From Gemmatimonadales bacterium (GTDB lineage Bacteria; Gemmatimonadota; Gemmatimonadetes; Gemmatimonadales; GWC2-71-9): DNA of 64,000 nucleotides. The position numbers and the translations under genes were made by a program. Numbering within the stretch: position 1 is the stretch's first letter; each line of letters begins with the position of its first letter. The stretch lies in contig JBGASX010000003.1 of NCBI GenBank assembly GCA_044229445.1, positions 20,836 to 84,835 of the forward strand. Direction: 5' to 3'. Shown piece after piece: positions 1-64,000 of the stretch. The notes beneath the pieces were generated by a model. That model did not search any database, was not told where the DNA came from, and saw only the letters and a program-made list of their open reading frames with translations.

Positions 1-1406
1 CCGATCGTGGTGTCGAGGCCGCGGTCGGCGCGCGCGAGGAGCGAATGACAGGCCGCCTGCTCGAGGACGCGGATGCAGTCGGCGTCGCTGGCGCGCGGAT
101 TGACGAAGAGCAGGTTCTCCCGGATCGTGCCGGAGAAGAGCTGGGTGTCCTGGGTGACGAAACCGATCTGCTCCCGCAGCAGCTCGAAGTCGATCTGGGC
201 CCCCGGGTGCCCGTTGTAGAGGATCCGGCCCTCGATCGGCTGATAGAGGCCCACCAGGAGCTTCACCAGTGTCGTCTTGCCCGAGCCGGAGGGGCCGACG
301 AAGGCCACGGTCTCGCCCCGGCGCACGGCGAACGAGATGCCGGTGAGGGCGTTGCGTGACGCCGTCTGATGCCGGAACCCGACCCGCTCGAACTCCAGCG
401 CCTCGATGGCGCCGAGCGGCGCGGGCGAGGTGGGCCGCGCCTCGCGCGGGATCTGCAGGATCTTGCCGAAGTTGTCGAGCGAGACCTCGGTCTCGCGGTA
501 GATGTTGATGATATTGCCGAGTTCCTGCAGCGGCCCGAAGATGAAGAACGAGTAGATGAAGAGCGAGAAGAACTGGCCGACGGTGATCTGCTGGGCGTAG
601 ATCAGGTACATCATCACGAACAGGATGGTGGTCCGGAGGAAATTGACCACCGTGCCCTGGATGAAGCTCAGGCTCCGGATGTACTTCACCTTCTTGAGCT
701 CGAGCTTGAGGATCTTCGCGGTCGTGCCGTTGAGCCGGGCGATCTCCTGCTGCGAGAGCCCGAGGCTCTTCACCAGCTCGATGTTGCGGAGCGACTCGGT
801 CGTGGCCCCCGCCAGCGCGGTGGTCTCGGCCACGATGGTCTTCTGCACCGTCTTGATCTTCCGGCTCAGCGTCGAGCTGACCCAGCCGATGATCGGGATC
901 GTCGCGAAGTAGATCGGCGCGATCACCCAGTGCACGCTGATGGCGTACACCGTGACGAAGATGATGCCGACGACGGTGGTGAAGAGGATGTTGATCGAGG
1001 CCGCGATCAGCTTCTCGACGTCTGAGCGCACCTTCTGGAGCACGCCGAGGGTCTGGCCGCTCCGCTGGTCCTCGAAGACCGAGTAGGGCAGCTCCAGCGA
1101 GTGGGCCAGGCCGTCGGAGTACATCCGCGCGCCCACCTGCTGGGTGATGAGGTTGATGAAGTAGTCCTGGAAGTTCTTCGCGACCCGCGAGACGAACGCC
1201 GCGCCGACGGCGAGGCAGAGCAGGAAACCGACCCCCTTCGAGAAGGCGAGGACGGTGTAGTTGCCGGGATGCAGCGCGTAGCTGTCGATGACCCGCCTGA
1301 CAATCAGCGGATCGAGCAGCGAGAAGACCTGGTTGATCGCCGCCAGAAACAGCGCCAGCAGCACCAGCTTCCAGTGAGCCCTGAGGTAGGCGTACAGGAG
1401 CTTCAT
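1..1406 (-). CDS. ABC exporter, fused permease/ATPase (MsbA/ABCB-like); C-terminus cut by window edge
   Basis: Own reverse translation from ATG 1406..1404 gives MKLLYAYLRAHWKLVLLALFLAAINQ..., a multi-TM exporter domain. An NBD follows with Walker A RGETVAFVGPSGSGKTTLVK (about 270-330). The frame stays open to position 1, so it is absent from the ORF track. The + ORFs 45..359 and 369..1025 are its antisense shadows. ATGA overlap with the PfpI stop. Confidence 0.85.
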   Translation of the reverse strand, partial: MKLLYAYLRAHWKLVLLALFLAAINQVFSLLDPLIVRRVIDSYALHPGNYTVLAFSKGVGFLLCLAVGAAFVSRVAKNFQDYFINLITQQVGARMYSDGLAHSLELPYSVFEDQRSGQTLGVLQKVRSDVEKLIAASINILFTTVVGIIFVTVYAISVHWVIAPIYFATIPIIGWVSSTLSRKIKTVQKTIVAETTALAGATTESLRNIELVKSLGLSQQEIARLNGTTAKILKLELKKVKYIRSLSFIQGTVVNFLRTTILFVMMYLIYAQQITVGQFFSLFIYSFFIFGPLQELGNIINIYRETEVSLDNFGKILQIPREARPTSPAPLGAIEALEFERVGFRHQTASRNALTGISFAVRRGETVAFVGPSGSGKTTLVKLLVGLYQPIEGRILYNGHPGAQIDFELLREQIGFVTQDTQLFSGTIRENLLFVNPRASDADCIRVLEQAACHSLLARADRGLDTTI

Positions 1407-1936
1407 CGGAGGGCCGCGATCAGCGCCTTCATGAAGGCCGGGAGATCGCTCGGCGTGCGCGACGAGATCAGGTTGCCGTCGACCACCACCGGGCGGTCCT
1501 CCCACAGCATCCCCGCGTTGACGAGATCGTCGCGGATCGCGCCGACACTGGTGCCGCGCTTACCCCGTACGATGCCCGCCGAGATCGGCACCCACCCCGC
1601 GTGACAGATGAAGGCCACCGGCTTTCCCGCCTCGAAGATCTCCTTCGTGAGCGAGAGCACCTTGGCGTAGCGCCGCAGGGTGTCCGGCGCGTAGCCGCCG
1701 GGAATGACCAGCCCGTCGAAGTCCTTCGCCTGCAGCTCGTCCACGTGGGCATCGACCGTGACGGGGTAGGAGCCGCGCTTGCCGTGGTAGACCTTCTCGC
1801 CGACGCCACCCACGACCGTGGTGGCGCCTTCCTCCTCGAGCCGGATCTTGGGATACCAGAGCTCGAGCTCCTCGTAGAAGTTCGCCGCGAAGAAGAGGAT
1901 CCGCTTGCCGGAGAGGCTCATGGGGTCAGTCGCCAT
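1403..1936 (-). CDS. DJ-1/PfpI family protein (intracellular protease/deglycase type)
   Basis: 177-aa ORF with GKRILFF, DGLVIPGG, the nucleophile elbow AFICHAGW (Cys-His) and NLISSRTPSDLPAF. Its stop overlaps the ABC exporter start (ATGA). Confidence 0.85.
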   Translation of the reverse strand: MATDPMSLSGKRILFFAANFYEELELWYPKIRLEEEGATTVVGGVGEKVYHGKRGSYPVTVDAHVDELQAKDFDGLVIPGGYAPDTLRRYAKVLSLTKEIFEAGKPVAFICHAGWVPISAGIVRGKRGTSVGAIRDDLVNAGMLWEDRPVVVDGNLISSRTPSDLPAFMKALIAALR

Positions 1937-1981
1937 CGAGTTCGGGAGAGTGAGGGGTGAGGGGGAGGGACAGGCCGCGCG

Positions 1982-2779
1982 TCACGCGTCCCGGCGCCGC
2001 TCCTGGAACCGCCGGGTGATGCGGACCAGCAGCCACCGCGGCGCCGTGCGGATGCTGAAGATGAGCAGCTTGTTGAGCACGCCGGGAACAACAACCGCCG
2101 TGCCGCGCATCATCGCGCGATACCCCGCCTCGGCGACCGGCTCGACGGCCATGACGTTCGGCCCGTTGAACAGGTTCGAATCGCCGAGCCCCGCCACCGA
2201 AGCGAAGCCGGTGCGCGTCGGACCGGGACAGAGCACGGTCACGCTGATCCCGGTGCCGCGAAACTCCTCGGCGAGGGCCTGGGAGAAGGAGCCGACGTAG
2301 GCCTTGGTCGCGTAGTAGACCGCCATGAGCGGGCCCGGGGCGAATCCCGCGGTGGAGCCGACATTCAGGATGCGGCCCTTCCGCTGGGTTACCATCCGCG
2401 GCAGCACCAGCCGGGTGAGTTCGGTCAGTGCCGTGATGTTCACCTGGATCATCGCGAGCTGGCTGGTCAGGTCGCCGCGGCCGAAGAGGCCCCACTCCCC
2501 GAAGCCGGCGTTGTTCACGAGTACGTCGACGCCCATCCCGCGGGCGGCGACTTCGTCCATGATGGCGCGCGGTGCGCCCGGTTCGCTCAGGTCGGCCACG
2601 ATGATCTCGGCCCGCACCCCGTACATCCCCGCGAGATACTTGCCCAGCTCCTCGAGCTTGGGCCCGTTGCGCGCGACGAGAATCAGGTCGTGCCCGCCCT
2701 TGGCGCAGAGTCGCGCGAGTTCGAGCCCGATGCCACCGGAGGCGCCGGTGATCAGGGCTGTGGGTCGCGTCTGGTTCAT
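1982..2779 (-). CDS. short-chain dehydrogenase/reductase (classical SDR)
   Basis: Internal ATG 2779 of ORF 1982..3406 gives MNQTRPTALITGASGGIGLE (TGxxxGxG), NNAG and YYATK (YxxxK). 265 aa. The longer ORF N-terminus is Arg/Gly-rich and non-coding in character. ATGA overlap with the DmpA stop. Confidence 0.85.
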   Translation of the reverse strand: MNQTRPTALITGASGGIGLELARLCAKGGHDLILVARNGPKLEELGKYLAGMYGVRAEIIVADLSEPGAPRAIMDEVAARGMGVDVLVNNAGFGEWGLFGRGDLTSQLAMIQVNITALTELTRLVLPRMVTQRKGRILNVGSTAGFAPGPLMAVYYATKAYVGSFSQALAEEFRGTGISVTVLCPGPTRTGFASVAGLGDSNLFNGPNVMAVEPVAEAGYRAMMRGTAVVVPGVLNKLLIFSIRTAPRWLLVRITRRFQERRRDA

Positions 2780-3990
2780 CGTCCGTACTTGTGCATCGCC
2801 GCGATCAGCCGGTCGTGCGGCAGCGCGAAGATCCGCGCGCCGTCGGCGCCGGTCATCGTCTCCGCGGCGACCATCGCGTTGACGATCGCCTCCTCCGTCG
2901 CCTGCACCGTGGCCTCGAAGAGCGGGTTCATTCGTTCGTTGCGGAGCATCCGGATCGACGCCACCGCGCTGTCGGGGCGGAGACCGGTCGGAGCTGTGGA
3001 GAAGGCGAGGAAGATGTCCCCGGAGGAGTCTTCGCCCAGCCCGCCCATGCGGCCGATGCCGAGGGCCACGCGTTTGGCCACCCGTCGAAGCTGCGAGGGA
3101 AGCAGGGGAGCGTCGGTCGCGACCACCACGATGATCGAGCCGTTCCGGCCCGGCGGATGATCGAGCGAACCGCGTGGCCCCGCGGCATCGCACTTCGGTG
3201 TCTTCTTGAGCCAATCGGTGGTCGGGTCCGGAATCGAGACGCAGGGCATCAGGTCGGGGATTTCCTTGCCCACTGGCACGCCGCTGATCATCAGCCGCTC
3301 GCGCCCGCAGCAGTTGCACTGCACCAGCACGCCCACGGTGTACCCGCCATCCTTGGCGCTGAGCTGGCGCGACGAGGTGCCGATGCCACCCTTGAACTCG
3401 TGGCACACCATTCCCGTGCCGCCGCCGACGTTGCCTTCGGCGACCGGGCCGGAGGCGGCACGATCGAGCGCCTGGAAGAGATGCTCCGGCTTCACGTGCA
3501 TCCCGAGGATGTCGTTGAGCGGTTCATCCCAGGTCTCCGCGACCACCGGCAGTGCGGCATCGAAGGCGTCCAGATCGTGCTTCACCGCCCAGGTGATCAC
3601 CGCATCGCGCACCGCGCCCACACTGAGGGTGTTGGTGATGGCCATCGGGCCGTAGAGGAGCCCCGACTCTTCGAGCCAGGTCGTCCCGGTCATCTCGCCG
3701 TTGCCGTTGAGCGTGAACCAGGCGCCAAACACCGGTTCCGTCGACCTCGCACCTCGGGGCAGCACGCCGGTGACGCCGGTCCGGACCGGCCCCTTGCCGA
3801 TCACCAGCTTGCCGTCGCCCTGGATGATCGTGGTGTGGCCGACGGTCACCCCGGCGACGTCGGTGATGGCGTTGTATCTGCCCGGGGTCCCCTCGAACGG
3901 GACGCCGAGGTCGCGGGCACGGGGCTTCTGCTGGGCGGCGGCCGAGGTGGCGGCAAGCAGCAGCAGGACGAGAGGGGAGAGTCGGCGCAT
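2776..3990 (-). CDS. secreted DmpA/peptidase S58 family aminopeptidase
   Basis: ORF 2776..4086 trimmed to Met33 (ATG 3990), which gives signal peptide MRRLSPLVLLLLAATSAAAQQ. The body resembles the DmpA/S58 family (ITDVAGVTVGHTT..., GNVGGGTGMVCHEFKGGIGTSS...). Confidence 0.75.
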   Translation of the reverse strand: MRRLSPLVLLLLAATSAAAQQKPRARDLGVPFEGTPGRYNAITDVAGVTVGHTTIIQGDGKLVIGKGPVRTGVTGVLPRGARSTEPVFGAWFTLNGNGEMTGTTWLEESGLLYGPMAITNTLSVGAVRDAVITWAVKHDLDAFDAALPVVAETWDEPLNDILGMHVKPEHLFQALDRAASGPVAEGNVGGGTGMVCHEFKGGIGTSSRQLSAKDGGYTVGVLVQCNCCGRERLMISGVPVGKEIPDLMPCVSIPDPTTDWLKKTPKCDAAGPRGSLDHPPGRNGSIIVVVATDAPLLPSQLRRVAKRVALGIGRMGGLGEDSSGDIFLAFSTAPTGLRPDSAVASIRMLRNERMNPLFEATVQATEEAIVNAMVAAETMTGADGARIFALPHDRLIAAMHKYGR

Positions 3991-4084
3991 GGTGGCAGGG
4001 GGCATGAGGTTGCTGTAAGCTATATGCCGACGCGCTCCGCGATACCCTCCGGCCGGCGGGCCGACCACCTCCAGACCGTCACTC

Positions 4085-4288
4085 ATGCGTTCCCGCGATC
4101 GTATCCTCGAGAATCTCGAAGCCGCCTATCGCGAGCAGTACGATCGCGCCAAGGCCGCGCAGCAGCTCCTTCGCATGGAAGAACTCGACGCCGGCTACCA
4201 GCGCGACCAGCTGATGCTCGAGGTCCTGCTGGACATTCGTGCCCTCCTCGCCGGTCCGTCGGCGATTCCACCCTCTGCTTCCCGGTAA
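4085..4288 (+). CDS. small hypothetical protein (67 aa, helical)
   Basis: ATG ORF with GC3-rich codons typical of the window. It ends 5 nt before the next gene's ATG. No recognisable family. Confidence 0.35.
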   Translation: MRSRDRILENLEAAYREQYDRAKAAQQLLRMEELDAGYQRDQLMLEVLLDIRALLAGPSAIPPSASR

Positions 4289-4293
4289 GCCCG

Positions 4294-5943
4294 ATGCGCC
4301 GATTTCCGCTCGTTCCCCTTCTGCTGCTCGCCGCCTGCAGCCGCCCACCGGCCGCCGACCTCGTCGCCTACGGGAAGGTCTGGACCGGCGACACGACGCG
4401 GCCCTACGCGGCGGCGGTCGCGACCCGGGGCGACACCGTGCTCGCGGTAGGCGACAGCACGACGATCGCGGCCTACGTGGGAGAGAAGACGAAGGTGCTC
4501 GCCAACGGGAAGGGGCTGATCACGCCCGGGTTCATGGACGGGCATGTCCACTTCCTCTCCGGCGGCTTCCAGCTCTCCAGTGTGGATCTGCGCAGTTCCG
4601 ATTCGCCCGAAGAGTTCATCCGCCGGCTCAAGGCCTTTGCCGCCGAGCGTCGGCCGGGTGAGTGGATTCTCGGCGGCGACTGGGATCACGAGCGCTGGCC
4701 CGGTTCCCCGCTGCCGAGGCATGAGTGGATCGACTCGGTGACGCCCAACAATCCCGTCTTCGTGTCGCGGCTCGATGGGCACATGGCGCTCGCGAACGCG
4801 CTCGCCATGAAGGCGGCGGGCATCACCAGGGCGACGAAGGACATCGCCGGCGGGGCCATCGTGCGGGATCCGAAAACGGGGAACCCCACCGGCGTCTTCA
4901 AGGACGAAGCGATGGGCCCGATCTACGGGGTCATGCCCGAACCGAGCGAGGCGCAGGTGGACGCGGCACTCGCGCGCGCCATGCAGTTCGTCGCCAGCAA
5001 GGGGGTGACGGGGGTGGCTTCCGTGAGCGCGGAGTGGTCGCAGGTGGCGGGACTCCTGCGTGCCCGGAAGAATGGCACCCTCTCCGTGCGCTTCTCGCTC
5101 TATCCCGCCCTCGCTGACTGGCACCGGGTGGCCGACAGCCTGACGGCGCGCGGCCCGGGCGACGACTGGATCCGCCTCGCGGGCGTCAAGGGATTCATCG
5201 ATGGCTCGCTCGGCTCGACGACGGCGCTCTTCTTCGAACCATACGCCGACGATCCGAGGACGTCGGGATTGCTCACCACGCCGGAGGATTCGCTCCGCAG
5301 CCAGATCGGCCGCGCGGACTCCGCCAACCTGCAGGTGGTCGTCCACGCCATCGGCGAGAAGGCCAATGCGCTGGTACTCGACATCTACGACAGCGTCGCA
5401 AAGGCCCACGGAGCCCGCGACCGCCGGTTCCGGATCGAGCATGCACAGCACCTGCGCCCGCAGGAGGTGGAGCGCATGGGCACGCAGGGCGTCATCGCTT
5501 CGATGCAGCCCTATCACCTCAGCGACGACGGCCGCTGGGCCGGCAAGCGGCTCGGATCACGGGTCGTCAACAGCTACGTCTTCCGCTCGCTGCTCGACCA
5601 CAAGGTCCACCTCGCCTTCGGCTCCGACTGGACCGTCGCCCCCATCGATCCGCTGCTCGGCATCTGGTCCGCGGTGACCCGCCGGACCCTCGATGGCAAG
5701 AACCCCGGCGGCTGGATTCCGGAACAGAAGATCTCACTCGACGAAGCGCTGCATGCCTATACGACGGGCAATGCGTACGGCGTCTTCGCCGAGGCGACGC
5801 GCGGCATGCTCAAGCCGGGCTTCCGCGCCGACCTGGTCCTGCTCGATCAGGATCTGTTCAGCATCCCGCCCGAGGCGATCGAGACTGCGAGGGTGCGGGC
5901 GACGGTCACCGGGGGCAAGGTGGTCTACCAGGCGGCCGAGTAG
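4294..5943 (+). CDS. amidohydrolase-3 (YtcJ-like) metal-dependent hydrolase, lipoprotein
   Basis: In-frame ATG 4294 inside artefactual ORF 2791..5943. MRRFPLVPLLLLAAC|S lipobox, then GFMDGHVHF (HxH metal site), VVHAIGE, RIEHAQH and FGSDW. 549 aa. Confidence 0.85.
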   Translation: MRRFPLVPLLLLAACSRPPAADLVAYGKVWTGDTTRPYAAAVATRGDTVLAVGDSTTIAAYVGEKTKVLANGKGLITPGFMDGHVHFLSGGFQLSSVDLRSSDSPEEFIRRLKAFAAERRPGEWILGGDWDHERWPGSPLPRHEWIDSVTPNNPVFVSRLDGHMALANALAMKAAGITRATKDIAGGAIVRDPKTGNPTGVFKDEAMGPIYGVMPEPSEAQVDAALARAMQFVASKGVTGVASVSAEWSQVAGLLRARKNGTLSVRFSLYPALADWHRVADSLTARGPGDDWIRLAGVKGFIDGSLGSTTALFFEPYADDPRTSGLLTTPEDSLRSQIGRADSANLQVVVHAIGEKANALVLDIYDSVAKAHGARDRRFRIEHAQHLRPQEVERMGTQGVIASMQPYHLSDDGRWAGKRLGSRVVNSYVFRSLLDHKVHLAFGSDWTVAPIDPLLGIWSAVTRRTLDGKNPGGWIPEQKISLDEALHAYTTGNAYGVFAEATRGMLKPGFRADLVLLDQDLFSIPPEAIETARVRATVTGGKVVYQAAE

Positions 5944-5957
5944 GCTCCCGGCGGGTT

Positions 5958-5985
5958 CCGGCCGGCCCCCTACTGGCCCGGCCGG
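5958..5985 (+). terminator. GC hairpin downstream of the amidohydrolase gene (possible terminator)
   Basis: CCGGCCGG (5958..5965) pairs with CCGGCCGG (5978..5985), plus two more pairs with a bulge. There is no clean U-tract. Confidence 0.35.
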
Positions 5986-6009
5986 TCCTCGCTGACGATC
6001 TTTCCATAC

Positions 6010-8136
<2,127 letters not shown>

Positions 8137-8156
8137 CCACTTAATTCAGGGGATCT

Positions 8157-9023
8157 ATGAGACTCTACTCCCGGACCCGGGAGCCGGGCCGTTTGCGCAT
8201 GCTTGTCGCCCTCACGATACTGCCTGCCCTGACCACGCCGCTCGCCGCCCAGCAGGACCGCAACCACCTCTACGACCGGGTGCAGATCGGCGTCTCCGGC
8301 GCCGAAGCCTTCCTGAACACGACGATCCGGGTGGATGCCAGCGATGGCACGCCGGGAACGGACATCAACACCGAGGACCTCCTCGGACTCGGCAAGAGCC
8401 AGCTCCGGCCCCGCTTCACCCTGCGGCTCCGCCCCGGCCGGCGGCACGAATTCGAGTTCAACTACATGCAGGTCCGGCGGGAAGGCTTCGTCGGCGTCAA
8501 CGTGCCGATCCAGTTCGGTGACAGCGTGTTCAACGCCGGCGCCTACCTCTTCTCCTACCTGAAGACGGACCAGGTCGGCATGACCTACCGGCTGGCCCTC
8601 CGGGCGAAGGAGAAGAGCCAGGCGGGGCTTAGCGTGGGCGTCGGTGCCATCGTGCTCGAGGCCGGTATCGCGGCGCTCGCCGTGGCCGGCGACAGCGCCT
8701 CGATCCTCTTCCTCGAGGACCGCAAGTTCACCGGTCCGACCGCGTCGGTCGGTCTCTTCGGACGGACCGAGCTCGCGAGGAACCTCTATCTCGAGGGCGA
8801 TGCGCGCGGACTGTACGTGAAGGTGAGCCGGATCCGGGCGACCGTGCTGGAGGGCGGCGCGACGCTCCGCTACTTCGTCCTGCCGTGGCTGGGTGGAGAG
8901 GCTGGCTACGGCATCGGCTTCTACAACGTGAAGCTCGATCCCAAGATCGGCAGCAGTGCGCTGGCCGGACGGGTGAAGTACTCCGTGCAGACGCTGCGCG
9001 GCGGCGTGGTGCTCGGCTTCTGA
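8157..9023 (+). CDS. outer-membrane beta-barrel protein (hypothetical)
   Basis: 288 aa. Signal peptide ends ...LPALTTPLAAQQ. Alternating beta-strand pattern, with a C-terminal ...RGGVVLGF whose terminal Phe is typical of OMPs. Confidence 0.6.
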   Translation: MRLYSRTREPGRLRMLVALTILPALTTPLAAQQDRNHLYDRVQIGVSGAEAFLNTTIRVDASDGTPGTDINTEDLLGLGKSQLRPRFTLRLRPGRRHEFEFNYMQVRREGFVGVNVPIQFGDSVFNAGAYLFSYLKTDQVGMTYRLALRAKEKSQAGLSVGVGAIVLEAGIAALAVAGDSASILFLEDRKFTGPTASVGLFGRTELARNLYLEGDARGLYVKVSRIRATVLEGGATLRYFVLPWLGGEAGYGIGFYNVKLDPKIGSSALAGRVKYSVQTLRGGVVLGF

Positions 9024-9036
9024 CGTACCCGGGTGG

Positions 9037-9059
9037 GGATGGAGTCCGGCGCTCCATCC
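9037..9059. terminator. hairpin between convergent OMP and CPBP genes
   Basis: GGATGGAG (9037..9044), loop TCCGGCG, CTCCATCC (9052..9059). Confidence 0.45.
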
Positions 9060-9068
9060 TCGCCACAG

Positions 9069-9797
9069 TCACCCGGCGTTCGCGTGCGGAGCGGCCGGCG
9101 GAATTCCGTCAGCCGGATAACCCAGCTCCTCACCCAGCTTTCCGTAGGTCAGGCCGGTGACCAGGTCGTAAAGCGTGTGCACTGCCATCGCCACGTAGAG
9201 CGAGCCCGCCAGCAGCACCAGCCCCTGCAGTGCCAGACCGATGAGGCCGACGGCCAGGATGCCTTTCCATCCCTGCACCGCATGCGCCCCGGCGAAGAGC
9301 ATCGCCGCCGCCAGCGCCGCCATCATCGGATCTCCCGCCAGCCGGAGCAGCAGGACGTACATCACGCCGCGATAGGTGATCTCCTCGCCGCACCCCGCCG
9401 CCAGCGATACCCCCACCCAGAGCCGCCGCTCCGCCGCATCCCGGGGCATCACGAAGTGTACCCGCGGTTCCCGCCGTTCCACCGCCTCCCGCCACCTCGG
9501 CCGGAGCGCCAGGATCGTGAGCACGGCCATTGCTGCGCCGACGCCGATCGCGATGGCAGGGGGGAGCTGCGCCGGAAAGAGCGGGATCTGCTCGGCGCGC
9601 GCGACCTGGAGGGAGATGAGGACGCTGACGCCCTGGACCACGAGCACCGAAACGAAGTGCGCCTTGCGGGGGCGCTGGGTCATGCGGGGCAGGTTCCGGG
9701 CGCTCTGCATCGCGAGATAGGGCAGTGCGACGCCGAAACAGATCAGATGGAACCAGCCCCACGCCCCCACCGTGGCCGTGGCGGCCGGATCAGACAT
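9069..9797 (-). CDS. CPBP (CAAX/Abi-type) intramembrane glutamic protease family protein
   Basis: 242 aa, multi-TM. Motifs EEITYRG (EExxxR), FAGAHAV and MAVHTLYD. Its start overlaps the ABC ATPase stop by 8 nt. Confidence 0.75.
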   Translation of the reverse strand: MSDPAATATVGAWGWFHLICFGVALPYLAMQSARNLPRMTQRPRKAHFVSVLVVQGVSVLISLQVARAEQIPLFPAQLPPAIAIGVGAAMAVLTILALRPRWREAVERREPRVHFVMPRDAAERRLWVGVSLAAGCGEEITYRGVMYVLLLRLAGDPMMAALAAAMLFAGAHAVQGWKGILAVGLIGLALQGLVLLAGSLYVAMAVHTLYDLVTGLTYGKLGEELGYPADGIPPAAPHANAG

Positions 9798-10614
9798 AGG
9801 AGCGGCGGAGGAGCGCCGCGGTATCCTCGTCGAGCATGTCGCTCCGGCGCAGTTCCTCGAAGCGGTCGAGCAGGTCTTCCACGCGGAGCCGGCGCTTCTG
9901 GGAGCCGCGCAGGTCGTAGGCGATCCGTCCCCGGTGCATGATGAGGATCCGGTCGCCCACGCGGACCGCCTGCGCGAGGGAATGGGTCACCATGATCGTA
10001 GTGAGACGCTCCGCATTCACGAAGCTCTGTGTCAGGCGGAGCACCTGCTCCGCGCTGCGCGGGTCGAGGGCGGCGGTGTGCTCGTCCAGCATGAGCAGGC
10101 TGGGACGCACGATGAGCGCCATCAGCAGGGTCAGTGCCTGGCGCTGGCCACCCGAGAGCAGCCCCATCGGGGTTTGGAGCCGGTCTTCGAGGCCGAGGCC
10201 CAGGGTGCGGACCCGGTCGAACAGTTCGTCGCGCCGGCTGCGATTGAGTGCCCGGCGGAACCAGCGCGGGGCGCCGCGCTTCGCCGCGATCGCCAGGTTC
10301 TCCGCGACCGACATGTCGCCTGCGGTGCCGGCGAACGGGTCCTGGAACACCCGCGCAATGAGCCGCGCCCGGCGCGGCTCCGACCACCGGGTGATGTCGG
10401 TGCCGTCGATGTGGATCGTGCCCGCCTCGGGGCGGAGCGAACCGGCGATCGCGTTGAGCAGCGTCGACTTGCCGGAACCGTTGCTGCCGAGCACCACGAC
10501 GAAGGCCCCGGGCTCCAGCTCGAGATCGAGATTCACCAGCGCCACGTTCTCGCTGGGTGTCCCGCGATGGAAGGTGTGGGCCAGACCCTGGATCTGCAGC
10601 GCGGGCTCACGCAC
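9790..10614 (-). CDS. ABC transporter ATP-binding protein (uncharacterised importer type)
   Basis: 274 aa. Walker A GSNGSGKST, signature LSGGQRQ, Walker B LLMLDEHTAALD. Confidence 0.9.
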   Translation of the reverse strand: MREPALQIQGLAHTFHRGTPSENVALVNLDLELEPGAFVVVLGSNGSGKSTLLNAIAGSLRPEAGTIHIDGTDITRWSEPRRARLIARVFQDPFAGTAGDMSVAENLAIAAKRGAPRWFRRALNRSRRDELFDRVRTLGLGLEDRLQTPMGLLSGGQRQALTLLMALIVRPSLLMLDEHTAALDPRSAEQVLRLTQSFVNAERLTTIMVTHSLAQAVRVGDRILIMHRGRIAYDLRGSQKRRLRVEDLLDRFEELRRSDMLDEDTAALLRRSYV

Positions 10615-11527
10615 GGGGCACCCGGGCGGCTCTCTGGGTGCGGAGCGAACGGATCACCTGCGGCACCGTGAGTGCCGCCAGCACGAAGGCCGCGGTCACC
10701 AGCCGGAGGGCGTTCGGATCGAGGCCGGCGCGTACCGCCGCCGCGATCATGAGCCGGAACACCATGGCCCCGTAGATCGCGGCCATGATCCGCTTGCGGA
10801 TGGTGCGCTGACTGAAGAGGGCCTCCCCCAGGATCACACTGGCAAGGCCGGTCACGATCATGCCGACGCCCATCTGGATGTTCGCGAAGCCCTGGTACTG
10901 CACGAACAGCGCGCCGGAGAAGCCGATGCAGCCGTTCGCGATCGCGAGCCCGAAGGTCGTCGCCAGCCCGGTGTCGATCGCCGAGGCCTTCGCCATGCGG
11001 GGACTGCTGCCGGTGGCGCGCAGCGCGAGGCCGACGTCGGTGATGACGAACAGTCCGAGTGCCACAGCGTGCCCGCCCACGATCACGAGCAGCGCGACCA
11101 GCGCGACCAGATCGCGCGACAGCTCGACCCCCTCCATGTTCTCCCGGTCGGGGAGCAGGGAGGCGGTCATGTCGAAAACGGTGGGATGTCCCGCGAGCGA
11201 GAGGTTGCCGCTCCCCATGATCCACAGGTCGATCGAGTAGAGCGCCGTCGTCACGAGGATGCCCGCCAGGATGACGTCGATCCGCCAGCGGGTGTGGATC
11301 AGGCCGGTCACGGTGCCCGCCAGCGTCCCCGCCAGCCCGCCCGCGATCGTGGCGAAGAGGGGGTGCACGCCGGCCACGAGCAGCGCGCCGGTGACCGCGC
11401 CGCCGGTCGTGAACGCTCCGTCGGTCGTGAGGTCGAGGCTGCGGAGAATCCGGAACGAGAAGAGCACGCCGAGGCTCAGCAGCGCGAGCTGCAGGCCGAC
11501 GGTCAGGGCCCCGAGCAGCAGGTTCAC
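10607..11527 (-). CDS. ABC transporter permease (uncharacterised importer type)
   Basis: 306 aa and highly hydrophobic with many TM segments. GTG start overlaps the STAS-protein stop (GTGA). 8-nt overlap with the ATPase gene. Confidence 0.8.
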   Translation of the reverse strand: MNLLLGALTVGLQLALLSLGVLFSFRILRSLDLTTDGAFTTGGAVTGALLVAGVHPLFATIAGGLAGTLAGTVTGLIHTRWRIDVILAGILVTTALYSIDLWIMGSGNLSLAGHPTVFDMTASLLPDRENMEGVELSRDLVALVALLVIVGGHAVALGLFVITDVGLALRATGSSPRMAKASAIDTGLATTFGLAIANGCIGFSGALFVQYQGFANIQMGVGMIVTGLASVILGEALFSQRTIRKRIMAAIYGAMVFRLMIAAAVRAGLDPNALRLVTAAFVLAALTVPQVIRSLRTQRAARVPRA

Positions 11528-12780
11528 GCCAGCATCTCCGTGCTGTCGATCTTGGCCATCCAGCAGACCCCGCGCAGCAGGCCGGTCACGCCCGAGCCCG
11601 CAGACCCCCGGTCATCGTGCACCAGGTGCAGGACGTCGCGCAGGGGCGACTCTTCGAAGAGCCGCTCGAGCAGGGCGGAGAGCAGCACGGTGCGCTGGGG
11701 CACGGGGCTGTAGGGAAAGATTGCGGCGTGGAAGTGGCCGCTCAGCGTGCCGTTGGCGTCCATCGGCCGAAGATACGGCGCGAGGAGCGCATCCGGGCGC
11801 CGCGCGGCGACGCCGACGATGAGCGCCGTCGTGCCGTGATGCGCCTGCTCCGGCGTGAAGGAGATCTGCTCCCGGAGGTGGGCCGCGTCGGTCCGGCCGG
11901 CTTCACCGGGCGCAAGCAGTGCCGGCGACCGGCGCAGACTGGCGCCCACGACGCCCCGCATCTCCGCCACGGCAGCAAGCACGACGGCGTCCGCGCCGAG
12001 CATCTCGACGCCCACCTCCGCCAGCTCGGCCATGGGGATCTCGTCCGCATCCGGCTGGGTGGAGAAGCGGATGAGGTCCGAGAACATGCCCTTCCAGGTG
12101 ATGCCCTGCAGCAGCACCACCCTGGGCGGGTTCTTGGCGTAGGTCATCATGAAATCGGGAACCCGATTGCCCTCGGTGGGCAGGTACGCGGCGATTCCTT
12201 CCGCGGCAACCAGCTCGCCGAATCGGGGCGCACCATCCTCGTAGCGGTCCCCGAGGGCGCCAATGCCCAGACCAAAGGTCTGCTTGGGGATCGAGACGAC
12301 GCGATGAGTGGCGGGGTTGATCGGCTGGCCGAGCAGCGAGGCGGACTGGCCCACCAGGCCGCAGCGCACGCCCTCGTCGCTGTAGTGGGAGATCTCGTAG
12401 CTGCCGAACCGGGCATCGATCGCCGGAAGGCCCCAGCGACTGAATCGCCCGGAGGGGTTGGAGGCCCGGGGAAGCCCGGTCTGCGCGATGATCAGGGAGC
12501 CGAGACCGGCGGCCTCGAGGACCGCACGGGCCTGGGGAGAGGGACCTACCACGTGCAGCGTGCCGCGCAGCGCCGACAGGGCCTCGCTGAATCGCGCGAG
12601 GACCCGCACGCCGGCGGAACTGACGTAGGCAACGTCCGCCATCTCGAGTTCGATCGAGCGGGCACCCTCGCGGAGCGCATCCTCGAGGGTATCGGAAAGA
12701 TTGCGGGCCGCCTCCCCATCGAGGCGGCCCGCAAGGCGCACTACGGAAAACAGTCCGTCGTGCCCCGCGCTTACGCGCAT
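11524..12780 (-). CDS. STAS-domain protein with ~310-aa C-terminal domain of unknown family
   Basis: 418 aa. The first ~105 aa read as an SpoIIAA-like STAS fold (FSVVRLAGRLDGEAARNLSDTLEDALREGARSIELEMADVAYVSSAGVRVLARF...LHVVGPSPQARAVLEAAGL). I cannot place the rest. No TM segment or signal peptide. The start shares one base with the SBP stop (TAATG). Confidence 0.7.
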   Translation of the reverse strand: MRVSAGHDGLFSVVRLAGRLDGEAARNLSDTLEDALREGARSIELEMADVAYVSSAGVRVLARFSEALSALRGTLHVVGPSPQARAVLEAAGLGSLIIAQTGLPRASNPSGRFSRWGLPAIDARFGSYEISHYSDEGVRCGLVGQSASLLGQPINPATHRVVSIPKQTFGLGIGALGDRYEDGAPRFGELVAAEGIAAYLPTEGNRVPDFMMTYAKNPPRVVLLQGITWKGMFSDLIRFSTQPDADEIPMAELAEVGVEMLGADAVVLAAVAEMRGVVGASLRRSPALLAPGEAGRTDAAHLREQISFTPEQAHHGTTALIVGVAARRPDALLAPYLRPMDANGTLSGHFHAAIFPYSPVPQRTVLLSALLERLFEESPLRDVLHLVHDDRGSAGSGVTGLLRGVCWMAKIDSTEMLA

Positions 12781-13814
12781 TACTTCTTGGTGCTGTCGCC
12801 AACCACCTGGTTGGCCTCGGAGGACACGGCGCTCGGCACAGCGACGCCGGTGTTGGGGTTCACCGAGATCTTCGTGGTGACGACACGGAAGAACGGAATG
12901 GACGCCGGCGACTCACCCTTCAGGATGCGGCCGACCATCTTGCCCGCCTCGGCGCCACCCTCCTGGAAGTCGGGATAGATCGCGGCGATCGCACCCTTCA
13001 TCACCTCGAACGGCGACGAGGAGAACACCGGGATCTTCTTCTCCTTGGCGACCTTGAGTACGCTCTCGAACGCGGTGTGCGCCACGTTGCCGTAGATCTC
13101 GATCGCGTCGACCTTCTGGCCCAGCAGCGCCTGCGTCGCCTGCTCGGCATCGGCCACGGCACTCACGCCCTGCGCAACGGTCTTGAGCCCCGCCCGCTTG
13201 GCCGACTCCGTCATCTTGTCCTTCAGCGTCACCGACAGCGCCTCCTCGGGGCTGAACAGGATGCCGATGGTCCTGGCCTTCGGCAGGGTGCGCTTGATGA
13301 GGTCGACGCGCCGCTCCTGCTCCGGGTCGCCGAAGCCGGGGGCGTAGACGCCGGTGAAGTTGGCCAGGTGGTTCGAATCGGTGGTGCCGGCGCCGGCCGC
13401 GAACGGATCGGACAGCAGGTGGAAGACCACCGGGATGTCCTTGACCCGCTGCACTGCGGCCTGCAGCGTGGGATCCTGCAGCGCGATGATGACGGCGACC
13501 TTCTGGTCGCGGGCCTGGTCGATCAGCGTGGGCAGCGTGGCGAGATCGCCCTGCGCGGAGGTGATCCGGAGTTCGTAGTCCGTCCCCTCCTCCATGCCCA
13601 TCTCGGAGAGCCCGAACTTGATCGCGTCCTCACTCCACTCGTGACCCATCCAGTCGGCGGCGCGGATCATGGCGACGACCGGCTTCGCCTTGGCGGCGGC
13701 CGGTTCGGCGGCGGGCTTCTTCTCCCCACACCCGGCGATCGCGGCGACCAGCGCCACGGAACCGAGCGCACGCGCCCAGGAGCTTGCGAGGGGGGTCCAA
13801 CGGTGGCCGGTCAT
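12780..13814 (-). CDS. ABC transporter substrate-binding lipoprotein (uncharacterised ABC_sub_bind type)
   Basis: ORF 12780..14405 trimmed to ATG 13814, which has GGAGG 9 nt upstream (alternative ATG 13823). MTGHRWTPLASSWARALGSVALVAAIAGC|GEKK lipobox, then a periplasmic-binding-protein pattern. The upstream part of the ORF overlaps the kinase 3' end and is non-coding in character. Confidence 0.75.
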   Translation of the reverse strand: MTGHRWTPLASSWARALGSVALVAAIAGCGEKKPAAEPAAAKAKPVVAMIRAADWMGHEWSEDAIKFGLSEMGMEEGTDYELRITSAQGDLATLPTLIDQARDQKVAVIIALQDPTLQAAVQRVKDIPVVFHLLSDPFAAGAGTTDSNHLANFTGVYAPGFGDPEQERRVDLIKRTLPKARTIGILFSPEEALSVTLKDKMTESAKRAGLKTVAQGVSAVADAEQATQALLGQKVDAIEIYGNVAHTAFESVLKVAKEKKIPVFSSSPFEVMKGAIAAIYPDFQEGGAEAGKMVGRILKGESPASIPFFRVVTTKISVNPNTGVAVPSAVSSEANQVVGDSTKK

Positions 13815-13923
13815 GCTGTCCATCCTCCACACTGAGGGTTCCCGAGTCCGGAAGTCCGCCTGATCCCGGAACCGGGGGGACCGGCAGCACCGCACATGCC
13901 TGAGACGGGGGGCAATATACGAA

Positions 13924-13955
13924 CGCCCGCCCCGGGCGGAAGACCAGGGCGGGCG
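13924..13955 (-). terminator. intrinsic terminator candidate after the Ser/Thr kinase gene
   Basis: On the minus-strand RNA, CGCCCGCCC ... GGGCGGGCG forms a 9-bp stem with a 14-nt loop. It is followed by UUCGUAUAUUG. Confidence 0.5.
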
Positions 13956-13980
13956 GCAGGCAGGGCGGAAGGTGGGGCCG

Positions 13981-15939
13981 CTAGTCGGGCTTCCCGAGCG
14001 CCTCGCGGATTTCCCCCGCTGCCAGGATCGCGTTGTCGACGTCGCGGGAGAGCGCCCGGGCCTGCTGGGTGGCCATGGTGAGATCACCGAGCGCCGCCGC
14101 CGCGTCCGCGGAACGGAGCCGGAGGAGGTCGAACCGGACGTTCTGCATCGCCAGGATGCAGCTCTCGAGCTGGCTGGCGATCTGATCCCGGCGCCCGCGC
14201 AGATCGCCGATGGTCTTCTTCTGACGCTCGAGCAGCGCCATCCGCCGTGCCCGCTCCTCGTCGTCCGGCTCCCGGGCCAGGGCCTGGATCCGCTGGTCGA
14301 TCTTGTCGACACCCTGCAGATCCATGTTCGTGTCCATCGAATGCAGCGTCCGGGCATACTCGGCGGCGCGCTGGTACAACCCGTCCACCGTCCCCTGCAC
14401 ATCATCGGGGAGCATCTGCCGCTCCGCGGCGGACATGCGGTCGAGCAGCTTGAGGATCGCCAGCCGGTCGGAGTGCGCCTGGGTCATCAGGGCGGTCTGC
14501 TGCCCGTACTCATCGAGCTTGGGCGCCGGCAGCTGCCGCGCGACCTTGCCGCCCTTCCCCATGGGGGCGGCGATGGCATCGGGCGCGGGGGGACGGCTGA
14601 GCACGTCGCGCCAGGTATACCCGGCCTGCCACAACTTGGCGTAGTTGTTGACCAGCCCGAAGCCCATCGCGGCCATCGGGAAGAGGAACCACGGCGAGCC
14701 GATGCCGGTCGCGAGGTTGATCATGAACAGGCCACCCGAGACCGCCGCCCACTTCGCGAATTGGGCCCGGGTCTTCTGGACGATCAGCGGCTCGCCGGTA
14801 TCCGGCACCGGCAGCGGTGTGTCGTCCATCTTGCCGCCGATGCGCCGTCCGGCCCGATCCATCCGGCTGCTGGCCCGGTCCATGTGCCGGTCGAGCCGAT
14901 CGCGCCAGTCCTCGCCGCTCGACGGGCGCCGGGAAGGGGGCAGCGGGGACCGGGGCGGGAGCGGCGAGCGCGGAGAGGGGCCACCCGCGGCGCTGCCGTC
15001 GCCCGTGAGCCGGCGGGGCGCGTCCCCCGAGGGGCGGATCGCCGTGCCACGCTTCGTCTGGCCGGTGGGGCGGTAGCCGCTCACGGTCCGGCTCTCGAGC
15101 GCGCGGCGGAGCGCGTCGGCGGAGGGCCACCGGTTCTCGGGGTCCTTCTCGAGACAGCGCATCACGGCGAGGGCCAGATCCTCGGGGCAGTCGGGGCGCT
15201 TGAGCTCGACCGCTGGCGGCATCTCGGTGATCTGCTTCATCAGGATGCCGGCCACCGTCGGCGCGGTGAAGGGCAGCTCCCCCGTGAGCATCTGATAGGT
15301 CACGATGCCGAGACTGTAGAGATCGCTGCGTCCGTCGATCTCCTTCTCGCCCGCCGCCTGCTCGGGGCTCATGTACTGTGGCGTCCCGATTGCCACGCCA
15401 GCGCTGGTGAGCGTGCCGCCGGTACCGCCCGACATCGCCTTCGCGATGCCGAAGTCGGTGACCATCACCCGGCCGCGGGTGCCGTCGAGCAGGATGTTGT
15501 CAGGCTTGATGTCGCGATGAATCACCGAGAAGGCATGGGCGGCGCTCAGCGCATCCGCCGTCTCCTTCATGATCCGTCGCGCCTCCTCCACCGGGAGCTT
15601 GCCGCGCCGCTTGAGCCGCCCGCCGACCGACTCCCCATCGACGTAGCCCATCACGAAATAGACGAGCCCGTTACCCTCTCCGACTGTGAAGATCGGGACG
15701 ATGTTCGGATGGGAGAGGCGCGCCGCCGTCTCCGCCTCACGAGTGAAGCGGGCACGGATCTCGGCCTGGAAGGCCAGCTCGGGCGGGAGGACCTTGATCG
15801 CGACACGCCGCTTCAGTCGTTCATCGCGTGCGCGATAGACGACTCCCATACCCCCGCGACCGATCTCCCCTTCGATCGTGAAGGCATTTCCAAGAGCTTC
15901 GCTGAGGCGTGGCGCGAGGGACGAGTTCGATTCCGTCAT
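13981..15939 (-). CDS. Ser/Thr protein kinase with 2-TM segment and coiled-coil C-terminal domain
   Basis: 652 aa. GEIGRGGMGVVYRA, AIKVL, HRDIKPDN, DFG and SPE. These are followed by a Pro/Arg/Ser-rich linker, two TM helices (WAAVSGGLFMINLATGIGSPWFLFPMAAMGFGLV) and a ~200-aa helical tail. Confidence 0.9.
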   Translation of the reverse strand: MTESNSSLAPRLSEALGNAFTIEGEIGRGGMGVVYRARDERLKRRVAIKVLPPELAFQAEIRARFTREAETAARLSHPNIVPIFTVGEGNGLVYFVMGYVDGESVGGRLKRRGKLPVEEARRIMKETADALSAAHAFSVIHRDIKPDNILLDGTRGRVMVTDFGIAKAMSGGTGGTLTSAGVAIGTPQYMSPEQAAGEKEIDGRSDLYSLGIVTYQMLTGELPFTAPTVAGILMKQITEMPPAVELKRPDCPEDLALAVMRCLEKDPENRWPSADALRRALESRTVSGYRPTGQTKRGTAIRPSGDAPRRLTGDGSAAGGPSPRSPLPPRSPLPPSRRPSSGEDWRDRLDRHMDRASSRMDRAGRRIGGKMDDTPLPVPDTGEPLIVQKTRAQFAKWAAVSGGLFMINLATGIGSPWFLFPMAAMGFGLVNNYAKLWQAGYTWRDVLSRPPAPDAIAAPMGKGGKVARQLPAPKLDEYGQQTALMTQAHSDRLAILKLLDRMSAAERQMLPDDVQGTVDGLYQRAAEYARTLHSMDTNMDLQGVDKIDQRIQALAREPDDEERARRMALLERQKKTIGDLRGRRDQIASQLESCILAMQNVRFDLLRLRSADAAAALGDLTMATQQARALSRDVDNAILAAGEIREALGKPD

Positions 15940-16225
15940 CGGTTATCCAAAGAAGCAACATAGATTTAGCAGCACGGGACAGGGGGGACAAGATGGTCGC
16001 CCCGACCGGTCTCGGCTTGGCCGACACAGTGGCAGAATCGAGCGTGAGGGTGTACGAAGTGGCAGGCCAGAACGTTTCGTTGGGTGACGTTGGCCGCCAA
16101 ATTCGAGTCTTGGGCCCCTGTCAGCAGGCGGTCGTCCGCCCCTGGCGAGCTCATTCGGCCCTACCCCGCGCCTCCCTGTGGCAGCTTGTGGACCAGAAGA
16201 CCGGCGATCCGTCATCAGGGCGCCG

Positions 16226-16241
16226 TGGCACATGGGGTGCA
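16226..16241 (+). promoter_or_regulatory. sigma-54-like -24/-12 element upstream of lon
   Basis: TGGCACatgggGTGCA has GG-N10-GC spacing. All 6 positions of the -24 element and 4 of 5 of the -12 TTGCA element match. It lies ~62 nt upstream of the lon ATG. It could be a chance match in GC-rich DNA. Confidence 0.3.
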
Positions 16242-16302
16242 CCCTGACGGTGGGTTCGCCCGAAGTTCTGCCAATACGCCAGAGAGTCTGGAGTCAACAT
16301 AC

Positions 16303-18825
<2,523 letters not shown>

Positions 18826-18858
18826 GCGGTCGATCGCTCGAGGGGAATGGAGCGGCAC

Positions 18859-18888
18859 GGGGGGAGAGGAAGCGATTCCTCTCCCCCC
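18859..18888. terminator. bidirectional intrinsic terminator between lon and the cytochrome c gene
   Basis: Perfect 13-bp stem GGGGGGAGAGGAA / TTCCTCTCCCCCC with loop GCGA, followed by GTCCTGTTTCC on the + strand. Confidence 0.7.
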
Positions 18889-18933
18889 GTCCTGTTTCCA
18901 GCACCCGCGTGCTCCCCGTCTTCCACTCGGCCG

Positions 18934-19812
18934 CTAGCGCGTCCGCAGGTACGCCCACACCGCGGCGATCTCGTCATCGGTCATCAGCTTCGTCAGGCGC
19001 CACGGCATGAACGGGTTGATCGGCGTGCCATCGGGACGGGTTCCCTCGCGCAGCGCCTTGCGGAAATCGGCCTCGGTCCACGAGGCCATCTTGCCGCCGG
19101 GAGTGAGGTCCGCGGAAGCGGGCGTTCCCGGAGGGCCCTCCTTGAGGCCGCCCTTGAGATTCGCGCCGTGGCAGAAGGTGCAGCCTCCGACCACCGTGAG
19201 GTAGCCGCCGTACTCGGCCGTCGGTCCGGGCGGGATCTCGGCCGGGAGCGGTGCCGTGTGATCGAGTCCGGGTGCCGCCAGCAGCTTGGTCGGGTCGCGC
19301 GCGAGGATCATCCGTCCGATCGGCCCGATGCTGCTCGGCGGGAGTTCGTTGTCCACCGGCGGGAGCGACCGCACGTACGCGATCACCGCCGCTAGGTCGC
19401 TCCCGTTGAAGCCGGCGAACGCACGCGACGGCATGAAGACCAGCGGACGCCCGTCCGGTGCCACGCCGTTCCGGATGGCGCGCACGAGGTCGGCATCGCT
19501 GCGATGGCCGACTCCCCCCTTGCCGCTCGTGAGATTGACCGCGGTGAAATTGCCGAGGGGCCCCATGCCCATCCGCTGGCCGCCCAGGTTGTCGCCGTGG
19601 CAATCGACGCACTTCCCGATCGCGGTGGCGAGATGCCGTCCCCGTTCGATCGCGGCCGAGTCCGAGGGAACCGTGATCGCGGCGGGAGTGACGTCGTATC
19701 GCCTGGCGAGTTGCCGGTTGCTCAGCATCCAGATGATGGTCGCCGCAACCGCCAGCGCGGCGATCACCACCACGAGTCCTCTGAACAGCCATGCGCGGGA
19801 AGCTCCGGCCAT
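18934..19812 (-). CDS. membrane-anchored dihaem cytochrome c
   Basis: 292 aa. N-terminal TM helix (LFRGLVVVIAALAVAATIIWML) and two CxxCH motifs (CVDCH, CTFCH). AGGAGG lies 4 nt upstream of the ATG. Confidence 0.85.
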   Translation of the reverse strand: MAGASRAWLFRGLVVVIAALAVAATIIWMLSNRQLARRYDVTPAAITVPSDSAAIERGRHLATAIGKCVDCHGDNLGGQRMGMGPLGNFTAVNLTSGKGGVGHRSDADLVRAIRNGVAPDGRPLVFMPSRAFAGFNGSDLAAVIAYVRSLPPVDNELPPSSIGPIGRMILARDPTKLLAAPGLDHTAPLPAEIPPGPTAEYGGYLTVVGGCTFCHGANLKGGLKEGPPGTPASADLTPGGKMASWTEADFRKALREGTRPDGTPINPFMPWRLTKLMTDDEIAAVWAYLRTR

Positions 19813-19877
19813 GCATCCTCCTGAGGGAACCGATGGGCGAGGGGAAACGGTGAGTGCTGCGGACGAGCCTGAGGGAT

Positions 19878-20435
19878 CTACCAGCTCGCCCCGCGAACGA
19901 TGAGCTCCGCGGCGCGGTCGCGCCAGAGCGACGCTTCGCCCCAGCGGCTCGTCACCGGACGCGCGGCGAAATAGCCGAGTGTCAGCAGCAAGGCGAGCCG
20001 GGCCTGCGACTCGGCGTCGAGATCGTCGCGGAAGAATCCTGTCGCCTGGCCGTCGCGAAGCAGGTCGGCGATGGGCCGGATGGCGCGGTCGGCCCAGGCT
20101 CCGCCTTCGGTGGCGGAGACGAGCACGGCGGTGTGCTCGGCGTGCTGGAGGAGGAAATCGAACTGGCCCCGCACCAGGCGGCGCAGTCGCTCGACCGCCG
20201 TGAGCCCCACCAGCGGCACTTTCGAAAGCTGGCTCGCAACGGCATCCGCCGCGTGCGCCAGGACGGCGGCGTACAGTCCGGACTTCGTCGTGTAGTAGTA
20301 GTGAATGAGCTGCTTGTTGACGCCCGCCCGTTCCGCGATCCGCTGGGTCCGCGCGCCGGCCCGGCCATGCTCGGCGAATTCCTGCAGGGCTGCATCAAGC
20401 AGCCGGTCCGACGCCGAGGGTGAGCGGTGGGTCAT
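19878..20435 (-). CDS. TetR/AcrR family transcriptional regulator
   Basis: 185 aa. N-terminal HTH ...RTQRIAERAGVNKQLIHYYYTTKSGLY. Confidence 0.85.
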   Translation of the reverse strand: MTHRSPSASDRLLDAALQEFAEHGRAGARTQRIAERAGVNKQLIHYYYTTKSGLYAAVLAHAADAVASQLSKVPLVGLTAVERLRRLVRGQFDFLLQHAEHTAVLVSATEGGAWADRAIRPIADLLRDGQATGFFRDDLDAESQARLALLLTLGYFAARPVTSRWGEASLWRDRAAELIVRGASW

Positions 20436-20450
20436 CCGGCGGATGGCGGA

Positions 20451-22079
20451 CTATGTCGCCCGCAACGGCAGCTCCCGCGTGAACTCCACCCGGTCACGGC
20501 CGCCCGCCTTGGCCCGGTACAAGGCCGCATCCGCGAGCTGCGCGACCTCGTTCGCCGCGGTCGAGTCCTCCGGGTAGACCGCAACGCCGATGCAGACCCG
20601 CACGGGGATCGTCTCGCCCGCGCCGACCACCGCCGGCTGTTCGACCAGCGCGGTGCGGAGCTTGTTCGCGAGGATCGCCGCACCGGCGCGATCGGTGCGC
20701 CGGAGAATCATGCCGAACTCCTCGCCGCCGTAGCGCCCGATCAGATCGCTCGCGCGCGCGGTGGTCTGGAACACCCGCGCCACATGCAGCAGGACCTGAT
20801 CGCCCGCAATGTGCCCGTAGCGGTCGTTCACGCGCTTGAAGTGATCGACGTCGATCATCAGGAACGCGAAGGTCTCACCGTGCCGGCGGGCATACTCGAC
20901 GGCGTGCTCGAGTTCCGCCATGAGCGTCGCATGGTTGAGCAGGCCGGTGAGGCCGTCGCGGTGCACCATCTCGCGCAGGCGGCGGCCGCGCTCCGCGCGA
21001 TTGATGACCAGATGGGTCAGCAGCTCCCGGTCGACGGGCTCGGTGAGAAAGTGATCCGCGCCGGCGGAGAGCGCCTCGATCTGGTCGGCGACGGTGTCGT
21101 GGTGGGTGAGGAAGACGATCGGCGTCAGGCCGAAACGCGAATCCTGCCGGACCAGGCGCGCCAGCGAGAGCCCATCGATGCCCGGCAGTCTCGTGTCGGT
21201 CAGGATCAGGTCCGGCACCTCACGGATCATGGCCTCGCGCGCCGCGATGCCGTCAACGCAGTGGGTGACCTTCGCGTTCGCCTGCTCCAGCCACTGGATC
21301 AGCGTCTCGGCTTGCGGGAGATCGTTCTCGACCAGCAGGACCCTCGGCGGCGGACTGCCGATCCGCGCCAGCGTCTTGGCGAAGGTGGGCAGGTCGACCG
21401 ACACCCGCTCCATGGGGATGATCGTGTCGATCCCGGACGCGAGCGCACGGACCCGGTCGGTGACTTCCGACCTGCTGATCAGCACGATCGAGCGGGGCCG
21501 CACCGGGCCAGCTCCGGTCCACGCCGTGGCGGCGGAGAACGCGTCAGGGCCCGAGGGGTCTTCGATGACGATCACGAGGTCGGGACGCTCGCTCAGCTTG
21601 AGTTCCCGAGGCTCGCCAGCCCCGCTCTCCGTGCGGACCAGGAAGCCGGCGTTCACCAGCGCGGTCTCCACCTCTTTTCGGATTGCGCCCTCGAGGCCGA
21701 TCAGCAATGCGCGCCAGCCGAACTCCGTGACGGCGGGGCCGCGCGCCGGGAGGCCCAGCTCCCGGGCCGCGCTGTCGAACGCCGCCGCCAGCCGATCGAC
21801 AAGCTCCTCGAGCCGCACCGCGGCGACCTCACCGGAAGGTGGCGACTCCTGCTTGAGCCACTGCTCCCCACCGCGGGCGATCTCGCTGATCTCCGGGAAT
21901 CCGTAGGACCCCCCTGAACCGGCCAGGCGGTGGAACCGTCGCACCAGTGATGGAGTCGCGTCGCTTTCGCCGGCCCGGAAGGCCGCCACGTCCTTCCGCA
22001 ACTCGGCCAGACGGCCGGGCGCATCGAACAGGTATTCGCGGCGGAGCTCGGCGAGGGCGTCGTTCAGGGCATCCGTCAT
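20451..22079 (-). CDS. Hpt - degenerate REC - REC - GGDEF diguanylate cyclase
   Basis: ORF 20451..22229 trimmed to ATG 22079 (MTDALND...). Hpt motif FHRLAGSGGSYGF, REC with phospho-acceptor LILTDTRLPGIDG, GGDEF domain with RYGGEEFG, and an RxxD I-site (RASD) 5 residues upstream of GGEEF. 542 aa. Confidence 0.85.
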   Translation of the reverse strand: MTDALNDALAELRREYLFDAPGRLAELRKDVAAFRAGESDATPSLVRRFHRLAGSGGSYGFPEISEIARGGEQWLKQESPPSGEVAAVRLEELVDRLAAAFDSAARELGLPARGPAVTEFGWRALLIGLEGAIRKEVETALVNAGFLVRTESGAGEPRELKLSERPDLVIVIEDPSGPDAFSAATAWTGAGPVRPRSIVLISRSEVTDRVRALASGIDTIIPMERVSVDLPTFAKTLARIGSPPPRVLLVENDLPQAETLIQWLEQANAKVTHCVDGIAAREAMIREVPDLILTDTRLPGIDGLSLARLVRQDSRFGLTPIVFLTHHDTVADQIEALSAGADHFLTEPVDRELLTHLVINRAERGRRLREMVHRDGLTGLLNHATLMAELEHAVEYARRHGETFAFLMIDVDHFKRVNDRYGHIAGDQVLLHVARVFQTTARASDLIGRYGGEEFGMILRRTDRAGAAILANKLRTALVEQPAVVGAGETIPVRVCIGVAVYPEDSTAANEVAQLADAALYRAKAGGRDRVEFTRELPLRAT

Positions 22080-22762
22080 GGCGGCATTCGCAACCGGTCG
22101 AAGGTGACACGCGCCGCCGCGACAAACGCGGGCGCGCTGCTCCAGTGCCCCTGCACCTGTGCCCCATCGCGCGCGGCGAGCAGGGCGCTTCGCTGATCCA
22201 CGATCGCAACCAGCGGAATACCGGGCCACAGATGCCCGCCAGGGATTGCCTCCACCAGCGCGAAGGGCAGCTGGATCTGGGCCTGCGAGCAGAGGACCAC
22301 GTCGAGGCCGCCGCTCACGGTACGCCGGAGTGCCGGCCCGAGGATCGGGTAGGCCTCCGCAGGGGCGATGAGTCGCACCGATTCACGGGCTCGGCCGATT
22401 TCATGAGTCAGGAGCTGCAGCAGGCCCTTGGGACTGGCGATTTCGATCACGCTGGGCGTGGCCGGTGCCCCGAAGCCCTCGAGCGCCTGGGTCAGGGACT
22501 CGAGCGCGGCCCCCTGCTCGTTCGCGATTCTGGCCAGCACAGTTGCTGGCGGCTCGGCGCGAAAGAGCTTGGGCTGAACGTCCTCCGAACGGGCGGCACC
22601 CTTGGTTACCAGGCCTTCGAGTGCGCTGTATGCGTTCGCCCGCGCGAGCCCGGCCGTTCTCGCGATGGCATACCCGGTACCCGGGCCGCCCGAGAGGAGC
22701 ACCTCATACACGCGGCTCTCCGTCGGGGTGAAGCCGAATGGCGTGAGGTCGATGGCTGGCAT
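22076..22762 (-). CDS. TrmB-family transcriptional regulator
   Basis: 228 aa. N-terminal winged HTH LTPFGFTPTESRVYEVLLSGGPGTGYAIARTAGLARANAYSALEGLVTKGAA. Its stop overlaps the GGDEF gene start (ATGA). Confidence 0.7.
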   Translation of the reverse strand: MPAIDLTPFGFTPTESRVYEVLLSGGPGTGYAIARTAGLARANAYSALEGLVTKGAARSEDVQPKLFRAEPPATVLARIANEQGAALESLTQALEGFGAPATPSVIEIASPKGLLQLLTHEIGRARESVRLIAPAEAYPILGPALRRTVSGGLDVVLCSQAQIQLPFALVEAIPGGHLWPGIPLVAIVDQRSALLAARDGAQVQGHWSSAPAFVAAARVTFDRLRMPP

Positions 22763-22768
22763 GGTAGT

Positions 22769-22797
22769 AGTATGGGATACCTTGTCCGCGCTGGCAA
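22769..22797 (-). promoter_or_regulatory. sigma-70-like promoter candidate for the TrmB gene (leaderless geometry)
   Basis: Minus strand TTGCCA (22797..22792), 17 nt, CATACT (22774..22769). The -10 ends 6 nt before the ATG at 22762. Confidence 0.35.
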
Positions 22798-22851
22798 TAG
22801 GGAAGAGCCTGATCCTTCAGGACTTGGAGACACATCGTTCGAAATGGAAAC

Positions 22852-22879
22852 GACCCTCGCCGCGATTGCGGGGAGGGTC
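22852..22879 (-). terminator. hairpin downstream of hypothetical gene 22908..24062
   Basis: GACCCTCGCCGC / GCGGGGAGGGTC pairs at 11 of 12 positions, with loop GATT. On the minus-strand RNA it is followed by GUUUCCAUUUCG. Confidence 0.5.
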
Positions 22880-22907
22880 GTCAGGCTGATTACCGGTCAG
22901 TCAGCGG

Positions 22908-24062
22908 TCAGACGTACTCGAGGGTCCAGCCCATGGCCTTTGCGATGAGGGCGAGACGGAACGTGATATCGACCTGCTTCCATTCCGGTGCCTTGGACTC
23001 GGCATCCAGCGGGAACATGTGGTAGGTGATCTTGTTCGTCGCCTTGGGCAGCGAACGGAGATTCTTCGGATTCCAGACCCCGTTCTCGTCGCAATCCTTG
23101 AGCAGGCGGCTCAGCACCCTGGACGCGGTCGGTGAGGCAGCAACGCCACCGATGCGGGCGAGGAGCTCCAGGAAATGCAGGGCGAGCGGGATGTCCTTGG
23201 GGAGCCCCTTGCTGTCGGCCTCGACGGGATCGCCGAGCAGCAGGTGCGCGGGCTTCACCTTCTTCTTCCCGATGGCCAGGGCGAACGCCTTCTTGGGCTG
23301 CGGCTCGGAGAGATAATGCGTCAGCCGCTCCTTGAAACCAGCGCGCTCCCGCTGGAGGTTTGGCATCGCTGCGATCATCGCGAGCGAGTACCAGGTCGGC
23401 GGGTTGGCTTCGGGGTGAAGCACTGAAGAGGCACCGGCCCGCACGAACGGCTTCTCCGCGAGCGGGCTCCGCAGGAACTCCGAGATCTCCGATGCGATCT
23501 TGTGGGCCGCGCCACGGACACGCGGATCCTCGATGTGGCCGGCCTCGGCGAGTGCCGCGGTCGCCCCCTCACGGGTGAGGTTCCGGGCCCAGAGGGTATA
23601 GGCCTCGTCTCCCTTGGCCGCCTTCTGATACTCGAAGAGCAGTGCCGGGTCTTCGTCGCGGGACAACAGCCTGAAGAGCAGCCGGTCCGCCAGCTTGTAG
23701 GGACGCGCGGTCTGGCTCAGCCCGAGCTGCAGGAGCCGACGGTACTGAGGAATCGTGCCGACGTCCTTGATGCCCAGCGCGGCGGCCGGGGCGAGACCAA
23801 GCAGGTTCCCACCCCAGACACCATTGTCCTTCTGCTTCTTCACGACCACCTGGATCGCCTTGGAAGCGTCGAGAGCGGTGCGGGCATGCTCGGTGGTTTC
23901 CTGCGCGATCGTGCCGGCGGGTGCCAACTCGGCAAAGGTCCGGTACCGGACGATCTCGCCACCATGGGCGAGAAGCCATCCGATCGGGATTCGGTGCGTG
24001 TTCGGGAGATCCAGAAGCGCCCCCGTGTCGAGGTAAGGACGGGATTGGAAAATCGGGCGCAA
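22908..24062 (-). CDS. hypothetical protein (possible alpha/alpha-toroid, prenyltransferase/terpene-cyclase-like repeats)
   Basis: 384-aa ORF that looks coding throughout. Two QxxDGxW-like repeats (KKQKDNGVWGGN, CDENGVWNP). No signal peptide. The only start in the track is TTG at 24062, and there is no in-frame ATG near the N-terminus. Confidence 0.55.
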   Translation of the reverse strand: MRPIFQSRPYLDTGALLDLPNTHRIPIGWLLAHGGEIVRYRTFAELAPAGTIAQETTEHARTALDASKAIQVVVKKQKDNGVWGGNLLGLAPAAALGIKDVGTIPQYRRLLQLGLSQTARPYKLADRLLFRLLSRDEDPALLFEYQKAAKGDEAYTLWARNLTREGATAALAEAGHIEDPRVRGAAHKIASEISEFLRSPLAEKPFVRAGASSVLHPEANPPTWYSLAMIAAMPNLQRERAGFKERLTHYLSEPQPKKAFALAIGKKKVKPAHLLLGDPVEADSKGLPKDIPLALHFLELLARIGGVAASPTASRVLSRLLKDCDENGVWNPKNLRSLPKATNKITYHMFPLDAESKAPEWKQVDITFRLALIAKAMGWTLEYV

Positions 24063-24078
24063 TTATAGTTGCGGTGGG

Positions 24079-24119
24079 CCGCTTACGCTACTTGGGCCGG
24101 TGCCATGAAGCGTAAGCGG
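24079..24119 (-). terminator. 11-bp perfect inverted repeat between the M28 gene end and the hypothetical gene start
   Basis: CCGCTTACGCT (24079..24089) pairs with AGCGTAAGCGG (24109..24119) across a 19-nt loop, inside an AT-richer spacer. No U-tract, so it could equally be an operator. Confidence 0.35.
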
Positions 24120-24172
24120 TTGATCTTCAATGCTTTGTGTAACGCGTCAATTTGTCGCACCCGGCCACATGC

Positions 24173-25834
24173 TCACTTCCTTCTCGCCTCCCCAGCCTGC
24201 CGGAACTCCGAGGTGGCGCTCCAGGTCGGCTGAGTCGGGGCGTTGGCCACGGCGACGGCCGTTCGGACCACGACCTTGATCTGCTGGATCGCGCCGTCCA
24301 TCACGAACCAGGGCAGCAGCTCGTCCTGGGGCTGGTGGTAGCGCTTTTCGTTGTACTCCTCTTGTTGCTGATCTCCCCAGCCCGCGGGATGGTCCACGAA
24401 GTCGTGCCCGCTCTCGAGCGACAGCGCGGGTACCCCCGCCTGGGCGAAGGGAAAGTGATCCGAGCGGAAGAACGAGCCGCGGATGAGTGACGACGAGTCG
24501 ATGGTGACTCGAAGTCCCTCGGCGGCGGCGGCCGTCGTGAAAACACCGCCGAGCGAGGACTGGTCCATGCCGAGCGCGGCGATGTCACGGGTCCGGCCGT
24601 AGAGGTTCATCACGTCCATGTTGAGGACGGCCGCGAGGTTCTTCAACGGAATCGTCGGATTCGCGGCGAAGGCCTGTGAGCCGAGGAGACCGCTTTCCTC
24701 CGCACCGACCGCCATGAACATGACTGACCGCTGTGTCTCGGTTCCGCTGCGCACGAACGCTTCGGCAGCGGTGAGGACGGCGGCGGTACCCGAGGCGTTG
24801 TCCTCGGCGCCGTTGTAGATCGAGTCGCCATTGACGGGGGCGCGAACGCCGAGATGGTCATAGTGCCCGCTCAGCAGCACCGCTTCCTTCGCGAGGCGCC
24901 CGCGACCGGGCAAGCGGGCCACCACGTTCGACGTGGCGGAGCGACGGATCGTGCTGCGCACGCTCGACTCGATACCGAAGGGGAGCGGCACGGCGCGGAA
25001 TCCCTTCTTCCCCGCCTGGGTCATCAGGGCGGGCAGGTCGAGTCCTCCCTGCGAAAAGAGGCGACCCGCCACTTCATCGCGCATCCAGCCGGCGACCACG
25101 AGGGAGCCTGCGGGCCGCTCGAGCCGCACCTGCTCGCCCGTCCAGGAGCCAGTGACCGTGGTCCACGGATAGGTTGCGCTCTCGGTCGTGTGAATGAGGA
25201 CGAGCCCGGCGGCCCCCTGACGCTGGGCCTCCTCGATCTTGTAGGTCCACCGGCCGTAGTAGGTGAGGATGCGCCCGCGGAAAATTGCGGGATCGTGCAG
25301 GCCCGGATCGTTGACGAGGCAGAAGACGATCTTTCCCTTCACGTCCAAGCCGGCGTAATCGTTCCAGCCCCATTCGGGGGCGACGATGCCATAGCCCACG
25401 AATACCGCCGGTCCCGCCACGTTCACCTGCTCCTCGTTGCGCATCGACCAGAGGACGTACTCGTCCCGGTACTTGAGCGTCGCCGGATTGGCGCCGGTGA
25501 CCTTGAGCGACGGGTCGGGCGTGAGTGCGACGATCGGCACGCGGTGGAAATAGCTGCCGCTGTCGCCGGCCGGCTCGAGTCCGAGGCGACGGAACTGGGT
25601 CGCGATGTATTTCGCGGCGAGCTCCCCGCCCCGGGTCGCCGGCGCCCGGCCTTCCAGCAGGTCGTCCGACAGGTACTCGAGATGGGCGCGGTAGACATCG
25701 GCGCTCAGCGCGCGGGTCACTCGCGTTGCCGGCGTCGGCATCTGGGCGGAGAGTGCCGAGTTCCGAGTTCCGAGTACTGAGACGGCCAGGACGAAGCCCA
25801 GCGGGGCGGCTTTGGCGAAGAAGATTTTGACCAT
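24173..25834 (-). CDS. secreted M28-family aminopeptidase with PA domain
   Basis: 553 aa. Signal peptide MVKIFFAKAAPLGFVLAVSVLG..., and zinc-site pattern LSGHYDHLG, NGAEDNASGTA, VGAEESGLLGS, SDHFPFAQAGVPAL. Confidence 0.85.
   Translation of the reverse strand: MVKIFFAKAAPLGFVLAVSVLGTRNSALSAQMPTPATRVTRALSADVYRAHLEYLSDDLLEGRAPATRGGELAAKYIATQFRRLGLEPAGDSGSYFHRVPIVALTPDPSLKVTGANPATLKYRDEYVLWSMRNEEQVNVAGPAVFVGYGIVAPEWGWNDYAGLDVKGKIVFCLVNDPGLHDPAIFRGRILTYYGRWTYKIEEAQRQGAAGLVLIHTTESATYPWTTVTGSWTGEQVRLERPAGSLVVAGWMRDEVAGRLFSQGGLDLPALMTQAGKKGFRAVPLPFGIESSVRSTIRRSATSNVVARLPGRGRLAKEAVLLSGHYDHLGVRAPVNGDSIYNGAEDNASGTAAVLTAAEAFVRSGTETQRSVMFMAVGAEESGLLGSQAFAANPTIPLKNLAAVLNMDVMNLYGRTRDIAALGMDQSSLGGVFTTAAAAEGLRVTIDSSSLIRGSFFRSDHFPFAQAGVPALSLESGHDFVDHPAGWGDQQQEEYNEKRYHQPQDELLPWFVMDGAIQQIKVVVRTAVAVANAPTQPTWSATSEFRQAGEARRK
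25751..25771. repeat. arm A of a 21-bp perfect inverted repeat (tandem heptamers GAGTGCC GAGTTCC GAGTTCC)
   Basis: GAGTGCCGAGTTCCGAGTTCC lies inside the M28 signal-peptide codons (..VLGTRNSALSA..). It is the exact reverse complement of 25882..25902. Confidence 0.9.
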
Positions 25835-25881
25835 GGTCCACTCAGCAGTTGAAGACGCGACCAGAAACTATCACAAATTCG

Positions 25882-25902
25882 GGAACTCGGAACTCGGCAC
25901 TC
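25882..25902. repeat. arm B of the 21-bp perfect inverted repeat (GGAACTC GGAACTC GGCACTC, plus a 4th heptamer GGCACTA)
   Basis: GGAACTCGGAACTCGGCACTC lies in the 72-nt spacer immediately 3' of the hydrolase stop codon. The 4th heptamer contains that stop. Confidence 0.9.
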
Positions 25903-25906
25903 GGCA

Positions 25907-26800
25907 CTACTTCGTCCCGCATCCCGGTTGCCGCAGAAAGGCTTCCATGGCGGCGGCGACGGTGTCCGGCAGCGTCTGGTGCGGACGGTGCAGCGTGGCA
26001 AGCGACAGGAAACGGCGGCAGGGAAGCTGCTCGGCGATCTGCTGCCCGATGCTGAGCGGAATCGTGGGATCCTGTTCGCCCCAGATGAGCAGCACCGGCT
26101 GCTTGAGGCTTCGGAAGCGATCCTGCAGGGCGGCGAAGTCGAAGTCCTCGAGTACCCGCCGGGCTGAACGGGCGGTGTTGGAATCGGCGCTGGGCTCATA
26201 GTCGCGGGCGTCCGCCGGTTCGGCGAGCCAGGCGCTGTCGTGTGCCGGGAGCACGAACGAGATCGCCGACACCACCCACTTGGTCGCCGGCGATGCGATC
26301 CCGCCCGTGTCGGTCAGCAGGGTATTGATCCCCGCACCGGCGGGATCGATGAGTACGGCGGCGACCACGCGATCGGGATGGTCCAGGGCGAGGCCGGCCG
26401 CGATCTGGCCGCCCATGGAGTGTCCAACGACCACCACGGGTCCCCTGGTGTGGGCCATGAGGAAGTCGCCGAGCCAGCGCGAGTACGCGGGATAGTCATA
26501 GCGGACATCGGGCTTGTCGCTGAGCCCGAACCCGGGCAGGTCGACGGCGATGACGCGATCGTGGCGCGCCAGCCGGTCGAGGATGAGTCGCCAGGCGAGC
26601 AGCGACTCGCCATATCCGTGCAGCAGGAGCAGCGTGGTGTCGCCGCGGCCGGCTTCGAGGACCCGTAGTCTGAGGCTGTCGGTCTCCATCCAGCTCGCGC
26701 GATGTGCGGGGCGGGTGCGGTGCGGCTGTCCCAGGCCGACCCAGAGCAGGATGGCCGCGCCGAGTGCGACCAGGAACCGCCGCAGGACCCTTCTAAGCAC
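25907..26800 (-). CDS. alpha/beta-fold hydrolase
   Basis: 297 aa. LLLLHGYGES and nucleophile elbow VVGHSMGG. An N-terminal hydrophobic segment is present. Confidence 0.85.
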   Translation of the reverse strand: MLRRVLRRFLVALGAAILLWVGLGQPHRTRPAHRASWMETDSLRLRVLEAGRGDTTLLLLHGYGESLLAWRLILDRLARHDRVIAVDLPGFGLSDKPDVRYDYPAYSRWLGDFLMAHTRGPVVVVGHSMGGQIAAGLALDHPDRVVAAVLIDPAGAGINTLLTDTGGIASPATKWVVSAISFVLPAHDSAWLAEPADARDYEPSADSNTARSARRVLEDFDFAALQDRFRSLKQPVLLIWGEQDPTIPLSIGQQIAEQLPCRRFLSLATLHRPHQTLPDTVAAAMEAFLRQPGCGTK

Positions 26801-27683
26801 CGCAGCGCACCACGTGGATCGGTCCCGGCTGACCGTTGGGATAGTTCTCGCTGGTCAGCACCATCCGCTGGCCGTCGAGCCAGTCGATTCCCTCTCCCTG
26901 CGGCTCGAGTCCCGCGACGTTGCAGCTGGATGGGGGGCCCAGGCGACCCATGCCAGTCACCGGGAAGAGATAGATCTCGGTGTAGGTGCGCACCGCGATG
27001 GTTCGGCCGTCGGGCGAGCGCGCAGCATCGGTGACCCAGCGTCCCAGCTTCTTGTCCGCCTGGATTGGCAGGTACTGCACCAGCGCGGCCTCGACCGGGG
27101 TCCCGCGACCGAATCCATTCGCGGGAAGCCGGAAGAGCTTGACCCCGCCGGTGCGTCCCTTGGTCACCAGGAAGATCGCGCCGGCGTCGTCGAGCCACAT
27201 CGCTTCGGTGTCGTGCGGGCCATCGGGATAGCGGAAGACGAGCGAGTCGAGATCGATGGGTGCGGGATCCGTGGCGCCGCGAAAGCGCTCGAAGCGGGTC
27301 GGCTCCCGCACCCGATAGATCGTCACCGTCGGCTGGTGTTCGGCATTATCGCCAATATCGCCGATGTAGAGACAGGAGCCCGACGGACAGGGCCCGATAC
27401 TGATCGCCTCCCAGTCCCGGTTGCGCACACCCGGTACCCGCCAGCGGCCGAGAGGCCGGCCACTCGAGTCGATCGCGAAGATGACGGGATCGTTGCCGGA
27501 GTCGTTGATCGTGTAGAGCACCCGCGGCATGGTGCGGCTGCGGATGACGCCGGAGCTCTCGGTGAGATCGGGATCCTGCATCGCCCCGGTCTTCACCGCC
27601 TCGACCGGCCGCGGGGTGAGCTGCTGGGCGAAGAGCGGGGCCGGGAGGAAGAGTGCAGCGAGGCCGACGGCGATCAGACGCAT
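26793..27683 (-). CDS. secreted hypothetical protein (beta-propeller-like)
   Basis: ORF 26793..27902 trimmed to ATG 27683, giving signal peptide MRLIAVGLAALFLPAPLFAQQ. Repeated beta-rich motifs (LTESSGV, INDSGND, DWEAISIG, LYIGDIGDN). I cannot name the family with confidence. Confidence 0.6.
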   Translation of the reverse strand: MRLIAVGLAALFLPAPLFAQQLTPRPVEAVKTGAMQDPDLTESSGVIRSRTMPRVLYTINDSGNDPVIFAIDSSGRPLGRWRVPGVRNRDWEAISIGPCPSGSCLYIGDIGDNAEHQPTVTIYRVREPTRFERFRGATDPAPIDLDSLVFRYPDGPHDTEAMWLDDAGAIFLVTKGRTGGVKLFRLPANGFGRGTPVEAALVQYLPIQADKKLGRWVTDAARSPDGRTIAVRTYTEIYLFPVTGMGRLGPPSSCNVAGLEPQGEGIDWLDGQRMVLTSENYPNGQPGPIHVVRCGA

Positions 27684-27769
27684 GCCGAATGGTAGCCGCA
27701 GGGCGCGGCGAGTGTCATCCCGGTGGCGCGACGCGAGGGGATTGGCGCCGCGCGGTCGCGCTCTCCGGC

Positions 27770-28999
27770 TCAGCGCCGGGTGTGCATCGGCTCGGCGAAA
27801 TTCCTGACGGGTGCCGGCCGGACCGCCACCTGGGTGGCGATGAGGGCACTCCTCTCGAAGATGCGGGGATCGTAGTCCGACCGCGGATTCCACAGCACCC
27901 ACGACTGGAGCCCGACATCTCGCACCGCGCGGATCTGGTCCCGGACCATGTCCGGAGTGTATCGCGGCTGACCGAGCGTGAACGCCTGGAGGTAGGGCCG
28001 GATTTCCGCGGTCGTGGTGCCCATCTGCCGCGCCCGTTCGACGCCGTCGGCGAGGGCGTGCCTGACGATCGTGTAGGGCTCGCTGTTGGGATGCGAGACC
28101 CCGTACATCGCGTGGAAATAATGGCTCGGGTAGACCATCGGCAGCACGACGTCGGCGGTGCTGACGAGGTCCTCCCAGACCTGCCCGATGCCGAGATCGA
28201 CCCGGACGTTCGTGGTCATGCCGAACACATCGATGGTGAAGGGGACGCCGAGCGGCTTCACCCGGTCGCGGAGGAGCCGGAGGTTCCGGCTCACGCCATC
28301 GCGGACGTTCTCGCCCTTGCGGCGTGCCGGGAAGACGGCATGCGCCATCCGGGCCTTTGGTTCGTCGGGAAAGCGGACGTAGTCGAACTGCACTTCGTCG
28401 AAGCCGTTGTGGACGGCTTCGGCCGCGAGCTGTGACGCATAGACCCAGATCGAATCGTTGAACGCATCGACCCAGGCGAAGTTGAGCCGGTCGCGCCAGA
28501 GGCCGCCGCTCACGTCCTGGACCGACCAGTTCGGCTTCCGCGAGGCGAGGAGCGGGTCCTTCGCCACGACGATGCGGGCGATCGCGTGGATGCCGTGCTC
28601 ATGCAGGGTGCGGAGCCGGGCCTGGGCGTCCCGGGCGCGAATCTGCCCATTGGCGCCGATCGCGACCGCCGTCGGGACCGCGGAGCGGTAGGTCAGGTAC
28701 CCGGTGTCGTCCTTGATGTCGATGACGAAGCTGTTGACCTCGGTGCTGTCGGCGAGCCGCACCAGATCCCAGAACCGCGCTCCGCCGAACGCCCAGGCGT
28801 TCACGTAGACGGCGCGGACGGCGGCCGGCGCGTGGTGGATCGGGGGCGCGGGCCAGGCCAGCGGCTCCGTGATCCGGGGGCCGAGCGTGAGGAGCGGTTC
28901 GGGTAGCGTCAACTCGTCGCCCCACTGCCGGGTGGTCTGCGCGGCGAGCGGAGAGCAGATGATGAACAGGCCGAATGCGGCAAGCGTGGCGCGGCGCAT
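27770..28999 (-). CDS. secreted putative glycoside-hydrolase-like TIM-barrel protein (DUF4015-like)
   Basis: 409 aa. Signal peptide MRRATLAAFGLFIICSPLAAQ. VIDIKDDTGYLTY, IARIVVAKDP and GFDEVQFDYVRFP, the last being characteristic of that family as I recall it. Confidence 0.7.
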   Translation of the reverse strand: MRRATLAAFGLFIICSPLAAQTTRQWGDELTLPEPLLTLGPRITEPLAWPAPPIHHAPAAVRAVYVNAWAFGGARFWDLVRLADSTEVNSFVIDIKDDTGYLTYRSAVPTAVAIGANGQIRARDAQARLRTLHEHGIHAIARIVVAKDPLLASRKPNWSVQDVSGGLWRDRLNFAWVDAFNDSIWVYASQLAAEAVHNGFDEVQFDYVRFPDEPKARMAHAVFPARRKGENVRDGVSRNLRLLRDRVKPLGVPFTIDVFGMTTNVRVDLGIGQVWEDLVSTADVVLPMVYPSHYFHAMYGVSHPNSEPYTIVRHALADGVERARQMGTTTAEIRPYLQAFTLGQPRYTPDMVRDQIRAVRDVGLQSWVLWNPRSDYDPRIFERSALIATQVAVRPAPVRNFAEPMHTRR

Positions 29000-29035
29000 G
29001 GCTGAATTCCGTCTGAAGAGGCTCCTGCAACGACA

Positions 29036-29064
29036 GAGAGGGCGGCCTGGTGGGCCGCCCTCTC
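29036..29064 (-). terminator. intrinsic terminator candidate after the OmpA-family gene
   Basis: Perfect 12-bp stem GAGAGGGCGGCC (29036..29047) / GGCCGCCCTCTC (29053..29064) with a 5-nt loop. Confidence 0.55.
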
Positions 29065-29097
29065 GTCATCGGGCAATTGCCGTGCGCGCGGAACTGT

Positions 29098-30492
29098 CTA
29101 GGGATTGCGGGTGACGCGAATCTCGACGCGCCGGTTGGTGGTGCGCGCCGCCTCGGTGGTGTCGGAAACGATGAGCGTCTGGGAGCCCCGGCCCACGGCC
29201 GTGACCCGGCTCACCTCGATGCCCTGCTTGATCAGGTAGTCCCGGATCACGTCGGCACGCCGCTGGGACAGCCGGGTATTGTCGCTGGGCACGAGCCGGT
29301 CCTGGGCGAAGCCGTTCACCTCGGCACTGGCCTTCGGGTCGGCCTTGAGGACCCCGATCACCGAGTCGATCACCGGCAGCGCCGGCGCGGTCAGGACCGA
29401 GCTGCGCAGGGCCCAGATCGAACCGGGGAGGATCCACACCCGTTCGCTGGGGCTGCTGTCCGCGGCGGCGGGGGGCGGCGTGGTGGGGCAGCCGTTCGCA
29501 TCGACCGGCGCGCCGATCTTGGTGTCGGGGCACTTGTCGAGGCCGTCGAGCACGCCGTCGTTATCGCTGTCGCCGGGGCAGCCCAGGGCGTCGACGGTGG
29601 CCCCGGCCGGGGTCAGCGGGCAGCGATCGAGGCCATCGAAGACACCGTCGCCGTCGGAATCACCGGGGCACCCGCGGGCATCCACCAGCGCGCCCTTCGG
29701 GGTGTCGGGGCACTGATCGAGGCCGTCCAGATAGCCGTCGCCATCGGAATCCATGGTGCAGCCCGCGGAATCCACGGTGGCACCTTCGGGGGTGTTCGGG
29801 CAGCGGTCGACGCCGTCGGGGACGCCATCGGCGTCCCGATCGGTGGGACAGCCACGCTTGTCGACCAGGGCGCCGAGCCGGGTCCCGGGGCAGCTGTCGT
29901 AGCGGTCGTAGACTCCGTCGCCATCGTTATCCACGAGAGGCTTGCTGCCGATCATCAGGCTGAGGCCGCCCTGCACGACCGCGTTGGTGAACTTGAGGGT
30001 CGTCAGGCTGCGGTTCGCGGCGACTTCATAGCGCATGAGCAGCACTGGCGTCAGGCTGATGCGGGTGCCGAGGCCGGCCTGGACCACGTCGGCCGAGCCG
30101 CAGGGACCGGAGCCCGGGACGGAGACGGCGGGACAGCTGCCGAAGCTGGTGTGCCCGTAGCCGCCCTTCACGAAGAAGCTGGCCCGGTTGCCGATGGGAA
30201 AATTCCCGAGCAGCCAGCCACCGATGCTCGAGACGGAGACTTTCTGGTTGAGCGGTGTGGTCGTGGAAGGCTTGGCGAACACACCCTCGACCTCGAGGGA
30301 GAGCGGCCCGTAGATCCAGTAGCCGAGCCGGCCCGCCGCGCCGAAGGTGGAGCCCAGGTCGAGCTTGCTGTCGAAGAGATTGTACCCGCCGGCGCCACTG
30401 AGCTCGAGGCGGTAGAGGCGCTGGGCCGCGACCGGGGAGTGCAGGGTGGCGAGGGCGAGGAGGAGGCTGGGCAGGACCTGGCGAGCGCGCAT
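29098..30492 (-). CDS. OmpA-family outer-membrane protein with thrombospondin type-3 (Ca-binding) repeats
   Basis: 464 aa. Signal peptide and an N-terminal beta-barrel. About six D-x-D-x-DG-x-x-D-x-x-D-x-C-P repeats (DSDGDGYLDGLDQCPDTP and similar). C-terminal OmpA domain ending ...TNRRVEIRVTRNP. Confidence 0.9.
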   Translation of the reverse strand: MRARQVLPSLLLALATLHSPVAAQRLYRLELSGAGGYNLFDSKLDLGSTFGAAGRLGYWIYGPLSLEVEGVFAKPSTTTPLNQKVSVSSIGGWLLGNFPIGNRASFFVKGGYGHTSFGSCPAVSVPGSGPCGSADVVQAGLGTRISLTPVLLMRYEVAANRSLTTLKFTNAVVQGGLSLMIGSKPLVDNDGDGVYDRYDSCPGTRLGALVDKRGCPTDRDADGVPDGVDRCPNTPEGATVDSAGCTMDSDGDGYLDGLDQCPDTPKGALVDARGCPGDSDGDGVFDGLDRCPLTPAGATVDALGCPGDSDNDGVLDGLDKCPDTKIGAPVDANGCPTTPPPAAADSSPSERVWILPGSIWALRSSVLTAPALPVIDSVIGVLKADPKASAEVNGFAQDRLVPSDNTRLSQRRADVIRDYLIKQGIEVSRVTAVGRGSQTLIVSDTTEAARTTNRRVEIRVTRNP

Positions 30493-30668
30493 CGGGACTC
30501 TGACGGTACGGGGAACCGAAGGGACCCGTAGATAGTGCCCGTCAGCACGGGGGATGGCAAGTGGAAGCGCCGGGGTTGTGCGGCATCGCTCTTCAGACTG
30601 GGGAGGTCCGCGTTTAGGTTCTTCCCTGACCGTGCGCGTCCCGTGCCCCCTTCAGCCGATACCGAGTC

Positions 30669-30828
30669 ATGCAGATCACGATCGAATACTGCGTCGTTTG
30701 AAACTATGAACCCCGGGCTGCCGGTCTGGCGGCCGGCCGACGGCGTGCAGATCTACTCCAAGCGAACCCTCGGCCGGCACGCTGCCCCGGGCGAGGTCAT
30801 GCAGTTACTGCGGCAGAAGACGGGCTGA
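30669..30828 (+). pseudogene. Rdx (SelW/SelT/SelH-like) CxxU selenoprotein gene remnant, frame-broken with internal deletion
   Basis: Frame 1 from ATG 30669 gives MQITIEYCVV[TGA]NYEPRAAGLAA, which fits the family N-terminus I-x-I-E-Y-C-x-x-C/U-x-aromatic-x-x-R-A-A-x-L-A. The +1 frame from ~30724 gives VWRPADGVQIYSKRTLGRHAAPGEVMQLLRQKTG*, which fits the family C-terminus. About 25 residues between the two parts are missing. Confidence 0.45.
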
Positions 30829-30834
30829 TCGTTG

Positions 30835-31914
30835 ATGCGTATTGCCATCTCCACCGGCGGCGGGGACGCCCCCGGCCTCAACGCGGTCATCCGCGCCATC
30901 GTGCTCTCCGCGCACACCCGCGGCTGGCAGACCTACGGGATCCGTCGCGGCTATGGCGGCCTGCTGGGCAACGACGGGATCATGACGCTCACACCCGACA
31001 AGGTGCGTGGCATTACCCATCTCGGCGGCACCATCCTGGGCACGACCAATCGGGGAAATCCGTTCCGCTGGGCGGTGCAGGGGCCCGACGGCCAGGATGT
31101 CGAGGTGGACCGGTCGGACGACCTCATCGGCGCGTTCAACGCCAGCGGGTTCGACGCGCTCATCACGATCGGTGGTGACGGGAGTCTGAAGATCGGGTAC
31201 GATCTCTGGCGGAAGGGCCTGCCCGTGGTCGGCGTGCCGAAGACCATCGACAACGACGTGATGGGCACCCTCGCCACGTTCGGTTTCGACACGGCGGTGA
31301 GCACCGCGACCGAGGCGATCGACAAGCTGCACTCCACCACCGAGAGTCACGAGCGGGTGATGGTCGTGGAGCTGATGGGGCGGGACGCCGGGTGGATCGC
31401 GCTCAACAGCGGCATCTCGGCGAGCGCGGACGTGGTCCTGATTCCCGAGATTCCCTTCGATATCGAGAAGGTCTGCGCCAAGATCGTCGCCAGGGAACAG
31501 ACCGGCCGTCACTTCAGCATGGTCGTCGTCGGCGAGGGTGCCACGCCGCTTGGCGGGCACACGCTGCTGCTCGAGCGCCGGTCCGTCGGCACGGTGGACC
31601 GGCTGGGCGGCATCGGCTCGCTGGTGGCGCGCGCCATCCAGGAGCGGACCGGCAAGGAGACGCGGAGCCTCGTCCTCGGCCACCTGCAGCGTGGCGGATC
31701 GCCGACCACGTTCGACCGGCTGCTCGGGCTGCGCTTCGGCACGGCGGCGGTGCGCGCGGTCGCGGACCGGGCGTTCGGCGTGATGGTCGGCTACAACCCG
31801 CCCGCGATCGAACGGGTCCCGCTGCAGGACGTGATCGGCCGCTCGAAGCATGTCCCGCTCGATTCCGACACCGTCCTGACCGCCCGCGAACTGGGGATCA
31901 GTCTCGGCGATTGA
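30835..31914 (+). CDS. pfkA: 6-phosphofructokinase (ATP- or PPi-dependent, PfkA family)
   Basis: MRIAISTGGGDAPGLNAVIRA, ITIGGDGS, PKTIDND and VELMGRDAG. ATG 30835; the track's 30832 is a TTG one codon upstream. Confidence 0.9.
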   Translation: MRIAISTGGGDAPGLNAVIRAIVLSAHTRGWQTYGIRRGYGGLLGNDGIMTLTPDKVRGITHLGGTILGTTNRGNPFRWAVQGPDGQDVEVDRSDDLIGAFNASGFDALITIGGDGSLKIGYDLWRKGLPVVGVPKTIDNDVMGTLATFGFDTAVSTATEAIDKLHSTTESHERVMVVELMGRDAGWIALNSGISASADVVLIPEIPFDIEKVCAKIVAREQTGRHFSMVVVGEGATPLGGHTLLLERRSVGTVDRLGGIGSLVARAIQERTGKETRSLVLGHLQRGGSPTTFDRLLGLRFGTAAVRAVADRAFGVMVGYNPPAIERVPLQDVIGRSKHVPLDSDTVLTARELGISLGD

Positions 31915-32021
31915 GGCATGACGCAGGACCGCGCTGACAGAACGAGGGATCTCCGGCGGTGCCCGAGGAGGTCCCTCGCTCGTTTGCTCCCCCCGGACCA
32001 GCTCCCGCCTTACCTTCCGGC

Positions 32022-34070
32022 ATGACCAGACTCGCCTATCCCCCCTCCCGGCTCGATACCGCAGTCGAGGAACTCCACGGTGAACGGATCGCGGACCCCT
32101 ATCGCTGGCTCGAGGCCGGCGACAGCGAGGAGACGCGCCAGTGGACTGACGCACAGAACCGATGCACCAGGGCCTATCTCGACGCCGTGGCGGCGCGGCC
32201 GCTGATCCAGGAGCGCCTCGCCAAGCTGCTCACGATCGGCTCGCTGGGCGCCCCCACGCCGGCACGGGGGCGCTACTTCTACCAGCGGCGGGAGGGCACC
32301 CAGAACCAGCCCGTGCTCTACGTGCGGGACGGGCTGCAGGGGACCGACCGGGTGCTGCTCGACCCGAACGCGATGGATGCCGCGGGAACGACCGCACTCG
32401 ACTGGTACTTCCCGAGTGAGGACGGGCGGCTCCTCGCCTTCGGCCTGTCGGAGAACGGCACCGAAGAGAGCGTCCTGCAGGTCATGGACGTGGCGACCGG
32501 CGCCGTGCTGCCAGACCGCATTGCGCCGTGCCGCGCCGCCGACCTGGCCTGGATGCCTGACAATTCCGGCTTCTACTACACGCGGTATCCGAGGGAGGGC
32601 GAGGTGCCCGCCGAGGAGGCGCAGTATCATCGCGCCATCTACTTCCACGCGCTCGGTGCCGATCCGGCGACCGATGTGCTGATCTTCAAGCCGGAGGCCA
32701 AGGAACACTGGCCCGGGGTGAATCTCTCCCCCGACGGCCGCTGGCTGGTGGTGACGGTGGCCCGCACGTTCGACCAGACCGACCTCTATCTGCAGGACCG
32801 CGAGTCCGGCGGGGCACTGCTTCCCGTGGTCGTCGGGCTGCCGCATTCGTTCGAAGGCCAGGTGATCGGGAGCCGCTTCTACATCCGCACCAATCAGGAT
32901 GCGCCGAACTATCGCCTGTTCGTCACCGACCCGTCCGCGCCGGCCCGGGCGCAGTGGCGCGAGATCGTGCCGACCCGGCACGACGCCGTGCTCGACGGCA
33001 TCATGGTCACGCGCGACACGCTCGCGCTCTCGTACCTCGAGTCGGCGAGTTCGCGGCTCCGCCTCGCCGGTCTCGAGGGGGAACATCCGCGCGAGCTGAT
33101 GCTGCCCGCGATCGGCAGCCTCTTCGGCTGGGGGGCGGAACCGGACGGCAACGAGCTGTTCTACGGATTCTCGTCCTACACCGTGCCGCCGAGCATCTAC
33201 CGGATCGATCTGCAGACGCGTGAACAGACGCTGTGGCAGCGGGTGGAGGCCGACATCGCCCCGGAGCGTTTCGAGGTGCATCAGGTCCGCTACGCCTCGA
33301 AGGACGGGACCCCGGTCACGATGTTTCTGGTGCATCGCACGGGGCTGGTGCGGAACGGCGAGAATCCCGCCTACCTCACGGGTTACGGCGGATTCAACAT
33401 CAGCATGACGCCTTCGTTCTCGCGCTCGGTGCTCGCCTGGCTCGAGCAGGGCGGGGTGGTCGCGATCCCGAACCTCCGCGGCGGGGGCGAGTACGGCGAG
33501 GCCTGGCATGCGGCCGGAATGCTCGCAACGAAGCAGAACACCTTCGACGATTTCATCGCGGCGGCGGAGTACCTGATCCGGGAGCGTTACACCACGCCGT
33601 CGCGGCTCGCCATCGCCGGCGGGTCGAACGGCGGCCTGCTGATGGGCGCGGTCCTGACGCAGCGGCCCGATCTCTTCCGCGCCGTCGTCATCCAGGTTCC
33701 GCTGCTCGACATGCTGCGGTATCACCGGTTCCTGATCGCGCGGCTGTGGATCCCTGAATACGGCTCACCCGACGATCCGGAGCAGTTCCGCTGGCTTCGG
33801 GCCTATTCGCCCTATCATCACGTGCAGCCCGGGACGCCCTACCCCGCGGTGCTGCTCGCCACCGCCGAGAGCGACACCCGGGTCGATCCGCTGCACGCCC
33901 GCAAGATGGCGGCGCGACTCCAGGCGGCCTCGTCGTCGGACCGACCGATTCTGCTCCGCCTCGAGGGCCAGGCGGGGCACGGCGCGGGGAAGCCGGTGTC
34001 CAAGGTGCTGGAGGAGCTGATCGACACCTGGTGCTTCGTGGTGACGGAGCTGGGCGTCAGCTGGCGATGA
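32022..34070 (+). CDS. prolyl oligopeptidase (S9A family)
   Basis: ORF 31959..34070 trimmed to ATG 32022. DPYRWLE near the N-terminus, a beta-propeller domain, and catalytic GGSNGGLL. About 682 aa. Confidence 0.9.
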   Translation: MTRLAYPPSRLDTAVEELHGERIADPYRWLEAGDSEETRQWTDAQNRCTRAYLDAVAARPLIQERLAKLLTIGSLGAPTPARGRYFYQRREGTQNQPVLYVRDGLQGTDRVLLDPNAMDAAGTTALDWYFPSEDGRLLAFGLSENGTEESVLQVMDVATGAVLPDRIAPCRAADLAWMPDNSGFYYTRYPREGEVPAEEAQYHRAIYFHALGADPATDVLIFKPEAKEHWPGVNLSPDGRWLVVTVARTFDQTDLYLQDRESGGALLPVVVGLPHSFEGQVIGSRFYIRTNQDAPNYRLFVTDPSAPARAQWREIVPTRHDAVLDGIMVTRDTLALSYLESASSRLRLAGLEGEHPRELMLPAIGSLFGWGAEPDGNELFYGFSSYTVPPSIYRIDLQTREQTLWQRVEADIAPERFEVHQVRYASKDGTPVTMFLVHRTGLVRNGENPAYLTGYGGFNISMTPSFSRSVLAWLEQGGVVAIPNLRGGGEYGEAWHAAGMLATKQNTFDDFIAAAEYLIRERYTTPSRLAIAGGSNGGLLMGAVLTQRPDLFRAVVIQVPLLDMLRYHRFLIARLWIPEYGSPDDPEQFRWLRAYSPYHHVQPGTPYPAVLLATAESDTRVDPLHARKMAARLQAASSSDRPILLRLEGQAGHGAGKPVSKVLEELIDTWCFVVTELGVSWR

Positions 34071-34181
34071 CAGCCGGCTGACGTGCTATCGGGAGCGCGA
34101 CGGCCACTGTAACTTGGTCGGCGCTCTTCCCTCGGATGGTCCGTTGGCCAGCGATTCCTGGCCGCACAGGAGCTTCCCTCG

Positions 34182-34727
34182 ATGACCTCTGCCACCGCCC
34201 CGACACCCATCGACATGTCGCACCCCAGCCGGTGGCTGGCGGTGCTCCGCATCCTGGTGGGTCTCTGGTTTCTGAAGGCCCTCACCACCAAGCTCGACTT
34301 CGTGCTCCTCGGCGGGTTCTTCCCCTTCGTGGGGGTCGAACCGCGGTGGATCGAGATGATGCCGAACATCCTCGCCAAGCAGATCGCGGACAACCCGATC
34401 CTCTGGTACAAGAGCTTTCTCGAGAACACCGTCGTTCCCAACAGCGTGCTCTTCGCGCAGCTGACGGCGTGGGGCGAGGTCCTGGTCGGGCTCTCACTGG
34501 TCACCGGCTGCGTCGCCGGACTCGGCGCGCTCGGCGGCCTCTGGCTGAGCGTCAACTACGGTCTGGCGTCTGCCCACCTCTCCAATGCGTCGCTCGGCTT
34601 CCACTACATGCTGGTCATCACGATGATCACGCTCTTCCTGGCCCGCTCGGGCCGGGCGTGGGGGCTGGATGCGTGGATCGCATGGCGCTGGCCGGGCACC
34701 CTGCTGGCGAAACGGCCGATCGCCTAG
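34182..34727 (+). CDS. DoxX-like integral membrane protein
   Basis: 181 aa with four hydrophobic helices (WLAVLRILVGLWFL..., AWGEVLVGLSLVTG...). The family call is tentative. Confidence 0.55.
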   Translation: MTSATAPTPIDMSHPSRWLAVLRILVGLWFLKALTTKLDFVLLGGFFPFVGVEPRWIEMMPNILAKQIADNPILWYKSFLENTVVPNSVLFAQLTAWGEVLVGLSLVTGCVAGLGALGGLWLSVNYGLASAHLSNASLGFHYMLVITMITLFLARSGRAWGLDAWIAWRWPGTLLAKRPIA

Positions 34728-34781
34728 GGGCGACCGGCCGTTTCACGCGGCGTGATCCAGGGGGCGTCCGGCAGGGCGCCC

Positions 34782-35867
34782 CTATGGCTTGGGCCCGATG
34801 GCGATGCCCCACGGCACCGAGCCCGCGGGGACCAGCTTCAGCACCTTGAGTGTCGCCGCGTCGATGACGCTCACGTCATTCCCCGGTCCGTTGGCGGTAT
34901 AGAGCTTCTTCCCGTCCGCCGTCAGGCCGATCCCCCAGGGCCGCATCCCCACCTCGCCCGTCGCCACGACGGAATCGGTGGCGGGATCGATCACCGACAC
35001 CGTCTTGCCGCGGCCGTTCGAGACGTAGATCCGCTTGCCGTCCGCCGTGACGAGGATTCCCATCGGTCGGGATCCCTCGGGCATGGTGATCTGCTTGATC
35101 GTCTTCTTCGCGGCGATGTCCACGACCGAGACGGTGCCGCTGACCTCGTTCGTCACGTAGGCGCGCTCGCCCGAGGGCAGGAAGCCGATGCCGCGGGGGC
35201 GCTTGCCGAGAATGTCGATGTTGGCGATGGCCTTGCCGGTCGCCAGGTCGATTCCGGTGATGTCGTGATCGGTCTCGCCGGTGACCCAGACGCTCTTGCC
35301 GTCCGGCGCCAGCGTCACCCCTTCCGGCTCCTTGCCCACCTTGATGTTGGCGATGGCCTTGCCTGACGCGACATCCACGATCGTCGCGGAGTCCGCATCC
35401 TCGTTCGACACGAACAGGCGCGCGCCGTCCTGGCTCACGTCGAACGTTTCCGGGTCGAGGCCGCCCGGGAGGGTCTTGATGGTCTTCCGCGTCGCCACGT
35501 CGACCACCGCCACGCCGTCCTTGCTGCGATCGCTCTGCAGCTTGGCGCAGTCGGCGTCCGGCATCGTCGGCGGACACTTGGGGGATCCGCTGAGCGCGAC
35601 GTAGACCGTCTTGCCGTCCGGGCTCACCCGGACGCCGCGCGGACGCGTCCCGACCTCGATGGTGGCGACGACGCTGTCGGTGCCGGCATCGATGACGGTG
35701 AGGTTGCGCGAGTCCTCGTTGGACACGTAGACCAGCTCACCGCCGCCGCCGGCGGCACTCAGCGTGGAACCGGGCTCGGCCGATGGCGCGGCCTTGTCGC
35801 CGGACCGGCCACAGCCGCCGAGGGTGAGGGTGAGCAGCAGCAGCGAACCCGCAGGAGAATGTCGCAT
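34782..35867 (-). CDS. YVTN-repeat beta-propeller lipoprotein (PQQ-dehydrogenase-associated type)
   Basis: 361 aa. Lipobox LLTLTLGGC|G. Repeated units ...VYVSNEDSRNLTVIDAGTDSVVATIEVGTRPRGV, RLFVSNEDADSATIVD, AYVTNEVSGTVSVVD, IYVSNGRGKTVSVID and LYTANGPGNDVSVID. Confidence 0.8.
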   Translation of the reverse strand: MRHSPAGSLLLLTLTLGGCGRSGDKAAPSAEPGSTLSAAGGGGELVYVSNEDSRNLTVIDAGTDSVVATIEVGTRPRGVRVSPDGKTVYVALSGSPKCPPTMPDADCAKLQSDRSKDGVAVVDVATRKTIKTLPGGLDPETFDVSQDGARLFVSNEDADSATIVDVASGKAIANIKVGKEPEGVTLAPDGKSVWVTGETDHDITGIDLATGKAIANIDILGKRPRGIGFLPSGERAYVTNEVSGTVSVVDIAAKKTIKQITMPEGSRPMGILVTADGKRIYVSNGRGKTVSVIDPATDSVVATGEVGMRPWGIGLTADGKKLYTANGPGNDVSVIDAATLKVLKLVPAGSVPWGIAIGPKP

Positions 35868-35894
35868 GAAGAACCAGGCCTTGAATCGAAGAGG

Positions 35895-36548
35895 TTATGG
35901 TCGCTGTGCCGGGCGTCCGGCCGCGATCTTCCCGTCGGCCCGGCCCTTCACGTACTGGTAGATCTGCTCGATCTTGTTCATTTCGAGCCCGAGCGCGCAC
36001 CACGAGGGCATCCCCTTGTCGAGGCGGCCCGCGCATACGGTGGTGACGAACATCTCCTTCGTCGGAATCGTCCCGCCTTCCTTCAGCGAGACCACGAGGG
36101 CCGGGGCGAAGGTGGTGCCGACTGCGTATTCCCCGTGACAGCGCGAGCAGTTGAGCTCGAACTGCTTCCAGCCCTGATAGGTGTCGAAGTCGAGCGTGTC
36201 CTTCGGCGCCGGGTGCCATGGATCCTGGGCGGCCGGCGTGGCCGGGGCGGGCGCCGCCGCCACTGGTGCCGGAGTCGGGGACCCGGTCGCAGGGGTTGGC
36301 GTGGCCACCACCGGCTTCGGGGCGGGCCTGGCCGCCGGGCTCGAGGGTGTGGCCGGCTTCACCGCCACGGGACTCGGCTGGACCGGAGTCGAGTCGACTG
36401 GCGCGGGTGCGACCGCAGCCGGGGCGGGCGCCGAGTCGATGGCTGTCCGTGGGGCCTGCGCGGTGTCTTGTGAGGCGGTGCGATCGGCCCTCGGTCCGCA
36501 GGCGGTCAGCAGGGCCAGTCCGAGAGCTGCCAGCATGAGCTTGGGCAT
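35895..36548 (-). CDS. XoxG-like 4-Cys cytochrome c, lipoprotein with ~100-aa Pro/Ala/Thr-rich tether
   Basis: 217 aa. Lipobox LALLTAC|G and a long low-complexity PA-rich linker. The C-terminal domain DTYQGWKQFELNCSRCHGEYAVG...VCAGRLDKGMPSWCALGLEM...YVKGRADGKIAAGRP is paralogous to 37509..37943. Confidence 0.8.
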   Translation of the reverse strand: MPKLMLAALGLALLTACGPRADRTASQDTAQAPRTAIDSAPAPAAVAPAPVDSTPVQPSPVAVKPATPSSPAARPAPKPVVATPTPATGSPTPAPVAAAPAPATPAAQDPWHPAPKDTLDFDTYQGWKQFELNCSRCHGEYAVGTTFAPALVVSLKEGGTIPTKEMFVTTVCAGRLDKGMPSWCALGLEMNKIEQIYQYVKGRADGKIAAGRPAQRP

Positions 36549-36557
36549 GCGATTACC

Positions 36558-37418
36558 TCACTGATCGAAGATCGCCTTGCTGCGGTTGCGTGCGTCGTCG
36601 AGGCCGCGGATCGAGCCCACGCCGATGGCGCCCGAGAAGATCGCCCCATTCACGTCGGCGAACTTGAGATTCAGGTTCGTGACATCCGCGCCGCTGAAGT
36701 CCGTCTGCACCAGATCGGCGTTGCCGAGGTCCGCACCGGCCAGGTGGGCGCCATTCAGCCGGGCGTAGGAGAAGTCGGCCTTGTAGAGATTGGCGCCGCT
36801 CAGGTCGGCGTCGGTCAGGTCGGCGAGAACGAACTGTGCCCGCATCACCCCCATCGACTGATTGCCGGGATCGGCGCCGATGTTGGCGCCGGCCAGATTG
36901 GCTCCCGTCAGATTCGCTTTCCGGAGGAGGCCGATGATCCGGGTCTCGCGGAGGTCGGCGCCGCTCAGGTCGGCGGCTTCGATGATCGTCGCGAAAAGGC
37001 TCGCCTTGTACAGATTGGCCTGGTGCAGATTGGCGCGCCGGAGGGTGGAGACGTCGAGGTTGGCCCCGCTGAAGTTCGCGCCCGGCGCGACGGCGTCGGT
37101 GAGATCGCAGGAGAAGAGGTTCGCGCCATCGAACCGCGCGCCGTCGAGGCGAGCGCCGGTCAGATTGGCCTTGTGGAAGTCGACGCCACGGAGATCGAGG
37201 CCGCGGAGGTCGAGGCCGGTGAGATCGGGGACGCCGTCCGTGACGGAGGCGACGTAGGCCTTGATGTGCGCGCTGGTGCGGAGGGAGTCGACGGCCGGGC
37301 GCGTGGCGGTCTGACCGGCCGCCGCCCCCATCGGCGCCATGCCACCCGCATCCTGCGCCGCCGTGCTGCGGACACCGGCAAAGAGAAGGGTGCAGGCGAG
37401 GAGCGGGGTGAGGCGCAT
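36558..37418 (-). CDS. secreted pentapeptide-repeat protein
   Basis: 286 aa. Signal peptide MRLTPLLACTLLFAGVRSTAAQ, then ~40 consecutive A(D/N)LxG-type pentapeptides (LRGLDLRGVDFHKANLTGARLDGARFDGANLFSCDLTDA...). Confidence 0.9.
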   Translation of the reverse strand: MRLTPLLACTLLFAGVRSTAAQDAGGMAPMGAAAGQTATRPAVDSLRTSAHIKAYVASVTDGVPDLTGLDLRGLDLRGVDFHKANLTGARLDGARFDGANLFSCDLTDAVAPGANFSGANLDVSTLRRANLHQANLYKASLFATIIEAADLSGADLRETRIIGLLRKANLTGANLAGANIGADPGNQSMGVMRAQFVLADLTDADLSGANLYKADFSYARLNGAHLAGADLGNADLVQTDFSGADVTNLNLKFADVNGAIFSGAIGVGSIRGLDDARNRSKAIFDQ

Positions 37419-37449
37419 GGCGGACTCCAGCGGTGGGCCGGAAATGACT

Positions 37450-37474
37450 GGGGCCGCGGCAACGCCGCGGCCCC
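37450..37474 (-). terminator. intra-cluster hairpin between xoxG and the pentapeptide-repeat gene
   Basis: Perfect 11-bp stem GGGGCCGCGGC / GCCGCGGCCCC with loop AAC. No U-tract, so a likely attenuator or processing site. Confidence 0.5.
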
Positions 37475-37508
37475 CAGAATCTAGCGGTATGTCCCGGTGC
37501 CCGGCGGG

Positions 37509-37943
37509 CTAGCCCTCAGCCTTCAGCATCGGGCGACCGGCACTGATCTTCCCGTCCGCTCGGCCCTTCACGTACTTGTAGATGCGCTGGATCTTGTCCA
37601 TCTCGAGGCCCAGGGCGCACCAGGACGGCATCCCCTTGTCGGGACGGCCCGCGCAGACGACGGTGATGAAGGCCGGCTCGTCCGGGATCGGGCCACCGGC
37701 CTTGAGCGAGACCACGAGCGCGGGTGCGAACGAACTGCCGACTGCGTACTCGCCGTGGCAGCGGGAGCAGTTGAGTTCGAACTGCTTCCAGCCCTGATAG
37801 GTGTCGTTGTCGATCGTGTCCCGCGGCTGCGGGTGGTACGCGTCATTGACCTGCTGGGCGGCCGCGGTGGCCACCGCGAGAGTGAGCGCCAAGCTCGAAA
37901 CGACCAGGGCGCGGCCAATCGTGCGCAAAACTGACGTCCTCAT
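37509..37943 (-). CDS. xoxG: XoxG-like periplasmic 4-Cys cytochrome c (methanol-dehydrogenase electron acceptor type)
   Basis: 144 aa. Signal peptide ...LAVATAAAQQ, haem site NCSRCH, Met ligand region DKGMPSW, and an extra Cys pair (VCAGR...SWCALG). Confidence 0.75.
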   Translation of the reverse strand: MRTSVLRTIGRALVVSSLALTLAVATAAAQQVNDAYHPQPRDTIDNDTYQGWKQFELNCSRCHGEYAVGSSFAPALVVSLKAGGPIPDEPAFITVVCAGRPDKGMPSWCALGLEMDKIQRIYKYVKGRADGKISAGRPMLKAEG

Positions 37944-38014
37944 CGCAGTGCACGTTCCTTTCCAAGTTGGTGAGCGCCGACCCCGCCATCGCTCGGCCGG
38001 ACTGGGGCAATAAT

Positions 38015-38887
38015 CTACCTGGCCGATCCGGCCGGTGCTCCCTTCGCGACGGAGTCGGAAGGGAGAGGAAGCACGGGAATCCCGTACTGCTGGAGCAGGC
38101 CGCGGATCTCCGGAGCCTTCGCATCGAGAAACTTCTGGAGGCTGTCGCGGAGCGCGACATCCCGGCGGCGCACGCCCATGCCCATGCTGTAGGCAAAGGG
38201 GATGCCGCTGAGGCTGTCGTCCGCAACGGGCGTCAGCACGACATCGGCCCCGAGCTGCTTGGCCCAGTAGCCGGCGATCGGTCCCCAGACGATGGCGACG
38301 TCGATCGAGTCGTTCATGACGGCCTTGATGATGTCGGAGGGCTGGTTCTGGCCTCCGGCGTAGGTGGTGCTGAAGCCCTCGAGGTTGCCCACCACGCCAT
38401 GCGCGGAGAGGGCCATCGCTGGGGGAGTGTTCTCGCCATCGGCCGCGAAGAGGTGGACGCCGATGCGCATCGTCTTGAGGGCGGGATCATCCAGCCCGGT
38501 TACGAGGTGCGCGGCATTCTTCCGCTGGACGATCACGTAGCTGGTGCGATAGTAGGGTCGGGTGACGCCGGCCATGTCGAAGCCGGTCGGGACCTGGAGG
38601 AAGACATCGCAGTACAGGCCGTTGAGCATCCGCATCATGCCCCGCGGTGCGGCCCACCAGGTGTATTCGAGCTTGGAGTTCCAGGTCGTCGCCAGCAGTT
38701 CGGCAATCTTGTTTTCGAACCCTTCACCGCCGCGGTTCGAGTTGGGGAGATTGTCGGGATCGGAGCAGACCCGGAGGATGCCGGGCTGCATCTGGGCCGG
38801 CCGCTGCGCGGCGGCGGGCACGGCGAGACCGATGACCATGAGGGGGGTCAGCAGTAGCGCACCGCAGAGTCGTCGAGAAGCCGTCAT
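38015..38887 (-). CDS. xoxJ: XoxJ/MxaJ-like periplasmic solute-binding-fold protein
   Basis: 290 aa. Signal peptide, then GILRVCSDPDNLPNSNRGGEGFENKIAELLA, typical of MoxJ-type quinoprotein-dehydrogenase-associated binding proteins. It lies directly downstream of xoxF. Confidence 0.7.
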   Translation of the reverse strand: MTASRRLCGALLLTPLMVIGLAVPAAAQRPAQMQPGILRVCSDPDNLPNSNRGGEGFENKIAELLATTWNSKLEYTWWAAPRGMMRMLNGLYCDVFLQVPTGFDMAGVTRPYYRTSYVIVQRKNAAHLVTGLDDPALKTMRIGVHLFAADGENTPPAMALSAHGVVGNLEGFSTTYAGGQNQPSDIIKAVMNDSIDVAIVWGPIAGYWAKQLGADVVLTPVADDSLSGIPFAYSMGMGVRRRDVALRDSLQKFLDAKAPEIRGLLQQYGIPVLPLPSDSVAKGAPAGSAR

Positions 38888-38977
38888 GCCGTGGTGTACC
38901 CCGTGCAGCCGAGAGGGGATCCCCGCCGAAGGAGAGAAGGCGCCACCGGCGCCCGGGATTCGGCCTTCAGGGGACAG

Positions 38978-39008
38978 GACAGGGGCGGGTCAGTGACCCG
39001 CCCCTGTC
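38978..39008 (-). terminator. second of two strong hairpins 3' of xoxF
   Basis: Perfect 14-bp inverted repeat GACAGGGGCGGGTC / GACCCGCCCCTGTC separated by 3 nt. Confidence 0.55.
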
Positions 39009-39042
39009 TTTCAAGCTATCCGGACTGTCGTGCCTCGGGATA

Positions 39043-39064
39043 GGGCCAAGGCATGCCTTGGCCC
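39043..39064 (-). terminator. first hairpin 3' of xoxF (perfect 22-nt palindrome)
   Basis: GGGCCAAGGCATGCCTTGGCCC lies 17 nt after the xoxF TAA. Flanking GGGATA/CATCCC can extend the stem. Confidence 0.55.
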
Positions 39065-39080
39065 CATCCCCCGGTTCGGA

Positions 39081-40922
39081 TTACATCCCGAAGACGGTGA
39101 GCACGCCACCCTGGGTCGAGAACTGACCCGCGTCGCCGAAGGCGCCGAGGGCGCCCAGGCCGGCGGTCGGATCCTCAGCGCCGATACCAGCGGCGACGCC
39201 GATGCCCGCCCAGCCGCCGATGCCCGAAAGCACCGCGATGTACTGCTTCCCATCCGGGCCCTTGTAGGTCATCGGGTTGCCGATGATGCCCGACGGGGTC
39301 TTGAACTTCCACAGGAGCTTGCCGGTCTTCTGGTCGACGGCCTTGAGCCAGCCTTCCATCGTGCCATAGAACACGAGGCCACCCTGGGTGGTCATCGCGC
39401 CGCCGTACGCGGCCAGGTTCTCCTTGATCTCCCAGACGACCTTGCCGGCCATCGGGTCCCAGGCGAAGAAGCGGCCACGGTGGCCGCCGGGGCCCGGGAA
39501 CATCCGCACGATCGCGCCGACGTACGGCTGACCGCGGGTGTACTTCACTTCGACGCCCTCGTAGTCCATGCAGATGTGGTTCGCGGGGACGTAGAAGAGG
39601 CCGGTGATCGGGGAGTACGCCGCCGGCTGCTGGTCCTTGAAGCCGATCGCCGCCGGGCAGATGCCCTCGGTGTTCTTCTTCGAGGTGGTGCCGTAGCGCG
39701 GATCCTTGACCGGGACGCCGGTGGACACGACGCCCTCGACCGGGGTGCTCGTGCCGCCGTTCTTCGCCCAGTTGATCGGGCCGTACGCGTTGCCAACGAC
39801 GACCTTGCCGTTGGTGCGGTCGACGGTGTAGGCGATGCCGTTACGATCGAAGTGCGCGAGCAGCTTCTGGCCGCCCTTTTCGAACAGCACGCTCTCGTTG
39901 ACGCCGTCGTAGTCCCACTCGTCGTGCGGGGTCATCTGGTACGCCCACTTCGCCATGCCCGTCTCCGGGTTCCGGGCGAACATGGTCATCGACCACTTGT
40001 TGTCGCCGGGGCGCTGGTCGGGGTTCCAGGAACCGGGGTTACCGGTGTTGTAGTAGAAGAGGTTCAGCTCGGGGTCGTAGGAGTACCAGCCCCAGGTCGT
40101 CCCGCCGCCCTTCTTCCACTCATCGCCCTGCCAGGTGGTGACGCCGAGATCCTTGCCCTTGTGGCTCGGATAGTTGGCGTTGGCCGTCTCGGGCACCAGG
40201 GTCTCGCTGTCCGGGCCGGTCGAGTAGGCCGTCCAGATGTGCTTGCCGGTGTTCACGTCGAACGCCGACACGCGGCCGCGCACGCCGAACTCACCGCCGG
40301 AGATACCGGTGATGACGACGTCCTTGATCACGATCGGGGCGACGGTGATGGTCGCGCCGTCCTTGTACATCGTCGCTTCGGTCTGGGTCGGCGACTGGGT
40401 CGGGTGCGACGCCGTCCACAGTTCCTTGCCAGTCTTGGCGTCGAGCGCCACGAGCGTGCCCTGGAGCGCGTTGATGAAGATCTTGCCGCTCGGATGGTAC
40501 GCGGTGCCGCGGTTCACGAGGTCGCAGCAGGCGATCGGGATCGCGTCCGGATTGTTCTTCGGCGTGTACTTCCAGATCTGCGGCGCGCCTTCCTTGGAGA
40601 GGTCGAGCGCGTACACGATGTTCGGGAAGGAGGTGTGCACGTACATCACGTTCCCGATCACGAGGGGGTTGCCCTCATGGCCACGCAGCGTACCGGTCGA
40701 GAAGGTCCAGGCCGCCTTGAGGTTCGCCACGTTCGCGGTGTTGATCTGCGCGAGCGGGCTGTACCGCTGGAGGCTGTAGTCCCGGCCGGGCATCTGCCAG
40801 TCGCCATCCGGAGCGTTACGAGTCCACGCCCCCGAACGCGCCTGGGCATGGGCCGAGACCGCGAGCACGGAAAGGCCCGCGACGAGCCCGCCAGACAACA
40901 TCCTGCGGGTAATACGGTTCAT
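39081..40922 (-). CDS. xoxF: lanthanide-type PQQ-dependent methanol dehydrogenase XoxF
   Basis: ORF 39081..41462 trimmed to ATG 40922 (GAGG 6 nt upstream). Signal peptide MNRITRRMLSGGLVAGLSVLAVSAHAQA and vicinal Cys pair IACCDLVNRG. TPHDEWDYDGVNE carries the extra Asp (DYD) diagnostic of Ln-dependent XoxF, where Ca-MxaF has Ala. 613 aa. Confidence 0.92.
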   Translation of the reverse strand: MNRITRRMLSGGLVAGLSVLAVSAHAQARSGAWTRNAPDGDWQMPGRDYSLQRYSPLAQINTANVANLKAAWTFSTGTLRGHEGNPLVIGNVMYVHTSFPNIVYALDLSKEGAPQIWKYTPKNNPDAIPIACCDLVNRGTAYHPSGKIFINALQGTLVALDAKTGKELWTASHPTQSPTQTEATMYKDGATITVAPIVIKDVVITGISGGEFGVRGRVSAFDVNTGKHIWTAYSTGPDSETLVPETANANYPSHKGKDLGVTTWQGDEWKKGGGTTWGWYSYDPELNLFYYNTGNPGSWNPDQRPGDNKWSMTMFARNPETGMAKWAYQMTPHDEWDYDGVNESVLFEKGGQKLLAHFDRNGIAYTVDRTNGKVVVGNAYGPINWAKNGGTSTPVEGVVSTGVPVKDPRYGTTSKKNTEGICPAAIGFKDQQPAAYSPITGLFYVPANHICMDYEGVEVKYTRGQPYVGAIVRMFPGPGGHRGRFFAWDPMAGKVVWEIKENLAAYGGAMTTQGGLVFYGTMEGWLKAVDQKTGKLLWKFKTPSGIIGNPMTYKGPDGKQYIAVLSGIGGWAGIGVAAGIGAEDPTAGLGALGAFGDAGQFSTQGGVLTVFGM

Positions 40923-41058
40923 AGATGACCTCATGATGAAGGGTTCCAGCAGCCCTCCCGGACTGCTGACTGCGCAGGGCCTGAGCGAGGCGTTCGCGCC
41001 GGCGTGCACGAACGGTCCCCACTCACTCCCCGAGACTTGGTCCTGCACCTGCGTCCTG

Positions 41059-41102
41059 CCACAAAACATCAGCGGCCACCCGGCTGACTTCGCCGGCTGG
41101 CC
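41059..41102 (-). terminator. intrinsic-terminator-like element inside the xoxF leader (attenuator candidate)
   Basis: Minus-strand RNA reads GGCCAGCCGGC-GAAGUCA-GCCGGGUGGCC (10 of 11 bp paired) followed by GCUGAUGUUUUGUGG. It ends ~135 nt upstream of the xoxF ATG. Confidence 0.45.
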
Positions 41103-41478
41103 GCGACCTGCTATCTGCTGCGAGTCCCATGGCCACGCCACCACAGACCGTGGACGGCGGGCCGGCTGGTATTGCCATTCCCGTTGCCGCACACGCCAAC
41201 GCCCACGCTCCCCGGACAGGGGGCGAGGGACGACCGGACTGGAGTGACGGCTACGAGCATAGGGCGAGCTCCCATGACAGCCCACGCATGAGGCACGGAA
41301 CCGAGCCCCGGAAGAAAGACCCGGAACCCTGGTGGAGTCGCAATTTGATTGTGGAAACGGGCTTGTTATCGGTCGAGATGGGGATTCTCGACTGTTGCGG
41401 CCCCACCGATTCAGGTGGTAGTACCGTGCATTCTGTGAAAGGTTCCGGACGGGAACCCCCACATAATGACGGAGGGCC

Positions 41479-41507
41479 AGTATACCGTCCGCCTAATAAT
41501 CTGTCAA
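41479..41507 (-). promoter_or_regulatory. near-consensus sigma-70-type promoter upstream of xoxF
   Basis: Minus strand TTGACA (41507..41502, containing the mptG TGA stop), exactly 17 nt, TATACT (41484..41479). It sits in a locally AT-richer stretch. Confidence 0.5.
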
Positions 41508-42493
41508 TCTCGTCCGATTCGGGCCCAGCTGCTGTGGACCAGTGCGCCCCGTTCCGCGAACGGGGTCTCGAATACCCGGCCCCGGCCTCCCAGATGGGCC
41601 CGGACCCGCTGCGCCAGGTCCAGCCCCGCGTCCTGGTGCGGCACCAGCCCGTAGACGGTCGGTCCCCAGGAACTCTGGCCCACCCCTGCCGCCCCGAAGG
41701 CCGCCATCCGCTCGACCAGCTCTCCGGTCGGCCCGGGGGCGAAGGCGCCTCCCTGGGCCGGCGCGAACCACCCGCCGGTGATGCGCTGGACCTCCGTGAG
41801 CGCGGCGCCGAAGGCGGTCAGGTCGGCGTCGGCGAGTGCGGGCAGCAGCTGCATCAGCACCAGGTGGGCGACCCGTTCCACCTCCCGCTCGTCCGGGGCC
41901 GGCAGGGTCCGGAAGGCACTGACTTCCTCGGCCCCGCTCAGGCCGGGCTGGCTGTCGGGAATCGCGATGACGGCGCGCCACGCGGCGGGAATCGGGAGCC
42001 GCGAGATGAGCGGCGCGACGGCGTCGCTTCCCACCTTCCGGCCCCCCTCGAGCACGAACCCGCCCAGCGCGAAGGTCCAGGTGCCGATCGCCGAGCGCTG
42101 ACCCCGGCCGACCAGCCGCGCCAGCATCTGCGGCTCGGAGGGCTGGCCGTAGAGCTCTGCCAAGGCCCGTGCCACGGCCAGCCCGAGCTGCGTGCCGGAG
42201 CCCAGCCCGGCGTGGCTCGGGATGGCCCGGTGAATCTTCAGGTGGGCCCCGCCCGACAGGCGACTCGCGGTGAGGTATCGCTGGGCGTATTCCTGTGCCC
42301 GGCCCGCGTCGGGCCCCTCGGCGGTCAGCCGGTCGCCAGGGATCGCTTCGAGCAGGGTCGATGGCGTCGGGACCGCCGCGCCGATGCCGCCGAACTTGCG
42401 CCCCAGGTGGCCGCGCAGATCCAGGATGCCGAAATGGAGCCGCGCCGGCGCTTCGACCATGACCCGCTCGGGACGCTCGGCGCTCTGGCTCAT
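41504..42493 (-). CDS. mptG: beta-ribofuranosylaminobenzene 5'-phosphate (beta-RFAP) synthase, GHMP-kinase fold
   Basis: 329 aa. RVMVEAPARLHFGILDL and IPSHAGLGSGTQLGLAVARAL (GHMP motif). It sits among H4MPT genes, next to pabAB, which supply its pABA substrate. Confidence 0.8.
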   Translation of the reverse strand: MSQSAERPERVMVEAPARLHFGILDLRGHLGRKFGGIGAAVPTPSTLLEAIPGDRLTAEGPDAGRAQEYAQRYLTASRLSGGAHLKIHRAIPSHAGLGSGTQLGLAVARALAELYGQPSEPQMLARLVGRGQRSAIGTWTFALGGFVLEGGRKVGSDAVAPLISRLPIPAAWRAVIAIPDSQPGLSGAEEVSAFRTLPAPDEREVERVAHLVLMQLLPALADADLTAFGAALTEVQRITGGWFAPAQGGAFAPGPTGELVERMAAFGAAGVGQSSWGPTVYGLVPHQDAGLDLAQRVRAHLGGRGRVFETPFAERGALVHSSWARIGRD

Positions 42494-43056
42494 GCCGCGG
42501 GGCTTCCCGCCAGCTTGTCGCGGACATAACCGGCAAGCAGTGCCATCGCCTCCCGCTCCCGGGGGCCGGCGGTCTTGTCGACGATGACCTGCAGCCGCGC
42601 GAACTCGGCGCGCACCTCGTCGGCGGGAATGAGATGGGTGCGCGTCGCGACGATCGCCGCTTCAAGCACGGCGTGCCGGGCGCGATTGAAGCCGAGGAAC
42701 TCACGCCGGACGCCGTGGTGCACGACCCGGGTCACGATGCGGGACCGCGGCGGCGTGGCGTCGATCGAGACGACGTCGACCTCGCGCCAGGAGCAGGCGG
42801 CGTCGAGCACCGCGCCCTGGATCACGGCGGCGGGGCCATGCGGAAAGACCACGTTGCCGGTCGCGCCCTGGGCGAAGAGCATGACGTCATCGGTCAGATT
42901 GATCACGGCGGCCCGGGTGGCGGCGAGATTCCGGAAGGTCGTGGTGTCGACGAACGGCTTGATGACGATCGTCTCCTCGCCCCATTCGACGCCCATCGGC
43001 GCGCAGTTGAGCGCGCCAGCGGCATCCATCGAGGTCACGATCGTCTCGATGATCAT
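42490..43056 (-). CDS. DUF447-family protein (H4MPT-biosynthesis associated, split-barrel flavin-binding-like)
   Basis: 188 aa, MIIETIVTSMDAAGALNCAPMGVEW...TTTFRNL. The family call comes from memory of the archaeal/methylotroph DUF447 pattern. 4-nt overlaps on both sides. Confidence 0.6.
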   Translation of the reverse strand: MIIETIVTSMDAAGALNCAPMGVEWGEETIVIKPFVDTTTFRNLAATRAAVINLTDDVMLFAQGATGNVVFPHGPAAVIQGAVLDAACSWREVDVVSIDATPPRSRIVTRVVHHGVRREFLGFNRARHAVLEAAIVATRTHLIPADEVRAEFARLQVIVDKTAGPREREAMALLAGYVRDKLAGSPAA

Positions 43057-44894
43057 GGCGCGACGGTCGTGACGTCCAGGTGCGAGGGATACTGCGCGCT
43101 CCGGTAGACCCGGTGCGTCGCCGCCTGGAAGTCGGAGGCCTTCGCCTCGAAGATGTTGGGGACCCAGCTCTGCGGGTTCCGGTCGTAGACCGGGAACCAG
43201 CTGCTCTGCACCTGCACCATGATCCGGTGGCCCTGCTGGAAGGTGTAGGCCTGCTGGTGCAGGTCCACCGTGAACGGTGTCACCTGATTGGGGACCAGCG
43301 GCTCCGGATGACTCCAGCTCTTCCGGTAGCGTCCGCGCATGATGTCGTTCGCCACCATGAACTCGTAGCCGCCCATGCGCGGCGCGAAGTCGCCGGAATC
43401 GGGATAGACATCGATGAGCTTCACCACCCAGTCGGCATCACGGCCGGTGGTGCTGGCGAAGAGCTTCGCGACGATGTCTCCCGCGATGGTGACATCCTCG
43501 GTCAGGGGAGCCGTCTGCCAGGTGAGCACATCGGGGCGGCCATCGGCGAGCCGCTGGTCCTGGGTGAGCCAGGTGTACCAGTCGGATCCGCGGTGGTGAT
43601 AGGTGAGCTGGATCGGCCGGTTGCGATAGGGGACGGGATGCGCTGGATCGGAGAGGTACTGGTCGAACGCCGCCACCTGGCGGCCCTTCGGGGCCTCGAA
43701 GGACAGTGTGCCATTCGCCCCGAAATAGAGCGAGCGCCGAGTGCCGTTCTTCGGGGGCCAGCTCTCGAAGGCGCGCCAGCGGTTGCTGCCGGCCTCGAAG
43801 AGCAGCGCCTCGGGCAACGGCAGCCGGCCCTTGTCCTTGAGCCAGTAGGCGAACCAGGGCGCCTGCGCCTGCTCGCGGAAGTACGCGCTCGTGGAGTCGT
43901 CGAAGCTGATCTTGCCGAGGCTGTCACCCGCGCCGCGGCTCCAGCCGCCATGGTTCCACGGTCCCATCACCAGATAGTTGATGCCTTTGGTGTCCAGCTT
44001 TTCCAGCGTCTCGTAGGTCTTGAGCGCGCCGTAGAAATCCTCCTGGTCCCACCAGCCGCCGACCGTCATCGTCGGCACGGTGAGGCTGGTCAGATAGGTG
44101 GGCAGCGCACGCGCCTTCCAGAAGGCGTCGTAGGTCGGGTGGGCGGTGAAGTTCTGCCAGGTCGGGACCGACTTCCCCTTGAGCACGCCGCGGCTCACGT
44201 TCGCGAGCGAGCCGAGCTGCAGGTACCAGTCGTAGGTGTCGTAGCGATCGATCGGGACGGGAATGGAGCCGTCGTTGGAGAGCTCCATGTCCGTGGCGTA
44301 CTCGAAGCCGTAGCTGAGCCGGAACGCCCCCTGGTGGAAGAAATCATCGCCCATCCAGGTGTCGGTCATCGGCGCCTGCGGCGAAATGGCACGGACTGCC
44401 GGGTGCGGATTCACGCCGGCCATCGCCGCGAGCCAGCCAGGATAGCTCACGCCCAGCACACCCACTCTGCCGTTGTTGTCGGCGATGTTCTTGACCAGCC
44501 AGTCCACCGTATCCCAGGTGTCGGTGCTCTCGTCCACGCCCTTCGCGTCCTTCGGATCGTGGAGCGGGCGGTTCATCACGAACTGGCCCTCGGAGCCGTA
44601 GCGGCCGCGGATGTCCTGAAAGACGAAGATGTAGCCTTCCGTCACCATCTCCTTGAGATAGACCGCGAAGTAGCGCGCCGGCGACCCGGCGATGCCGTAC
44701 GGCGTGCGCAGCATGATGAACGGCAGCGGCTCGGTGTGGCCCTTCGGCCGGTAGACAAAGGTGTGGAGTCGTGCGCCGTCGCGGGTGGGGAGCATCACCA
44801 TCCGCTCCTCGAAGCCAGTGACGGTGTCCGCCGGCGCCTGGGCCAGCACGGGGAGCGGGAAGGCCGCGAGAACGAGGGCGATGAATTTCCGCAT
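43053..44894 (-). CDS. secreted CocE/NonD-family hydrolase (S15 X-Pro dipeptidyl-peptidase-like)
   Basis: 613 aa. Signal peptide MRKFIALVLAAFPLPVLAQA. RTPYG, nucleophile GVSYPGW and a C-terminal beta-sandwich domain. Its stop overlaps the DUF447 start by 4 nt. Confidence 0.8.
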   Translation of the reverse strand: MRKFIALVLAAFPLPVLAQAPADTVTGFEERMVMLPTRDGARLHTFVYRPKGHTEPLPFIMLRTPYGIAGSPARYFAVYLKEMVTEGYIFVFQDIRGRYGSEGQFVMNRPLHDPKDAKGVDESTDTWDTVDWLVKNIADNNGRVGVLGVSYPGWLAAMAGVNPHPAVRAISPQAPMTDTWMGDDFFHQGAFRLSYGFEYATDMELSNDGSIPVPIDRYDTYDWYLQLGSLANVSRGVLKGKSVPTWQNFTAHPTYDAFWKARALPTYLTSLTVPTMTVGGWWDQEDFYGALKTYETLEKLDTKGINYLVMGPWNHGGWSRGAGDSLGKISFDDSTSAYFREQAQAPWFAYWLKDKGRLPLPEALLFEAGSNRWRAFESWPPKNGTRRSLYFGANGTLSFEAPKGRQVAAFDQYLSDPAHPVPYRNRPIQLTYHHRGSDWYTWLTQDQRLADGRPDVLTWQTAPLTEDVTIAGDIVAKLFASTTGRDADWVVKLIDVYPDSGDFAPRMGGYEFMVANDIMRGRYRKSWSHPEPLVPNQVTPFTVDLHQQAYTFQQGHRIMVQVQSSWFPVYDRNPQSWVPNIFEAKASDFQAATHRVYRSAQYPSHLDVTTVAP

Positions 44895-44971
44895 CGGAGT
44901 CCTTGCTGGAGTTCGTCCCGGCGCGAGGGCCGGGCCACGCTGCTCGAGATGAGTGATGAGATGCGCGCGGG

Positions 44972-45640
44972 TCAGCGGACCAGGTCCGCCGGCGGTGGCC
45001 GGTCGGCGAGACCCGGTTCCTCGCCGCTCGGCGGAGCGGGGGCACCGTCCGCCCGGTCCGGGACGTTTCTTCCCCGGCCGCCGGTGAGGAACCAGTCGAG
45101 CATCCGGTAGCCGTACTCGGTGAGCACCGACTCGGGATGGAACTGGACTCCCACGACGGGATGCTCCCGGTGCGCCACGGCCATGATCTCGCCATCCTCG
45201 GACGTGGCCGTCACCCGCAGCGCGTCGGGCACCGATTCGGGTGCGATGACCAGCGAATGATAGCGGGTCGCCGTCAGCGGACTCGGGAGCCCGGTGAAGA
45301 CCGAGGTGCCATCGTGGTGGATGCGCGACGTCTTGCCGTGCATCGGGCGCCCGGCACGGACGATCTCCGCCCCGTACGCGGCGCCGATTGCCTGGTGTCC
45401 CAGACAGACGCCGAAGACCGGGATCGTCGGTCCGTAGCGGTGGATCACGTCGATCGACACGCCGGCCTCGGCCGGGGTGCAGGGACCCGGGGAGATGATG
45501 ATGTGCGTGGGGGCGAGCCGGGCGATGTCGTCGAGCGTCACCGCGTCGTTCCGGCGTACCACTGGTGCCTCGCCCAGTTCCGCGACGTAGCGGGCCAGGT
45601 TGTAGACGAAGCTGTCGTAGTTGTCGATGAGCAGGATCAT
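44972..45640 (-). CDS. pabA: aminodeoxychorismate/anthranilate synthase glutamine amidotransferase component
   Basis: 222 aa. MILLIDNYDSFVYNL, FGVCLGHQAIG (Cys nucleophile) and GVQFHPES. 4-nt overlap with the pabB stop. Confidence 0.85.
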   Translation of the reverse strand: MILLIDNYDSFVYNLARYVAELGEAPVVRRNDAVTLDDIARLAPTHIIISPGPCTPAEAGVSIDVIHRYGPTIPVFGVCLGHQAIGAAYGAEIVRAGRPMHGKTSRIHHDGTSVFTGLPSPLTATRYHSLVIAPESVPDALRVTATSEDGEIMAVAHREHPVVGVQFHPESVLTEYGYRMLDWFLTGGRGRNVPDRADGAPAPPSGEEPGLADRPPPADLVR

Positions 45641-47082
45641 GGCGTCGTCACCGCGCCCGCGAGCGCCGTGATGAGGGCGCGCGCCTTGTGCAGCGTCTCC
45701 TGGTACTCGCTCTCCGGATCCGAGTCGGCGACGATCCCGCCGCCCGCGGAGAAGGTCACCCGTCCCCCCGCCGCGACCAGGGTGCGGATCACGATACTCG
45801 TGTCCATCGCCCCCGTGACGCTCAGGTAGCCGATCGACCCGCAGTAGATCCCGCGCCGCGACGGCTCCAGTTCGGCGATGATCTCCATCGCGCGCACCTT
45901 CGGCGCGCCGGTGATCGAACCGCCGGGGAAGGCCGCCGCGAGAAGATCCGTCGTGTCGCGGCCCGGTGCCAGATCGCCGACCACGGTCGACACCAGGTGG
46001 TGGACGGTGCGGTACCGCTCCAGCGCGAACAACTCGGGCACCCGCACCGAGCCGGGCCGGCAGACGCGGCTCAGGTCGTTCCGCAGCAGGTCCACGATCA
46101 TCAGGTTCTCGGCCCGGTCCTTCTCGCTGTCGCGGAGTGCGCGGGACAGCGCGGCGTCGTGCTGCGGGGACAGTCCGCGTGGCGTCGTGCCCTTGATGGG
46201 CCGAGTTTCCACATGGCCGGCGGTGTCGACGCGCAGAAACCGCTCCGGCGACGCGCTGGCGACGGTGACGCCGTCGAACTCGAGATAGGCGGCGAAGGGC
46301 GCGGGGTTGACCTCGCGGAGCCGCCGGTAGAGATGCCAGGGATCTTCCTCGAGCGGCACCTCGAAGCGCTGGGAGAGATTCGCCTGGAAGATGTCACCGG
46401 CGACGATGTACTCCCGCACGCGGGTCACCGCGTCGAGGTAGCCACGGTGGGTGAAGGACGACCTGAGACCGATGCCGATGGCGTGCTCGGTGCCCGCGAC
46501 CGGATAGGACGGGGCATGCGGGGCCGAGGCATGCTTCGGGTCCGCCTGTCGTGGCCTCCCGGGCGCCCCGCCCGTCGGCCCCTTCAGCATCCGCTGCACC
46601 CACTGCATCCGTTCGGTGGCGCGCTCCACCTTGGCGCCGCCGGTCGCCGGCAGGCCGGTGGAGATCAGCCACGCGCGACTCTCGGCGTGATCCCACGCGA
46701 TCACCCAGTCATACAGGCCCAGGACCGCGTCGGGGAGATTGAGGTCGTCGTAGCGCGGCGCTGGCAGCCGCTCCAGCACGGCCCCGTAGTCGTAGGCCAG
46801 GTACCCGGCGATGCCGCCCTGAAAGGGAGGCAGCCCCAGCATGGCGGGGCCTGCGTGGGGCGCGAGCAGCGCCCGGGCGCGGTCAAGTGCCGTCGCTCCG
46901 CCCGACCCCTTGCTGCGGACCACTTCGACGGGAGCGGCGGACAGGAACGAGTAGCGTCCCAGCCGTTCCGGATCGGCCGCGCTGTCCAGGAAGAGCAGGT
47001 GGGGCTGTCCGAGGAATCGCTCCGCCGTGAACACCGGGTCCGGCGCGGGGGAGAGTTCCTCGACGAGCGGCAGGTCAGGCAT
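45637..47082 (-). CDS. pabB: aminodeoxychorismate synthase component I
   Basis: 481 aa chorismate-binding enzyme. It has PIKGT, with Lys as in PabB (TrpE has PIAGT), plus GAPKVRAMEII and GGGIVADS. Confidence 0.8.
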   Translation of the reverse strand: MPDLPLVEELSPAPDPVFTAERFLGQPHLLFLDSAADPERLGRYSFLSAAPVEVVRSKGSGGATALDRARALLAPHAGPAMLGLPPFQGGIAGYLAYDYGAVLERLPAPRYDDLNLPDAVLGLYDWVIAWDHAESRAWLISTGLPATGGAKVERATERMQWVQRMLKGPTGGAPGRPRQADPKHASAPHAPSYPVAGTEHAIGIGLRSSFTHRGYLDAVTRVREYIVAGDIFQANLSQRFEVPLEEDPWHLYRRLREVNPAPFAAYLEFDGVTVASASPERFLRVDTAGHVETRPIKGTTPRGLSPQHDAALSRALRDSEKDRAENLMIVDLLRNDLSRVCRPGSVRVPELFALERYRTVHHLVSTVVGDLAPGRDTTDLLAAAFPGGSITGAPKVRAMEIIAELEPSRRGIYCGSIGYLSVTGAMDTSIVIRTLVAAGGRVTFSAGGGIVADSDPESEYQETLHKARALITALAGAVTTP

Positions 47083-48511
47083 CGGGCGCCCCGTCCGCGA
47101 TGCGCGGGCGGCTCATCGTGATTCTGAGGTGTTCGCGACGCGGGTCCTCCGGCGGCGTAAGGTAGCCCCAGTCGAGCTGCCCCTCCTGGCGGTAGGTCTT
47201 GCCTAACGCGATTGCCAGGCGCGCTCTCGCCAGCTCCTTGCCGAGATAGAAGGCGTGGCCCGCCTCGCGGACGCCGAGCTGGTCGAAGATCTCCTGGATC
47301 TCGGTGCCGCGGACGAACAGCGCGTTGTTGAGCACGGTGATGGTGTCCCGATCGGTGAAGATCCGGAAGTTGGCGTCCTTCACCTCGGCCTGCAGCTCGC
47401 GGAGCTCCTGCTCCGTGTACGTCAGGACTCTCGCATCTTTCACCGTGACCAGCCGGTTGTCGATTCCCTTCGGCAGCGTCTTCTGCGTCACGGCGTAGTG
47501 CATCAGGCGGCGCGCGACGTCGATCTCGCGCACGGCGCCATGGGCCCACGGAATGACTTCCGTGGTGAGCACCGCCTTCACGCCGACCTCCTGGCAGATC
47601 GCCATGAGCAGGGCGTTGACGCCGGTCGAGTCGGCGCTGGTGAGTTCGGTGATGTTGCCGACGCCCATCATGAGGCCCGCCGAAGGGTAGCGCCGGTGGG
47701 TCTCCGCGTAGCGCTCGAGCGAGGCCATGAAGCCGAAGCCGATGGGCTCGACGATCGGATCGATCAGGTAGCCGATCCCGGCGCGCTCGAGCGCAGCGAG
47801 TGTGGGCTCGAGCGAGGTGAGCCCCGCGCCGAAGTCCGGGATCGCGACGACGCGCGCGCCCATGCCTTTGAGGTCCTCGAGCACGTCGAGGTTGGTGCCG
47901 TTCACGCTGAGGACCAGCTCGGCCCCCGCCTCGACCGCGGCGCGGATCTCGGCACGATCGAACGAGTCGATGCTCACCCGGAGTCCGCTGGCGCGGAGCT
48001 CGCGCACCAGGGCGCCGAGGTGGGGGAAGGCAACGCCCGGCGTGCAGCCCACATCGATGACATCGGCGCCCGAGCTCCGGTAGTGCTCGGCCTCGCGGCG
48101 GACGTCGTCGGGCGTGCGCTTGGGGGCGTTGTTGATCTCGGCGAGGATCTCGATGTCCCAGGCGCCGTACTCGCGCGTCGCAGCGGCCTGGCCGAAGTGC
48201 TGCGGGATGTCCCGCAGGTCCTTCGGTCCCTTCTCGACCGGAATGCCGAATTTCTCCGAGAGCACCGCGACGTCGCCCTCGACGAGGCCGGGAAGGACGA
48301 TCAGGTCGGTTTCCTCCGGGACCGTCAGGAACTTCGCGATCCACGGCGTGGTCATCAGCGCCGCCACGGTGATCTTGAGCGTGGCGATCTCGGCGCGGAA
48401 TGGCGGCTGCATCGCCGCCAGCGTCCGGCGGAGGGCCGGCTCCGCGAGCTTGCCCGTGACGAAGACGACGCGGCGGGGAAGCACTATTTCGGGTCGCCTC
48501 CGCGCACCCAC
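47075..48511 (-). CDS. dihydropteroate-synthase-like pterin-binding protein (MptH-like, H4MPT biosynthesis)
   Basis: 478 aa. An N-terminal extra domain plus a DHPS-like barrel (GADVIDVGCTPG, SIDSF, MMGVGNITELT). GTG start is uncertain: 48511, or 48484 where it forms TAGTG with the PCD stop. Confidence 0.75.
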   Translation of the reverse strand: MGARRRPEIVLPRRVVFVTGKLAEPALRRTLAAMQPPFRAEIATLKITVAALMTTPWIAKFLTVPEETDLIVLPGLVEGDVAVLSEKFGIPVEKGPKDLRDIPQHFGQAAATREYGAWDIEILAEINNAPKRTPDDVRREAEHYRSSGADVIDVGCTPGVAFPHLGALVRELRASGLRVSIDSFDRAEIRAAVEAGAELVLSVNGTNLDVLEDLKGMGARVVAIPDFGAGLTSLEPTLAALERAGIGYLIDPIVEPIGFGFMASLERYAETHRRYPSAGLMMGVGNITELTSADSTGVNALLMAICQEVGVKAVLTTEVIPWAHGAVREIDVARRLMHYAVTQKTLPKGIDNRLVTVKDARVLTYTEQELRELQAEVKDANFRIFTDRDTITVLNNALFVRGTEIQEIFDQLGVREAGHAFYLGKELARARLAIALGKTYRQEGQLDWGYLTPPEDPRREHLRITMSRPRIADGAPDA

Positions 48512-48843
48512 TTGTTGGGGGTGCCTTCGAGAGCGCCGCCGGCCGGCTTCCAGAGGACCGCGTCCTCGATCTTGGCGGCCAGCTCCCAGTCCTTGTCGGT
48601 GATGCCACCGGCGGAATGGGTCTGGAGCTTCACCCAGATCTTGCCCCAGGTCACGACCAGGTCGGGATGGTGATACGCTGCCTCACACAGGAAGCCGATG
48701 GTATTGACCACGGCCAGCGTGGTGAGCCAGCCGTCGGTCTTGTACTGCCGCCGGATCCAGCCATCCTCGTAGTACCAGCCGGGGAAGCCGGTGAGCTTCT
48801 CCGCGATTTCGGTCTCGCTGTAGGTGTGTTCACTGGTCGCCAT
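48484..48843 (-). CDS. pterin-4a-carbinolamine dehydratase (PCD)-like protein
   Basis: ORF trimmed to ATG 48843 (GAGGAGG 7 nt upstream), 119 aa. ...GFLCEAAYHHPDLVVTWGKIWVKLQTH, containing the HHP motif. Confidence 0.8.
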   Translation of the reverse strand: MATSEHTYSETEIAEKLTGFPGWYYEDGWIRRQYKTDGWLTTLAVVNTIGFLCEAAYHHPDLVVTWGKIWVKLQTHSAGGITDKDWELAAKIEDAVLWKPAGGALEGTPNKWVRGGDPK

Positions 48844-48913
48844 GCTGGATCCTCCTCGGGCGGGCCGTGGCGGGGTGAGCCGCCGGCAGGTTGCGGCTGA
48901 AGTGGCCGTACCG

Positions 48914-49717
48914 CTACATGACATCTCCCCCGTTCACCATGATCATCTGCCCGGTCACGTACCGTGCAGCGTCGGACGCGAGATAGACCGCGGCCGCGGC
49001 GACGTCCTCCGGTGTGCCCCACCGTCCCATCGGAATCTGCCGGGCAATCTGCTCGCGGAACGCCTCGGGTGCGCCATTGCCGAACGCCGTCTCGATCCAG
49101 CCCGGGCCGAGCACGTTCACCCGGATCGCCGGGGCCAGCGACCGGGCGAGCGACCGGCTGAAGCTGAGGATGCCACCCTTCACCGCGGAGAACAGCTCGG
49201 GATTCTGGCCGGCCATCCCCTGCAATACACCATCCCAGGACATATTGATGATGACGCCACCCGTCGGCTGTGCCTGCATGAGTTCGGCGGCGGCCCAGGA
49301 GGCGTGCATCGTCCCGGCCAGATCGACCCGGAGGAGCAGGTCGAGTTTTTCGCGCCGTGAGAGCGTGGTGCCCGTGCCGGTCAGGATGTCCGCGCCGGCA
49401 TTGTTGACCCATGCGTCGACACCGCCGAGCGCCGCTTTGAGGGTGGCGACGAGTTCGGTCAGTTGCGCCTGGTCGCTGACGTCGGCGCGGGTGATGACGG
49501 CGCGGCGCCCGGTCGTCCGGATCTCGGCCGCGACCGCGTTGGCGCCCGACTCGTTGGCACGGTAGGTGAGTGCGACGTCGGCGCCGGCCTGCGCCGCCGC
49601 GATCGCGATGGCGCGGCCGATGCCGCTCGATGCACCGGTGACGAGGACCCGCTTGCCCGCCAGTATCGCCGGGGAGGTGGTCACAGAGTTGTCGGGACCC
49701 ATGGCTCGGCGTAACAT
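48914..49717 (-). CDS. SDR-family oxidoreductase with atypical active site (FxxxK)
   Basis: 267 aa. GKRVLVTGASSGIGRAIA and NNAG are present. At the YxxxK position the sequence reads ELFSAVKGG (Phe). It is the first gene of the PCD/MptH/pabBA string. Confidence 0.8.
   Translation of the reverse strand: MLRRAMGPDNSVTTSPAILAGKRVLVTGASSGIGRAIAIAAAQAGADVALTYRANESGANAVAAEIRTTGRRAVITRADVSDQAQLTELVATLKAALGGVDAWVNNAGADILTGTGTTLSRREKLDLLLRVDLAGTMHASWAAAELMQAQPTGGVIINMSWDGVLQGMAGQNPELFSAVKGGILSFSRSLARSLAPAIRVNVLGPGWIETAFGNGAPEAFREQIARQIPMGRWGTPEDVAAAAVYLASDAARYVTGQMIMVNGGDVM
49689..49717 (+). promoter_or_regulatory. sigma-70-like promoter candidate for mfnB
   Basis: TTGTCG (49689..49694), 17 nt, TAACAT (49712..49717). 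The -10 overlaps the divergent SDR start codon. GGGAG lies 8 nt before the mfnB GTG. Confidence 0.3.
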
Positions 49718-49753
49718 ATCGGGCCGGGCCTCTCATACAAGGGAGTCGAAATC

Positions 49754-50470
49754 GTGCGACTGCTGGTCAGCGTTCGGAGTGCCGCGGAGGCCCGGCTCGC
49801 GCACGCAGGCGGAGCGGGGCTCGTCGATGCGAAGGAGCCGGAGCGCGGTCCGCTCGGTCAGGTGGACCCGGCGGTGCTGGCCGAGATTCGTGCGGCGGTC
49901 CCAGCGCGGAGCTGGATCAGTGCCGCCCTGGGTGACGTCGCGACCATCGAGGATGTCGGGCGTGCTTTTGCCGGCGTGACCGTGCCGGTCCGCTTCGTGA
50001 AGCTGGGATTTCGCGGGGTCGCGGACGGTGGTGTGGTTGAAGCGCTGCTCCGCGATGCCGTGCGGCGGGCGGAGGGGCATGAAGGCCGCCCGCGCGTCAT
50101 CGCGGTGGCCTATGGCGACCATGGGAGAGCGGGATCATTGCCGCCGGTCGCGATTGGCGAACTGGCACAGGCCGTCGGCGCGGGCGGTCTGCTGATCGAC
50201 ACCTGCGTGAAGGATGCGTTCTCGCTGTCCGATTTCGTCCCGACGGCCGTCCTGGCCGGGATCGGACGCTCCCTCGCCGGCGACGAGCTGGAGTTTGCGC
50301 TGGCGGGGAATCTCGGTGGGGAACACATCGCGCTGGCGCTCGAGGCCGGGGCGACGATCTTCGGGGTGCGCGGCGCGGCATGCGAGGCGCATCAGCGGAC
50401 GGCCGGCATCGTCGAGGCGCGGGTGCGTGAACTCGCGGAGTCGATCCGGCACGAACTGCATCGCGCCTGA
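49754..50470 (+). CDS. mfnB: (5-formylfuran-3-yl)methyl phosphate synthase (MfnB, methanofuran biosynthesis)
   Basis: 238 aa with a GTG start. MRLLVSVRSAAEARLAHAGGAGLVDAKEPERGPLG follows the MfnB/DUF556 N-terminus, including the Schiff-base Lys in D-x-K-x-P. Confidence 0.8.
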   Translation: MRLLVSVRSAAEARLAHAGGAGLVDAKEPERGPLGQVDPAVLAEIRAAVPARSWISAALGDVATIEDVGRAFAGVTVPVRFVKLGFRGVADGGVVEALLRDAVRRAEGHEGRPRVIAVAYGDHGRAGSLPPVAIGELAQAVGAGGLLIDTCVKDAFSLSDFVPTAVLAGIGRSLAGDELEFALAGNLGGEHIALALEAGATIFGVRGAACEAHQRTAGIVEARVRELAESIRHELHRA

Positions 50471-50474
50471 GCGA

Positions 50475-51032
50475 TCAGTCCCAGCGCTCCATGGTGGGAT
50501 CCACCACCCGCCAGCGGACCCCGGCCGGCAGGGCCCGGGTGAAGAAGGGATCGACCAGCTCCTCCCTCCCCGGGACCGGCTTCACCAGCACGATTTCCTC
50601 CGCGCCGAGCAGCGTCGCCAGATAGGCGGCGAGACTGTCGCTCGTGACCTCCCAGCTGTGCGGCAGTTCGTCCGCGGCCCGGAGCCAGCGCGCCGGGGCG
50701 AGGACCGGGATCGTGCCGGCGCCGAGCGCGGCCTGCACGCCCGCACCATCCTCCACCAGTCGCGCCCCTGGAATGACATCGGCCAGCGCGAAGGCGTACT
50801 GGTCCATGGCCACGATCGCCATCCAGTGTGCCGCCGAGGGAGAGAGGGCGTGCGTCGCATCGAACGCGCGTACGGCGTCGGCGAACGGCCCCCCGCCCGG
50901 GATCACGACCAGGGGACGCCGTGACGCCACGCCCGCAATCGTCCGGGCGACCCGGCGCAGGGCGTCTGGCTGGGCGGCCAGGCCACCACCGACTTTCACG
51001 ACGGTAAGGGACTCGGTGTGCACGGGTTCCAT
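50475..51032 (-). CDS. amino-acid-kinase-fold protein (MfnE-like furan-methyl phosphate kinase candidate)
   Basis: ORF 50475..51125 trimmed to ATG 51032: MEPVHTESLTVVKVGGGL... (K-x-GG motif), then PLVVIPGGG and TSDSLAAYLA. Alternative ATG 51059. Confidence 0.65.
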   Translation of the reverse strand: MEPVHTESLTVVKVGGGLAAQPDALRRVARTIAGVASRRPLVVIPGGGPFADAVRAFDATHALSPSAAHWMAIVAMDQYAFALADVIPGARLVEDGAGVQAALGAGTIPVLAPARWLRAADELPHSWEVTSDSLAAYLATLLGAEEIVLVKPVPGREELVDPFFTRALPAGVRWRVVDPTMERWD

Positions 51033-51048
51033 GATACCTTTGTTGCCG

Positions 51049-51786
51049 ATGGAACTCATCCCCGTTCTCGACCTGCTCGGCGGCCAGGCCGTCCATGCCC
51101 GGCGCGGCGCCCGGGAGAAGTACAAGCCGGTGCAGTCGGCCCTCCTGCCGGGGACTGCCGGCGACGCCGTGGCGCTGGGTCGCGCCTACCGCAGCATGCT
51201 CGGGGCGAGCCGCTGCTACGTCGCGGATCTCGACGCGATCCAGGGCTGGGCACCCCAGCTTACGCTGCTGCAGTCGATCACCGACCCGTCGCATGGCTTT
51301 GGTCCGGGCCTGATGGTGGACGGAGGCATCTCGACGCCGCGCGCGGCGGCCGCGCTCGTGCAGGCGGGGGCGACGACGGTGGTCGTCGGGCTGGAAACAC
51401 TGCGGGGCTTCGAGGATCTCAAGGCGATCGTCGATGCCGTCGGAGGCGAGCGCGTCGTCTTCAGCCTCGACCTGCTCGAAGGCAAGCCGATTCGCCGGCG
51501 GACCGGACGGATCGCGAGTCAGGAAGCGGTCTCGCTGGAACTCGGTGCGCGCGCGGTCGAGGCGGGAGTGTCGGCGGTGCTGGTGCTGGACCTGGCTGCA
51601 GTGGGTACCGAGGCGGGGCCGCGCAATCTCGATCTGATCGGCGGGCTCAAGCGGCTGCTCTGGGTGCCGATCTACGCCGGCGGTGGGGTGCGCACGGCCG
51701 CCGATCTCGAGGTCCTTGCCGAGGCGGGCTGCGACGCGGCCCTCGTCGGCTCCGCGGTCCACAGCGGGGCCATCACGCCGTCATAG
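51049..51786 (+). CDS. HisA/HisF-family (beta/alpha)8 barrel protein (C1-cofactor biosynthesis associated)
   Basis: ORF 50644..51786 trimmed to ATG 51049: MELIPVLDLLGGQAVHARRG... and ...IYAGGGVRTAADLEVLAEAGCDAALVGSAVH. Alternative ATG 51031. Confidence 0.7.
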   Translation: MELIPVLDLLGGQAVHARRGAREKYKPVQSALLPGTAGDAVALGRAYRSMLGASRCYVADLDAIQGWAPQLTLLQSITDPSHGFGPGLMVDGGISTPRAAAALVQAGATTVVVGLETLRGFEDLKAIVDAVGGERVVFSLDLLEGKPIRRRTGRIASQEAVSLELGARAVEAGVSAVLVLDLAAVGTEAGPRNLDLIGGLKRLLWVPIYAGGGVRTAADLEVLAEAGCDAALVGSAVHSGAITPS

Positions 51787-52273
51787 CCATCCGGTAGGTC
51801 GCGGACTGGCCGAAGCTCTCCTCCACTTCCATCTCGATCGCGGTCAGGTTGGCGATGCCCATCGCCAGCAGCGCCTCGCGCGTCCGCTGCGCGAAGTACT
51901 GCGCGATCATCTCCGCCGTCGTATTCTCGATCGGCATCATGGCACAGTCGACAGTCGGGAAGGTGTAGGTGTGCTCCCCGAAGTAGTCCACCTGGGTGTG
52001 CTTCCCTTCGCTGCGGAACGCGAGCTTGGGATTCTTGCAGGGGAGCAGCACCCGGTGGTCGATCTCGTCCACCAGGGTGCGGACCGTCTTCTTCAGGATC
52101 GAGAAGTCGACGACGAAGAGACACTCGTTGTCGACGCTTCCCTCGACCGTCACCCCGACCCGGTAGTTGTGCCCGTGCAGCGTCTCGCACTGGTGACCAC
52201 GGAAGGTGATGAAGTGGGCCGAGCTGAAGACCAGATAGTCCTTGCTGACGGTAACCTTGAAATCACTGCGCAC
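51773..52273 (-). CDS. 6-pyruvoyl-tetrahydropterin synthase family protein
   Basis: CETLHGHNY (Cx3HGH). GTG 52273 has GAGGAA 5 nt upstream (166 aa); the track start 52306 gives 177 aa. It overlaps the 3' end of the convergent HisA-like gene by 14 nt. Confidence 0.8.
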   Translation of the reverse strand: MRSDFKVTVSKDYLVFSSAHFITFRGHQCETLHGHNYRVGVTVEGSVDNECLFVVDFSILKKTVRTLVDEIDHRVLLPCKNPKLAFRSEGKHTQVDYFGEHTYTFPTVDCAMMPIENTTAEMIAQYFAQRTREALLAMGIANLTAIEMEVEESFGQSATYRMAMTA

Positions 52274-53171
52274 GGGGGTTCCTCGAACGAACGTTCCGCC
52301 ACCCATCCTCGAGCAGGATCACGAAGAGGGCGGCAGCGGTCAGGTCGGCGGTGGTGCCGGGGTTGCGTGAATTGTGCGCGTCCCGGAGGGTGGAGTCAAA
52401 CGCGGTGATCGCGGCGCGCCCCCCGGCGCTCCGGACACCTCCGGCACGGAGCACCGCTTCCGCCTCGCGGCTGACCCCCTCTGCCTCAGCGCGGCCGAGC
52501 TTGCGGGCGATCAGCGTGTCGGGCCGTGCCGCGAGCAGCGCGAGGTAGCACTCGACGGTGGCATCGGCCCAGTCGAGGCCATCCATCCGGGCCTTCCGGA
52601 GCGCGGGTGCGCCGGTGCTGAAGGTGATGGCGAAGTCGCTCGCATATTCCGCCGCCACGGCATCCCGGTCCGCGGCGAGCCGCATCGTGTCGAGCAGGGT
52701 GACCGTCGGCTCCGCGGCGATATCCTGCTCGGTGGCGGCACCGAGGCCGCCGGGACGGGCGCTGCGGATGGCCGCGTAGACCGATCGTGCATCCGCGATC
52801 GTGCTCGCGGCGAGGACCCGCGCGACGGCCGCGCGAAGCTCCGAGGCGTCTGCTCCTGGCTGGCATTCCCTCGCCGCCCGCGCGAGCGGCGCGAAGAGCA
52901 GGATGATGCCGAGATTGGTGTTCGCGTCGGTCCAGCGCCGCGTGGCGTGCACCGCCTCGAGAATCGTCTCACCCAGGCCGCGCCCGGCGGCGCGGCCGAG
53001 GGCGGGGCCGGCCGCGATCGCGCTGGCGACGAAGTCCTCGTAGCGCATGTCGCGGAAGGGGCGGCCGGGCGAGACGTTGCCAGGCTTGGGGGCGCTCGCT
53101 TCGAGGATCGCGGCAAGTGTCGCGAGTGCGGCCAACTCGGCAGTTGGGTCTCGGGACTCGGAGCGGCTCAT
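52263..53171 (-). CDS. triphosphoribosyl-dephospho-CoA synthase (CitG/MdcB) family protein
   Basis: ORF 52263..53357 trimmed to ATG 53171 (ATGA overlap with the upstream gene). APKPGNVSP, NTNLGIILL and NPGTTADL. 302 aa. Confidence 0.75.
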   Translation of the reverse strand: MSRSESRDPTAELAALATLAAILEASAPKPGNVSPGRPFRDMRYEDFVASAIAAGPALGRAAGRGLGETILEAVHATRRWTDANTNLGIILLFAPLARAARECQPGADASELRAAVARVLAASTIADARSVYAAIRSARPGGLGAATEQDIAAEPTVTLLDTMRLAADRDAVAAEYASDFAITFSTGAPALRKARMDGLDWADATVECYLALLAARPDTLIARKLGRAEAEGVSREAEAVLRAGGVRSAGGRAAITAFDSTLRDAHNSRNPGTTADLTAAALFVILLEDGWRNVRSRNPRAQ

Positions 53172-54031
53172 CGCGAAAGCAACTGATCGACGATGGTCGC
53201 CGCCACGTCGATATCCGTCGCCTGCTGCAGCCCCTCCCACCCTGGAATGCCGTTCACCTCGAGCACGTAGACCGTGCCGTCCTCCGCCGGCAGCAGATCG
53301 ACGCCGGCGTACTCCGCGCCGACCGCGTCGGCCGCGCGGATCGCGAGGTCGGCCCATGCGGCAGGGAGGGTGAATGCCTGCACGGTGCCACCGCGAGAGA
53401 AGTTGGTCCGCCAGCCTGGCGCGCTCCGCTCGATCGCGCCCACGATTCTCCCGCCCACGACGAAGGCGCGAACATCACGGCCCGCATGGGGGATGAATCG
53501 CTGGAGGTAGTAGACCCCGCGCACGGTCTCCACTACGCGGAAGACCCGCCAGGCCATGTCCTCGTCGCTCACGCGCGACATGCCGAGGCCCATCGAGCCG
53601 AAGATCGGCTTGACCACCACGTCGCCCATCGCGCGGAAGGCGGCGAAGGCGTCCTCGGCCCGCTCGCAGGCGACGGTCTCCGGCGTGGGAAGACCGGCCC
53701 GCTCCAGAATCGCGGAGGTCCATGCCTTGTCCACCGTGCGCTCGATGGCGCGGGCGGTGTTCATCACCCGCACCCCTTCCTCTTCGAGTCGATGGAGCGT
53801 GTCGACGCGGTAGATGATCTGTTCCAGCGAGCCGCCGGGGATGATCCGGGCAATGACCCCGCGCGCCTCACGGAGCAGCCGCCCGCTGTTGCTCACGCCG
53901 CTCGCGCCACCCATGCGGCCGATGTTGGCCTCCCAGGGCAGCAGAAGCGGCTCGAGCCCGCGCGCGCCGATGGCGCGCACGAGCTCGTTGGTATGCCAGC
54001 CTGCCTCCGAGGCCAGAACGATGATCTGCAT
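53168..54031 (-). CDS. RimK-type ATP-grasp ligase (MptN-like tetrahydromethanopterin:glutamate ligase candidate)
   Basis: 287 aa, MQIIVLASEAGWHTNELVRA...VVKPIFGSMGLGM...VLEVNGIPGW. Confidence 0.7.
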   Translation of the reverse strand: MQIIVLASEAGWHTNELVRAIGARGLEPLLLPWEANIGRMGGASGVSNSGRLLREARGVIARIIPGGSLEQIIYRVDTLHRLEEEGVRVMNTARAIERTVDKAWTSAILERAGLPTPETVACERAEDAFAAFRAMGDVVVKPIFGSMGLGMSRVSDEDMAWRVFRVVETVRGVYYLQRFIPHAGRDVRAFVVGGRIVGAIERSAPGWRTNFSRGGTVQAFTLPAAWADLAIRAADAVGAEYAGVDLLPAEDGTVYVLEVNGIPGWEGLQQATDIDVAATIVDQLLSR

Positions 54032-54052
54032 CGTTCTGCGCGCGCTCGCCGG

Positions 54053-54841
54053 TTACGGCTTGGAGGTGAGGTGCCCCACCAGGGCCGTCAGGCCGCCGTC
54101 GGCGAACTTCGGCAGGTCGTCGCCCACGGCCTTGAAGGCGGCGGTGGCGGTGCCGGTCTTGAGCGCGGCCGCATTCGGGAAATACAGCTTCGCCTGACGA
54201 TAGAACGCCGCCGGGCTGCCATCGAGATTCTTGGCATACTTGGTGAGCTCCGCGCGGGTGAAGCCGATCTCCTTGGCGCCGGCACCCACCAGCGGGAGGT
54301 GCGTCGCGGCGTAGTACGACTCGAACGCCGCGGCATCCTTGGGCTGGTTGTAGATCACCGTCACGAACGCCGTGGTGTCGCCGGTGAGCAGGTCGGCGTG
54401 ATCGCTGGTCTCCTCGCCGATCATGCCGGTCAGGCCGCCGGTCGCGAACTTGGCGAGGTCATCACCGATCGCCTTGAAGCCCGGGGTCGCGATGCCGGCC
54501 TCGAGCGCTGCCATGTCCTTGAACCAGAGCACCGCCTGCCGGTAGTAGGTCGGCTTCTTGCCGTCGAGCGTCGCGTCGAACTTGGTCAGTTCGGCCGAGA
54601 CGAAGCCTACCTCGGCCTGCTTGGCGCCGACCAGCGGCACGTGGGTCTCCCAGTAGTACTTCTCGAAGGCGGTGGCGCTCTTCGGGGTGTTGTAGATGAC
54701 CGTGACGAACGCCATCGGCGCCGGCTTGGGCGGCGGAGTCGGAGCAGCGGCGGTGGTGTCCGCGGCCGGCTTCTCGGCCGGCTTGGAGCAGGCGGCCAGC
54801 GCGAGCAGGCCGAGTGCGGGGAGCAGGGCAAGACGACGCAT
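54053..54841 (-). CDS. lipoprotein with two tandem EthD domains
   Basis: ATG 54841 (GAGGA 7 nt upstream). Lipobox LLALAAC|S and a PA-rich linker, then two homologous ~100-aa units (FVTVIYNTPKSATAFEKYYWETHVPLVG... and FVTVIYNQPKDAAAFESYYAATHLPLVG...). 262 aa. Confidence 0.8.
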   Translation of the reverse strand: MRRLALLPALGLLALAACSKPAEKPAADTTAAAPTPPPKPAPMAFVTVIYNTPKSATAFEKYYWETHVPLVGAKQAEVGFVSAELTKFDATLDGKKPTYYRQAVLWFKDMAALEAGIATPGFKAIGDDLAKFATGGLTGMIGEETSDHADLLTGDTTAFVTVIYNQPKDAAAFESYYAATHLPLVGAGAKEIGFTRAELTKYAKNLDGSPAAFYRQAKLYFPNAAALKTGTATAAFKAVGDDLPKFADGGLTALVGHLTSKP

Positions 54842-54871
54842 CACAGGATCCTCGGAGGGGGTGGGCAGCGG

Positions 54872-55843
54872 TCAGTCAGGGTACAGCGACTTCTTCAGCA
54901 CGTCCGCATCGACCCGGCCGGCGTGATAGCTCCGTCCCGAGGTGGCGCTGGTCAGCCACACCTCGGCGGGACTGAAGAGCAGCGGGTCGATCTTGTAGAA
55001 ATCCTTGTCGTAGCGCTCGAAGATCTCGTAGAACGGCATGCCGTAGTCCTTCGAGGCGCTGGCCGGCAGCTTCATCGCGAGCTCCGCGAGCTCGGTGTCG
55101 CTGGCCTTGATCGTGTAGTGGGCCTGGCCACCGTAGAGGATGCAGTCGTTGGTGCGCCCGATGCCGCGCATGTCGTTTTTCGCGACGGTCGCGATCGGCG
55201 CGGTGCCGATGCCGCTCACCACCTTGCCGACGTCGAAGCCGAGGGTCTCCATCTTGTGGAGCCCGGTCTCGAGAATGCGTGCCGAGATCTGGGTGCCGCC
55301 CGCGAGACTCGCGGTCGGGGCGATGACGAAGGTGAGCTGCCCGGGCGACAGGTTCGCCTTCTTCGCGACGTACTCCGCGACCGCGTCGGTCGGAAGCTCG
55401 CGTCCCTCCAGCACCAGCACACCGCAGGTGGCCTGCTCGGCGTAGTGCAGCTTTGCGAACAGCTCCTTCTCGACCCGCGCGTGGGCGCGGAGCGGGCCCG
55501 AGCCCATGGCAAAGTACTTGTCGACCTGAATGGCCCACCCGGCATACTGCGACGCCATGCACGCCACTTCGGGGTGGTCGGTGCGCACCTGAACGCCGGG
55601 CCAGTTCTCGCCGCCGAGCTGCAGGGAGGCGTATTCGACGTCCCCGAGCCCGCCCATGCAGATCTCGCTGAGGATCAGGCCGGCGTTGAAGCCGCCATCC
55701 ACGTTCACGCCGGCATCGATCACCCCGGCACCCGACCCGAGCGTGTGCACCGCGATGCGCAGCCCCGCCGCATCCTCGGCCATCACTTCCGCGAGATCGC
55801 GGGCGCGTTCATTCATCATGAGGCTGGTCATCTGTCCATCCAT
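54872..55843 (-). CDS. mch: methenyltetrahydromethanopterin cyclohydrolase
   Basis: ORF 54872..55984 trimmed to ATG 55843 (alternatives 55831 and 55819). ...SLMMNERA..., QVRTDHPEVACMASQYAGW, KYFAMGSGPLRA. Confidence 0.88.
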   Translation of the reverse strand: MDGQMTSLMMNERARDLAEVMAEDAAGLRIAVHTLGSGAGVIDAGVNVDGGFNAGLILSEICMGGLGDVEYASLQLGGENWPGVQVRTDHPEVACMASQYAGWAIQVDKYFAMGSGPLRAHARVEKELFAKLHYAEQATCGVLVLEGRELPTDAVAEYVAKKANLSPGQLTFVIAPTASLAGGTQISARILETGLHKMETLGFDVGKVVSGIGTAPIATVAKNDMRGIGRTNDCILYGGQAHYTIKASDTELAELAMKLPASASKDYGMPFYEIFERYDKDFYKIDPLLFSPAEVWLTSATSGRSYHAGRVDADVLKKSLYPD

Positions 55844-55993
55844 CCGAGGAGTCCGCCGGCCTGGGGACCGCGGGGCAGGCGCGACAAGATAAACCGTCTG
55901 CCGGGAGACTGGAACGTGCGCCCCTCGACGCCGAACGGGGTGGCCAACCTGGCCACCCCGTCCCTGGTGACGACGTCGTGGCACCGCGCTGCG

Positions 55994-56809
55994 TCAGGTC
56001 CGGACCAGGATCTCCCCTCGTCCGTCATTGCCGAGGTCGCCCATGAAACGGCGGACCCGGAGTCCGGTATCCGGGAGGGTCGCGAATCGCCCGGGCAGGG
56101 AGCGCCACGAGCGCACCAGCAGCGTGAGGATGGTGAGCGGAAATTCGCCGCAGTCATTGAAGGTCGGCAACAGGGACGGAGGCGCCTGCTGCAGCAGCAG
56201 CGTGCCACGGCGCATCGCCAGCCCGGGATCACGCCCGACGCTGCCCCAGACGGCGATGGTGCCCGCCACCATCCGGGAGGCGCAGTAATCGCCCGCGTTG
56301 CCTTCGATGAGCAGCATCCCGCGCCGCATGCGGTCGCCCGCGCGGTCGCCCGCGTTGCCGCTGATGACCACGGTCCCGCCCTGCATCCCCCGATGCTCGC
56401 CGGCGATCGCCGCAGCCACGAACTCGCCGACATTGCCGCGAACATGGATCAGTCCGCTCTTCATTCCCGAGGCCGCGTAGGCGCCGGCATGGCCTTCCAC
56501 GTCGATGCGGCCCCCGTCGAGTCCGGCGCCGAGGAAGGAGCCCGCTCCGCCTTGCACGGTGATCGAGCCCTTCGTCATCCCCTGACCGATCCGGTCGAAC
56601 TGGTCGCAGCTGTTCCGGAACTCGATCGTGTCGCCCGTCTCACCTGCGATCGTGAACAGCTCTGCGGCGCGGATCGTCCGGTTGCCGCTCGGCAGGGGCA
56701 CTTCGCCGATCTGGGCGAGCGACATCCCCGAGAGCCGGTCCACCGTCAGGGCGGAGAGATCGACGCGCTGTGCCGGGCGCTCCCGGAGCGTGAAGGTGAG
56801 GGCCGTCAT
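55994..56809 (-). CDS. fhcC: formyltransferase/hydrolase complex subunit C (FwdC homologue)
   Basis: 271 aa with Gly-rich beta-helix repeats VQGGAGSFLGAGLDGGRIDVEGHAGAYAASGMKSGLIHVRGNVGEF...ISGNAGDRAGDRM...IEGNAGDYCASRM. Confidence 0.88.
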   Translation of the reverse strand: MTALTFTLRERPAQRVDLSALTVDRLSGMSLAQIGEVPLPSGNRTIRAAELFTIAGETGDTIEFRNSCDQFDRIGQGMTKGSITVQGGAGSFLGAGLDGGRIDVEGHAGAYAASGMKSGLIHVRGNVGEFVAAAIAGEHRGMQGGTVVISGNAGDRAGDRMRRGMLLIEGNAGDYCASRMVAGTIAVWGSVGRDPGLAMRRGTLLLQQAPPSLLPTFNDCGEFPLTILTLLVRSWRSLPGRFATLPDTGLRVRRFMGDLGNDGRGEILVRT

Positions 56810-57702
56810 GCCATGATCTCGTGCAGGCGGAAGTGGAACTTGCCGAGCTTGCCGCCATAGTTGCCCGCACTGATCCGGCGGATGCCGTTGGCCGCTCCGA
56901 GCTTCACCACGGCGTCGATCCCGGCCCGCATGGACGCGGAGATGTCCGGCGCGGTGAGGCCGTCGATCACGATCTCCATCACCGAGCCGATCTCCGGGGA
57001 GAGCTGGGTGCGGGTGACGCCGCGGATCGTGGGGCAGAAGGCATCGTTGGTCGAAGCACCGAGCGCCTTGTACTTCGAGCCGACCTTGGAGCCGGAGCGG
57101 ACCACGCCGCCGGGGAATGGCATGATGACGTTCGGCACCTTCCGCATCGCGGTGATCGCCGCCTCACACGCTGTCAGCGCCTGCGGCTGCGACTCGGCCA
57201 GCACCAGGAAGTTGCCGCCGCCGACCGCCGGCACGACATCCGTCGTCTCCTCGACCAGGAACTCGCCGTCCATCACCGGCACGCGCCAGTAGCGCCGCCC
57301 GGCGATCAGCTTGGAGGACTGGAACCCGTCGCCGAAGAAGCGGAGGTTCTTGCCCAGCGCGATCGGCTCTCCGCCGGTGGTGCCGGCAAAGGCGGCACTC
57401 GTCGGCGAGGTGAGGACGCACTGGCCGATGCGCCGCTCGATCTGCTTCGCGAGCTCCTTGCCGGAGACCGCGAAGAAGAGGGCGGAGACGCCGGGGCGGC
57501 CGTCGGGGGTTTCGGCCGGGCTCATCTCGCGCTCGATCCCCGCCTCACACCCGCAGGCGATCACCGAGGTGGCGAACCCGGTCGCCGCATTCGCGGCGTT
57601 GTACGCCCAGGTCAGGTTCTGGGCGGTGATGAGGACCCGCGTCGCCTTCATGCCGAAGGCCTCCGCGAACTCATCGTCGATGGTGACGCCGTTGAGAATC
57701 AT
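56806..57702 (-). CDS. fhcD: formylmethanofuran:tetrahydromethanopterin formyltransferase (Ftr homologue)
   Basis: ORF 56806..58254 trimmed to ATG 57702. MILNGVTIDDEFAEAFGMKATRVLITA matches the Ftr N-terminus. 298 aa. ATGA overlap with fhcC. Confidence 0.9.
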   Translation of the reverse strand: MILNGVTIDDEFAEAFGMKATRVLITAQNLTWAYNAANAATGFATSVIACGCEAGIEREMSPAETPDGRPGVSALFFAVSGKELAKQIERRIGQCVLTSPTSAAFAGTTGGEPIALGKNLRFFGDGFQSSKLIAGRRYWRVPVMDGEFLVEETTDVVPAVGGGNFLVLAESQPQALTACEAAITAMRKVPNVIMPFPGGVVRSGSKVGSKYKALGASTNDAFCPTIRGVTRTQLSPEIGSVMEIVIDGLTAPDISASMRAGIDAVVKLGAANGIRRISAGNYGGKLGKFHFRLHEIMA

Positions 57703-57707
57703 GTCGC

Positions 57708-59369
57708 TCAGCGCCGGCAGGGATGGGTGACCACGTCCGCGCCATGCCCGAAGGCGTGCATCTCGTCGGCCGAGATGCGCAGGTGATCGGCCCGCATGGT
57801 CTGATAGCGGTCGAAGTGATCCTTGAGGCGCCGCTCGATCCCGCGGTCGAATTCCGGCTGCACCGTGTGATACCGGCCCCAGGTCACCTTCACGACCTTG
57901 CCGTCGCGTACGATCACGTCGCCGTCCTTGAAGACGTACTCGGGCGCCGAGAACATCCGCTCGCGGTCGGGCTCGTCGCGGTAGACGGTGATGTCCGCCA
58001 GCGCGCCCGGCGCGAGGTGCCCGAGATCGGTGAGGCCGAGCAGCCTGGCCGGTGCCGCGCGGGTCAGGATGGCAATCTCGTACAGCGAGTACTCCCGGTC
58101 GATGCTGCCGACGGTCGTCAGTGCCTGCGCATCCGGGTTGAGCAGCCCGAGTCGCTCGTTGCGGAAGGTCCGGTCCATGAGCAGCCGGATCAGGTGCGGG
58201 TAGGTGGTGAACGGGGCCCCGTTGGGATGGTCCGTCGTGAGGAAGACCCGCCACGGGTCATTCACCAGGAGGAAGATCTCGAGGCCCACCGCCCACTGCA
58301 GCGCGTTGACGAAGTTCTTGTCGCGGTACTTGAAGGGCAGCACGCCGCAGCCGGCGTCGCACTCGATGTCCATCACCACGAACTTCTTCGGGTTGGCGAG
58401 CCCCGAGTTCCGGTGCTGCGTCATGCTGTCGCCGGAGGCGGTGACCGTCTGCCCGAAGAGGATCTGCCCGACGTCGCAGCTCGCGTTCGGGGTCCCGTTG
58501 ATCGCCTCCGCCACCCGCGCCGCGGCCGACGAGAACTTCCGGTCGCCCTCGGTGCCGTAGCTGTGGAACTGGATGTGGGTGAGGTGGATCGGCAGCCCCT
58601 CGGAGGCGCGAATCGTGCCGAGCGTCGTGTCGACGTTGCCCGGCAGTCCGAGGTTGCTGCTGTGCACGTGCAGGGGGTGCGGCACGCCGAGCTCGTGCAC
58701 TGCGCGGCTCAGCACCCGGAGGATGTCCCGCGGCGTGATGCCGTAGTACGGGTGCTTCTCGTCCAGCTCCATCTTCCGCTGGTTGAACTTGAATGCGGAA
58801 ATCCCGCCCGGATTGACGACTTTGATCCCGATGCAGTGCGTCGCGTGCAGCGTCCAGGCGACGTAGTCATTGATCAGCTTCTGGTCTTCCCCCGCCGCCA
58901 TCAGGCGGAGCAGGAAATCATCGCTGCCCAGCATGACGTAGCCGCCCTTGTCCACCATCGGCGTGTCGCCCATCTCGAGATGGGCCTGGCGCGCGTTCAC
59001 CGGGAGAATGGCCGGCTCGAAGCAGGCCGTGTATCCCATCTCGGCGTAGCGATAGCCGGTCGCGAACGTGCCGGGGGCCGCGTGCCCGCAGGAGGCGCGG
59101 GTGAGCGCGGTGCGGGCGACGGGGTCGGCGCGGTGATCCTCGGGCAGCATCGCGCGCGCGATGTTGAGCTTCCCGCCGCCGATGTGGGTATGCATGTCGA
59201 TCGCCCCCGCCATCACCACCCGGCCGGTGAGGTCGATTTCCTGGTCGATCCGTTCGTCGGGCGCGGGCGTGGCCGCGATCCGGCCGTCGCGCACGTACAG
59301 GTCACGAATCTCCCCGTTCACGCCGTTCGCGGGATCGTAGACCCGGCCACCCTTCAGCTTGAGCAGCAT
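57708..59369 (-). CDS. fhcA: formyltransferase/hydrolase complex subunit A (FwdA-like amidohydrolase)
   Basis: 553 aa. MLLKLKGGRVYDP..., GAIDMHTHIGGGK and HVHSSNLG. Confidence 0.9.
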   Translation of the reverse strand: MLLKLKGGRVYDPANGVNGEIRDLYVRDGRIAATPAPDERIDQEIDLTGRVVMAGAIDMHTHIGGGKLNIARAMLPEDHRADPVARTALTRASCGHAAPGTFATGYRYAEMGYTACFEPAILPVNARQAHLEMGDTPMVDKGGYVMLGSDDFLLRLMAAGEDQKLINDYVAWTLHATHCIGIKVVNPGGISAFKFNQRKMELDEKHPYYGITPRDILRVLSRAVHELGVPHPLHVHSSNLGLPGNVDTTLGTIRASEGLPIHLTHIQFHSYGTEGDRKFSSAAARVAEAINGTPNASCDVGQILFGQTVTASGDSMTQHRNSGLANPKKFVVMDIECDAGCGVLPFKYRDKNFVNALQWAVGLEIFLLVNDPWRVFLTTDHPNGAPFTTYPHLIRLLMDRTFRNERLGLLNPDAQALTTVGSIDREYSLYEIAILTRAAPARLLGLTDLGHLAPGALADITVYRDEPDRERMFSAPEYVFKDGDVIVRDGKVVKVTWGRYHTVQPEFDRGIERRLKDHFDRYQTMRADHLRISADEMHAFGHGADVVTHPCRR

Positions 59370-59373
59370 CGGT

Positions 59374-60654
59374 CTAGGCCTCCCCGTACGCAGTGACGAT
59401 GGCGGTCAGCGTCTCGGCGACGCTGGGCAGCGACGAGACCCGTAGCGGCGCGAGCGGCAGCGCGACGACCCGGTCGGTCCGGAAGAGATGGCCCGCATGG
59501 TCCACCCCCGGCGTCCCGACCGGGATGAACACCGCCGGCTCCCGCTCGAGCACCATCCCCTCGTGCCCGAGCACGATCGTCGGCGCCGAAGTCGCGGGAG
59601 GAGTCCGCGTGGGATTGAAACTCGAGATCCAGAGCAGCGCGTCCACCTCGCCCCGCTCCAGCATCCGCGCCGCAGCGTAGTGGTAGGAATCGTGTTCCGG
59701 AACGCCCTGACCGAAGGACGTCCGCGCACCAAAGCCGGTTTGCCACAGATGCACCGCATCCGAGGTCACGTCCCCTTCGCTCCCGGCGAGTGGAAGGCCG
59801 CTGAATCGCGTCTCCCGATTCAGGTCCTTCACCAGCTCGCAGAGACCCTGCACGGTCAGTTCGGCATGCGGGAAATCGAGGTCGGGGACTGCCCACGCCA
59901 TCACGCCGTAGCGCGCCGCCTTCATCCGGTCTGCCAGGGTCTTGAGCGTCGCGAGTGGAACGCCGCCGGCGCCGTCACCGCCAACCGGACGGCCCGCCAC
60001 AAGCGCTCGCAGCACGGCGAAGATTTCGTACAGCCGCGGGACATCGCACGGGATGGAACTCGGCGCGCCACCCGGCAGATTGAGGCCCTCGGGTGCCTTC
60101 GCGCCGAGGAAGATCACCTCGCACCGGCGGTCGTCGGCGAACAGCGTCTCCCGGTTCGCGATGCAGCGCTCGAAGAACCTGGGGTAGCGGCTCACGATGT
60201 CGCCGCCCGCCACGATCAGCAGGTCGGCGCGGTTCCGGATCTCCGACAGCGTCGTCGTGATCCAGCCGGTATCCTGCAGGACCCGGATGTTCCGAATCGC
60301 GGCCGGGCTGTTCATGTGGTCGAGGACGCCGCCGCACCGGTCCGCCAGTCGGCCCGCTGCCCGGGAACCCTCGACATCCGTACTGAGCCCGCCGATCAGC
60401 GGCTGCCGCGCCGAGCGGAGCAGTCGCGCCGCTTCGGCGGTCGCCTCGGCGAGGGTCGTGCTGCGCCCGCCGATGCGCGGACTGGCGCTGCCGCTGCCGA
60501 CACGCTCGAGCGCGGCGCGGGCGACGGCACAGCCGTTCGCCTTGACCGTCAGGCGGCCGGCGCTCGAGGCGACGACGAGATCGTCGCAGACCAGCCCGCA
60601 GAAGGGGCAGGCGACGTTGGACAGTTCGTCTGGAATCATCGGGGAGGCGGACAT
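59374..60654 (-). CDS. fhcB: formyltransferase/hydrolase complex subunit B (FwdB homologue)
   Basis: ORF 59374..60867 trimmed to ATG 60654: MSASPMIPDELSNVACPFCGLVCDDL..., a molybdopterin-oxidoreductase-like fold. 426 aa. Confidence 0.88.
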   Translation of the reverse strand: MSASPMIPDELSNVACPFCGLVCDDLVVASSAGRLTVKANGCAVARAALERVGSGSASPRIGGRSTTLAEATAEAARLLRSARQPLIGGLSTDVEGSRAAGRLADRCGGVLDHMNSPAAIRNIRVLQDTGWITTTLSEIRNRADLLIVAGGDIVSRYPRFFERCIANRETLFADDRRCEVIFLGAKAPEGLNLPGGAPSSIPCDVPRLYEIFAVLRALVAGRPVGGDGAGGVPLATLKTLADRMKAARYGVMAWAVPDLDFPHAELTVQGLCELVKDLNRETRFSGLPLAGSEGDVTSDAVHLWQTGFGARTSFGQGVPEHDSYHYAAARMLERGEVDALLWISSFNPTRTPPATSAPTIVLGHEGMVLEREPAVFIPVGTPGVDHAGHLFRTDRVVALPLAPLRVSSLPSVAETLTAIVTAYGEA

Positions 60655-60666
60655 GGTCAACGGAAC

Positions 60667-60675
60667 ATTATACCA
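60667..60675 (-). promoter_or_regulatory. extended -10 promoter element (TGGTATAAT) for the fhcBADC-mch operon
   Basis: The minus strand reads TGGTATAAT. The TATAAT ends 12 nt before the fhcB ATG and no SD lies between them, which implies a very short leader. Confidence 0.45.
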
Positions 60676-60683
60676 GCTAAGAT

Positions 60684-60697
60684 GTGTGAATGCACAC
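60684..60697. promoter_or_regulatory. short palindrome in the fhcB / ATP-grasp divergent spacer (operator candidate)
   Basis: GTGTG-AATG-CACAC at the -35 position relative to the TATAAT. The arms are only 5 bp. Confidence 0.2.
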
Positions 60698-60705
60698 GCA
60701 TCGCC

Positions 60706-61848
60706 ATGCATTCTGACACTGGGCCGCTGCTGATCGCCGCCGTGACGGGCCGGGCGCTCGCGGCCTCGGCGCGGCGCGCAGGCCGGCCGGTCGTGGTCCT
60801 CGACTACTTCGCCGACCGGGATACCTGCGCGCTCGCTGCCGCGTGTCGCCCGGTGGTCTCCGCACACGGGCTGCGATTCGACTGTCGCCAGCTCCTGGCC
60901 AGCGCCGAGGAACTCGCTCCGCGGGCGATGTCGACCGGTCTGGTCTACGGCTCCGGGTTCGAAGGACGCATTCCACTCCTCGCCCGCCTCGCCGCAGGGC
61001 GGCGCCTCTTCGGAAATTCACCCTCCGTGGTCACCACCCTGCGCCGTCCGGAGACCTTCTTCCCGCTGCTCGACCGGCTCGGCATCGAACATCCCGAGGT
61101 CTGCGCGGTCGCGCCAGCGGAAACCACTGGGTGGCTGATCAAGGAGCCCGGGGGTGCGGGGGGAACGCGTGTGCGCCCTGCGGGCCGCGGGCGGGTGCCC
61201 GCGTCGGCCTATTTCCAGCGTCGCATGCCGGGCACGCCCTGCTCGGTCCTCTTTCTCGCGAATGGCCGTGAGGCGTCCATCGTCGGCTTCAACCTGCAAT
61301 GGACCAGCAGTGTGCATCCGGGCCTCCCTTTTCTTTACGGTGGGGCGGTCGGATCCATACCGCTGCCGGCCTCGGTCGAACGGCAGATCCGCGAGCGTCT
61401 CGACGCGCTCGTCGAGGTGACCGGACTCGTAGGACTCAATGGCGTGGACTTCCTTCTCGATGGCGAGCGCTGGTCGGTCCTCGAGGTCAACCCGCGCCCG
61501 ACGGCGACGATGGAACTGTACGATGCGGACTACCCGCGCGGGCTCCTCGATGCGCACCTCCGTGCCTGCACCGGAGAGCTGCCGGACCCGGTGACCCCGG
61601 GCGGGATCTCCCGTGCAAGCAGCATCGTGCACGCGGCCCAGGCGTGGCAGGTGGACAACGCCTTCGAGTTTCCCGACTGGTGTCGGGACGTGCCGCAGCC
61701 CGGGACCCGCTTCGGGCCGGGTGACCCCGTCTGCACGGTGCACGCTGAGGCGGAGACACCGGACGCGGCGGTCACGCTGGTCCGAGAGCGGCACCAGCGG
61801 GCAGAACTGGCATTCGTCGAAGCGGCAGCCACCACGGTCGGGCCGTGA
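60706..61848 (+). CDS. ATP-grasp (carboligase-like) protein of the H4MPT/methanofuran gene set
   Basis: ORF 59488..61848 trimmed to ATG 60706 (alternative ATG 60682). MHSDTGPLLIAAVTGRALAASARRAGRPVVVLDYFAD..., GWLIKEPGGAGGTRV and LEVNPRPTATMEL. 380 aa. Confidence 0.7.
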   Translation: MHSDTGPLLIAAVTGRALAASARRAGRPVVVLDYFADRDTCALAAACRPVVSAHGLRFDCRQLLASAEELAPRAMSTGLVYGSGFEGRIPLLARLAAGRRLFGNSPSVVTTLRRPETFFPLLDRLGIEHPEVCAVAPAETTGWLIKEPGGAGGTRVRPAGRGRVPASAYFQRRMPGTPCSVLFLANGREASIVGFNLQWTSSVHPGLPFLYGGAVGSIPLPASVERQIRERLDALVEVTGLVGLNGVDFLLDGERWSVLEVNPRPTATMELYDADYPRGLLDAHLRACTGELPDPVTPGGISRASSIVHAAQAWQVDNAFEFPDWCRDVPQPGTRFGPGDPVCTVHAEAETPDAAVTLVRERHQRAELAFVEAAATTVGP

Positions 61849-62837
61849 AGATCTTCGTCTACGAGCATGTGACCGGAGGGGGCATGGCGCGCGAGACGCC
61901 GCCCTCCTCGCTGCTCCACGAGGCCGACCTCATGGCGCGAACTCTCGTCGAGGATCTCCTCGGCGCGGACGACGTGGAGCTCATTACCACCCGTGACGTT
62001 CGACTCGCTCCCATTCCCGGCGTGCGGTCGACCCCGGTGACCGCGAGCGACGATCTGCCGCGGATAGTTGCAGCGCTGATCGATGAGAGTGACGCAGTGT
62101 GGCCGACCGCTCCAGAGACCGGTGGTGTGCTCGCACACCTGGCCGAATCGGTGCTCGAGCGGGGCAGGGGCCTGCTCGGTTCGCGTCCTGAGGCCGTTCG
62201 TGTTGCCGCCAGCAAGCTCGCGACGGCGCGCACCCTGAGTGGTGCAGGAATCCCTGTGGTGGATACCTGGGATGCCGACAGGGAGATGCCCCCACGACCG
62301 GGGCGCTGGGTCATCAAGCCGGACGACGGCGCCGGTGCCGAGGGGGTTCGCCTCGCCGACGACTGGCGTGCTGCGCGCCAGTGCGTCGCCACATCCCCAG
62401 GACTCGTCGCGCAGCCATGGGTCGCGGGGGATGCGTTGAGTCTGTCTCTCCTCTGCGCCGCCGGCGCAGCCGAGCTGCTCTCCGTCAACCGTCAGCTGAT
62501 CCGACTCGAGGGCGAGGCGGTCGCGCTCGAGGGAATCGAGGTCAATGCGCTCACGGACGAGTCCGGCAGGTTCGCCGAGCTCGGTCGAGCGATCGCTTGC
62601 GCGATGCCTGGCCTCTGGGGCTACGTCGGTGTCGACCTGATCCGGGCGGCCGATTCCCTCCTGGTGCTGGAAGTGAACCCCAGGCTGACCACCTCCTACT
62701 GTGGACTCGGCCGGGCGCGCGGGATCAGCATCGCACGCAGGGTGCTCGCACTCTTCGCATCCGGGGTGCTGACGACTCACCCCGCCCTCCACCCCGGTTC
62801 GATCGAACGCCTCCGGCTGCAGGCATCTCATGCATGA
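61845..62837 (+). CDS. ATP-grasp protein, MfnD-like (tyramine-glutamate ligase candidate)
   Basis: 330 aa with a GTG start in a GTGA overlap. MKIFVYEHVTGGG..., WVIKPDDGAGAEGV and LLVLEVNPRLTTSY. Confidence 0.65.
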   Translation: MKIFVYEHVTGGGMARETPPSSLLHEADLMARTLVEDLLGADDVELITTRDVRLAPIPGVRSTPVTASDDLPRIVAALIDESDAVWPTAPETGGVLAHLAESVLERGRGLLGSRPEAVRVAASKLATARTLSGAGIPVVDTWDADREMPPRPGRWVIKPDDGAGAEGVRLADDWRAARQCVATSPGLVAQPWVAGDALSLSLLCAAGAAELLSVNRQLIRLEGEAVALEGIEVNALTDESGRFAELGRAIACAMPGLWGYVGVDLIRAADSLLVLEVNPRLTTSYCGLGRARGISIARRVLALFASGVLTTHPALHPGSIERLRLQASHA

Positions 62838-63873
62838 GAGCGCGGTGATCGGCTGGGATGTCGGCGGGGCGCACCTCAAGGCCGCCCGACTCGATTCGAC
62901 CGGTCGCGTCACTCAGGCGGTTCAGCTCCCGTGTCCGCTGTGGCAGGGGCTGGAGCACCTACATACCGCGATGGAGGAATTGCGCCGGCGCCTCGGTCAC
63001 GCACCGCTGCACGCGGTCACGATGACCGGCGAAATGGTCGATCTCTTCTCCGATCGGGCCGAAGGAGTCTCACGTCTCGTCGACGCGATCGAAGTGCTGC
63101 TTGAGGGCGGAGTGATCAGGTACTACGCCGGTGCGCTCGGCTTCCTCGATGCCACCGCCGCGAAGCGCGAGCCGGCCTCGGTCGCCTCCGCCAACTGGCT
63201 GGCGAGCGCCGCATTCGTCGCATCACGGCAGTCGACCGCGCTGTTCATCGACATCGGCAGTACCACGACCGACATCATCACGATCCGCGATGGCCGTGTC
63301 GTCGCCCAGGGTCGGGATGACTCGTCCCGGCTGGTCTCGGGAGAGCTGGTCTATACCGGCGTCGCCCGTACCCCGCTCATGGCCCTGAGCGACCGGGTGC
63401 CCTTCGGTGGCGCATCGGTCCCGCTGATGGCCGAGTACTTCGCGACGGCGGCGGATGTATACCGGTTGCTTGGGAGCCTCCCCGACGACGCGGACCAGCA
63501 TCCCGCAGCTGATGGAGGCGAGAAGACCGTCGAGGCCAGCGCGAGGCGCCTGGCCCGGATGATCGGCCGCGATGCGCGATCAGCTCCGCTGGCCGAGTGG
63601 AGGCGCCTCGCGGCGGCGTTCGCCGAGATCCAGCTGCAGCGCATCGCAGAGGGGTGTGCCCAGGTGTCTGCTCGCGCATCGCTGGACGCTGCCGCTCCGG
63701 TCGTCGCGGCCGGCGTCGGCCGGTTCCTGGTGGATGAGCTTGCGGGCCGCATCGGGAGGAGCGCACTCGACTTCGCGGGGCTGCTTCCGTGCGAGCCGGC
63801 ATTCGCGAGCCGCGCTGCCGACTGCGCTCCCGCCGTGGCGGTGGCCTGGCTCGCCCTGACGCAGCGCCCCTGA
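62830..63873 (+). CDS. hydantoinase-A/ASKHA-fold H4MPT-linked C1 pathway protein (MfnF-like candidate)
   Basis: 347 aa. MHESAVIGWDVGGAHLKAA..., ALFIDIGSTTTDII and SGELVYTGVARTP. 8-nt overlap with the previous gene. Confidence 0.65.
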   Translation: MHESAVIGWDVGGAHLKAARLDSTGRVTQAVQLPCPLWQGLEHLHTAMEELRRRLGHAPLHAVTMTGEMVDLFSDRAEGVSRLVDAIEVLLEGGVIRYYAGALGFLDATAAKREPASVASANWLASAAFVASRQSTALFIDIGSTTTDIITIRDGRVVAQGRDDSSRLVSGELVYTGVARTPLMALSDRVPFGGASVPLMAEYFATAADVYRLLGSLPDDADQHPAADGGEKTVEASARRLARMIGRDARSAPLAEWRRLAAAFAEIQLQRIAEGCAQVSARASLDAAAPVVAAGVGRFLVDELAGRIGRSALDFAGLLPCEPAFASRAADCAPAVAVAWLALTQRP

Positions 63874-63877
63874 GCTT

Positions 63878-64000
63878 TCAGCCGATGCCCAGCCGGTGTC
63901 TCGCTTCGGCCGGCGTGATGACGCGGAGGTAGTCGAGAACCGTGCCGCCTGACTCGCGGATACGCATCGTGTCGATCAGCGCCCGATGTTCACCGCCAGC
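63878..64000 (-). CDS. 3' end of an unidentified gene (partial)
   Basis: Own reverse translation to the window edge gives ...AGGEHRALIDTMRIRESGGTVLDYLRVITPAEARHRLGIG*, with GC3-rich codons. Only 40 codons are visible, so no family call. Confidence 0.4.
   Translation of the reverse strand, partial: AGGEHRALIDTMRIRESGGTVLDYLRVITPAEARHRLGIG

Follow-up and report, generated by a model that had tools for sequence, protein, structure and literature searches.

A STAS protein with an α-acetolactate decarboxylase/PTD012-like domain as a probable built-in regulator or sensor of TrpXYZ-like ABC importers

In the E. coli ABC transporter MlaFEDB, the ATPase MlaF is bound and stabilised by MlaB, a small cytoplasmic STAS protein whose gene belongs to the transporter operon (PMC7367683). 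MlaB is a truncated STAS protein in which the last strand and helix are missing; its Thr52, at the position of the SpoIIAA phosphorylation site, lies in the MlaF interface, and the T52E substitution weakens binding (PMC7367683). The MetN C2 domain, ModC and EIIAGlc/MalK are named as regulatory precedents in the same paper (PMC7367683). These share the concept of a cytoplasmic ligand-binding module that stops import from its place on the ATPase when the cytoplasmic pool is high; in MetN and ModC the module extends the C-terminus of the ATPase itself, and EIIAGlc is a PTS protein.

The TrpXYZ system (KEGG 'putative tryptophan/tyrosine transport system') has, to our knowledge, three genes, none of which encodes a STAS protein. 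In Streptococcus suis, TrpXYZ combines an SBP of PF04392 with a permease of PF02653 and one ABC ATPase (PMC9382623). The locus described here encodes the same three families and, in addition, a 418-aa STAS protein, termed STAS-X, whose C-terminal part is referred to as domain X.

The window, i.e., the whole 64-kb stretch of Gemmatimonadales DNA that was analysed, contains the following features around the STAS-X gene:

13981..15939, minus strand: Hanks-type Ser/Thr kinase gene, directly upstream of the operon (PF00069, 2e-51; PF13239)
13824..13980, minus strand: intergenic region upstream of the SBP gene, conserved across six relatives
12780..13823, minus strand: SBP lipoprotein gene, TrpX-like (Pfam PF04392 ABC_sub_bind, 4.5e-46)
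11524-12780, minus strand: STAS-X gene, encoding 418 aa (PF01740, 4.2e-14, confined to residues 8-97)
10607..11527, minus strand: permease gene (Pfam PF02653 BPD_transp_2, 7.7e-20)
9790..10614, minus strand: ABC ATPase gene (Pfam PF00005, 5e-29)
9069..9797, minus strand: CPBP/Rce1-like intramembrane protease gene (Pfam PF02517, 6.8e-15)

All five minus-strand ORFs from the SBP gene to the CPBP gene are real, and the ORFs, Pfam matches and junctions agree with the gene order, domains and overlaps given in the earlier note. As read from the sequence, the SBP and STAS-X genes meet at TAATG, the GTG start of the permease gene lies on the STAS-X stop codon (GTGA), and the permease/ATPase and ATPase/CPBP pairs each overlap by 8 nt. 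The SBP gene probably starts at the ATG at 13814 rather than at 13823, because the former lies 9 nt after GGAGG and each of the six aligned relatives has it; the latter directly adjoins GGAGG and is missing from the relative at 62% identity. The intergenic region contains a GC hairpin (GCCCGCCC ... GGGCGGGC, about 13954-13925), followed by TATATT (13919-13914) and GGAGG (13828-13824), and probably combines the terminator of the kinase gene with the operon's own promoter and ribosome-binding site. A consensus promoter/terminator scan gave no match in 13824..13980, and Rfam gave no family match upstream of the operon, neither a T-box nor any other leader.

The core unit, SBP(PF04392)–STAS-X–permease(PF02653)–ATPase, recurs in about 160 independent loci in several bacterial phyla. 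STAS-X is encoded between SBP and permease, and in most cases the stop and start codons of neighbouring genes overlap or abut. Outside Gemmatimonadota, 84 loci were examined (80 in the locus scan) and counted only where the contig has room: the SBP gene is directly upstream of STAS-X in 70/72, the permease gene directly downstream in 76/76, and the ATPase gene after the permease gene in 61/61. The corresponding counts among the 78 Gemmatimonadota loci scanned are 53/72, 60/71 and 61/70. The unit was also seen in 8/8 Gemmatimonadota and 5/5 distant gene contexts inspected individually, and its order is shared by Gemmatimonadota, Verrucomicrobiota, Lentisphaerota and Omnitrophota, with Opitutaceae TAV1/TAV5, a Lentisphaerae MAG and Omnitrophota MAGs among the carriers. 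Thus, the protein with a STAS and an unknown domain is a real, conserved member of an ABC importer operon, as had been proposed, and the recurrence of the same order at about 160 loci rules out a chance juxtaposition of STAS-X and the transporter. The earlier note had taken a C-terminal domain from a well-known enzyme family together with a non-conserved arrangement as the sign of such chance; this combination was not found, since the four-gene arrangement is conserved across phyla. Some Gemmatimonadota paralogues (L054, L055, L084 and others) encode STAS-X with two kinases and without transporter genes, so that STAS-X is evidently able to work away from a neighbouring transporter.

The co-occurrence seen in the neighbourhood survey covers STAS-X and the ABC genes, not CPBP. 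Only 6/64 loci of Gemmatimonadota, and 0/50 elsewhere, have a CPBP gene after the ATPase gene; CPBP is confined to L008, L012, L018 and L021-L024 and is missing from the relatives L010 (83%), L007 (77%) and L006 (62%) and from all non-Gemmatimonadota loci. CPBP is an optional, lineage-restricted add-on in one sub-lineage, outside the conserved system and its mechanism. The proposal that these five genes form a single system of import and CPBP proteolysis, or alternatively are unrelated genes brought together by chance, has in its favour the 8-nt ATPase/CPBP overlap, the intact CPBP motifs EExxxR, FxxxH and HxxxD (read in the translation), the unchanged place of CPBP in relatives with STAS-X identities as low as 56-58% (L018, L021-L024) and a weak 32-bit match to NCBIfam NF041647, a fused ABC-permease/CPBP family. 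It is already largely refuted by the distribution of CPBP and the recurrence of the four-gene order, and is very improbable. Coupling of transport to proteolysis as the core function is likewise unlikely, because CPBP is rare and not conserved.

STAS-X has neither a TM segment nor a signal peptide and is predicted to be a cytoplasmic protein. It is divided as follows:

12478..12780, minus strand: STAS domain, residues 1-101, SpoIIAA/RsbV-like (PF01740, 4.2e-14)
12436..12477, minus strand: linker, residues 102-115, AF2 pLDDT <50, of variable length and gap-rich in the alignment
11524..12435, minus strand: domain X, residues 116-418, two-lobed ALDC/PTD012-like fold (AF2 and Foldseek)

The AF2 model suggests that the linker is flexible. 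The PF01740 match is limited to residues 8-97, in agreement with the earlier placement of the STAS fold in the N-terminal ~105 aa. PDB matches of this domain to SpoIIAA reach 1e-5, and Foldseek matches include SpoIIAA/RsbV (TMt 0.75-0.87) and MlaB (6zy2_B, 7ch7_E and 6xbd_K; E ~1e-3). In an alignment of sequences with 28-60% identity, Ser54 and Ser/Thr55 are each 100% conserved, and Ser55 aligns with the SpoIIAA phospho-Ser in the PDB alignment. STAS-X therefore shares with SpoIIAA/RsbV the fold and the conserved phospho-acceptor position, and genes for HATPase_c_2 kinases, RR-SpoIIE and PP2C adjoin several STAS-X operons, as RsbW-type kinases and PP2C (SpoIIE/RsbU) phosphatases belong to the SpoIIAA/RsbV systems. 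STAS-X operons differ from those systems in lacking a sigma or anti-sigma output and in having an ABC transporter as the constant partner; STAS-X itself is longer by a 300-aa domain, and its neighbouring kinases in Gemmatimonadota are Hanks-type rather than RsbW-type. A free-standing STAS protein encoded in an ABC operon has a precedent in MlaB, which binds MlaF (PMC7367683) and is itself among the structural matches. MlaB, however, is a single ~95-aa domain without a C-terminal domain, and belongs to an MCE lipid transporter with the unrelated permease MlaE and no SBP of the STAS-X operon type. As the STAS domain scores far below the cutoff of the NCBIfam mlaB_1 model (14.2 bits, cutoff 90), the analogy is functional only. 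ATPase binding by STAS-X is putative.

The ~310 C-terminal residues had been considered unassignable. For family models this holds: beyond PF01740, STAS-X has no other match in Pfam or NCBIfam, and domain X has no Pfam match in 55/55 members (PF03306, 0/55). At the level of fold, the structure search gave an assignment where the profile search gave none. The AF2 model of domain X (pLDDT 93.9, pTM 0.92) matches ALDC (5yho_A, E 3e-7; 6j92_B, TMt 0.68; range E 3e-7 to 1e-4, TMt 0.54-0.68) and PTD012 (1xcr_A, E 2.8e-6) in Foldseek, with half-domain matches to PPC/AF0104 as well; no fold match other than those to the zinc proteins ALDC and PTD012 is significant. Domain X is thus predicted with high confidence to have the α-acetolactate decarboxylase/PTD012 fold, the AF0104/ALDC/Ptd012-like fold of SCOP. 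ALDC and PTD012 proteins have a three-His zinc site. The two-lobed β-rich fold of ALDC (PF03306) and human PTD012/C11orf54 is common to domain X, as is a His-x-His on a β-strand with a further His. The third His is at +11 in the ALDC sequences compared and at +34 in X, and X is ~70 residues longer and fused to STAS; a literature search found no paper reporting ALDC fused to STAS. H349, H351, H385 and D209 are invariant, and E189, E273, D389 and R391 near-invariant; this His/Asp cluster is a probable metal/ligand site in the model. Domain X matches 708 representative proteins or clusters (E<=1e-3); among the 150 of these that were listed, nearly all have 400-440 aa and an X match at ~130-410, and the two-domain STAS and X architecture appears fixed.

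The Hanks kinase directly upstream of the operon, which has a 2TM segment and a C-terminal coiled region, is the only kinase match within the window and a candidate kinase for STAS-X. Its orthologue (81-100% identity in the kinase domain) is kept 5' of the SBP gene even at 43-46% STAS-X identity. In Gemmatimonadota, a Hanks kinase gene starts <=350 nt downstream on the same strand in 34/63 loci and lies within 2.6 kb upstream in 42/64, with a background of 13 kinase matches in 386 kb of distal flanks; PP2C genes lie downstream at L001, L004, L031 and L085. Hanks kinases or PP2C flank the Gemmatimonadota operons far above chance. The short downstream kinases form one orthologous group (57-66% identity) that follows STAS-X even at loci without transporter genes. 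Operons outside Gemmatimonadota occasionally adjoin genes for RsbW-like kinases and SpoIIE-type phosphatases: an RsbW-like kinase gene lies inside the Lentisphaerae operon, an RR-SpoIIE gene upstream at L092, and full RR-SpoIIE/RsbW/small-STAS sets adjoin L100, L108 and L144. Phosphorylation of a STAS protein by a Hanks kinase has a precedent in PknD and Rv0516c (PMC1847690). As most loci of a large soil clade (L094-L173) have no adjacent kinase or phosphatase gene, phospho-control may be lineage-specific or encoded elsewhere. The earlier suggestion that the ABC system is gated or takes part in signalling gains support from the invariant Ser54 and Ser/Thr55, the kinase and phosphatase enrichment and the RsbW/SpoIIE sets beside distant operons.

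Taken with the gene order, these features suggest that the transporter probably has in STAS-X a new built-in regulator or sensor. More specifically, we give about an even chance to STAS-X being, in the manner of MlaB, an accessory subunit of a TrpXYZ-like importer that is cytoplasmic, switched by phosphorylation and able to bind a ligand or metal. The STAS domain would dock on a partner, most likely the transporter ATPase dimer, as MlaB does on MlaF, and docking would be switched by phosphorylation of Ser54/Ser55. Candidate kinases would be, in Gemmatimonadota, the Hanks kinases that flank the operon and, in some other lineages, those of RsbW type, with PP2C/SpoIIE-type phosphatases reversing the modification. 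Domain X would bind a divalent metal together with a small ligand of carboxylate type, which is plausibly the imported compound or its metabolite. Transport could thereby be tuned to the cytoplasmic pool, with trans-inhibition supplied in trans, and the same switch could report transporter status to the kinases. The likeness to the trans-inhibition domains would be one of analogy only: unlike the ATPase extensions of MetN and ModC and the PTS protein EIIAGlc, STAS-X is a separate protein of different fold with a phospho-switch domain. The scarcity of kinase genes at the soil-clade loci, the paralogues without a transporter and a residue cluster in X that fits catalysis as well as ligand sensing weigh against this reading.

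Catalysis would be central if domain X, as either an ALDC-like decarboxylase or a PTD012-like hydrolase, were an active metalloenzyme acting on the incoming compound to convert it, with the STAS domain as a tether in an enzyme-transporter metabolon. All matches to the fold are enzymes or zinc proteins from the ALDC/PTD012 superfamily, the invariant and near-invariant residues resemble an active site, hhalign gives three colinear local matches on ALDC motifs (those that carry Glu65, Arg145 and a zinc histidine), and a canonical ALDC gene lies in the same operon as STAS-X in a Lentisphaerae genome. These hhalign matches are, however, not significant (E 0.035-0.084, probability <2%), PF03306 membership is absent, Arg238, the candidate equivalent of the catalytic Arg of ALDC, is conserved in only 44/55, a pure tether needs neither a strict phospho-acceptor nor a strong kinase/phosphatase linkage, and the paralogues without transporter genes retain kinases; we regard such an enzyme as unlikely. 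To the same degree we doubt that the main output is signalling or gene expression, with the ABC system reporting its substrate and STAS-X acting as transducer to Ser/Thr kinases or partner-switching modules, in a way resembling PhoU with PstSCAB/PhoR or BceAB/BceS. Genes for kinases, PP2C, RR-SpoIIE, RsbW, PAS histidine kinases and GGDEF proteins do recur beside the operon in different lineages, STAS-X lies between two kinases where transporter genes are missing, and SBPs are doubled in several distant loci; yet the neighbourhood has no conserved output gene for a sigma factor or anti-sigma protein, the soil-clade loci mostly lack an adjacent signalling gene, and the direction of information flow cannot be fixed from sequence alone.

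The SBP scores 136 bits with the NCBIfam TrpX model, well under the equivalog cutoff of 390, and tryptophan can therefore not be inferred as the substrate. Its lipobox reads IAGC, and the solved structures nearest to it are 6hni, 3lkv and 3lft.

The five successive minus-strand genes described in the earlier note were borne out by ORF listing, Pfam and NCBIfam, and the junctions, when read in the sequence, are as claimed (TAATG, GTGA and two 8-nt overlaps). A Hanks-type kinase gene, the only one in the 64-kb window, is located directly upstream of this operon. The window has a G+C content of ~68%, and the genes are as follows.

13981-15939, minus strand, Hanks-type kinase
12780-13823, minus strand, SBP lipoprotein (PF04392, 4.5e-46; lipobox IAGC)
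11524-12780, minus strand, 418-aa STAS protein, here termed STAS-X (PF01740/PF13466, residues 8-97 only)
10607-11527, minus strand, permease (PF02653)
9790-10614, minus strand, ABC ATPase (PF00005)
9069-9797, minus strand, CPBP/Rce1-like protease (PF02517, 55.6 bits against a cutoff of 22.4; EExxxR, FxxxH and HxxxN(D) motifs present as EEITYR, FAGAH and HTLYD)

The SBP gene is indeed present at 12780-13823, but its true start is probably ATG 13814, with GGAGG 9 nt before it, rather than ATG 13823; the former is kept in the upstream-region alignment of six relatives. The intergenic region that separates the kinase gene from the operon carries, at 13914-13954, a GC-rich hairpin (GCCCGCCC...GGGCGGGC) and then TATATT (13919-13914), and these elements are conserved down to the relative at 77% identity. 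They are probably the terminator of the kinase gene and the operon's own promoter. A consensus promoter/terminator scan of this intergenic region detected nothing, and an Rfam search of the SBP leader gave no family match. At the other end, a 288-aa ORF on the plus strand (8157-9023) has no Pfam match and is common only to the 96% relative (locus L012). This ORF and the CPBP gene occupy the space separating the ATPase gene from a convergent gene for a fused E1 dehydrogenase (6010-8136); in the 83% relative (L010), that space holds no gene.

STAS-X belongs to a large family. At least 176 homologues were found by word-indexed search; among the matches listed, full-length homologues are ~402-436 aa and 41-98% identical, a few shorter fragments also occur, and annotation goes no further than 'STAS domain-containing protein' or 'anti-anti-sigma factor'. 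Named carriers are Gemmatimonadales MAGs, a Lentisphaerae MAG, Omnitrophota MAGs, and Opitutaceae bacterium TAV1 and TAV5, which are cultured Verrucomicrobiota. An exhaustive phmmer search of 1.84 billion representatives, using the C-terminal 312 residues (domain X) alone as the query, detected 708 clusters at E<=1e-3, of which 286 reach E<=1e-30. As nearly all of the 150 matches listed, of these 708, are proteins of 400-440 aa matched at residues ~130-410, X is almost always placed behind an N-terminus of ~100-130 aa. A STAS domain is present, with no other Pfam domain, in 55/55 sampled STAS-X members.

The STAS domain is of the SpoIIAA type and limited to the N-terminal part, consistent with the earlier reading: PF01740 (52.6 bits against a cutoff of 22.6; matched by 55/55 members) and PF13466 (48.8 against 29.2) match residues 8-97 only. 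The secondary structure predicted by AF2 is the β-β-α-β-α-β-α fold, and Foldseek aligns the domain with SpoIIAA and RsbV at TMt 0.75-0.87 and rmsd 1.4-3 Å. Ser55 of STAS-X aligns with the phospho-Ser of SpoIIAA in structures 1h4y and 1th8. In the 55 divergent members, Ser54 is present in 55/55 and Ser/Thr at position 55 in 55/55; these residues thus constitute an invariant candidate phospho-acceptor.

The remaining ~310 aa had been described as fitting no family. At the sequence level this description stands, as searches of Pfam, NCBIfam, PADLOC and PDB profiles detected nothing outside the STAS domain, but structure-based search places X in the fold of α-acetolactate decarboxylase (ALDC) and human PTD012 (C11orf54). 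The AF2 model of full-length STAS-X (pLDDT 88) contains a disordered linker at residues 102-115, and X alone is modeled with pLDDT 93.9 and pTM 0.92. Against PDB, structures of the ALDC/PTD012 type are the only kind of significant Foldseek match to X. ALDC structures (5yho_A, E 3e-7; 6j92_B, TMt 0.68; 4bt2, 5xne, 1xv2 and 6j3d) match with E of 3e-7 to 1e-4 over 289-300 columns and TMt 0.54-0.68, and PTD012 (1xcr_A, a 'novel zinc-containing fold') matches with E 2.8e-6 over 335 columns. PPC/AF0104 proteins give half-domain matches, and we take the group to be the SCOP AF0104/ALDC/Ptd012-like superfamily. The models therefore predict an ALDC fold for X, and the architecture of STAS plus this predicted ALDC/PTD012 fold is fixed across the STAS-X family.

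ALDC and PTD012 are the nearest folds, but X is not a sequence member of the ALDC family PF03306: 0/55 STAS-X members match PF03306 at E<=10, a PDB profile search with STAS-X gave no ALDC at E<=10, and hhalign comparison of the STAS-X profile with either a single ALDC sequence or a four-sequence ALDC alignment was not significant (probability <2%; nothing in global mode). In local mode, hhalign gave three weak colinear matches (E 0.035-0.084), each insignificant alone, which presumably fall on the ALDC motifs that contain the two catalytic residues, Glu and Arg, and a zinc histidine. In a STAS-X alignment spanning 28-60% identity, His349, His351, His385, Asp209, Gly404 and Trp407 are invariant, and Glu189, Glu273, Asp389 and Arg391 are 98% conserved. 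The obvious reading of this conserved His/Asp cluster is a putative metal/ligand pocket.

For the gene neighbourhood, thirteen STAS-X contexts were obtained by exact look-up. Scans seeded from two family alignments (A1 and A5) added 78 loci from GTDB genomes, where the search pattern was a Gemmatimonadota-specific peptide and is thus mute on other GTDB genomes, and 80 loci from metagenomes. All loci were surveyed by tblastn and then counted.

Genes neighbouring STAS-X outside Gemmatimonadota (84 loci) and in Gemmatimonadota (78 loci); denominators are loci with enough contig to judge
SBP directly upstream of STAS-X: outside Gemmatimonadota 70/72; Gemmatimonadota 53/72
Permease directly downstream of STAS-X: outside Gemmatimonadota 76/76; Gemmatimonadota 60/71
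ATPase after the permease: outside Gemmatimonadota 61/61; Gemmatimonadota 61/70
CPBP after the ATPase: outside Gemmatimonadota 0/50; Gemmatimonadota 6/64

The position of the STAS-X gene between the SBP and permease genes is kept in about 160 loci of several phyla, and this recurrent order effectively excludes a chance juxtaposition of STAS-X and the transporter. SBP, STAS-X, permease and ATPase genes thus form a conserved operon. The co-occurrence raised as a question in the earlier note holds for STAS-X with these three transporter genes but not for the CPBP protease, whose gene comes after that of the ATPase only in the window, its near-twin L012, L008, L018 and L021-L024, and is absent from the relatives at 83%, 77% and 62% identity. 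These counts and absences indicate that the conserved unit consists of four genes and that CPBP is a facultative addition. Transport coupled to proteolysis via CPBP, as had been suggested, is likewise effectively excluded by this distribution.

The Gemmatimonadota exceptions to the operon order are paralogues. Some have no SBP match upstream, and in others STAS-X has a long Hanks kinase on one side and a short one on the other, without transporter genes. The latter arrangement is seen in L054 (5723-10094; PK751-STASX-PK280) and also in L055, L084, L075, L083, L045 and L040, the short kinase being ~280 aa. Two or three STAS-X paralogues with differing neighbourhood types occur within single Gemmatimonadales genomes, e.g., MFD00392.bin.2.68 (L037, L059 and L076) and SMAG_U3977 (L020 and L032).

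Linkage of STAS-X to Ser/Thr kinases and phosphatases is strong and lineage-specific. In 34/63 loci a kinase gene of the same orientation starts <=350 nt downstream, and in 42/64 loci one lies <=2.6 kb upstream, against a background of 13 kinase matches in 386 kb of distal flanks. The window kinase combines a 2TM segment (PF13239) with a long coiled region at its C-terminus, and its orthologue keeps the upstream place where STAS-X is only 43-46% identical. In another Gemmatimonadota clade, the operon is flanked by two kinase genes, that of a long (TPR) kinase upstream and, immediately downstream, that of a kinase of ~286 aa; these short kinases are one orthologous group (57-66% identity) and follow STAS-X with or without transporter genes between them. 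A third clade (L001, L004, L031 and L085) has a DUF983-PP2C arrangement downstream. The small DUF983 gene of this clade (L001:10069-10521; L004:5290-5763; also L031 and L085) has one of two places: it either separates the ATPase gene from the PP2C gene or precedes the SBP gene. PADLOC PD-T4-6 models match the window kinase at up to 2e-96; this reflects generic Hanks-kinase similarity, and assignment as a defence gene was rejected.

Outside Gemmatimonadota, Hanks kinases are not adjacent, and classical partner-switching genes recur. An RsbW-like HATPase_c_2 gene is present in L091 and an RR-SpoIIE gene upstream in L092, and complete RR-SpoIIE/RsbW/small-STAS sets adjoin L100, L108 and L144; RsbW and SpoIIE are found only by these five loci. 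Most loci of the soil clade (L094-L173) have variable flanks with no adjacent signalling gene, and no recurrent flanking gene hinting at the substrate was found among them. A conserved sigma factor gene was not found near STAS-X. Unlike RsbU/V/W systems, the window has no RsbW-like kinase or PP2C, its sole such neighbour being the Hanks kinase.

Among known systems, the transporter is of the TrpXYZ type (PMC9382623), combining a PF04392 SBP, a PF02653 permease and one ABC ATPase, but the window SBP scores 136 bits with NF041285 against a cutoff of 390 and so falls outside TrpX (tryptophan). We know of no STAS gene in the TrpXYZ system. MlaB, the STAS subunit of the ABC transporter MlaFEDB, is among the Foldseek matches of the STAS domain and would be, by analogy, the closest functional parallel to STAS-X. 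MlaB Thr52, equivalent to Ser55, is at the centre of the contact with MlaF, the ATPase, and a T52E substitution makes binding weaker (PMC7367683). Like MlaB, STAS-X is encoded in an ABC transporter operon, where its gene overlaps the SBP gene on one side and the permease gene on the other; it differs in its extra 300-aa domain, in the unrelated, SBP-dependent importer, and in its score with NF033618 (mlaB_1; 14.2 bits against a cutoff of 90). Literature searches found no paper pairing STAS with acetolactate decarboxylase and none joining STAS, partner-switching, ABC transporter and SBP.

The operon encodes an ABC importer and, with it, a novel protein that is probably a phospho-switchable accessory. 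STAS-X would be a cytoplasmic subunit of the importer, with its STAS domain docking in a phosphorylation-dependent manner either on the ATPase, as MlaB does on MlaF, or on a kinase. The action of a Hanks kinase on a STAS protein has a precedent in the phosphorylation of Rv0516c by PknD (PMC1847690). X might bind a metal and a small ligand, which would result in metabolite- and phospho-dependent control of import or in relay of transporter status to the kinases; less likely, the transporter is used purely as a sensor, or X is an enzyme tethered to its transporter. As candidates for the three-His zinc site and the catalytic Glu and Arg of ALDC, X has invariant H349-x-H351 and H385, E189 (54/55) and R238 (only 44/55), with a spacing unlike that of ALDC. 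Extending the accessory-subunit reading, we tentatively propose, as a possibility that is somewhat unlikely, that STAS-X represents a widespread, undescribed partner-switching class that acts on an ABC importer in place of a sigma factor: a cytoplasmic metabolite would be sensed by a metal-dependent domain of ALDC fold, and the STAS domain, toggled by Hanks/RsbW-type kinases and PP2C, would gate the ATPase and inform the kinases in turn.

If true, there would be a direct link from Ser/Thr signalling to the uptake of nutrients in Gemmatimonadota, Verrucomicrobiota, Lentisphaerota, Omnitrophota and many soil bacteria. To our knowledge, post-translational control of ABC importers is established in only a handful of cases (MetN, ModC, MalK-EIIAGlc and MlaB), and little is understood of STAS proteins that act beyond SulP transporters and sigma-factor circuits. 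A protein of STAS and predicted ALDC fold as an integral gene of a whole TrpXYZ-like importer subfamily, with candidate switch residues, kinases and phosphatases, offers a directly testable model of phospho- and metabolite-gated import, a candidate function for abundant proteins now annotated 'anti-anti-sigma factor', and what would be a new role, non-catalytic or neo-catalytic, for the zinc fold of ALDC and PTD012. Experiments are feasible because the cultured Opitutaceae carry STAS-X.

Outside Gemmatimonadota, the PF04392 SBP is often doubled, either as fused double SBPs of 704-1107 aa (L090:5868-7982, L091:5179-8004, L092:5128-8004, L111:3142-6111 and L151:20-3343) or as tandem SBP genes (the P0279 contig and L100). 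In Lentisphaerae GWF2_44_16 (MHBF01000121.1; L091:3999-11000), a tight operon contains an ALDC gene (PF03306, 7.6e-82) and the RsbW-like gene, followed by the doubled SBP, STAS-X, permease and ATPase genes, so that a genuine ALDC adjoins a STAS fusion of predicted ALDC fold.

Follow-up and report, generated by a model that had tools for sequence, protein, structure and literature searches.

How is xoxF controlled in Gemmatimonadales, and does the long spacer that separates it from mptG take part? In the 64,000-nt stretch of DNA analyzed here (the window), xoxF (39081..40922; this and all features below are on the minus strand) encodes a 613-residue lanthanide-type PQQ methanol/ethanol dehydrogenase with a signal peptide and a DYD motif at residue 337 (Pfam PQQ; NCBIfam TIGR03075, 653 bits). 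Its Trp content is 3.26%, and moxJ-like and cytochrome c genes lie 3′ of it. The gene is expressed in sludge metatranscriptomes, and in soils and sludge the Gemmatimonadota are known as abundant expressers of xoxF (PMC10875860, PMC5103831). A full-text literature search returned no paper in which leader peptides, uORFs, riboswitches or attenuation are connected with xoxF. To our knowledge, regulation of xoxF has been described only via two-component systems, TonB-linked uptake and XoxF itself.

Promoter and extent of the leader

The original prediction placed a near-consensus promoter at the 3′ end of mptG, in front of a leader of ~550 nt. This sigma-70-type promoter (41479..41507), with the -35 hexamer TTGACA at 41507..41502 and the -10 hexamer TATACT at 41484..41479 separated by a 17-nt spacer, scored 11/12, and no other site on the two strands of the 64-kb window reached 10/12; block shuffles of the window gave a mean of 0.42 sites at a score of at least 10/12 and 0.02 at 11/12 or above. 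The stop codon (TGA, 41506..41504) of the mptG-family ORF (42493..41504; above the cut-off of NCBIfam TIGR00144) falls inside the -35 hexamer, and the motif GATTGACAG-N15-GTATACT is kept in ~70 Gemmatimonadales mptG-xoxF spacers, including loci with short leaders. From the position of the promoter we infer a transcription start at ~41472, which, with the xoxF ATG at 40922, gives a leader of ~550 nt. The start codon itself is well placed, having a Shine-Dalgarno (SD) sequence (GAGG, 40932..40929) at a 6-nt spacing and relatives that align from residue 1, and we agree with the earlier view that the in-frame extension of the xoxF ORF into the leader is not coding.

RNA evidence came from assembled, unstranded Logan contigs, the ends of which are rough proxies for RNA ends. 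Leader contigs reach 41461, 41451 and 41445, never further, and mptG was uncovered in 20 runs. The promoter was thus borne out as a unique, conserved site with RNA contigs beginning just below it, and the long leader as a transcribed region. Conservation of the spacer in relatives had been proposed as a check, and promoter and hairpin are both kept, the hairpin with covariation. The mptG-xoxF spacer is the regulatory leader of the xoxF operon, a transcribed and conserved control region. A second sigma-70 promoter was looked for between the hairpin and xoxF, and none was found. Sigma-54-like TGGCA..TGCA elements were set aside by eye, as their GG-GC spacing is wrong or varies between species.

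RNA domain, leader ORF and hairpins

The 5′ part of the leader holds a structured RNA domain of 117 nt (41357..41473; model R1) with three covarying helices. P1 (~41470..41427) is a long hairpin with an invariant GGAAC at 41446..41442; P2 (41426..41398) pairs CGGUACUACC with GGUGGGGCCG and is followed by the invariant linker CAACA; P3 (41392..41372) is a further hairpin, after which comes an invariant tail, CGAUAACAAGCCCG (41371..41358). In an alignment of 37 sequences, 83.7% of cells were paired, compared to 38-56% when the partners were slid, and 18 pairs had changes on both sides. The covariation score was 0.262 versus 0.156 in shuffles, with 0 of 500 shuffles reaching the observed value. 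P2 and P3 were 97% paired. Support for P1 comes from per-sequence folds, in which the hairpin is present in every sequence, and from counts on a hand-given structure; RNAalifold did not recover it on MAFFT alignments, and, owing to a shift of register among subgroups, its lower stem is paired in just 60-78% of cells.

The R1 motif occurs in mptG-xoxF spacers only and is limited to one clade (13 of 80 xoxF loci); the model found no match elsewhere in the window or in clade B, which has a different 5′ domain. Rfam 15 gave no match in the whole window at gathering score, nor in 40800..41600 at E<=10. The domain has a conserved, covarying fold such as an aptamer would have, but matches no described riboswitch class. 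It ends ~80 nt before the start of a leader ORF and ~250 nt before the terminator-like hairpin described below. Pairing of its invariant tail GAUAACAAGCCC with the start of this ORF was considered and rejected, as duplex energies at this site did not stand out from the rest of the leader (median rank fraction, 0.4). Part of the R1 invariance (GGAAC-N15-CGGTAC) could be a DNA-level signal.

The leader had been taken to be non-coding; this did not hold, since another frame contains a conserved ORF of 54 codons (41111..41275; ATG 41275..41273, stop TAG 41113..41111). Its peptide, MGARPMLVAV...HGLWWRGHGTRSR, includes tandem Trp residues (W45 and W46, codons at 41143..41138) ~9 codons before the stop. 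Published criteria for uORF attenuators ask that start and stop be in frame in every member and that particular codons be enriched (PMC10272879). Both features are found here: the frame is uninterrupted in all 39 distinct clade-A sequences, which fall into 29 clusters at 85% identity, and Trp is the enriched amino acid. In these leaders TGG occurs 129 times in frame versus 45 and 80 times in the other frames, and TGGTGG 26 times versus 2 and 1; clade-B leaders have the same bias (TGGTGG, 15 versus 1 and 2). Trp accounts for 6.1% of leader-peptide residues, and in 21 of 40 the stop follows 8-10 residues after the last Trp. The first stop falls 1-11 nt before the hairpin in 31/39 sequences in the ORF frame, as opposed to 1/39 and 0/39 in the other two. 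Judged from these alignments, the length and end point of the ORF are under selection.

The remainder of the peptide behaves differently. Substitutions are flat over codon positions (5196/4985/5124) and 42% of aligned blocks are frame-shifted among relatives, which indicates that most of the peptide sequence is unconstrained; with no Pfam family match either, we rejected the ORF as a conserved protein. By this comparative evidence, the constraint is on its extent, its Trp codons and short motifs only. The SD sequence of the window uORF is weak (GUGGG), and a close relative (L102) has none.

Immediately downstream, the hairpin of the original prediction proved to be real, conserved and covarying, with a U-tract in most relatives, although its coordinates needed correction. 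The terminator-like element (41059..41107) has a core stem at 41104..41072, extended to 41107..41068, and a G followed by UUUU at 41066..41063; the U-tract thus begins 1 nt past the extended stem but 5-6 nt past the conserved core stem, and lies ~141 nt before the xoxF ATG. The hairpin starts 3-7 nt past the stop of the leader ORF. It has the stable GC-rich stem-loop of an intrinsic terminator (-30 kcal/mol, centroid; z = -3.3) and is the strongest hairpin-plus-U-run in the 64-kb window (-29.9 kcal/mol versus -22.5 for the next best), although a simple terminator scan missed it because of its internal mismatch. Thirteen pairs are kept in 35 relatives, five of them with compensatory changes (e.g., CGGCC/GGCCG to CGGUC/GACCG), and a YUGRUG spacer plus U3-6 tract is present in most of the 35 sequences, two tails being clearly degenerate. 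Inspection of the alignment and of individual sequences found no conserved antiterminator pairing with the 5′ arm. A search by eye for an upstream copy of the 3′ arm, which would serve as a trp-style antiterminator, revealed none that is conserved.

The sister clades have a homologous uORF that ends on the homologous hairpin arm; uORF and hairpin arm are common to all clades. There, the uORF has RGPP, RAPP or RSPP 0-15 residues from its C-terminus, encoded on the 5′ arm of the hairpin. Of 70 related leaders from other clades, short leaders included, 44 encode R[GAS]PP, and in clade B the uORF is in frame with an ERGPP-coding motif in 28/30 leaders, with synonymous codon variation. The R-[AG]-P-P motif is absent from the window uORF and from clade A, and the window uORF ends ahead of the arm that encodes RGPP elsewhere. 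The clade B hairpin has no U-tract, so control in that clade may act at translation or through Rho.

Two further elements lie between the terminator-like hairpin and xoxF. A conserved distal-leader hairpin at 40992..41013 (GUUCGUG-CACGCCGG-CGCGAAC) has six pairs with compensatory changes (CG to UA/AU in 8; RNAalifold on 30 sequences) and a near-invariant loop, ACGCCGG. The proximal leader (40923..40968) consists of a hairpin, CAGCAG..CUGCUG (40968..40947), followed by the block ACCCUUCAUCAUGAGGUCAUCU, which contains the SD sequence and is invariant or nearly so in all clades. Within this block, CCUU and GAGG could form a predicted 4-bp hairpin hiding the xoxF SD sequence; its bases do not vary between the sequences. 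No conserved pairing was found between the arms of the terminator-like hairpin and the RBS block.

Transcript evidence and readings of the leader

Given the conserved uORF with its stop adjoining the hairpin, ribosome-mediated attenuation is likelier than a direct ligand riboswitch or a protein antiterminator. Our best reading, which we hold at about even chances, is that the xoxF leader is a translation-coupled transcription attenuator. A ribosome following close behind RNA polymerase and reaching the uORF stop would cover the first bases of the hairpin 5′ arm; the terminator would then be blocked, and polymerase would run on into xoxF. If the uORF were left untranslated, or if the ribosome lagged, for instance while waiting at the two Trp codons ~33 nt upstream, the hairpin would form and transcription would stop near 41060. 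Output of the abundant, Trp-rich XoxF would in this way be tied to translational capacity or to charged tRNA-Trp, the 5′ domain being a candidate second input that would set how often the leader ORF is translated. Across clades, the shared feature would be a ribosome that sits on the homologous hairpin arm. Apart from the Trp content of XoxF (3.26%), nothing obvious connects Trp sensing with methanol oxidation.

The contigs contain both of the products that the original prediction had considered, a short leader RNA and read-through into xoxF, and so lend some support to each of its proposals, a non-coding RNA or attenuation; both had been framed without the uORF and the 5′ domain. Leader-only contigs end near the hairpin, examples being those of X28 (41054..41445) and X43 (41076..41382). 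One leader contig 3′ end is at 41054 and the others are at varied places in these unstranded assemblies. Contigs joining leader and xoxF sequence were found in three runs (X37, 40888..41244; X35, 40907..41384; X31, 40977..41445), and an X46 contig (41029..41179) crosses the hairpin and U-tract. In six runs, xoxF contigs end at 41014, 41020, 41020, 41026, 41034 and 41066 and the leader is without coverage, so xoxF may have another 5′ end below the hairpin, made by processing or by a second promoter. A discrete xoxF promoter below the hairpin with a silent upstream region had been named as evidence against leader control, and the lack of coverage above ~41066 in these six runs is part of that pattern. 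In one sample the leader stood at ~11-14x and xoxF at ~60-115x, and across samples the leader:xoxF depth ratio ran from ~0 to ~1, a quantity that is confounded by strain mixtures and contig-wide averaging and that cannot separate attenuation, processing and a second start. Simple attenuation predicts a leader depth at or above that of xoxF, barring instability of the leader fragment or a collapse of strains within the coding region.

These patterns also bear on other explanations. The locus could comprise two units, with the leader forming its own ~410-nt transcript (a small-protein mRNA or dual-function RNA) and xoxF expressed mainly from a second start below the hairpin, read-through being incidental. 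The leader-only contigs, the six runs with xoxF contig ends at 41014-41066 and no leader depth, and a leader depth often well under that of xoxF all fit this arrangement, and an ORF followed at once by a terminator has the look of an ordinary small gene. We nevertheless consider it unlikely. The interval between hairpin and xoxF contains no promoter-like sequence, and read-through contigs exist; the peptide, mostly unconstrained and often frame-shifted, is atypical of a functional small protein; and the element occurs solely in front of xoxF. Moreover, in a clade with short leaders the same promoter is present and an RGPP uORF stands immediately ahead of xoxF, and the L004 lineage lacks ~110 nt between the U-tract and the RBS, leaving just 28 nt from hairpin to ATG, so that xoxF there must be transcribed through the hairpin. 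Alternatively, a single long primary transcript could be processed. The hairpin and its U-rich tail would then be an RNase cleavage or stabilizer site, from which a stable xoxF mRNA and a short-lived leader fragment would result, and uORF translation, along with the distal hairpins and the CCUU/GAGG stem, would act on processing or on xoxF translation instead of on termination. The six xoxF contig ends cluster just below the hairpin, where there is no promoter, and single-stranded GAUGUUUUG adjoins a stable stem, a configuration that we take to resemble RNase E-type sites. The variable depth ratio between samples, the constant hairpin-to-ATG distance (177-202 nt), the invariant RBS block able to hide the SD sequence and the U-tract-less hairpins of clade B are also consistent with processing, and the arrest peptides SecM and MifM open RBS-hiding structures (PMC12992588). 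Against it, a strong GC stem with a conserved U-tract right behind it is what a classic terminator looks like, and this one is the best such structure in 64 kb; no conserved pairing was found between the hairpin arms and the RBS block, and the clustered ends are only rough proxies for RNA ends; we regard this reading as rather improbable.

In a classical riboswitch, the 5′ domain would be an aptamer (for a small molecule or metal ion, e.g., a lanthanide, PQQ or a C1 metabolite) acting on the terminator by alternative pairing, with the ORF incidental. The domain is indeed conserved and covarying, has invariant single-stranded segments and lies exclusively upstream of xoxF. However, it ends far upstream of the hairpin with a selected ORF in between, has no supported pairing with the terminator or the uORF start and matches no Rfam family; it is confined to one clade, whereas the uORF and hairpin arm are found in all, and its GGAAC-N15-CGGTAC invariance may in part reflect DNA rather than RNA. 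Such a riboswitch is, in our view, very unlikely. Translation-coupled attenuation remains the preferred reading. A bolder form of ribosome-based control seems a long shot: the ribosome on the uORF would itself respond to a cue that matters for lanthanide-dependent methanol oxidation, be it a metal, a small molecule or how far the enzyme has been exported or assembled. The sensor would be the Trp-rich nascent peptide in the clade of the window and the RGPP/RAPP arrest peptide in sister clades, and the 5′ domain may be a new riboswitch class gating the uORF. If it were true, RNA- and ribosome-level control of xoxF would form a layer not described for the 'lanthanide switch'.

Relation to known leader systems

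Like trpL, hisL, pheL and the Corynebacterium ilvB-II uORF motif (PMC10272879), the xoxF leader has a short ORF with a start and an in-frame stop throughout. As in trpL-type attenuators, it has tandem codons for one amino acid, a drifting peptide and a downstream GC-rich hairpin with a U-tract; E. coli TrpL ends in GWWRTS. In contrast to these, the xoxF leader controls a methanol dehydrogenase, its ORF is longer (~54 codons), a 200-nt structured domain lies ahead of the ORF, and no 2:3 antiterminator was found in it. Its geometry also predicts the opposite logic, with stalling at Trp codons favoring termination. Because the downstream genes (xoxF, moxJ-like and cytochrome c) do not function in Trp synthesis or charging, we describe the element as working like a trp-type attenuator without filing it as one; among cases of Trp-codon attenuation it would be a new, non-biosynthetic one with apparently inverse logic.

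The E. coli pyrBI attenuator, which senses the coupling of RNA polymerase and the leading ribosome, offers a parallel for the geometry: the ORF reaches the terminator, a close ribosome blocks the hairpin, and no antiterminator helix is needed. The two differ in that the pyrBI signal is UTP-dependent polymerase pausing at U-runs and in that the pyrBI stop lies beyond the hairpin, while that of the xoxF leader lies just before it. In tnaC-tnaA and in the mgtA and mgtCBR leaders (mgtL, mgtP), the position of a ribosome on a short leader ORF decides whether transcription continues, through Rho-dependent termination; the critical Trp of TnaC is ~12 residues before the stop, and in the mgtA leader a uORF is joined to an RNA structure that responds to ions. 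The xoxF leader resembles these in being long and having a short ORF, but has an intrinsic-type hairpin, and there is no sequence similarity.

The sister-clade uORFs recall another group. Experiments have established RGPP and RAPP as arrest motifs, present in small uORFs ahead of a variety of genes (PMC12992588), with ApdA, ApcA, ApdP, CruR and Streptomyces peptides as examples of the RAPP/RGPP type (PMC12992588, PMC10951233, PMC7897499). Sister-clade xoxF uORFs likewise have the motif near the C-terminus, in this case upstream of a metal-dependent periplasmic enzyme. Unlike these arrest peptides, the window uORF has no R-x-P-P, and no signal peptide or membrane segment was found in the xoxF uORF peptides. 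The main text of PMC12992588 does not mention xoxF, PQQ or Gemmatimonadota, and RGPP/RAPP arrest uORFs would be extended here to a lanthanide enzyme. A leader with an RNA domain, a Trp-rich ORF and a terminator-like hairpin suggests a previously undescribed way of switching xoxF, and the selected uORF, the terminator and the new RNA domain provide a testable handle on this switching in uncultured methanol oxidizers. A published survey found RAPP/RGPP uORFs upstream of metal-homeostasis genes as well.

The mptG-xoxF locus and its promoter

The window (68% GC) comes from an activated-sludge Gemmatimonadales bacterium whose XoxF is 99.5% identical to that of the closest genome record, MAG_AAO_H10.65. 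On the minus strand, pabB/pabA-like genes, an S15 peptidase gene and a DUF447 gene precede an mptG-family gene (42493..41504), which a 581-nt spacer separates from xoxF (40922..39081). The xoxF product is a PQQ dehydrogenase of the lanthanide type that bears the DYD motif; behind xoxF come a moxJ-like gene, genes for cytochrome c and others. The predicted xoxF start and Shine-Dalgarno (SD) sequence hold: GAGG lies 6 nt upstream of the ATG at 40922, and relatives' alignments begin at residue 1. The pabA/pabB-like genes (44972..47082) resemble those for aminodeoxychorismate synthase, and their position upstream of mptG fits a supply of pABA for tetrahydromethanopterin synthesis. For comparison we took 80 xoxF loci from Gemmatimonadales genomes, in nearly all of which mptG lies immediately upstream of xoxF, with a spacer of 450-780 nt in about 65 of the 80 and only about 150-210 nt in a more distant group. 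One MAG, MFD09964.bin.2.64, carries two differing mptG-leader copies (L097 and L111), which reflect either duplication of the xoxF locus or contamination of the bin.

The near-consensus promoter of the original prediction, TTGACA-N17-TATACT (41507..41479, minus strand), scores 11/12, and no other site on the two strands of the 64 kb reaches 10/12 (shuffle expectation, 0.42 sites at >=10/12 and 0.02 at >=11/12); as had been noted, the mptG stop codon (TGA, 41506..41504) falls inside its -35 hexamer. The pattern GATTGACAG-N15-GTATACT recurs in essentially all loci, short spacers included, at some of them up to 100 nt past the mptG stop, which makes it the ancestral promoter of this xoxF locus.

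A structured leader with an ORF abutting a hairpin

Downstream of the promoter, clade A (the window's own clade of leaders) shares a highly conserved block. The pattern GGCCGNAACAG-N15-35-GATAACAAGCCC gave 32 matches in reference genomes and 18 in metagenome contigs, all between mptG and xoxF save one chance match in an unrelated gene. Across 37 distinct sequences, a three-helix fold of this 5' domain has 83.7% of cells paired, versus 38-56% with slid partners; both sides changed in 18 pairs, and none of 500 shuffles scored as high for covariation. Pairing reaches 97% in P2 and P3, and P1 is a long hairpin in every sequence, in differing registers. A covariance model of the domain matches clade-A leaders only (13 of the 80 xoxF loci), with a single match in the window at 41473..41357; the 5' end of sister clade B is conserved but different. 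The leader as a whole folds more stably than shuffled versions (z = -4.9). Within the domain, GGAAC and CGGTAC (41446..41421, minus strand) are invariant and spaced by exactly 15 nt in 37/37 clade-A leaders, despite indels in the opposite strand of P1; the pattern resembles an ECF-sigma -35/-10 pair and may represent another, embedded promoter some 45 nt downstream of the sigma-70 start.

The predicted terminator-like hairpin (core stem 41104..41072, extended stem 41107..41068) is well supported, folding at -30 kcal/mol (z = -3.3) and followed by UUUU at 41066..41063; as a hairpin-plus-U-run it tops the whole window by far (-29.9 versus -22.5 for the runner-up). Among 35 clade-A sequences, 13/13 stem pairs are kept, five of them through compensatory substitutions, and most of the sequences retain the YUGRUG spacer and a U3-6 tract. 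The distance from hairpin to xoxF ATG is almost constant (177-202 nt). Another covarying hairpin, whose loop is invariant (41013..40992), lies in the distal leader, together with a third hairpin between the terminator hairpin and the ATG and the block CCCUUCAUCAUGAGG (40943..40929), which surrounds the xoxF SD and is invariant across all clades; its CCUU/GAGG can form a 4-bp stem masking the SD, and its invariance leaves no covariation signal.

The leader had been described as non-coding, a view that does not survive comparison: clade A carries an ORF of 42-62 codons that abuts the hairpin and is under selection. The ORF opens at an ATG or GTG placed 6 nt behind an SD-like GAGG, 71-88 nt past the 5' domain. 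In 39 distinct sequences, which form 29 clusters at 85% identity, no stop interrupts the frame (39/39) until at least 11 nt before the hairpin. In 31/39 the first stop ends 1-11 nt (mode 7) upstream of the stem's conserved CGGCC, versus 1/39 and 0/39 for the other two frames. Substitutions fall evenly on the three codon positions, and in pairwise alignments 42% of the aligned blocks are shifted in frame; the bulk of the peptide sequence is thus not conserved, and it has no Pfam match. Selection acts on the presence of the ORF and on where it ends. The conserved feature of the peptide is Trp (6.1% of residues): TGG occurs 129 times in frame versus 45 and 80 out of frame, TGGTGG 26 times versus 2 and 1, and the last Trp lies 8-10 residues ahead of the stop in 21/40. 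In the window the ORF spans 41275..41111 (minus strand), with a Trp codon pair at 41143..41138 and a TAG stop (41113..41111) three bases before the extended stem.

Arrest motifs in the sister clades

Clade B has a homologous ORF of 33-157 codons with N-terminus MGLFPFASTVGTM and a Trp-rich middle. The element GARCGNRGNCMNCC encodes E-R-G-P-P with synonymously varying codons and is followed by a stop within a few codons. Of 30 distinct leaders, 28 have it in the reading frame of the conserved ATG, 99-333 nt away, and in 27 that frame is open through it. Taking all clades together, R[GAS]PP lies near the end of a sense ORF in 44/70 leaders. RGPP and RAPP have been shown by experiment to arrest ribosomes and are refractory to EF-P; they are depleted in proteomes and enriched towards the C-terminal ends of small ORFs that precede diverse genes, those for metal homeostasis among them (PMC12992588). 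The RGPP codons form part of the 5' arm (CGCGGNCC) of a long, conserved hairpin, and this arm is the sequence counterpart of the 5' arm in the clade-A terminator. This correspondence suggests one resting place for the ribosome in every clade, either on that helix arm or at its foot. Clade B and the short-leader clade would reach it through arrest, clade A through termination of translation at the ORF's stop.

In the short-leader clade (L067, L068, L074, L075 and L080) the promoter is the same and the leader is just 110-230 nt; its uORF of 18-33 codons begins a few bases past the predicted transcript start and carries RGPP, RSPP or, in one leader, RAPP. Such a compact arrangement probably represents the ancestral leader.

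Transcription of the leader and readings of its function

The locus is present in sludge and wastewater metatranscriptomes, which we compared over the region as assembled, unstranded contigs from 20 runs. No contig extends above 41461 or covers mptG in any of them, even where the neighbouring leader or xoxF has contigs. Leader contigs have upper ends at 41461, 41451, 41445 (three runs, one sample) and 41431, which fits a transcription start near 41472. Two leader contigs halt at or before the hairpin (41054..41445 in run X28, 41076..41382 in X43), three link leader and xoxF (40977..41445 in X31, 40907..41384 in X35, 40888..41244 in X37), and one spans hairpin and U-tract (41029..41179 in X46); given these crossings, the hairpin is at most a partial stop.

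Translation-coupled attenuation is the best-supported reading of the observed promoter and transcript boundaries, ORF abutting the hairpin, covarying hairpin with U-tract and read-through into xoxF. Judging by the length of mRNA that ribosomes are known to cover, one sitting on the stop codon would mask 7-10 nt at the start of the 5' arm and block the terminator, which would form when the ribosome is absent or lagging. With two in-frame Trp codons lying about 33 nt ahead of the stem, read-through would depend on charged tRNA-Trp; if true, this is the inverse of trp operon logic, and sensible for an abundant enzyme with 3.26% Trp. Alternatively, the Trp residues may act within the exit tunnel, as Trp does in TnaC. 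(Unusual Trp richness, at 3.6%, is also a feature of the X-Pro dipeptidyl peptidase of the S15 family, whose gene at 43053..44894, minus strand, lies between the pab genes and mptG.)

We give attenuation about an even chance of being right, because the contig data favour some extra 5' end downstream of the hairpin. In six further runs, xoxF contigs end at 41014, 41020, 41020, 41026, 41034 and 41066 with the leader uncovered, as expected if the hairpin were a processing site, with xoxF under translational control, or if leader and xoxF were two separate transcription units. Depth in one sample, a poor measure with strains mixed, was about 11-14x over the leader versus about 60-115x over xoxF, a pattern that differs from the prediction of simple attenuation and leaves room for processing near the U-tract or a second start. 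Against a promoter of its own for xoxF stands one lineage (L004, 3460..4007; L097, 2420..2498) that has lost about 110 nt between U-tract and CCCUUCAUCAUGAGG: its hairpin ends 28 nt before the ATG, so such a promoter is hardly possible there. A direct riboswitch is a further rival; the 5' domain lies outside all described families, an Rfam search returned nothing resembling it, and the single concrete pairing tested for it gained no support. The domain probably sets ORF translation frequency or RNA stability.

As an attenuator, the element would work in like manner to leader-peptide attenuators and that of pyrBI; unlike trp-type attenuators, it lacks their defining link to a cognate biosynthetic operon, and the arrest motif of the RGPP/RAPP peptides is found in the window's relatives but not in its own ORF. 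Full-text literature searches found no paper tying xoxF to leader peptides, uORFs, riboswitches or attenuation. The element is of considerable interest for methylotrophy and uORF-based regulation.

In clade-B loci (e.g., L024, L033 and L076), the last ~60 nt before xoxF hold a nearly invariant block, GTGGCAMC-GAAATGCAGTAGAGCAGTAGAAC-CACCCUUCAUCCUGAGG, with a tandem GCAGTAGA repeat; it appears sigma-54-like (TGGCAC..TGCA), yet its GG-GC spacing is one base short.
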